A stretch of DNA of 28,955 nt, from positions 1 to 28,955 of the IMG/VR virus record IMGVR_UViG_3300042347_000438; one strand, 5' to 3'. Below the pieces are notes generated by a model that saw only the letters and a program-made list of their open reading frames with translations, ran no database searches and was not told the DNA's origin. Shown here one piece after another: positions 1 to 28,955 of this stretch (positions are counted from its first letter, which is position 1; each line of letters opens with the position of its first letter). Both the position numbers and the translations under genes were made by a program. This DNA comes from a virus. Lineage: Duplodnaviria; Caudoviricetes.

Positions 1-1
1 T

Positions 2-691
2 GCCGGCCTTTACGACGTGGCTCCCCTCATGGAGGACATGTTCCGTGTCGTCGGCTCCCAGGAAGCCAACCTCGGTGGCACGACCGGATCCACGGCCACG
101 GAAGTATCCGTAGCGGAGTCCAGCCGAATGAGCTCCCTTGGGTCTAATGTAGACGACCTGGATGACTTTTTGACCGACCTCTGCAAAGCCGCCGGCCAGG
201 TTCTCCTTCTGAACATGGACCCCATGACGGCCACCAAGATCGCCGGTCCTGGCGCCTCCTGGCCGACCCTTTCCTCCCAGGATGTGGCCGACGAGCTGAT
301 GCTTGAGGTTGCCGCTGGCAGCTCCGGTCGCCCGAACAAGGCGGCAGAGATCGCCAACTTTGAGCGCCTGGCTCCGACGATCATGCAGATCCCCGGTATT
401 GACCCGTCCTGGTTTGCCAAGGAAGCCATCCGTCGCCTCGACGATGGCCTTGACCTCACGGAGGCCATCAAGGCTGCAATCCCGTCCATCGTCGCCCAGA
501 ACGCCATGCAACAGGCGCAGGAGACGGCCATGGGTGAACCGGCCCTCCAGGGAGCCGCCGGCGCACTTAACACCCCCACCCCTACGGCCTCCGCACCTGG
601 AGCTCCCGTAGGCGGGGGCTCTCCGATCCCTGGAGCTGAAGGCGTCCCGAACATTCCGACGCCCATGACGTACGCCAACATCCCCCAATAA
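2..691 (+). CDS. Portal protein, C-terminal part (5'-truncated by window edge)
   Basis: The frame is open from base 2. It lies directly upstream of scaffold and capsid genes. 'LEVAAGSSGRPNKAAE' and a Q/P/A-rich low-complexity tail resemble podovirus portal C-termini. Call rests mainly on synteny. Confidence 0.75.
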   Translation, partial: AGLYDVAPLMEDMFRVVGSQEANLGGTTGSTATEVSVAESSRMSSLGSNVDDLDDFLTDLCKAAGQVLLLNMDPMTATKIAGPGASWPTLSSQDVADELMLEVAAGSSGRPNKAAEIANFERLAPTIMQIPGIDPSWFAKEAIRRLDDGLDLTEAIKAAIPSIVAQNAMQQAQETAMGEPALQGAAGALNTPTPTASAPGAPVGGGSPIPGAEGVPNIPTPMTYANIPQ

Positions 692-727
692 GCTTGATCT
701 CTCTAAAGATCAGCTAATCATAACTTT

Positions 728-1786
728 GTGAGCGAGACGCTAAACCAAGCCGAGTCAACTCCGTCAGTTGCCTCCACACCCCAAACGTCGGAGCCCATCG
801 TGGCATCCGCACCGGAGGCGACGTCCGTCCAGGCAACGGAGTCGGCGCCACCGCCCCAAGACGCTAAAGAGCAGACCCAGGCCCCGTCAGCCTCGGGCGA
901 CAAGGACGCTAATAAGAAGGCGAGCCTTCTCGACGTGGTGAAAGCTGCGTATGAGAAGAAGGCTTTACCCGACCCGAATTCGTCCACCGGGGGGCACACA
1001 GATCCCGCCCAAGGAAACACCACGGATGCGAAAGGCAGTCTGGACGACGCCAAGACGCAGCCGGAAGGCTCCGATAAAGCGGCCGAAAAGCTGCCGTTTC
1101 ACAACCACCCTCGGTGGAAGGAAATGCTATCCGAACGTGAAGCTCTGAAACCCAGGGCCGAACAGTACGACAAGATCGTCAATTTCATGAATACCAACAG
1201 CCTTACTCCAAGCGAGATGGCTGATGGCATGCGTGTCATGGCGCTCATGAAGCATAACCCCACCGCAGCGTACGAACAGCTGCAAACCTACATCAAGAAA
1301 CTTGCTCCTTTCACGGGTGAAGAACTTCACCCGGAGATCAAGGCCAAGGTTGATGAAGGTTTCGTAGATCCGGACACCGCAAAGGAACTCTCTCGCCTTA
1401 AAGCCGAGAAGGAATTCCTCAACCAGCGGAGCGAGGAGCTCTACCAACAGCAGATCGCACAACAGCAAATCGCTTCGCAAAAGTCGATGTATGACGCTGT
1501 GGTCGGATGGGAAGCAGCGGAGAAGGCAAGGGATCCGGATTGGGCTGCGAAATACGAGATGGTTCAAGACCGTGTCCGTTCGCTTATGGCCACGACGAAG
1601 CCGGCGACTCCGGAAGAAGCAGTACAGCTCGCAAAGCGTGCGCTCTCCGACGTCAACGACCGACTCCGTCCCCTGGCTGGGCGAAATACGAACATGCGTT
1701 CGCCGACCAGCTCGCTGTCGTCCGCAACCTCCCGTCCTGTTGCGAGGTCTCTCGAAGACATCGTGCGGATGGGCCTCCAAACCTAA
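728..1786 (+). CDS. Capsid scaffolding protein
   Basis: Sits between portal and major capsid. It has a disordered S/T/P/A/E-rich N-terminus, a 'PFHNHPRWKE' motif and a helical/coiled-coil remainder. GTG start. Confidence 0.7.
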   Translation: MSETLNQAESTPSVASTPQTSEPIVASAPEATSVQATESAPPPQDAKEQTQAPSASGDKDANKKASLLDVVKAAYEKKALPDPNSSTGGHTDPAQGNTTDAKGSLDDAKTQPEGSDKAAEKLPFHNHPRWKEMLSEREALKPRAEQYDKIVNFMNTNSLTPSEMADGMRVMALMKHNPTAAYEQLQTYIKKLAPFTGEELHPEIKAKVDEGFVDPDTAKELSRLKAEKEFLNQRSEELYQQQIAQQQIASQKSMYDAVVGWEAAEKARDPDWAAKYEMVQDRVRSLMATTKPATPEEAVQLAKRALSDVNDRLRPLAGRNTNMRSPTSSLSSATSRPVARSLEDIVRMGLQT

Positions 1787-1803
1787 CGAACAAATAAAAC
1801 ATC

Positions 1804-2880
1804 ATGTCGTCGTTCTCTAATCTCGACCACATCGTTGCTTCGGCTCTCGACTTCCACGTCAAGTCCGATGCGTTCGCTCAGACCATCCAGGAGAAGCCTC
1901 TCATCGGCGTTATGACCAAGCGCCAGCAAAGCTTCCCGGGCGGTAAGGGCGAAATCACCCTCCCTGTCACCTTCCATGATACCCTTCCGGGCATCCATGG
2001 CTACGAAGGCGACGACCAGGTCTCGTATGACGTGACCGGTAACACCAAGCGTGTCTCCTACCCCTGGAAGGAGCTCCATGCCGGCATCAAGGTCACTCTG
2101 ACCGAGCTCAAGATCGATGGCATCTCTGTCACCGACTCTACGACCGGCGAGTCCACCTCGAAGCACTCCGGCCGTGACGCCACCGTTCTGACGAACATCC
2201 TCAAGGCCAAGCTTGATGACATGACCGAGGGCTGGGCCCGAGGCATGAACAGCATGCTCTGGAAGGATGGCTCTGCCAATCCGGATCTCGTCCCTGGCAT
2301 CCAGCACTTCGTCAAGCCCAACGCCGACATCACCGGTGGCGTGGACCTGTCTGCTACCGCCACTACCGGCGGCATCAGCCGTGCCACCAACCCGCTGTGG
2401 CGCAATCGCTCGGCCAAGTTCACCTACACCGCCGGCTCCACGAACATCATCGACGGCCTCCGTCATGAGATCCGTCAGCTCAAGCGTTACGGTGGCAAGC
2501 CGAACACGATCCTCTGCGGCTCGGACTTCCTCCAGAAGGTCGAGAAGGAGATCCACGCCAAGGGTCTCTACACCCAGGGTGGCTTCACCGGTGCCCAGGG
2601 CATCAGCATGGGCGCTATCAGCCTGGCCGGCGTCGGCGAATTCGTCTACGATCCGACCCTCGACGACCTCCCCGAGTGGAACGGTCTCGGTAACCAGAGC
2701 AGCTACTGCTACTTCCTGGACACCGACTCCATCCAGCTCTACGTGATGGACGGCGAAGACAAGAAGACCCACAACCCTGCTCGCCCGGAAGACAAGTACG
2801 TCATCTACAAGGCGATGACCTGGACGGGTGGCATGGTCGCCAAGCGCCTCAACAGCTCGGCGGTCTACAAGGCCGTCTAA
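1804..2880 (+). CDS. Major capsid protein
   Basis: 358 aa, after the scaffold gene. It has strongly biased C-ending codons consistent with high expression and is followed by an intrinsic terminator. 'GGISRATNPLWRN' resembles segments of phage major capsid proteins. Confidence 0.85.
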   Translation: MSSFSNLDHIVASALDFHVKSDAFAQTIQEKPLIGVMTKRQQSFPGGKGEITLPVTFHDTLPGIHGYEGDDQVSYDVTGNTKRVSYPWKELHAGIKVTLTELKIDGISVTDSTTGESTSKHSGRDATVLTNILKAKLDDMTEGWARGMNSMLWKDGSANPDLVPGIQHFVKPNADITGGVDLSATATTGGISRATNPLWRNRSAKFTYTAGSTNIIDGLRHEIRQLKRYGGKPNTILCGSDFLQKVEKEIHAKGLYTQGGFTGAQGISMGAISLAGVGEFVYDPTLDDLPEWNGLGNQSSYCYFLDTDSIQLYVMDGEDKKTHNPARPEDKYVIYKAMTWTGGMVAKRLNSSAVYKAV

Positions 2881-2900
2881 GCCAAGGCACAGCAAAGTCT

Positions 2901-2934
2901 GGGGCTGATCCTAACGGGTCAGCCCCTTTTCTTT
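2901..2934 (+). terminator. Rho-independent terminator after major capsid gene
   Basis: GGGGCTGATCC-TAAC-GGGTCAGCCCC is an 11-bp stem with one G-U pair, followed by TTTTCTTT. Confidence 0.9.
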
Positions 2935-2972
2935 GTTGCAGTAGCCTTCGGCCGTCTCAGCATGATCTAACC

Positions 2973-3284
2973 ATGCAAATCGCCCTGGCAGAAATCCTCC
3001 TCAACGGCAATCTTCAGCATTCGGTCGTTCGTGTCGTGTCCGTCCCGGAAGTCATGATCCTCCGCACGCTCCACGGCGGTGACGCCGTCATCAACGTGAC
3101 TGACGCATCCTCCCTGGAGCGCACCAACAGCGAGGAGATCGATCGCCTCAAGCTGTTCTACGGCTCCGACGTCTTCTCCAAGGTTTTCCCTGGATCCATG
3201 CCTAAACTGCCCACCTCATTCGCCGAGATCAACGTCGAGGTCGCCGGCGGCAAGAAGGCTGCAAAGGCCGAGAAGGTTAACTGA
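2973..3284 (+). CDS. Hypothetical virion-module protein
   Basis: 103-aa ORF with phage-like codon usage filling the gap between capsid and adaptor genes. Confidence 0.75.
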   Translation: MQIALAEILLNGNLQHSVVRVVSVPEVMILRTLHGGDAVINVTDASSLERTNSEEIDRLKLFYGSDVFSKVFPGSMPKLPTSFAEINVEVAGGKKAAKAEKVN

Positions 3285-3285
3285 C

Positions 3286-3987
3286 ATGGCCAGAGGAACC
3301 TCTCTCCTTGAGCTCCGGGACATGCTCCGGGCGGAAGTCGGGGTTTCCTCGAACGCCGCCATGGGCGTCAATACCGTAGATCAGTACAACTCGCTGCTCT
3401 CACGGGTCCAGAAGCGACTCTGGACGGATCACGAATGGCCGTGGGCCGTCGTCAATCGTGACGAACCCCTGCTTGATAACCAGCGCATTTACTCGTTCCC
3501 GACCGACCTCGAATACGACCGGATCACGAACACCTGGGTGAAGTACAACAACATCTGGCACCCGCTGGAATACGGCATCGGCCCTGCTCAGTACAACACC
3601 TTCGACTCGGATCGTGGCACGGGGACTTCTCCTACGGTTCGTTGGCAGCATTACGAAGATGGTCAGTTTGAAATCTGGCCGATCCCGCAATCGACCGGTC
3701 AGATCATCCGTTTCCGTGGCGTAAAGAAGCTCTCGCCCCTTGTGGCTGACACGGACAAGGCAGAGCTCGACGACGTCCTTCTTGTTCTCTTTGCGGCCTC
3801 TGAGATCCTTAGCCGTAACCAGGCCGCAGACGCTCCGATCAAGATGGCCCAGGCCACCACCCACTACAACAAGATCAAGGGGCTTGCCTTGAAGAACGAT
3901 CGCTTCGTCTTCGGTGGAGGGGAAGACAAGGGAGACCGACTTCGCATCATTGGCGGCCGATTTGTCCGGGATGACCGGCTTTACTGA
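3286..3987 (+). CDS. Head-tail adaptor / tail tubular protein A-like
   Basis: 233 aa with helical N-terminus, 'HEWPW', 'YSFPTD' and 'FEIWPIP' segments typical of podovirus adaptor proteins. It precedes the large tail protein with a TGATG overlap. Confidence 0.7.
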   Translation: MARGTSLLELRDMLRAEVGVSSNAAMGVNTVDQYNSLLSRVQKRLWTDHEWPWAVVNRDEPLLDNQRIYSFPTDLEYDRITNTWVKYNNIWHPLEYGIGPAQYNTFDSDRGTGTSPTVRWQHYEDGQFEIWPIPQSTGQIIRFRGVKKLSPLVADTDKAELDDVLLVLFAASEILSRNQAADAPIKMAQATTHYNKIKGLALKNDRFVFGGGEDKGDRLRIIGGRFVRDDRLY

Positions 3988-6821
3988 TGCCGACTTTTGG
4001 AGTAAATAACTTCTCTAAGGGCCTCGACACCAAGAGGCATCTGATCGCAGCTGAAGCCGGCGAGCTCCAGGATCTCGTCAATGCGCACGTCAATCGTGGC
4101 GGTGAGATCGAGAAGCGTCGTGGCTTCATCAAGCTCGCAGAACAGCAATGTACTACCGTCGGTGCAAGGCCTCCATCTGACCCATATACAGTTCCTGGAA
4201 CGACGCTTTGTCCTGGGGACGTTGGTTATGATCCTCTGAAGCCGGAGTCTAACCTCGGTACGACATGCTACGCAGAGCCGGATGTTTTTGTCCCAGGTGA
4301 CCCCGGTTCTCCTGGCGTAACTACTTGCGTAAGCGGCAACTCCCTTCCTCCTGGCACGTTTGGCATGGAGATCACGGGGGCTGGGGTTTTTGTTTTTGGA
4401 TCCATTCCTAAGCCAACCTGGACATGGCCGGCCGGCGTTGACTACCAGCGTCTCCAGCACCCAGATGGCTTTGCCATGACGGGCGTACGCTGGTCAAGCG
4501 TCTACGGCGCAAAGCCTTTCGTCCTTGCCGAGTTTATTAACGGGGACGTCATTCCGTATTACGACGGAGTCGCAGTCGGAAGCTTTGTTAATGGCATCGT
4601 TCGTCAGTACATGGGCAACTCTGCCGGCGTAGCCGACCACTTCAAGACCCTCTTCGACACCGCCATAGCAGAGGCTCTTGCTGAAAATTCGGTTCTCAAA
4701 AACTACACGGCGTCAAAGCTGGACCCGACTACAGTTCGTCTTGTGGGCAAGCAGGGCGTCCCGTTTGAAGTAGGTACGGAAGCGGAAGCCCCGATGACTA
4801 TCGTTACTACGAAGGTACAGGAGGCAACGGATGACGTACTTGAGCGTGTTGCCGTGGCGAAGATCACCATTTCACAGGGCACAAACGGCTCGGCAAGGAC
4901 GTCAGCTGGACACAGGTGGGCTTTTTATTTTTCCGGCGAAGCATCCTGGACTCCACGCATCACCGGCATCTGGATCGACGAAGACGACACCGAGCTCATT
5001 CAGCTTGGGCCAGGCTCTCCTGGATTGAGGGCAGACTCACAGGTTGACGGGCCTGCCGCATCGGCGCCCGTGGGAAGCGGAGCCAATAACATGGCCAAGG
5101 TGATCGCTTATTACATCAACCTTCAGACGAGCACGACTGAGTATTATGCCGAATACCGCTATGGCGGACGTGAAAAAAAGGCAGATCCTGGCACGCTCAC
5201 TATTTACGCTCCACAGAGGTTTGCTGAAAGCGGGAACGACGTCACGGTTTGGTTTGAGTTTGACGCAGACCCTACGCCTTGGGCCGGTGAGTGGGCAGAA
5301 TTCGGAGTAGATACTTCCACGATCCAGCCAAGCCCGAGGAACCCGGGAAGATGGTACGCAAGATGGGCGTCTGCTCTCGCCGGTGGTTCGAGAAATTCAA
5401 TTTCGTCTTTCATGGTAGAAAGCACGGAGCTCATGAAGATGGGTGAAGATGTGTATTGGAAGACGTCCAACGCCCAGCTTGCAGATGACCTGGTTGCAGC
5501 AATCAACCAGAACCTCACGGATTTGGATCCTACACCGGATTACGTTCTTTCCGTTGAAAACACGTCTACAATCGTCGTAACAGCACGACCAGGGACGGGG
5601 GCATCATTTAACGGCCGGCGCCTCTATGTAGCAACCGAAGGATCTGTCGGGACCGTTGGAAACCAAGCCTTCGCTGGAGGTCGTGACGGCATGCCAGGGA
5701 AGCCGCAGATTACGGACTTCACGTTTGGAGGTTTTGCGGTCGGGAAAAAGCTCACGATCAATGTCACCGACTCGATGCTCACCGCCTATCCTTACCAGAT
5801 CGGCGCAAGCTGGGTTGCCGGGAAGGAGCCGAGCTTTACGTACACATACAAGTCCAAGAAATTCGCCGGCATCGATTACTCCGTCTACTTCTCCCGCCTT
5901 AATGACTGCACCCAATGGGACATCTATGACAACGGGACGGGCTTCATTAACCTTTCAAACAACTTCTCCGGGCGAGATCCTCTGACAGGCATCGGAGTCT
6001 ACCAGGATAAGCTGGCCATCTTCAGCCGAAGAAACATCCAGCTGTTCGACATCAACTACGACCCGTCGCAGGACGCCCAGGCCCAGGTCATTGACGGAAC
6101 CGGTACGATTGCGCCAGGATCCGTCGTATCCGCAAACAGCCTGGATCTGTTCTATCTGGCCGACAACGGTATCCGTTCGGTCAAGGCTCGCCAGAACACC
6201 GTTTCGGCCTACGCAGACGACATCGGCACGCCGATCGACACGCTTGTCATCGATAAGCTTGCGACGATGACCGAGGAGCAAAAGAGCAAGGCCGTAGCCA
6301 TCATCGAGCCCGTCGAGGGTCGTTATTGGCTCGTCCTTGGCGATCAGATCTACGTCCTGTCGATGTACGCAGGAAGCCAGATCTTCGCCTGGTCGAGATA
6401 CGAACCAGGCTTCAACATCGAGTGGATCAGCAACAAGGACAACCTGGTCTATTGCCGGTCCGGGGACAACATTTACGTCTACGGAGGTCTTACCGGCCGT
6501 GAGTACGACAGCTGCCCCGTCACGGTTGAGCTTCCGTACATGGACGGAGGAACCCCGCACATCTACAAGCAGTCTTCTGGCCTTGATCTTACGATCGACG
6601 GCACATGGACCGTGTCGGCCGGCTTTGATTACACGGCTCCCGACGCTCGTGACACGGTTTGCACGGCGTCCCAATCGACCTACGCCCTCGGCATCATCCC
6701 GATGAATGGCGTAGGCACGCACATCGGCATCAAAATGGTCAACCAGGCGCCAGGTCCGTCCAAGGTCAGCAACATCGTCGTCCACTTCCGTGAGCTCCAC
6801 TCCAGAAGCACGGCCGGCTGA
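3987..6821 (+). CDS. Tail tubular protein B / nozzle (stabilisation) protein with inserted domains
   Basis: 944 aa and beta-rich. The N-terminus 'NNFSKGLD...LVNAHVNRGGEIEKRRG' and C-terminal 'DLFYLADNGIRS', 'IGTPID', 'AWSRY' resemble beta-propeller nozzle proteins. Follows the adaptor. Confidence 0.7.
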   Translation: MPTFGVNNFSKGLDTKRHLIAAEAGELQDLVNAHVNRGGEIEKRRGFIKLAEQQCTTVGARPPSDPYTVPGTTLCPGDVGYDPLKPESNLGTTCYAEPDVFVPGDPGSPGVTTCVSGNSLPPGTFGMEITGAGVFVFGSIPKPTWTWPAGVDYQRLQHPDGFAMTGVRWSSVYGAKPFVLAEFINGDVIPYYDGVAVGSFVNGIVRQYMGNSAGVADHFKTLFDTAIAEALAENSVLKNYTASKLDPTTVRLVGKQGVPFEVGTEAEAPMTIVTTKVQEATDDVLERVAVAKITISQGTNGSARTSAGHRWAFYFSGEASWTPRITGIWIDEDDTELIQLGPGSPGLRADSQVDGPAASAPVGSGANNMAKVIAYYINLQTSTTEYYAEYRYGGREKKADPGTLTIYAPQRFAESGNDVTVWFEFDADPTPWAGEWAEFGVDTSTIQPSPRNPGRWYARWASALAGGSRNSISSFMVESTELMKMGEDVYWKTSNAQLADDLVAAINQNLTDLDPTPDYVLSVENTSTIVVTARPGTGASFNGRRLYVATEGSVGTVGNQAFAGGRDGMPGKPQITDFTFGGFAVGKKLTINVTDSMLTAYPYQIGASWVAGKEPSFTYTYKSKKFAGIDYSVYFSRLNDCTQWDIYDNGTGFINLSNNFSGRDPLTGIGVYQDKLAIFSRRNIQLFDINYDPSQDAQAQVIDGTGTIAPGSVVSANSLDLFYLADNGIRSVKARQNTVSAYADDIGTPIDTLVIDKLATMTEEQKSKAVAIIEPVEGRYWLVLGDQIYVLSMYAGSQIFAWSRYEPGFNIEWISNKDNLVYCRSGDNIYVYGGLTGREYDSCPVTVELPYMDGGTPHIYKQSSGLDLTIDGTWTVSAGFDYTAPDARDTVCTASQSTYALGIIPMNGVGTHIGIKMVNQAPGPSKVSNIVVHFRELHSRSTAG

Positions 6822-7399
6822 TGTATTTCCGTGAAATAAACCACGCCGACGTGGCGTTTGTCGCAGAAAATCTGCGAATTTCAGACCAGAAAGAGGTTTT
6901 TGCCACACGATGGACGGAAAGTGGAGACGATCTCGCTTCGGCCATCCTGTCTTACGGTGATTTTGGGTGGATCGCCTGTGCCGACGACGGGACGCCCGTG
7001 TCCGCTTTCGGCGCCGTGCCCATGTGGAACGGAGTTTGGTCTGTTTGGATGTTCGCCACGGACAGATGGCCGGAAGTTTCGATCTCCGTGACCAGGTTCA
7101 TCAAGAAGATCATGACTCCTGCGCTTGAGGAGTCCGGATACCATCGTGCCGAGTGCAAATCGCTCGCAGAAAACACGACGTCACATCGATGGCTTGAAAT
7201 GCTTGGCGCCTCCAAAGAGTCGGAGATCACAAACTACGGAAGGAACGGCGAGACGTTCTACACTTTCAGCTGGATTAGACCGGTAAGTCGGACACACTTG
7301 GATCCATGTGTGCACCATCTGGAGACGGCGGCGCAGCTCAAGCCAGAGCTGACGAAGCAGCTCGACAGCAGCGGATCCGAGAAGGCACCGCTGCAATAG
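6821..7399 (+). CDS. GNAT-fold / T7 gp13-like virion assembly protein
   Basis: 'NLRISDQKEV', 'VWMFATD' and 'SHRWLEMLGA' motifs, placed between the nozzle and internal virion genes. The 3' end overlaps the next ORF by 94 nt. Confidence 0.65.
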   Translation: MYFREINHADVAFVAENLRISDQKEVFATRWTESGDDLASAILSYGDFGWIACADDGTPVSAFGAVPMWNGVWSVWMFATDRWPEVSISVTRFIKKIMTPALEESGYHRAECKSLAENTTSHRWLEMLGASKESEITNYGRNGETFYTFSWIRPVSRTHLDPCVHHLETAAQLKPELTKQLDSSGSEKAPLQ

Positions 7400-7884
7400 A
7401 CAAACAATTTGCCGGTTTTGACGACAATTACTTCAAGCAGAGGGAAAACGCCTTCATCAAACAGGCCACCCCGCTTCTGAATAATGCCTTCACGGGTGCC
7501 ACCCAGAGCGCAGAAATGGCCCTGGCCGCAAAAGGCATGACTGACTCCAGCAATGCAGCCAACGTCGCCGCAGGACTCCAGGGCAACTACAACGCCAAAG
7601 CCGCCGGCATCGCAAGCTCTGCCCTGGATCAAGCCAACCAGCTCCGCAATACGGTTGCAGAAAACCGCAATCAGCTCGTAGCCCAGCTCAACGGAGGCGA
7701 ACAGGCCTTCCAGGCCGGCCGAAACGCAATGAATAAGGCTACCAGCCTTGCCGGCCAACTGAACACCAACCCCCTTGCCGGCATCATCACCGGTGGCATC
7801 GGTGCGTATGGAGCCGCCGAGCAGGGCGCAAGATACTCCAAGGAGGCCAACGCCCGTGGAGGCGCCGGCCTGTTTGGCTTCTGA
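7306..7884 (+). CDS. Putative internal virion (ejection) protein
   Basis: A/Q/N/G-rich helical 192-aa protein starting MC, with a Gly-rich hydrophobic C-terminus. Position matches ejection proteins. Confidence 0.6.
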   Translation: MCAPSGDGGAAQARADEAARQQRIREGTAAIDKQFAGFDDNYFKQRENAFIKQATPLLNNAFTGATQSAEMALAAKGMTDSSNAANVAAGLQGNYNAKAAGIASSALDQANQLRNTVAENRNQLVAQLNGGEQAFQAGRNAMNKATSLAGQLNTNPLAGIITGGIGAYGAAEQGARYSKEANARGGAGLFGF

Positions 7885-7887
7885 TCT

Positions 7888-8487
7888 ATGTGTGAACCAA
7901 TGTCCATTACCGCCCTTGCCATGACGGCAGCTGGCGCAGCAGCAAAAGCCCGTGGCAATCAGATCGCCAAGGGCAAGATGAACGCCGCCACGGCCGCCGA
8001 ACGTGAACGCCAGGCGAAGCTCCAGGAGGAGCAGGGAGCCGAGATGTCACGATCGATGAAGCACGCATCTCCGGCCGAACAGGCCAAGATGCTCGCCAAG
8101 GCGAACGCCAAGCGTTTTGAGTCCATGCGTGGAGCGATGAATACGGATCAGATCGCCAACTTCCGCAATGCCCATGGAACGGCTGAAAACGTCGCATCCG
8201 CAAACAAGGTTCGCATCGGCGACGCAAACAGCCTCGCCATTAACAACGCCAAGAATGATGCGCTCATCGCAGCGTACGGAGATCTTCAGCAGGGCAACAA
8301 CCTGGCCAACGCACGATTTGGCGAGAACATGGGCCGGATCGGTAACTTTGCCCAGGGCTCTGCCGGCGTACTTAACGACGAAATCACCGCTGCCGGACGT
8401 CCGAACGGATGGGGCGACGTTGGTGATTTGCTGACCGCTGGTGGATCAATCGCAGCCGGCAAAGCTGGCGCAAAAGCCAAAGCTTAA
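7888..8487 (+). CDS. Putative internal virion (ejection) protein, T7 gp14-like position
   Basis: 'MCEPMSITALAMTAAGAAA' N-terminus is typical of small podovirus ejection proteins. Ala-rich and helical. Confidence 0.65.
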   Translation: MCEPMSITALAMTAAGAAAKARGNQIAKGKMNAATAAERERQAKLQEEQGAEMSRSMKHASPAEQAKMLAKANAKRFESMRGAMNTDQIANFRNAHGTAENVASANKVRIGDANSLAINNAKNDALIAAYGDLQQGNNLANARFGENMGRIGNFAQGSAGVLNDEITAAGRPNGWGDVGDLLTAGGSIAAGKAGAKAKA

Positions 8488-8490
8488 TTT

Positions 8491-10377
8491 ATGGACATCC
8501 CGACATTTGGATACGGAAAGCAACTTGGAGAGGCAGTTCGATCCATTTGGGATCCGAAAGCTGAAGCCGAAGGAGAAAATCTTAGGACTACGAGTCAGTA
8601 CAATCAGCTTAGGCTCACGGAGGCCCAGGCTGAAGCAAAACGCCAAGAAGAGTCCAGGAGACTGCTTGCCGATCTTATCTCTGGACCGGAACTTCAAGGC
8701 CCCGTAGTTCCAGGTCAGTCAATCGTTGGCCGTGACGAGAAGCAGGCATTGTTCACGCCTGGAGAAAATGGTTTTGCCGTTGGCATCAATCGTGACGTAG
8801 CAAAGCAAAACGTCCGGAGGATCATTGCCCACCTTGTCCAAAAGAACCCGGAAAAGGCGTCAGAGATCATGGCTACATGGGGGCGTGCAACGCTTGATGG
8901 TGGTGTTGAAGGTGACTTCTACACGAAGCTCCAGGCGCAGCTGATCCGTTCGCTTAATGAGACGACCCAAAGCGTAACCAGCAATTCGCACATCCCCGTT
9001 TCGCCAACGCAATTTGCCTCACACAAGGCTAACGTAGACGCAAAACTTGAGATCGACCGAAAGGTTGCAGATGCGAATGCAGAACGTGAGCGCATTGCAA
9101 GAGAGCAGGAAGCGGTCCGTGCTGCCGGCGCTGTGGCAGGGGTAGGCCCTGGTGGAGGCCCACTTATCCCGTCCGGGTCGAGACTTGCTGAAACATTGTC
9201 CGGCGCAAGAACGACGGGGACAGCTCCGGACTTTAAATCTATTCAAAAAGTTGAAGCCCCAGCCGCTGGACAAAACGTAGCAAAGATGGATCCAGCCCCT
9301 GCGCCCCAGGAGCCTGTGGTAACCCCTCCTGCGGACGCACCTTATGACCCTATCGGCTTCCCAGGCGAACCGGCCCCTGCTCCGGCTGCTGCTCCGGCTC
9401 CCGTTGAGCCCCCCGTGGCCCCGATCACTCAAGCTGAAGCCGAAGGTAGAAACCCATCCGAGAACGGGATTGCCGCAGACTTGACCGGATGGACTCCGGT
9501 TCCGGGTCGTCCTGGGATGTACAAGGATGCGCAAGGAAACATTGCCTACGTCCCCGTCTCGAAACAAATGACGGAGTACCAGAAAGAGCAGATCCGACTC
9601 CGTGAGGAAGCCCTTAGGCAGCAAGCTCTGAGGGCGCAGTCGAATTCTCCGGACTCTCTCAAGGTTGACCAAGAGCAGCTTGTTTCTGGCGTTCGCCGTG
9701 CGTTCAACGGCGGCGTCATGATCGGTAGCACCGGGGATCTGACTCCGACGGCAGCGACGACAATGTCTCCAGGCCTAAAGAGCGTTCTTGAAATTCAATG
9801 GACCAAGCAATTCCTAAAAGCTCTTGATGCGGGAGCAGACTCAAGAAGGGCGTACCTGTATGCAACGGAAGTCATGACTGATGTTGTAAGGCGCCATTAC
9901 TCGAAGCTTGATCAAAAGGACTACATCAGAGACAGCGTAGGAAGCGGAGATCACTACGGAAGGGAAGTCCTCCTTACCGACCGAAACGCATTGGACCCGG
10001 ACGTTGTTCACGCCGCCGGCTCAGAAGCGATGATCGAAAAGCCGGACGTGATCCCCGGAAGCCCCGCAGACGATGACGTCGAAAAGGGCATCGTATTCAA
10101 TGGCAAGAAGGTGTCCATGAATGACGCCAATAGGAAAATGATCATGGCCGCCGGCATCATCAATGCCCAAAGAACCAATGGATACATGCGCATGCCAGAC
10201 AAGGACGGCAAGCCGCAGCAATCGATCATGGTCGATCGATACATGGCCAATGAAGCCCAGGCTCTTTTCCTTGAACTTTATGGCCTTCTGAAGGCATCCG
10301 GAGGAGTAATTAAGCCGGATCTCCAGAAGGAATACGAAGAACTTACCAAGACACGCACTCCCACTCTCCCTCGATAA
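8491..10377 (+). CDS. Putative internal virion (ejection) protein
   Basis: 628 aa, helical, with a central Pro/Ala-rich linker. Lies immediately upstream of and abuts the giant gene. Confidence 0.55.
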   Translation: MDIPTFGYGKQLGEAVRSIWDPKAEAEGENLRTTSQYNQLRLTEAQAEAKRQEESRRLLADLISGPELQGPVVPGQSIVGRDEKQALFTPGENGFAVGINRDVAKQNVRRIIAHLVQKNPEKASEIMATWGRATLDGGVEGDFYTKLQAQLIRSLNETTQSVTSNSHIPVSPTQFASHKANVDAKLEIDRKVADANAERERIAREQEAVRAAGAVAGVGPGGGPLIPSGSRLAETLSGARTTGTAPDFKSIQKVEAPAAGQNVAKMDPAPAPQEPVVTPPADAPYDPIGFPGEPAPAPAAAPAPVEPPVAPITQAEAEGRNPSENGIAADLTGWTPVPGRPGMYKDAQGNIAYVPVSKQMTEYQKEQIRLREEALRQQALRAQSNSPDSLKVDQEQLVSGVRRAFNGGVMIGSTGDLTPTAATTMSPGLKSVLEIQWTKQFLKALDAGADSRRAYLYATEVMTDVVRRHYSKLDQKDYIRDSVGSGDHYGREVLLTDRNALDPDVVHAAGSEAMIEKPDVIPGSPADDDVEKGIVFNGKKVSMNDANRKMIMAAGIINAQRTNGYMRMPDKDGKPQQSIMVDRYMANEAQALFLELYGLLKASGGVIKPDLQKEYEELTKTRTPTLPR

Positions 10378-13300
10378 ATGGCCAAAGACATTAACGAAAT
10401 CATTTCCATGGGCACCCCCATGGAGAACGATCAAACCGCAGGATCTCCATGGATGCCTGGATCAAGTGTTTCTGCCGCAAACCTTGAAGACGGCCAGGAT
10501 CTTGTCATCTCGAAGGGCGGGAAGCTGCTTCGTGTAAAGTACAACAAGGCCACCGGGAAGCTTCAGCACACCGATGAAAAGATGGAGCCAATGACTCCTG
10601 CCGGTGGAAGCGGATACGGAGCATACAATGTTCCGATGATGCCGGCTATGGCTCAGAAGGTGACTTCGATTGATCCTTCTGAGATCGAGGCCTTTGCCAC
10701 GGGCAACTCTGCGCTCGAACAGTTTGGCAAGTCTGCCGCACGTGCCGCCCCCTCTGCTATCGCCGGGGCCGGTGGCTTCATGCTTGGCATGGAAGCCGGA
10801 GCTCCGTTTGTTGGCGTTCCTGTCGTTGGTCCCGCCATTCCGTTCGTTACCGGCCTTGCCGGATCCATGATGGCTGCTGGTGGCACCCAAGCTGCCCTTG
10901 ACTCGGCCGGCTGGCTTCAGCCCGGAGATGCCGAGCGTGAAGCTATCAATCAGCTTCAAAATCCGAATGCCACGATTGCCGGAAATTTCGCCCCGACGCT
11001 CCTGTCTTTCCGTCCTTCCGCAACTATCCTCAAACAGGCCGCAGGGCTTGAAGGTGCCATGGCTCAGAAGGCTGCGCTTGGAACCATGGCCAAGGGCGGT
11101 CTCCTAAACACCGGCATTGCTTATGGCAGCAACATGGCTCACGCAGCCGTCCATGGAGCTCAGAGCACGGATCGTCTTACCGCCTTCGGCAGATCTCTTT
11201 TGCCTGGAGCCGACATTGAACAGGAATGGGGCGGTTCTTTTGGCGAGCACATGGGTGGCATCGCAAAGGAATTCGCCCTCGGCGCCGGCGTCCTCCACAA
11301 GCCGTGGCTTGCCGGTACTCCGTTCCACAACCTTGCCGCCAAGATCGGTGGCAAGCCGCAGAACATGGTCACTTTCACGGGCGCACCTACGTACAACGCC
11401 AGGGTCGCCCAGATGGCTCACGTCACGGCAAGCATGCAAGCAGCGGCCCAGCGCCGTTCCCAGCAGGAAGCCGCCCAGCTTGAGGGGGTTGACGTAGACG
11501 CAGCACGAGAAGCTCCGGTATTCAACGCCGGTCTTAATGCAAAAGAAAGGGCCGGCATCGATAAGATCAAGTCCATGCTGACCGAGGCCTGGAACCAAAA
11601 GGTGATCAGCAAAGAGCAACATGATGTTGCGCAGACCATCACGGACACGCTTGGCCGTGAGATGCTCAAGCACATTGAGCTAACCCAGATCGGAGGAAAT
11701 GCAGATGTTCTCGGAAAGTCTGAACCGAGCAAAACTGATGCAAACGCCCAGGCCGCAAAGCAGACCAGGGCTCTCCTTAATTCTGTGACGGTTTTTGCAA
11801 GAGCGATCGAGACCGGTCGTTTTCATGATACGTTTATTCATGAAATCAGCCACCCTGCCTTTGAGAGCCTTTCAAAGGATCAGCAGCGCCGTGTGTTTGA
11901 GGACATGGTTCGTGAGCGAGTCCGGGCGAGAAGCGAAAGCCGTGTTCTTGACACGGTTCTGAACATCATGGGGATCCGCAATGACAACGGAGGCAACACC
12001 TCCGATTGGCACTTCAAGTCCCATAAGTTTAGCGAGCGTGACATGCTTTTGATACTCCGTGAGCTCCGCAGCTCCGGTATTGAAACCAGGGATAAGACCG
12101 GCCGTGAGATCTTCGCACTAAATAAAGACGACGGAACATACCGCCTTAATCCCAACTTCTTCGACGGACAGACGCTTAGTGAAAACATCTGGCACACGAA
12201 ACGACTTAACCGTCTTGAAAGCGTCCGTGAATTCTTCACGGAGGAGATGGCGAAGGGTATCCTTGCCCGTGGTAAGTATGACGTGAAGTGGGGCGCCATT
12301 AAGAACAACAAGATCCGCAACTTCATCATTTCCACCTACCATGGCATGGTTGCGGCGCTTGAGCGTGTCATGGGCAAGCGTGCGGCCGTTGATCACATCA
12401 TTGACCAGATCACGAAGGGCCACTTTAAGAACGTAACCAGGACCGGCACCGGGGAGATTGCGCCGGCAGAAGCCAGAACCATGGCAGATGGTCGTGTCAT
12501 TGACGTAACGACAAAGAGGACGGACGCACATCTCCAAACCCTCAAGAAGGGTCTCGGAGAGCTCCAAGCAAAGGAACCTGGCCTTTACAGGGCTAAGTAT
12601 GCCCATCGAATTCAGCAGATCGGCGACATGCTCTTTGATAGCGAGCAACAAGACGCTGCATCGGCTGAAGCTGTTGAAGCCCAGGTAGAAAGCCAGGCTC
12701 CGCAGCCTCGCCTTAGCGAAGACGACGCAAGCCCCGGCCTTCCCCGTGACGCCAAGGAAGCCCTCAAGAAGCTCGGCATCAAGGACACCGTGATCGGCAA
12801 CGTGGTGCGCCACTCCACGATCGGACACATCGAGTCTGACTATCCGGTTATCACTTCCGGCGAACAAGCTGCGCACGTATTCCGAAGCACGGCCCAGGCC
12901 ACCCAGGAAAGCATGCAAGTCCTGGTCACGGACAAGGACGGCCGTCCGCTTGAGATCTACCGACACACCATGAGCGAGCCTGGATCATCCCAGCTCTCTC
13001 CGATGATCATGCTGTCACAGGCTCTCGGCGTGAAGGGAGCCAAGAACATCTGGATCACCCACAACCATCCGTCCGAGACGTTTAGTTTCTCAAGTGCGGA
13101 CGAGATCGCCTACGACAACACCAAGAGGACGCTCAAGAACACGGGCATCAAGCTGGCCGGCTTCCTTGCGATCGCCGGCAAGCGCTTCGCTCACGTCGGC
13201 CCCGGAACCATGGGGCACGTTACCGAAAATAACGCCATCCCGGACCGCACCGGCGGCCAGACCCATCGAATTCCCATCGTTGAACGTCGTTTCTCGATCC

Positions 13301-16300
13301 CACGTGGAGGACCGGAAGACCACCTGGATACGCAAAGCGGACACAACGAGCTGGGCCAGCGCCTACTCATCAAGCGACTTCTTTCAGACAAGCCTGGCGT
13401 CATCTTCCTCGACCGAAACAGCATGGCCGTAGGAAAGCAGGAGATCAGCATCGAGAAGATGCAGAAGCTTGGTCACACCGGCGTCCGCAACCTACTTGGC
13501 GCCTTCGACCGATCTGGCGCAACCAACATGATCGTGAGCGTCGGAGACGGGTCCATCCCGATCGACGTCCGTGAGCTCGCAGCAAAGAACGTCACCAACA
13601 TGGTGGCCCAGGTCAAGGGCTACGGAATGGAGCTCGGCGTCAAGGCCGTGCTGACGAATGACGGAGACGCAAGAAGCCCGAACACCATACTCAAGACGCC
13701 GCATCACGGCGATCGAAGCGAAGGATTTAAGTCTGAAGACGCCCAGGATGCCGTGTTTGATCGTGGCGAAGACGAAACCCGTGTCGGTGTCGGCAAGATC
13801 AAGCCGCTTCATCGTGCGCCTAACACGCCCTTCCCGATGGTAGCGGACAAGCTCAAGGAATTCGGCATTACCTCCGGATACCTAAATCAGTTCTCCGAGC
13901 ACGCCATCGTCGGCGAGGTCAAGACCGGCGTCACCGAAGTCCGCACGGCCGGCGACGTCGCATCTCTGATGCACGACTACGCCGGCACGCTCGCCCAGGG
14001 GCAGACGATGATCTTGATCGTCGGCGCCGACGGCAAGCCCGTCCAGGTCGGTCTGCACATGGTCGATAAGTCGCAGATGACGGGGAACAACGACATCATC
14101 AAGCCCATGTGGGGTGTCCTCGCCGGCCAGGCCGTATCTACGCCTGGAGCCAAGGAGGCATGGTTCGTCCGCATCAATAACGACCTACGACCCAATCAGC
14201 TCGAAAACCCGATCACCGATACCGCCGTCGAAAGCGAAACGTCCCTCAAGAACCTTCTCGAAGGTTCCGGAATTCGTTACCGTGGCGTGGTCATGATGGC
14301 CGGCCGGAATTATTCCTCCATGGAATACCAGGACGGAGTCCAGCGCCCGGACATGGGGGCGTACAAGTTTGACGTAAATACGGTCAAACCTATGCCGATC
14401 CAGGTCAAGCCCCCCACCGGCACGATCCCGCTTACCGAGCGTCGTTACTCCACACGCAGTCAGATCCCGTACGAAGCCGGCGTTCAGATGCCGGACAGAA
14501 CGGAGCCTTCCGAGAACGCATCCTGGGGACGCACCGAGGCGGGAACGCAGAAGAAGCTCAACGAGCTGCTTGGCGGTCAGCCTGGCGTCATGTTCCGCAC
14601 GAGCTCCGGCAAGGTCACGGGCGTATTCCCGATGACCATCGACGAGATGACCAACATCCGCAACTCCCCCGCCCAGAGGAGCCTCCTGGCTATGATGGAT
14701 CGAGGCGGTGTAAATTGGGGTTTCGTCTCCGTCGGCGACAACGACTCAAGCACGCCGGAGGTCCGCAAGGCCACCTCCAACATCAACGCATTCTTGAAGC
14801 AGATGGGCTTGAAGGTCATCGACACCTACGGCCGATCCAAGATGCCGATCGACTCTGATCCGGAAAACCTCAGCATTCACGATTGGAAGTCCGAGGACTC
14901 GGATACGGTTGACCTAAATGATGGTCTCCTTGACATGTCGCATCAGTATCGCCCCGGAGCCCAGCAGATGCCTGGCTTTGAGAGCGATGGAAATCTTTTC
15001 AAGGGCAAGGATGGCTACGTCCTTGGAACCATTAGCACCGACGACCTTGCCGGCGGAACGATCACCGGCGAACACGGAAACAACGTGTTCATGCAGCCGG
15101 GACGGAAGGTATCCATCGTTCTTCCGGAAGGTGTCGAGTTTGACCGTTATGAAAAAGGCCAGGGCAAAGGTGGGTACGGCCGGGCCCACGCTGGGCGTGC
15201 TGGCGGCAACAAGCTCCAGGAAATCTTTGACAAGCTTGGGATGACTCCGGATGAGGCGATCAAGTTCATCACGGAGAATTTCAAGCACGGGTTTATCAAC
15301 CCGAAGAACCCGGAAGTAATCGAGCTCAAGCTTCCTTTTGCTGGAAACTTCAAGCTTGGCAATGGAGTCAATGATCCGATGGGGCTCAAGATGATGATCA
15401 GAATTGTCCCTAAGGTCGTTGATAAGGACGGGAACCTGGTTGCAACCGTACAAAACATCATCCCGGACAAGTATTCACGATCTGTCCGTGAGCAGCATCC
15501 GAGGTTCGGCTCTCGCTTGATGCCGGAACAAACAAAGGCACTTTTTAAGCCAAGAGAATTTTCCGGAGAGCATCCTGGAGACGCAAACATTACGCAGGAC
15601 AAGAGCATCAACCAGCATGAATACTTTTCTGGATCTCTTGAAACCCGCCCAACCATGGTCGAGCGCAAGGGTTACACGGAAAAGGAAGGCTTCCAGAAGG
15701 ACAAGGACTACCAGATGTGGTCCGAAGACGACTCGGCGTCATACAACGGCCGTGCGGAAAGCCTGTTCAAGAATGACCGTGTGGTCGGGCCGGAGGAGAT
15801 CAAGGGCGGTTTCCTTGCCTGGATGAACAGCACCAAGGAAATGGCCAAGGAGCACCTTTTCGAGCTCCCCTGGCCTGGCAATGGCGAACGTGGAACCTTT
15901 GAGCAAGACGAGGCGTTCAACGCCGGCCGTCGAGCCCAGCACGCAACGATCGACCAGGTCCTTGCCAAGCTGACCAAGCAGAAGGGCTTCAACCCGATGA
16001 CCCTCAAGCCTGGCATGCTGAAGCGTGTCATTGCCTCTTCCCAGGAAGCCACGCTCCAGGCCTTCAAGGAGCTCGTCCGGGTCGCCAGCAACGTCCATGA
16101 ATTCGTCATCGACCAGCCGGCAGACATCGATGGCAACAGGGAGTGGGGACACGTCAAGCGTTACCACGCCAGCATCATCAAACAGGTCCAGCTTGGCATG
16201 GAGGCCGGCGTGATCTCGAAGCAGCACGGCCTTGAGATCATCGAGATGGCCAACGAAGTTCGCAGCCGCACCTTCACGGCATTCGACAACTATCGCAAGG

Positions 16301-19300
16301 AAAACGGCGGCGATCGGGAAAACTACTCCGAAGACTCCGAAAACATGCGTATCCCTGGAGGCGCCAGGGACGAAGCGATGAAGCGACGCCCGAAGCAGCC
16401 GATCAAGACCTACCTAAACATCGGCCACGGCGACGTGGAGGGCGAATACGGAAACGCACGATTGAAGGGCAATTTCAAGCCGGAGGATACTTTCCTCTAC
16501 ACCTACAACCACGGCAACGGCCGGTTCAACTACCAGAACATCGCAGAGATGGCCCAAGCCGCCGGCGTCGAGGCCAAGAACGCCGACGACTTCGCCCATG
16601 GCATGGGTGGCAACGGCATTGAAAACAACCTACGCCTGGGCCGGAATGACACCGGAACCACCGGTCGCATTGAGATCGATCACGAAGCCCAGCGGATCCT
16701 CGTTTCTGCCGGATCCGGCAAGGGCAAGCTCGACCCGGAATACACGTCGCCCAAGGAGCTCATGAGCCGAAGCGACGCACTCAAGGAGATCCGTGACAAC
16801 GTCGAGCGCCTCCAGGCCGAAGGCAAGCTGCCGAAGGGCTACAAGGTCGAAGGATACGGTTTTGCCAGGGAAAACCGTTTCAAGGAAAACTTCCAGGAGC
16901 GCTTCTCCGAGGATGACGGCGAGAACATGCGTATCCCTGGCGGTGCTCGTGACAACTTCCAGCGTCAATCTGCCAAGGTTAAGCGCCAGAAGCCGATCCG
17001 CTTCTGGACCGACGTCGGCCACGCCGACCGGACTGACGCAGAGGGCGAAGAAAACACCTACCTCTGGTATGCGACAAAAGACGGAGAGATCCAGGTCATT
17101 AGCGCCGACGAGCTCCGTAACTCGCAGACCCCGGAGGGCTATCAGCTCATCGACTCGTCCGACATCCCGACCCACTCGGATTGGGAGACGCACCTTGAGA
17201 TGGGCAACATCCAAGGTGACTACGGCAAACAGCCCATCATGGAGCTCCCGCACGGCCGTATCGATGACCGTGGCGACGTGACCAGGATCTCGTTCATGGA
17301 CGCCAAGAACCGTGAATTCTCCAGCCGTCCGTCCGACTACGAGCACAACCGTGAGCAGATCAAGAACAAGCTCGCCGAATTCATGGGCAAGAAGGCCGAG
17401 GACATGCCCGGATACGATTTCTCCGCCGGAATGACTCCGGAGCGCTTCTCTGAAGACGCCGAAAACATGCGCAGTCCTGGAGGCGCAAGGGACGCAGCCA
17501 TGAAGCGACGCCCCGTCACGCCGGCCAGGATCAGCATGTACTACACCGACATCGGCCACCCCGAAGGTCGTTACTACAAGGCTTCCGCTGGAGTGGAGGT
17601 CAACCCGGACAGCAGCCAGCAGTACCTGTGGGCATTCAACCAGCACGGGGAATTCAACATGATCAGCGTCAAGGATCTGACGGAGCAGTATGAAGCCAAG
17701 CGCCGGCGTGGCCAGGGCCGTGGCGCAGATGGTCGCCTCATGGACCAATACAATGAGTCCGACATCACCCACTCCCAATGGATGGCCGTTACCGGGGACA
17801 AGCTTGACTTCCGTAAGGTCGGATCGGGTCGCCTGGACATCATGCCCGACGGCAAGATCCGCATGAGCTGGGCCGCTGGAAGCGAGATGGACAGCACAGA
17901 AGCACGTGAGGCCAAGGCCGAGGAGATCAAATTCAATGCCTCAACCTTCCTTAATGGAGAGGGCAAGCGTGCAGCCAGGGTTTCTCCGGACAAGATCGCC
18001 GGATACGTATGGGACTCCTCCGGATCTGGAAGCGAGCCTGGACGCTTCTCTGAAGACGCAGAAAACGGCGTGTTCCCCAACCAGAACAAGGCCAAGGGAC
18101 GCATCCCGGACGTCAGAATTCGCAACGGTGAAACGGACCTTGGAGTGGTGCTCGCCCCTGGCGAAATCCTTGACTCGAAGGGCCTTCGCATCCGCACGCA
18201 GGGTAGCCAGGCTGGACTTCATTGGGGTGAGATCGGGCACGACGAAGCGCCTTGGGATGGCGATCCGGCCGTTCGTGATGCCTTTGAGTCCGGCAATCTC
18301 CAGGACGCATTCCGTGACGCAGACAACAGCCTGTTCGCCTTTGACTCCGAAGCCGGCGAAATTGATGTCGAGTTCACCAGGGATTACGAAACTCACCTCG
18401 CTCGCTGGGGTGACGGGCCCCAGGAGTATTGGGACAGCAGGGGAGAAGATAATAAAAATTGGGGCAAGATTGACCCCAGGTACACCTACCTTGGACGCAT
18501 CGAAGTCCCCGTGATCGGCAAGGACGGAACGCTCCTTCGCCGTGGACGCATCTCCCTGGCCAAGAATTCCGCAGACGTTTCGTGGATCGACACCAGCTCC
18601 GACATGACCAGGGCAGACATGCCCCCTGGGTTGCTCCAGAAGATCCGAGAAGAAGCAACGAGACAGGCCGTCCAGGAATACTCGTATCTCGACAGATACG
18701 GTGAACCGAAGACCAAAGAACAGGCACCGAAGCCGGACCATTTCGACATCTATGGATTTGGAATGGAGTCAGAAAAGGCGCAGATGGGCTTCTCTGAAAA
18801 AGACTACGGACCGTTGAAGCTGTCCGAGGACTCGGTCGAGGGCTACCGTGAGCTCGCAGAGCGACCGATCGGCGAAGGCAAGGAAGGCCGAGACAGGCTC
18901 AACAGCATGGTCGCCCGGATGTCCGAAGACTCCGACACCGTAAGCGAACCGCCCTTCGTGCCCCCCAGCGTGGCTCCGAACAAGAGCAACCTGGAGATCG
19001 CAAAGGACATCGTTACGGCTCGTTTCTTCACCGGCATCAGCACCAAGGCCCACGAGATCGCAGCAGCGTTCCCGAACAGCCGTGCCGCCAAGGCGGTCGC
19101 CAACCTTATCCACGCCCGTGCCGGCGCCGAAGCCGGCGTCACGCAGCTGGACATGCCGACGGCCATCATGAAGGAGCGCACCAAGCGCATGAACGAATTC
19201 TTCGACATCATGTCCCCGCTTCGTAGCGAATTCGCCTCCATGACCAAGGCCGACCGTGACCTGGCTTACCGTGAGCTTGCGGACATGATCACCGGAGAGA

Positions 19301-21291
19301 TCCCGATCGACACATCGACGCCGGCCGGCCGTGCAGCCGAAGGCCTCAAGGCCCTACTCAAGTCGATGCACGAGTATCGCACCGCCGCCGGCGAAAAGCT
19401 TGGCGAGGTCGAAGATTACTTCCCGTCCGTCTACGACTCGTTCCGGATCTCCGAAGAAGCCCATCTGTTCAAGGCAGACGCCAAGCGTGCCTACATGCTT
19501 GAGCTCGCCAACGAATTCCAGGGCCAGGAGCTCGAAGACATGGCTGAAAAGAAAGCCCGTGAGCTCACCCTTTCGCACATCCGTGGCGAAGGAGAGGGTC
19601 AGTTCAAGAGCTTCTTTGAGGACGGAGCTCCGCAGATGGGGGAGAATTCCGCAAAGAGCCGTAAATTCGGAGTCGAGGCCCAGAAGATCATGAGCAAGTG
19701 GCAGATCAAGGACCCGTATCGTGTGATCTCCCGATACATCTCCGGAGCTACCAAGAGCGCAGAAGTCGTCCGTCGCCTCGGCGAAGACGGCAAGAAGTGG
19801 CGCAAGATGGTTGCGTCCATGGAGAAGGACGGCGTCGCCTACGACCGGATCGATGAGCTCCGTGACCTTCTGAAGGCATCCGTCGGCATTGGCCGGCGTG
19901 CGAACAGCAAGGCCGAACAGACCTTCATCGACATCATGGGCCTCTACACGGCCGGCTCCGTGATGGGCCGTTCGTTCATGAACAACATGTTTGAGCCCGG
20001 ATCCATGGGCATGCGTTCCGGCCATCTCGGCCTGGGCCTCCTGGCCTATGCGGAGACCTGGGGTCGCACGATCCGAAACGGAGTCAGATCCGTGACCGGC
20101 GAGCGCCTGGACAAGACGTTCTGGGAGAAGTACGCAGAGCAGATCGGCACGATCAGCGCCGACATCAACGACGCCTGGATGAACAGCCACTCCATTGAGG
20201 TCGATGGCGACCGTTCCGATCCTCGCATCAATTGGCTTACGAGCCGGGTGTACCAGGCCAACCTTCTCCAGATGACGGAAAATGCGAAGCTCCAGGCGTC
20301 TCACGCCATCGGCTTCAAGTTCCTCGTCAACCTGGCCGAGATGCAGCAGGGCAAGAGCTGGATGAACGCCCTTGACGTGACCGAGTCCGTGAAGTCCAAC
20401 CTCCGTGAGCTCGGCATCGCCGACGCAGATCATGCTGCGTTCTCCAGCTGGATGATGAGACTTAACAAGCTCAACGACGCCGGCCGTATGCGTGCCATGA
20501 CCAGCGGAGGCAAGATGTCCAAGATGCTTGAGACGGCCATGACCAAGTTCTCGATGCAGTCGTCCGTCCGTGCTAACCGTGCCCACAAGCCCGTCTTCCA
20601 GGACGGAGCAATTGGCAAGACCCTGTTCCAGCTGATGAGCTACGCTTACGCCTATGCAGCGGAGGTCAATTCACGGACGTACAGCTACGCAAAGAGCGCC
20701 CTTACGTCTGCTCCGGCCGGCAAGTCCTACGCCGTAGGTGACCGCATCCGTTTCATGGCTCCTCTGATGATGATGCCCCTCGGCATCATTGCCTTCCGTC
20801 AGATGTTCAAGCTCAAGGATGAGGTCTATCCGACCGAGTACAGCGAGAAGCACAAAAACGATCCTTGGTGGATGAAGTGGCTCAACGCCGCATCCTACGC
20901 CGGCGGTTTCGGCCCGAAGGTCGAAATGGCTACCAAGTACGTCATGCGTGATCAGCCTCCTGGCGGTCCGCTTGGACAGCTTGTCGTGGGCGGTGCTCGT
21001 GTCGCAAAGGATGCCGTCTCTAACCAGCTCCAGGGCAAGCCCCAGGACAGCGTCAAGCGACAGGCTGCAAAGGTCGCCGTACCGCCGATCAAAGCAGCTA
21101 CCGTCATCGGAGCTACCGCAGCCCACCCGGCCGCAGGAGCTGTCGCAAACCAGGTCGCAAACAGCACGCTTTGGTCCAACGCCATGACCGAAAAGCCGAA
21201 GACCGGTCCGAAGCCCCCGAAGGACGACTACCAAAAGGAGATTGATCGGGAAAACCGTATCCTTAAAAAGGAGAACGCACCTCCTAAATAA
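10378..21291 (+). CDS. Giant multidomain virion/ejection protein (polyvalent-protein-like): zincin HExxH, RadC/JAB domains, repeated unknown domain, helical C-terminal region
   Basis: Uninterrupted 3,637-aa ORF at the position of the largest ejection protein. It has Gly/Ala hydrophobic N-terminal segments, HEISH at 11839-11853, a JAB motif E...HNHPS...S..D at 12907-13101 and ten SED linker motifs. A helical C-terminal region of about 790 aa includes 'YFPSVYD'. Confidence 0.85.
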   Translation: MAKDINEIISMGTPMENDQTAGSPWMPGSSVSAANLEDGQDLVISKGGKLLRVKYNKATGKLQHTDEKMEPMTPAGGSGYGAYNVPMMPAMAQKVTSIDPSEIEAFATGNSALEQFGKSAARAAPSAIAGAGGFMLGMEAGAPFVGVPVVGPAIPFVTGLAGSMMAAGGTQAALDSAGWLQPGDAEREAINQLQNPNATIAGNFAPTLLSFRPSATILKQAAGLEGAMAQKAALGTMAKGGLLNTGIAYGSNMAHAAVHGAQSTDRLTAFGRSLLPGADIEQEWGGSFGEHMGGIAKEFALGAGVLHKPWLAGTPFHNLAAKIGGKPQNMVTFTGAPTYNARVAQMAHVTASMQAAAQRRSQQEAAQLEGVDVDAAREAPVFNAGLNAKERAGIDKIKSMLTEAWNQKVISKEQHDVAQTITDTLGREMLKHIELTQIGGNADVLGKSEPSKTDANAQAAKQTRALLNSVTVFARAIETGRFHDTFIHEISHPAFESLSKDQQRRVFEDMVRERVRARSESRVLDTVLNIMGIRNDNGGNTSDWHFKSHKFSERDMLLILRELRSSGIETRDKTGREIFALNKDDGTYRLNPNFFDGQTLSENIWHTKRLNRLESVREFFTEEMAKGILARGKYDVKWGAIKNNKIRNFIISTYHGMVAALERVMGKRAAVDHIIDQITKGHFKNVTRTGTGEIAPAEARTMADGRVIDVTTKRTDAHLQTLKKGLGELQAKEPGLYRAKYAHRIQQIGDMLFDSEQQDAASAEAVEAQVESQAPQPRLSEDDASPGLPRDAKEALKKLGIKDTVIGNVVRHSTIGHIESDYPVITSGEQAAHVFRSTAQATQESMQVLVTDKDGRPLEIYRHTMSEPGSSQLSPMIMLSQALGVKGAKNIWITHNHPSETFSFSSADEIAYDNTKRTLKNTGIKLAGFLAIAGKRFAHVGPGTMGHVTENNAIPDRTGGQTHRIPIVERRFSIPRGGPEDHLDTQSGHNELGQRLLIKRLLSDKPGVIFLDRNSMAVGKQEISIEKMQKLGHTGVRNLLGAFDRSGATNMIVSVGDGSIPIDVRELAAKNVTNMVAQVKGYGMELGVKAVLTNDGDARSPNTILKTPHHGDRSEGFKSEDAQDAVFDRGEDETRVGVGKIKPLHRAPNTPFPMVADKLKEFGITSGYLNQFSEHAIVGEVKTGVTEVRTAGDVASLMHDYAGTLAQGQTMILIVGADGKPVQVGLHMVDKSQMTGNNDIIKPMWGVLAGQAVSTPGAKEAWFVRINNDLRPNQLENPITDTAVESETSLKNLLEGSGIRYRGVVMMAGRNYSSMEYQDGVQRPDMGAYKFDVNTVKPMPIQVKPPTGTIPLTERRYSTRSQIPYEAGVQMPDRTEPSENASWGRTEAGTQKKLNELLGGQPGVMFRTSSGKVTGVFPMTIDEMTNIRNSPAQRSLLAMMDRGGVNWGFVSVGDNDSSTPEVRKATSNINAFLKQMGLKVIDTYGRSKMPIDSDPENLSIHDWKSEDSDTVDLNDGLLDMSHQYRPGAQQMPGFESDGNLFKGKDGYVLGTISTDDLAGGTITGEHGNNVFMQPGRKVSIVLPEGVEFDRYEKGQGKGGYGRAHAGRAGGNKLQEIFDKLGMTPDEAIKFITENFKHGFINPKNPEVIELKLPFAGNFKLGNGVNDPMGLKMMIRIVPKVVDKDGNLVATVQNIIPDKYSRSVREQHPRFGSRLMPEQTKALFKPREFSGEHPGDANITQDKSINQHEYFSGSLETRPTMVERKGYTEKEGFQKDKDYQMWSEDDSASYNGRAESLFKNDRVVGPEEIKGGFLAWMNSTKEMAKEHLFELPWPGNGERGTFEQDEAFNAGRRAQHATIDQVLAKLTKQKGFNPMTLKPGMLKRVIASSQEATLQAFKELVRVASNVHEFVIDQPADIDGNREWGHVKRYHASIIKQVQLGMEAGVISKQHGLEIIEMANEVRSRTFTAFDNYRKENGGDRENYSEDSENMRIPGGARDEAMKRRPKQPIKTYLNIGHGDVEGEYGNARLKGNFKPEDTFLYTYNHGNGRFNYQNIAEMAQAAGVEAKNADDFAHGMGGNGIENNLRLGRNDTGTTGRIEIDHEAQRILVSAGSGKGKLDPEYTSPKELMSRSDALKEIRDNVERLQAEGKLPKGYKVEGYGFARENRFKENFQERFSEDDGENMRIPGGARDNFQRQSAKVKRQKPIRFWTDVGHADRTDAEGEENTYLWYATKDGEIQVISADELRNSQTPEGYQLIDSSDIPTHSDWETHLEMGNIQGDYGKQPIMELPHGRIDDRGDVTRISFMDAKNREFSSRPSDYEHNREQIKNKLAEFMGKKAEDMPGYDFSAGMTPERFSEDAENMRSPGGARDAAMKRRPVTPARISMYYTDIGHPEGRYYKASAGVEVNPDSSQQYLWAFNQHGEFNMISVKDLTEQYEAKRRRGQGRGADGRLMDQYNESDITHSQWMAVTGDKLDFRKVGSGRLDIMPDGKIRMSWAAGSEMDSTEAREAKAEEIKFNASTFLNGEGKRAARVSPDKIAGYVWDSSGSGSEPGRFSEDAENGVFPNQNKAKGRIPDVRIRNGETDLGVVLAPGEILDSKGLRIRTQGSQAGLHWGEIGHDEAPWDGDPAVRDAFESGNLQDAFRDADNSLFAFDSEAGEIDVEFTRDYETHLARWGDGPQEYWDSRGEDNKNWGKIDPRYTYLGRIEVPVIGKDGTLLRRGRISLAKNSADVSWIDTSSDMTRADMPPGLLQKIREEATRQAVQEYSYLDRYGEPKTKEQAPKPDHFDIYGFGMESEKAQMGFSEKDYGPLKLSEDSVEGYRELAERPIGEGKEGRDRLNSMVARMSEDSDTVSEPPFVPPSVAPNKSNLEIAKDIVTARFFTGISTKAHEIAAAFPNSRAAKAVANLIHARAGAEAGVTQLDMPTAIMKERTKRMNEFFDIMSPLRSEFASMTKADRDLAYRELADMITGEIPIDTSTPAGRAAEGLKALLKSMHEYRTAAGEKLGEVEDYFPSVYDSFRISEEAHLFKADAKRAYMLELANEFQGQELEDMAEKKARELTLSHIRGEGEGQFKSFFEDGAPQMGENSAKSRKFGVEAQKIMSKWQIKDPYRVISRYISGATKSAEVVRRLGEDGKKWRKMVASMEKDGVAYDRIDELRDLLKASVGIGRRANSKAEQTFIDIMGLYTAGSVMGRSFMNNMFEPGSMGMRSGHLGLGLLAYAETWGRTIRNGVRSVTGERLDKTFWEKYAEQIGTISADINDAWMNSHSIEVDGDRSDPRINWLTSRVYQANLLQMTENAKLQASHAIGFKFLVNLAEMQQGKSWMNALDVTESVKSNLRELGIADADHAAFSSWMMRLNKLNDAGRMRAMTSGGKMSKMLETAMTKFSMQSSVRANRAHKPVFQDGAIGKTLFQLMSYAYAYAAEVNSRTYSYAKSALTSAPAGKSYAVGDRIRFMAPLMMMPLGIIAFRQMFKLKDEVYPTEYSEKHKNDPWWMKWLNAASYAGGFGPKVEMATKYVMRDQPPGGPLGQLVVGGARVAKDAVSNQLQGKPQDSVKRQAAKVAVPPIKAATVIGATAAHPAAGAVANQVANSTLWSNAMTEKPKTGPKPPKDDYQKEIDRENRILKKENAPPK
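16327..18822 (+). repeat. Four tandem diverged protein-level repeats (about 180-260 aa) inside the giant gene
   Basis: Each unit has [YW]xx[IV]GH, L[YWF]x[YAF], a second His (FAH/TH), GR[IL] and a terminal [GI]Yx[FW]. Units begin at SED motifs at 16327, 16906, 17449 and 18049. The first three start with ENMRxPGGARD. Confidence 0.85.
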
Positions 21292-21416
21292 TGTCCTACC
21301 TCATCACCGCATTCGTTTTCACCCTGGTTGGCTTCGCCGCCGGCTTTCTGGTTTTTCGCAAGAACCAGGCTCGCATCAACGACGCCGAAGCCAAGGCACG
21401 TGACCTTCTGAAGTGA
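21291..21416 (+). CDS. Small single-pass membrane protein (41 aa; absent from the ORF track)
   Basis: The ATG overlaps the giant gene's TAA. It translates as MSYLITAFVFTLVGFAAGFLVFRKNQARINDAEAKARDLLK and its stop is 1 nt before the next GTG. Confidence 0.75.
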   Translation: MSYLITAFVFTLVGFAAGFLVFRKNQARINDAEAKARDLLK

Positions 21417-21417
21417 C

Positions 21418-22131
21418 GTGAAGCTGGCGACCTTGATCCTCTTGGTCGCCATGGCCGGCTGCTCATCCGTGAGCAAGCCGGAGCCGGAGCCGTCTCCGAA
21501 GCCGGTGTCGCTTGGGTCAGTTAGCGCCGGCCTTGATCAGATCGACAAGGCCGTAGCTGCGAGCGTCCAAGTGGCCAGGGAAATGAACAAGGCCGGCAAG
21601 CCAGACAAGGTCGAGGGCGAGCTTTCGGTAGCTGCGGCCAACCTTCCGAAGCCGGACCAGGACGCCGTCAATGTGGCAAGATCCAGAGCCGACAAAGCCA
21701 CGTCTTCCGAGTATGAGGCGCAACGCCAGAAGGCACAGGCAAAGGCTGCACAGCTTGAGAAAGAGTGGGCAGAGCTCGGCAAACAGGTTCGTGAGAACCA
21801 GAAGATCCTGGAGCAAAAGGACGGACAGATCAAAGAGCTCAAGCTCCAGGTCGAAGCCGGCAAGAAAGACATTTGGACCATTACGGGCGCCGGCCTTGTG
21901 GTGATCGGGGGGCTGGCTATGGGCTTTGCCAGCTGGAAAATGGGTGCTCCGTTGCTCCTGGCCGGCGCTTTCTGCGGAGCTATTCCTTACACGCTTGGAA
22001 GTCCGGCTTTCGCCTGGACGGCTGGGGCGACGCTGGCGAGCTGCTGTGCCCTGTTCATCTGGTGGGTGTTCGACAAGGTTAGGGACAACATCAACGAAAA
22101 TGAGCCGCCCCAAAAAGTTCAAAATCGTTGA
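21418..22131 (+). CDS. Lipoprotein with coiled coil and C-terminal TM helices; candidate spanin
   Basis: Signal peptide with lipobox-like 'MAGC' (Cys15), a Pro-rich linker, a coiled coil and 2-3 hydrophobic helices at the C-terminus. Near a holin-like gene. Confidence 0.6.
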   Translation: MKLATLILLVAMAGCSSVSKPEPEPSPKPVSLGSVSAGLDQIDKAVAASVQVAREMNKAGKPDKVEGELSVAAANLPKPDQDAVNVARSRADKATSSEYEAQRQKAQAKAAQLEKEWAELGKQVRENQKILEQKDGQIKELKLQVEAGKKDIWTITGAGLVVIGGLAMGFASWKMGAPLLLAGAFCGAIPYTLGSPAFAWTAGATLASCCALFIWWVFDKVRDNINENEPPQKVQNR

Positions 22132-22354
22132 AAGCGATCTGAAGAAAGACAGAGATGACGGACAGCTCTACCATGTCGGCGCACGCAAATTCAAAATCGT
22201 CATCGACAAGAACCACCGTTCAGAACGGGAAAGGCTGGACACGTTGGTGCACGAGTGTCTCCACATCGGGGATCTCCGGGCCACAGAGCGAAAGATCCGG
22301 CACATGGCCGGCATCATCACGGAAGCCCTCTGGCGACAAGGTTATCGACGATGA
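22100..22354 (+). CDS. Minimal zincin-like protein (HExxH), 84 aa
   Basis: Start reassigned to the ATG at 22100 (MSRPKKFKIV...). It contains 'IVID...RLDTLVHECLH' and a downstream E, with an ATGA overlap into the next gene. Confidence 0.65.
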   Translation: MSRPKKFKIVESDLKKDRDDGQLYHVGARKFKIVIDKNHRSERERLDTLVHECLHIGDLRATERKIRHMAGIITEALWRQGYRR

Positions 22355-22692
22355 ACCGGCAGCAGCGATACCGACTCAAGAACCCAAAGGTTCCGATGAT
22401 CGGGAACGCAAGGCAGCGTGCGAAGCTCTACGGAGTGCCTTGCACGATCAAGCCGGAGGATTTCGAGATCCCGGAATTCTGTCCGGTCCTCGGTGTGAAA
22501 TTAACACATGGATCGAACAAGAGATCAACAGACAGCTCTCCGAGCTTGGACAGATTGATCCCGTCCAGGGGCTATGTGAAGGGCAACGTCACGATCATCA
22601 GCAAGCTGGCCAACACGATCAAGAGCTCGGCCACGCCGGACCAGGTTCGGCTTGTGTACCTGTGGCTTAAAAAGAGAATGAAGAAGCGATGA
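22351..22692 (+). CDS. HNH/His-Me finger-like endonuclease family protein, 113 aa
   Basis: Start at ATG 22351 (ATGA coupling). 'CPVLG...SPSLDRLIPSRGYVKGNVTIISKLANTIKS' matches the common phage SLDRI..KGY..GNV..N..K family. Confidence 0.75.
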   Translation: MNRQQRYRLKNPKVPMIGNARQRAKLYGVPCTIKPEDFEIPEFCPVLGVKLTHGSNKRSTDSSPSLDRLIPSRGYVKGNVTIISKLANTIKSSATPDQVRLVYLWLKKRMKKR

Positions 22693-23015
22693 CGCCTCCC
22701 ATCCAGCCACCGGAAGATCCGAGCAGTCTGCTTGGAGACGGCGCACGATCTGCTGCGATCGGAGTCATCGCCGGCGTCGCAAGGATCATGCTCTCGACGG
22801 AGAAGCAATCTGTCGGATACGTTGCCAGGCGCATGGGTGTCGCCGCCGTTGTCGGCTTCTTTTCTTCCATGTTTGTGGGCGAATACGTCACCTCCGTGAA
22901 GCTTCAGTTCTGCTGTGTCGGAGCCCTATCCTACGCAGCACCAGAGGTTTGTGACTTTACGCTCGGCCTGGTTAGGCAGGGAAGGATGGCCAGAAACTTT
23001 TTCAACAAGTCCTAA
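22689..23015 (+). CDS. Putative holin
   Basis: 108 aa with about three hydrophobic Gly/Ala-rich helices and a basic C-terminus. ATGA overlap; last gene of the cluster. Confidence 0.6.
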   Translation: MTPPIQPPEDPSSLLGDGARSAAIGVIAGVARIMLSTEKQSVGYVARRMGVAAVVGFFSSMFVGEYVTSVKLQFCCVGALSYAAPEVCDFTLGLVRQGRMARNFFNKS

Positions 23016-23059
23016 CTTTTGTAGTGGACACGCCGGCGATCGGCGTCCATTCATCGGTC

Positions 23060-23326
23060 ATGGGCATCGACGCCAAGACCATCGTGAAACGCTTCGGCGG
23101 TCGCATGGAGCTGTATCGTCGGCTCACGGCCATCGGTCACGACATCTCCGTCAAGACCATCGAGAAGTGGATGGAGCGAAACTCCATCCCGACCCAGCGA
23201 CTGATCGTTCTGATGAAGCTCGCCAAGCTCGAAGGCCGGACCCTCAACCTACAAGATTTCATCCAAACCGACAATGAGCTACATGACCCACAAGACGACC
23301 GCCGAGCTCCGAAAGATCTTCGCTGA
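23060..23326 (+). CDS. Cro-like helix-turn-helix regulator
   Basis: Likely start is ATG 23060. 'IVKRFGGRMELYRRL...ISVKTIEKWMERNSIP' fits the Cro/YdaS-like pattern. First gene of the replication module. Confidence 0.7.
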   Translation: MGIDAKTIVKRFGGRMELYRRLTAIGHDISVKTIEKWMERNSIPTQRLIVLMKLAKLEGRTLNLQDFIQTDNELHDPQDDRRAPKDLR

Positions 23327-23693
23327 TCTGGAGGAAGTGATCGACGCCGCAAAGCGGAGCCAGGAGGAAATCTCCCAGCTCCTTCTCCTCCGTCACTCCA
23401 AGCGTTTCCAGGACGAGCTCGCCTCGGCCGGCAAGCAGGACGGCGAAATGACCCGTGAGGTGGACGGCGAGAAACTGACCTTCGCCATCAAGGCCAAGGT
23501 GAAGTGGGACTCCAAGACCCTCCAGGACATCGCCTCCGGCCTCCCCCAGGAAACCGTCTTCAAGGTCTTCAAGATCGACTTCTCCGTACCGGAGCGAACC
23601 TTCAAGGCTCTCACGGACGAAGGCCTCATCTCCCAGCTGACCACGGCTCGAACCGTGGAGTACAGCCAGCCCAAGATCGTCTTCGCCAAGTAA
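23274..23693 (+). CDS. Hypothetical protein of recombination module
   Basis: 139 aa with an N-terminal coiled coil and 'KVKWD' motif. Strong codon bias; directly upstream of the AAA_24 ATPase. Confidence 0.75.
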   Translation: MSYMTHKTTAELRKIFADLEEVIDAAKRSQEEISQLLLLRHSKRFQDELASAGKQDGEMTREVDGEKLTFAIKAKVKWDSKTLQDIASGLPQETVFKVFKIDFSVPERTFKALTDEGLISQLTTARTVEYSQPKIVFAK

Positions 23694-23765
23694 GCCATGG
23701 CAAAACAACCGACGGCCACCGGCGTGCACACGCCCGGCAAGGCACCCATTTCCTCCAAAACCGAC

Positions 23766-24620
23766 ATGATCAAAATCATCAAGGCCGACGAGCGCCTCAA
23801 GCTCGTACCCAAAGTGAACATCGTCCTGTTCGGCCCCTCCGGGGTCGGCAAGACCACCCTCGCCAGGACGCTCGACCCGAAGCGCACCCTGTTCGTGGAT
23901 CTCGAAGCCGGCACCCTGGCCATCCAGGATTGGCCGGGCGACGTCCTCGACGTCCGTGCCGCCTCTCTGGCCACCGGCGCCCATCCGTGGGAAATCGCCC
24001 GTGCCCTGGCCCTGTACATCGGTGGACCCGATCCGTCCGATGCGAACGGCAACTACTCGGCCGGCGTCTACGCCCAGGTCCAGGAGATGTTCTCCTCCAT
24101 CGACCTCAAGAAGTACGACACCATCTTCGTGGACTCGATTACCGTGGCCTCCCGTGAGTGCTTCAAGTGGTCGCAGATCCAGCCCGAAGCCATGAGCGAG
24201 AAGACCGGCAAGCCCGACACCCGTGCGGCCTACGGCCTCCTCGGCCGTGAGATGATCCGCTGGGTCACCCACCTCCAGCACAGTCACCTGTCCGTGATCA
24301 TGGTCGGCATCCTCGACTCCGAGAAGGACGATCTGAACCGGGTCACCTGGAACCCCCAGCTCGAAGGCTCGAAGACCGGCCGTGAGATCCCCGGCATCTT
24401 CGACCAGGTCATGACGCTCCAGAGCTTCAAGACCGACGACGGCGAGATGTATCGTGCCCTCGTCTGCCAGCAACAGAACCCCTGGAGCTACCCGGCCAAG
24501 GATCGCTCCGGCCGGCTTGAGCTCCTCGAAGCTCCGGACCTCGGCGCCATCCTCAAGAAGATCCGTGAGGGCAAGCGTCTCGACACGTCCATCACCACCA
24601 CTCTGCCGAACAAGCAGTAA
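23766..24620 (+). CDS. AAA_24 / Sak4-like P-loop ATPase (recombinase)
   Basis: Walker A GPSGVGKT, 'FVDLEAG', Walker B 'TIFVDSIT' and C-terminal 'AKDRSG'. The ORF track start is 23697, but ATG 23766 (MIKII), preceded by AACCGAC, is preferred. Confidence 0.85.
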   Translation: MIKIIKADERLKLVPKVNIVLFGPSGVGKTTLARTLDPKRTLFVDLEAGTLAIQDWPGDVLDVRAASLATGAHPWEIARALALYIGGPDPSDANGNYSAGVYAQVQEMFSSIDLKKYDTIFVDSITVASRECFKWSQIQPEAMSEKTGKPDTRAAYGLLGREMIRWVTHLQHSHLSVIMVGILDSEKDDLNRVTWNPQLEGSKTGREIPGIFDQVMTLQSFKTDDGEMYRALVCQQQNPWSYPAKDRSGRLELLEAPDLGAILKKIREGKRLDTSITTTLPNKQ

Positions 24621-24643
24621 CTAACCCAAAAAAACAAGAACAC

Positions 24644-25249
24644 ATGTTCAACACCACCAGCGGTCAGCCCGACCCGAAACAGGGCAACACCCTCATCCCC
24701 AACGCCACCCTGGCGAAGGCGGTCGTGAAGGTCCAGAACATCGGCAACTCCAAGCGCACGGGCGCCGAGTACGCCAAGCTCGACCTCGTGATCTGCGAGG
24801 GCGAGTACACCAACCGCCACATCTTCACCGTCGTGATGAACCCGCACGACAAGGATGGGGACAAGGCGGCCGGAGCCAAGATGGGAGAGAAGAACCTCTG
24901 CCACATGCTCGAAGGCGCCGGCCTCATGGATCACACCGATCCGGCCAGCACCGCACAGTTCGACGGCGCCTCCTTCCAGGACGTGCTGACCGCCCTGGAC
25001 GGCAAGGTCGTGGCGATCAAGATCCGTGTCGCTCCTGGCAAGGACGGCTACGAAGACAAGAACGAGGTCGCACAGTACCTGTCGCCGGTCCAGGCGTCCG
25101 GCTCCAAGCGTCTCTGGGAACAGCTGAACGGCTCCACCCCTGTCACGCATGTGCAGAAGCCGGCGTTCAACGTCCAGCCGAAGCCCGTCGCCACCCCCGC
25201 CCCGAAGCCCAGCTCGGCTCCGGCCTGGCTCAAGCGTCCTAACGGCTAA
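24644..25249 (+). CDS. Putative single-stranded DNA-binding protein (DUF669-like)
   Basis: Follows the Sak4-like ATPase. It has an OB-like beta pattern, 'GEYTNRHIF', 'GYEDKNEV' and a Pro/Ala tail ending PAWL. Confidence 0.65.
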   Translation: MFNTTSGQPDPKQGNTLIPNATLAKAVVKVQNIGNSKRTGAEYAKLDLVICEGEYTNRHIFTVVMNPHDKDGDKAAGAKMGEKNLCHMLEGAGLMDHTDPASTAQFDGASFQDVLTALDGKVVAIKIRVAPGKDGYEDKNEVAQYLSPVQASGSKRLWEQLNGSTPVTHVQKPAFNVQPKPVATPAPKPSSAPAWLKRPNG

Positions 25250-25257
25250 CTGATCAC

Positions 25258-25336
25258 GGACCCCGGACGCCACCGGCGAGCTTGACTACGCATCCATGCG
25301 TACGATGCTCTCGGCGTTCGGGGTCTGTTCTTTTCT
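25258..25336 (+). other. Long intergenic hairpin followed by T-rich tract (possible terminator/regulatory RNA)
   Basis: GGACCCCGGACGCC (25258-25271) pairs with GGCGTTCGGGGTCT (25313-25326), 14 bp with two G-U pairs. The apex is TACGCAT-CC-ATGCGTA, and GTTCTTTTCT follows. Confidence 0.55.
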
Positions 25337-25414
25337 AACCGGGGGCGTGGGGATTGCTATCGTGGCGTCGGTTCCATTCCGGCTTCCCTACCGCCCCCTC
25401 CCTTTCTAACCGAC

Positions 25415-27070
25415 ATGCAACTACGACCCCGCCAGGCCGACTTCGTGAAGCGATGCCTGGGCGCCCTGGCCAAGGAGGGTAACACCCTTGGCATCGCACC
25501 GACCGGAGCTGGCAAAACTGTCATGCTGTCCGCTGTGCTTGACGGCCTCAAGGGCCGGTCCCTGGTCCTCCAGCACCGGATCGAGCTCGTCAACCAGAAC
25601 AAGCGAACCTACCTGGCCTTCGTGCCGGGCGCACCGACCTCCGAATACACGGCCGACCAGAAGATCTGGTCCGATGGCGTGACCTTCGGCATGGTCCAGA
25701 CCCTGTGCCGGGACAAGAACCTGGCGACCCTTCCGAAGCTCGACACCATCGTCATTGACGAATGCCACCATGTCGCAGCCGAGTCCTACCAGGAGATCCT
25801 GGCAAAGGCACGATCGGTAAATCCGGAGCTGAAGGTCTTCGGCGTCACCGCAACGCCGGAGCGTGGAGACCGCAAGGCTCTCGGCCGGATCTTCTCGAAC
25901 ACCGCAGACCAGATCACGCTCCCGGAGCTCATCGAGTCCGGACACCTTGTTAAGCCCCGGTGCTTCGTCATCGACTGCGACATCAAGGACGAGCTCTCGA
26001 AGGTCAAGGCGACGATCGCCGACTTCGACATGGAGGAGGTCGCCTCCATCATGGACAAGGAGGCGATCACGGATCGTGTCATCGAGGAGTGGAAGAAGGT
26101 GGCCGGAGACCGGCAGACCGTAATCTTCTGTTCTACGATCGAGCACGCCGACCACGTCAACCACGCCTTCACCAACGCCGGCGTCAAAGCGAGCATCGTG
26201 CACAGCGAGCTCCAGGACGACCAGCGTGCGTTGCGCCTGGACAAGTTCGACAAGGGCGAGATCCAGGTGATGATCAACGTCGCCGTGCTCACGGAAGGAT
26301 GGGATTGTCAGACCGTAAGCTGCATCGTGTTGCTCCGGCCCTGTAGCTACAAGAGCACCATGATCCAGATGATCGGCCGTGGCCTCCGCAAGGTCGATCC
26401 GGCTCGTTATCCCGGCGTCATCAAGGACGACTGTGTCGTCCTCGACTTCGGCTATTCCCTGCTTTCCCATGGCTCGATCGAAGTGACGGCCCCGAAGCTC
26501 ACGCCGGAGGAGGAGGTCGAGATGACCACATGCACGAAGTGTGGCCACACATACCCGGCACGCATCGCCCTGTGCCCCGCATGCCAGGCCGAAACCGAGG
26601 TCGAGGTTGAAGTACCGGAGAACGAGAAGGAAGCGCTGGAATACTTCGCCATGCGTGAAGTCCACTTGATGGACATGTCCCCTTACCGGTGGATCACCAT
26701 GTTTGATGGAATGGTAATGATGGCCAACGGCATGACGGCCTGGGTCGTCATCGTCAACTACGCCGGCCGATGGTATTCCGTCGGCGGTATCGGCTACCAG
26801 GCCAAGGTCCTCGGCAGCTCTGCCCTGGACTCCAAGATCACGGCTATCGCCACATGCGATGACTTCCTCCGTGTCCACGGAGACGCCTCCCTGGCCGGCA
26901 AGAACAAGCGCTGGCTGACCCAGCCGGCAAGCGAAAAACAACTTGCACAGTTGGGGCTTGCAGGAGGCATGCACTTCTCCAAAACCAAGTACCAAGCCTG
27001 TTGCGATCTGACCTGGATGTTCAATGAAAAGAGCATCGAGCGAGTGATCAAAAACGCAGCCCAATCCTAA
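25415..27070 (+). CDS. Superfamily 2 DEAD/DEAH-box helicase with Zn ribbon
   Basis: Q motif LRPRQ, motif I APTGAGKT, motif II DECH, motif III TAT, motif V LTEGWD, motif VI QMIGRGLR, plus CTKC...CPAC. Confidence 0.92.
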   Translation: MQLRPRQADFVKRCLGALAKEGNTLGIAPTGAGKTVMLSAVLDGLKGRSLVLQHRIELVNQNKRTYLAFVPGAPTSEYTADQKIWSDGVTFGMVQTLCRDKNLATLPKLDTIVIDECHHVAAESYQEILAKARSVNPELKVFGVTATPERGDRKALGRIFSNTADQITLPELIESGHLVKPRCFVIDCDIKDELSKVKATIADFDMEEVASIMDKEAITDRVIEEWKKVAGDRQTVIFCSTIEHADHVNHAFTNAGVKASIVHSELQDDQRALRLDKFDKGEIQVMINVAVLTEGWDCQTVSCIVLLRPCSYKSTMIQMIGRGLRKVDPARYPGVIKDDCVVLDFGYSLLSHGSIEVTAPKLTPEEEVEMTTCTKCGHTYPARIALCPACQAETEVEVEVPENEKEALEYFAMREVHLMDMSPYRWITMFDGMVMMANGMTAWVVIVNYAGRWYSVGGIGYQAKVLGSSALDSKITAIATCDDFLRVHGDASLAGKNKRWLTQPASEKQLAQLGLAGGMHFSKTKYQACCDLTWMFNEKSIERVIKNAAQS

Positions 27071-27077
27071 CCGACTT

Positions 27078-27863
27078 ATGTTCACCCCCGATACAGGCCC
27101 GGCCTTCGCCGAGGCCTTCAGACAGATCATCGACAAAGCGTTGATCGAAAAACGGTCGTCCCAGCCGAAGCGCCAATACCTTGGAGCTTCCATGTGGGGC
27201 GACAGCTGCGACCGAAAGCTCGCATACATCTACCACCAGATCCCGGAGGACGAAGGCACCGGCTTCCCGGCCAACATCCTTCGCATCTTCGACATGGGTC
27301 ATGACGGCGAAGCTCGCATGGCCGAGCACATCAAGCTCGCCGGCTTCGACCTTCATACCAACAAGCCGGACGGAGGTCAGTACGGCTTCGAGGCGTGCGA
27401 CGGGAAGCTCAAGGGCCACATTGACGGCGTGATCCTGGCCGGCCCGGAGATCGAAGGCCTTGAATGGCCGGCCCTGTGGGAGAACAAGGAGCTCAACGAC
27501 AAGAGCTGGAACGACACCGTAAAGAAGGGCGTCAAGATCTCCAAGCCCCTGTACTACGTCCAGGCCCAGGTCTACATGGCCTACCTGGAGCTCCCGAATA
27601 CCCTGTTCACGACACGCAACCGCAACACCGGAGAGGTGCACGCCGAGCTCATCAAGTTCGACCCTCGTGTCGCCCAGGAGGCCAGCGACAAGGCCGTCCG
27701 GATCGTCACGTCCCTCAACCCGGACGAGATGTCCAAGTGCACGAGCGACCCTGCGGATTTCAGATGCAAATTCTGTAACTTCAAGAACCGGTGCTGGGAA
27801 ACCAAGCCGGCATCCGTGACTCCAACCCCTACCGACAAACCAGCATGGCTCCGAAAAAAGTAA
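27078..27863 (+). CDS. PD-(D/E)XK exonuclease, Cas4-like
   Basis: 'GHIDG...WENK' catalytic pattern and 'YYVQAQVYM'. The N-terminal Cys plus C-terminal CKFCNFKNRC match a Cas4/AddB-type Fe-S staple. Confidence 0.85.
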   Translation: MFTPDTGPAFAEAFRQIIDKALIEKRSSQPKRQYLGASMWGDSCDRKLAYIYHQIPEDEGTGFPANILRIFDMGHDGEARMAEHIKLAGFDLHTNKPDGGQYGFEACDGKLKGHIDGVILAGPEIEGLEWPALWENKELNDKSWNDTVKKGVKISKPLYYVQAQVYMAYLELPNTLFTTRNRNTGEVHAELIKFDPRVAQEASDKAVRIVTSLNPDEMSKCTSDPADFRCKFCNFKNRCWETKPASVTPTPTDKPAWLRKK

Positions 27864-28156
27864 AGCGTCCCGAAGATCCGGACATCGCACATGGCAAGAC
27901 CATGCGCAAGCTCGTCAACGACTACGCCGATGACGCCGGCGACGAGGAGATGCTCGTGGCTGACGGCTTCGATGCGGCCATCATCGGAGTGACCGAAGGG
28001 TGCAACCCGAAGGTCGTCTACGATTGGGACAAGTGCATCGAGATCCTCCGCAAGGACATGTCCGAGGAGGACGCCCTGGAGCACATGAGCTTCAACGTGA
28101 CCGGAGCTTATGTCGGAGAACGCACGCCCCTGTTCATCCGCTTCCTTCTCACATGA
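27845..28156 (+). CDS. Conserved-looking phage hypothetical protein (103 aa)
   Basis: Likely start ATG 27845. Acidic protein with 'DGFDAAIIG...VYD...FNVTGAYVGERTPLF', a pattern familiar from aquatic phage hypotheticals. Confidence 0.7.
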   Translation: MAPKKVKRPEDPDIAHGKTMRKLVNDYADDAGDEEMLVADGFDAAIIGVTEGCNPKVVYDWDKCIEILRKDMSEEDALEHMSFNVTGAYVGERTPLFIRFLLT

Positions 28157-28533
28157 GGGCCAAGGACCAGATCAACGGCGTAGGCATGGCCTACTTCCGT
28201 GCCGAACGCATCAAGATCATGGCGCCCCTCATCCGGCGTTGCAACAAGGAGAACATGACCATCACCCAGGCGTCCAAGTATCTCGGATGGTCGGAGTCTG
28301 CCCTCCGCAATTGGATCCGCATCCTGTGCATCAAGTGGAAGACCGGCCGTAAGCGTACGGTCTACAAGTACGACAAGACGGGATGGGAGAAGGCCGTCCT
28401 GGAGGGCCAGGCCAAGGGCTTGCCGATCTACCGGATCGCAGCCCAGCTCGGCACCGGACATTGGAACCTCTCCAGGTTCATGAAGGAGAACGGACTCCGT
28501 CAGCCCAACCGCAAGAACCGACTGATGCCATGA
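28153..28533 (+). CDS. Double helix-turn-helix DNA-binding protein (126 aa)
   Basis: ATGA-coupled start at 28153. HTH-like segments are 'TITQASKYLGWSESALRNW' and 'PIYRIAAQLGTGHWNLSRF'. Confidence 0.7.
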   Translation: MRAKDQINGVGMAYFRAERIKIMAPLIRRCNKENMTITQASKYLGWSESALRNWIRILCIKWKTGRKRTVYKYDKTGWEKAVLEGQAKGLPIYRIAAQLGTGHWNLSRFMKENGLRQPNRKNRLMP

Positions 28534-28955
28534 TCAACCAGGACCAGATCAGAGATCACCTCTACGTCATCTTCTCCGACCTACCCGACGCCGGCTACGT
28601 CTGCGTGCGTGGGATCGGCGAGAAGGGCACGCCGGGCGAAGGCCGGTTCATGGACGACAAGCACATCGACCTGTCCCTTGGCTTCGACCACCTCCTGGCC
28701 GAAGTGACCAGGCATGTCGAACGCTGGACGGCCAGCGGTCACGCCAGCTTCATCGTCCCAGGCATCCTAAAAGCTCCCAAGGGATCGTCCGACAACGTCT
28801 CCAGCTTCAGCTCGATCGTTGTGGATCTTGATGCCGGCGACATCCTGGCGAAGCATCAGTACCTCAAGTCCAACCTGGGCGAGCCCACGGCCGTCGTCTA
28901 CTCCGGAGGCACGCATGACGGCGTCCTCAAGCGACACCTTTATTGGACGCTCGCA
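28530..28955 (+). CDS. AEP-superfamily (RepB-like) primase, N-terminal part (3'-truncated; absent from the ORF track)
   Basis: ATGA-coupled start, and the frame stays open to the window end. It translates MINQDQIRDHL...IVVDLDAGD...AVVYSGG...KRHLYWTL, showing AEP motif I (DxD) and motif II (SG..H.YW). Confidence 0.8.
   Translation, partial: MINQDQIRDHLYVIFSDLPDAGYVCVRGIGEKGTPGEGRFMDDKHIDLSLGFDHLLAEVTRHVERWTASGHASFIVPGILKAPKGSSDNVSSFSSIVVDLDAGDILAKHQYLKSNLGEPTAVVYSGGTHDGVLKRHLYWTLA

Follow-up and report, generated by a model that had tools for sequence, protein, structure and literature searches.

A giant protein gene in a virion operon

The window, i.e. the whole stretch of 28,955 nucleotides analysed here, comes from an uncultured phage and carries at 10378..21291 on the + strand a gene for a polyvalent, ejection-type protein of 3,637 amino acids, recognised by its ORF call, its neighbours and a gene order shared with the Microcystis phage Mae-Yong1326-1. 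It lies among the virion genes of a terminase-portal phage, and profile searches with its neighbours showed that it closes a podovirus head, tail and ejection operon. By gene order, this end of the core-protein operon is the place that T7 gp16 and the P22-type ejection proteins occupy. As with T7 gp14-16 and the P22 proteins, the last and largest gene follows those for the nozzle, a GNAT protein and small ejection proteins, and in a relative a small gene of the corresponding region matches Pfam T7_gp14. The giant protein itself gave no profile match to these families: in a Pfam and PHROG search JAB was its sole match, and none was to a known ejection-protein family. Judging by gene context and order, it is likely to be packaged in the virion and injected together with the DNA.

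Several biochemically unrelated domains are joined in this one polypeptide, namely a metallopeptidase (MPTase) motif, two JAB domains, a helical module and three paralogous alpha/beta modules. The protein belongs to the polyvalent proteins (Iyer et al. 2017, PMC5512222), with which it shares giant multidomain architecture in a virion context, an MPTase and a RadC/JAB domain; its kin add GNAT and weak ART-PolyVal matches, as found in that group. It departs from the polyvalent proteins described there in bearing a specific tag at every joint, a tag which switches throughout the protein, and in that most of its modules have no Pfam family. The nearest cultured relative found was Mae-Yong1326-1 (OP028995.1), whose capsid protein is 42% identical and whose gene order is the same. 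Its giant protein, of 2,441 aa, has a related C-domain and two HExxH motifs, but neither a repeated SE[G/D] tag nor any of the modules. No relative was found in GTDB genomes. The window also encodes a Sak4-like annealing protein and an SSB (23697..25249, + strand; PHROG 124 with E 1e-42, and PHROG 378), which are candidate machinery for module exchange.

SED tags and the modules between them

The tripeptide SED occurs ten times in the window, each time within the + strand ORF 10378-21291, at aa 780, 1119, 1505, 1782, 1984, 2177, 2358, 2558, 2816 and 2849. The nucleotide positions, sequence contexts (e.g. RLSEDDAS, RMSEDSDT) and spacings given in a preliminary description of this DNA were all reproduced, as was the absence of the motif near both ends (none before aa 780, and none in the last 786 aa). 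The recurrence is well above expectation, with ten copies against 1.05 expected from the composition of the protein (Poisson P 1.7e-7), although these sites are partly dependent, as three of them open paralogous modules. SED ranks first of the 2,461 tripeptides observed, and P is still about 1e-3 once corrected for the 8,000 possible ones. In the 19 other ORFs of the window (5,596 aa; 1.26 expected) it is not found at all.

Upstream of the first tag lies a predicted zincin-like metallopeptidase (11530..12447, + strand), a candidate reader of the tags, with HExxH at aa 488-492 and a downstream Glu at aa 618, both present in 21/21 proteins of the clade. A structure model places HExxH in a helix (model residues 97-112) and the Glu in a later one (232-246); this region, in which a zincin fold would have a three-stranded sheet ahead of the HExxH helix, was modelled at pLDDT under 50-60, and zincins were absent from the Foldseek list of that model. 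The best profile matches were CapP (E 0.72) and Pfam ATLF (E 0.06), and a profile search against PDB sequences gave no significant match. A homologous domain is present in distant kin. A complex predicted from the peptidase, zinc and the first joint peptide scored 0.00, which we counted neither way.

Tag 1 (12715..12723, + strand as all features of this array; S-E-[G/D] in 19/21 proteins) joins the N-terminal block to module F (12715..13731), a RadC-like JAB domain with a second subdomain. Its assignment comes from Pfam (PF04002, 40.5 bits vs a cut-off of 22.1), from the Foldseek match of its model to 2qlc (TM 0.85) and from the motif HNHPS, conserved in 21/21 proteins; the JAB fold and the Glu, HxH, Ser and Asp of the metal site are present, and the site is intact in all 21. 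Tag 2 (13732..13740; 21/21), whose place at the end of the JAB is taken in kin by an FK-SQRD-type tag, opens module C (13732..14889), in which the histidines of the HxH metal site are replaced despite homology to F. The duplicate JAB pair noted earlier is real (24% identity, E 6e-18). Between tag 3 (14890..14898; 20/21) and tag 4 (15721..15729; 21/21) lies module Q (14890..15720), a hypervariable slot with six sequence clusters among the 21 proteins; it had no match in Pfam or, by profile search, among PDB sequences, and may follow a BECR-RNase-like pattern. Module A (15721..16326) is predicted to be a helical bundle and has been exchanged between the tag classes; VIA-align, run on this module alone, returned generic helical bundles with Z up to 9.5.

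Tag 5 (16327..16335; 21/21) opens modules D, G and R (16327..18048), three paralogous alpha/beta domains with invariant His residues and a common leader, for which we assign no function and whose profile had no significant match among PDB sequences. Within this block, tag 6 (16906..16914) is the point at which two GNAT-like modules are inserted in the 16 SEGD proteins, and tag 7 (17449..17457) is SQDD in three close relatives. Tag 8 (18049..18057; 20/21) leads into module E (18049..18822), likewise without assigned function and weakly related to D/G/R; of the four repeats described earlier, three are clear paralogues while the fourth matches weakly (hhalign probability 16%). Tag 9 (18823..18831), decayed in 13/21 proteins, is 33 aa from tag 10 (18922..18930; 21/21), with which the C-terminal chassis domain (B, 18922..21291) begins. 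This domain is 72-83% identical in 20 homologues and has 604 representatives at E <= 0.001. The notion of a conserved chassis holds for this C-terminal part (at least 75% identity among SEGD proteins) and fails for the N-terminal part and peptidase, two of the most variable regions (median identities 42% and 40%). Structure models agree with the proposal that tags mark module boundaries, as predicted domains end at them. One of the eight modules has a family match and seven have none. A gelsolin/villin likeness of the A-D-G-R-E model (Foldseek E ~1e-5) was rejected as repeat-on-repeat noise, with TM <0.2 and rmsd >20.

Variation of the tag among relatives

Among 20 close homologues the joints carry SEDD in four proteins and SEGD in 16, and none of the 20 mixes the two (218 strict tags). 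The tag is thus not a fixed SED, as first described, but Φ(x)S-E-[G/D]-D, with 231 matches in 21 proteins vs 4.3 expected. Over seven shared joints S-E-[G/D] is kept at 143/147 aligned sites, and the Ser at all 147, while the flanks vary. As the preliminary description had anticipated, homologues differ in module content while their joints remain at the tag, where entire modules have come and gone, changed order or been exchanged. Four SEGD proteins have a module A of the window type, flanked on either side by SEGD (p-AU 6e-6; sliding identity for three). In the window protein itself the fourth tag position has become S/A at 7/10 sites by deletion, insertion and substitution. A change of class spans all 8-13 joints of a protein. 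Within one protein the tags agree with one another, and from lineage to lineage they change in concert. Tag class forms one clade in the C-domain tree (97/95) and, weakly, in the trees of modules F, C and E; the MPTase tree needs two changes, with the one-clade alternative not rejected (p-AU 0.127).

The codons vary, as had been claimed, and conservation resides in the protein: each gene uses 4-10 distinct DNA words for the tag, silent identity at tags is 1.05-1.36 times chance, and the residues are kept. Modules are exchanged at joints with varying synonymous codons, which shows that the tag is selected as a peptide. A fixed DNA recombination site, of the kind found in integron- or shufflon-type cassette arrays, was rejected since no conserved DNA word exists at the joints. 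No convincing match to a dedicated recombinase appeared in 20 ORFs of the window (a partial genome) or in 75 ORFs of relatives. We propose that recombination between similar joints and leaders mobilises the modules, with the phage's Sak4 as its probable driver, and that selection would retain the resident tag after each exchange.

More distant kin carry other tags. In the 20 kin whose MPTase is of the same clade, counted after removal of three duplicate loci, Φ(x)S-x-R-D stands at equivalent joints, with 44 seen vs 5.1 expected; it precedes the C-domain in 13/20 and follows the JAB in 4/4, and most of these proteins lack a JAB. Another 18 kin, nearly all of which have a different HExxxH/HExxH peptidase, show tags of the types E-P-G-x-x-Y and L-F-N-R at 4.1 and 15.5 times chance. 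All these distant-kin patterns were fitted on the same data as scored, and the kin are mutually dependent. Eleven kin without HExxH or JAB had no tag, with 0/7 before a shared GNAT-like module. A tripeptide screen of 96 distant representatives (30 with HExxH), from which proteins under 1,500 aa were excluded, gave no clean repeated tripeptide; 16/48 collected loci, mostly with little upstream DNA, were left out of one analysis. From these comparisons, the tag family appears to follow the peptidase clade.

Within the SEGD class the MPTase is hypervariable (median 40% identity) under an unchanged tag, which counts against the protein's own peptidase being the reader; P0005 and P0008, both SEGD, are 34% identical in the MPTase and 99% in the C-domain. 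Five columns separate the tag classes in the MPTase vs 13 in module F, with no clustering within the peptidase. A peptidase-anchored homologue search returned six proteins, all already known, and no further SEDD lineage with a peptidase. Gene calling, done roughly on parts of three relatives, gave 75 ORFs, among which no free-standing peptidase was found at Pfam E <= 0.001; this favours an embedded reader.

What may read the tag

The concerted change of all copies between lineages makes it likely that the tag tells the zinc protease of the same protein where to cut. We give roughly even chances to the reading that the repeated joint tag is a cleavage signal for the HExxH metallopeptidase of the same polypeptide. 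The embedded enzyme would cut at Φ(x)S-E-[G/D]-D (here SED) and release eight folded modules. The cut may, speculatively, fall just before the Ser, because a hydrophobic residue stands one or two places upstream.

On the other hand, the tag might never be cut and serve as a handle that is bound, modified or used for threading during packaging or ejection. Its reader would then be the conserved C-terminal domain, a different virion protein (e.g. the neighbouring GNAT) or a factor of the host. The C-domain tree fits tag class best, the tag stays constant while the peptidase is swapped, and a Ser present at all aligned sites is what a modification site would show. We nevertheless consider this rather unlikely, as kin which keep the C-domain without the protease motif have no tag, and as among proteins sharing the C-domain the tag family shifts with the peptidase clade; a cut site also fits well with the presence of the tag at each joint and with the decay of a redundant copy in 13/21 proteins. 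Cleavage by another enzyme is unlikely too. The enzyme would be either the intact JAB in module F, paired with an inactive module C, or a host protease that acts once the protein has been injected. JAMM proteases occur as active and inactive pairs, which this pair resembles, and such pairs are among the weak Foldseek matches; the JAB metal site is intact in 21/21, JAB modules are present in both lineages with Glu-centred tags, and a host reader would account for the indifference to peptidase swaps. However, same-MPTase kin use the related S-x-R-D with or without a JAB, the JAB itself drops to 38% identity among SEGD proteins, and RadC-type JABs have been argued to lack a peptide groove (PMC5512222).

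The tag could also be a relic at the DNA level without any role in the protein: a short stretch of homology that spread when modules were duplicated and has since been homogenised by gene conversion or site-specific recombination. Tags 7 and 8 share 23/24 nt in their regions, D, G and R are paralogous, Sak4 is encoded, and two codons are enriched at joints over off-joint Ser-Glu pairs (TCC 39/70 vs 38/128, GAA 53/70 vs 48/128). Yet silent positions are free to vary while residues are fixed, unrelated modules are bounded by the tag as well, and the class change hit all 8-13 joints, the window shift involving different types of mutation; such a relic is thus quite improbable. As S, E and D are common residues and the tripeptide was chosen after the fact, chance recurrence deserves mention, but its probability is negligible given the statistics above, and conservation at homologous joints rules it out. 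In prohead maturation of the T4 gp21 type, one motif recurs across scaffold, capsid and other head proteins, and the head protease has its own gene. This model was rejected, as 18 window ORFs checked, scaffold and capsid among them, contain no SED or SEG.

Returning to cleavage by the embedded peptidase, self-processing by the MPTase of polyvalent proteins has been proposed (PMC5512222), yet N4 vRNAP, ArdC and TraC1 bear an MPTase and are packaged or transferred uncut (PMC5512222). In the portion of that paper available to us, "linker" is absent from the main text and no cleavage motif was seen; in the literature searched we found neither a junction tag or concerted tag switching nor mapped self-processing sites. 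The P1 virion proteins DdrB, which has an MPTase, and DarA are reported to be proteolytically processed (PMC5512222, PMC9024508). They differ in that the accessible parts of these sources describe single events and no repeated tag, with no clear N-terminal signal at the DarA site. Another polyvalent protein, phi24B gp47 (2,811 aa), has been detected in virions, and its ejection was proposed; a cell-wall role was suggested for its metallopeptidase, and the part of the report consulted mentions no gp47 processing (bioRxiv 10.64898/2026.04.10.717836). An analogy to RNA-virus polyproteins has been drawn for polyvalent proteins (PMC5512222). If cleavage holds, the likeness would lie in an embedded protease and repeated sites freeing domains; the protease here is unrelated, modules are swapped between lineages, and processing is only predicted.

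It is possible, albeit doubtful, that each lineage's zinc protease and its 8-13 tags (SxRD, SEGD, SEDD or SED[S/A], and E-P-G-x-x-Y with another protease) co-evolve as a matched set. Flanks with the resident tag would then make any domain a plug-in injected effector, and tag specificity would limit exchange of cassettes and proteases. The idea that phage polyvalent proteins process themselves goes back to 2017, and the present protein offers ten predicted sites at once. The SEDD, SEGD and SxRD lineages are natural specificity variants, kin without protease or tag are natural controls, and the tags pinpoint where eight modules, likely delivered as infection begins, start and end. If true, bacteriophages would have their own equivalent of the polyprotein processing of RNA viruses, and this family could supply sequence-specific proteases.

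The SED tag at the joints of the giant protein

The preliminary description had counted ten SED motifs in the giant protein (3,637 aa, encoded by ORF 10378-21291 on the plus strand), and both their number and their placement between aa 780 and 2849 were confirmed. The expected number is 1.05 (P 1.7e-7), the 19 other ORFs of the window contain none, and we regard chance as a negligible explanation of the recurrence. With the C-terminal domain as query, a homologue search retrieved 44 proteins, of which 20 are 72-83% identical; in these 20 the tag reads either SEDD (8-9 times per protein, four proteins) or SEGD (10-13 times, 16 proteins), making 218 sites in total, and the two forms are never mixed in one protein (0 of 20), the switch being concerted. 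At the seven joints alignable in all 21 proteins (window included) S-E-[G/D] is kept at 143 of 147 sites, the four exceptions being SEAD (twice), SADD and SEND, and a large hydrophobic residue stands one or two positions upstream of the tag serine in 139 of 140 distinct contexts. Some positions do vary: tag 7 is SQDD in three of the 21 proteins, tag 9 (33 aa from tag 10) is decayed in 13, and in the window seven of the ten tags have S or A as their fourth residue, a change that arose, in comparison to the nearest kin, via codon deletion, insertion or substitution.

Conservation had been placed mainly at the protein level, and the DNA of 70 joints in seven genes bears this out. Silent sites differ between joints, with 4-10 different DNA words in each gene and identity at 1.05-1.36 times chance, and a fixed DNA site at the joints is therefore rejected; selection acts on the peptide. 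Some copying occurs, as tags 7 and 8 are identical at 23 of 24 nt, and TCC and GAA are enriched, which would suit tags that are a DNA relic, an explanation we consider very unlikely.

The tags had also been expected in disordered linkers. In two AlphaFold2 models, together spanning all ten tags, seven have pLDDT under 50 and three lie at edges of such stretches, but this is only modest evidence, because about a third of all residues are under 50 and three tags are near model ends. A clearer signal is that confident domains end just upstream of tags 2, 5, 6, 7, 8 and 9; nine tags are in coil and one is at a helix end.

Modules and their traffic between tags

When the 21 proteins are split at the tag, discrete clusters result, with gains and order changes at tags, as proposed for module content and junctions. 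Two GNAT-like modules (Pfam support weak, E about 0.01) are present in 16 of 16 SEGD proteins and absent from the window protein; module K occurs in 11 of 21 proteins, at three different positions in the module order, and the fourth slot (Q) holds six sequence clusters among the 21. Window-type module A lies within four SEGD proteins with SEGD on both flanks; its core is 55-100% identical to that of the window in 20-residue blocks (three SEGD proteins checked), and one SEDD clade for this module is contradicted (p-AU 6e-6). Members of the hypervariable slot (window 14890-15720; L003:3171-3950 and L008:4274-5059 in relatives) share a His-containing pattern, presumably recalling BECR-fold RNases, and gave no match in sequence and profile libraries.

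The RadC-like JAB domain of module F is intact and module C is its inactive paralogue, which upholds the duplicate pair described earlier; active/inactive pairs are known among JAMM proteases. Module C (13732-14889) lies directly downstream of the active copy, with a median identity of 83% among SEGD proteins, and more distant kin keep the HNHP motif in both JAB copies. Of the four repeats claimed, D, G and R are paralogous, while E is at most a distant paralogue. The same short insert follows the opening tag of module E in an SEDD protein (L004:12335-12370) and an SEGD protein (L003:7713-7750), each with its resident tag. On two separate contigs (L016:3090-12304 and L019:2787-12391) the giant gene occupies two overlapping reading frames, and in both contigs the break falls at one site, in a Lys-rich stretch soon downstream of the second JAB module with its tag; this may be a natural split or a programmed -1 frameshift.

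The predicted peptidase and tag types in distant kin

All 21 giant proteins carry HExxH with a downstream Glu, the MPTase signature according to PMC5512222. The window peptidase (11530-12447) is thus a predicted zincin-like MPTase, its motif being present and its fold unconfirmed by structure or profile comparison. Among distant kin the tag family follows the peptidase. The ratios below are descriptive, because the patterns were fitted on the data counted and the kin are not independent. Twenty proteins whose peptidase belongs to the same clade together contain 44 copies of Φ(x)S-x-R-D (Φ, hydrophobic) where 5.1 are expected. The motif precedes the C-domain in 13 of 20 and follows the JAB module in 4 of 4 (the background rate is 3.7% for a 60-aa window), and it shares with SE[G/D] tags the hydrophobic-to-Ser spacing of one or two. 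E-P-G-x-x-Y precedes shared modules in 18 proteins, almost all of them carrying other zincin motifs; in 13 proteins it marks 37 of 38 module starts, against a background of 2.9%; L-F-N-R occurs near the peptidase in this group. Eleven proteins lacking HExxH and JAB have no tag, and the shared GNAT-like module is preceded by one in 0 of 7 cases. Such protease-less kin (L037-L045, L047, L049) have giant proteins with long low-complexity stretches rich in Pro and Ala, and in L045:2730-10175 and L039:3119-12445 the C-domain is the sole match among module profiles, which makes the cargo of these two a different one altogether.

Possible roles of the tag and its setting

The most likely reading, to which we give an even chance, is that the giant protein is packaged in the virion and that the peptidase, in the head or after injection, would cut at every tag and so release eight folded modules from the N-terminal block and C-terminal chassis. 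T4 gp21-type head maturation, in which one motif recurs in scaffold, capsid and other head proteins, is rejected as a model, as neither SED nor SEG occurs in 18 other ORFs of the window, scaffold and capsid included. On the other hand, with the tag unchanged, no catalytic part is less conserved than the peptidase (identity 33-100%, median 40%, among SEGD proteins): it is 34% identical between homologues P0005 and P0008, whose F, C, E and B are 90-99% identical. On the C-domain tree tag class forms a supported clade, but the peptidase tree requires two changes, although a single clade is not rejected there (p-AU 0.127). A clean tripeptide repeat was found in none of 96 distant representatives, and PMC5512222 names proteins that bear an MPTase and yet are packaged or transferred uncut. 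A tag cut by another protease is unlikely in our judgement, and that the tag is an uncut handle is not very probable either. As a separate observation, the peptidase is swapped or diversified between proteins that are otherwise near-identical (34% between P0005 and P0008, 39% between P0009 and P0013), as is seen more often in arms-race effectors.

The giant ORF ends a podovirus structural operon (end of portal, scaffold-like gene, major capsid protein, adaptor, nozzle-sized gene, GNAT, two small genes and a 628-aa gene) and is followed by Sak4, SSB, helicase and a Cas4-like nuclease, a gene order shared with Microcystis phage Mae-Yong1326-1, the nearest cultured phage found. The GNAT gene (6821-7399; PHROG 308, internal virion protein) and the ejection gene that comes next (7306-7884) overlap by 94 nt.

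In the literature covered by our searches, which includes PMC5512222, PMC9024508 and bioRxiv 10.64898/2026.04.10.717836, neither a junction tag of this sort nor its concerted change is described; paywalled articles and the external supplementary files of PMC5512222, outside this scope, may bear on the point. By architecture and context the giant protein belongs to the phage polyvalent proteins.
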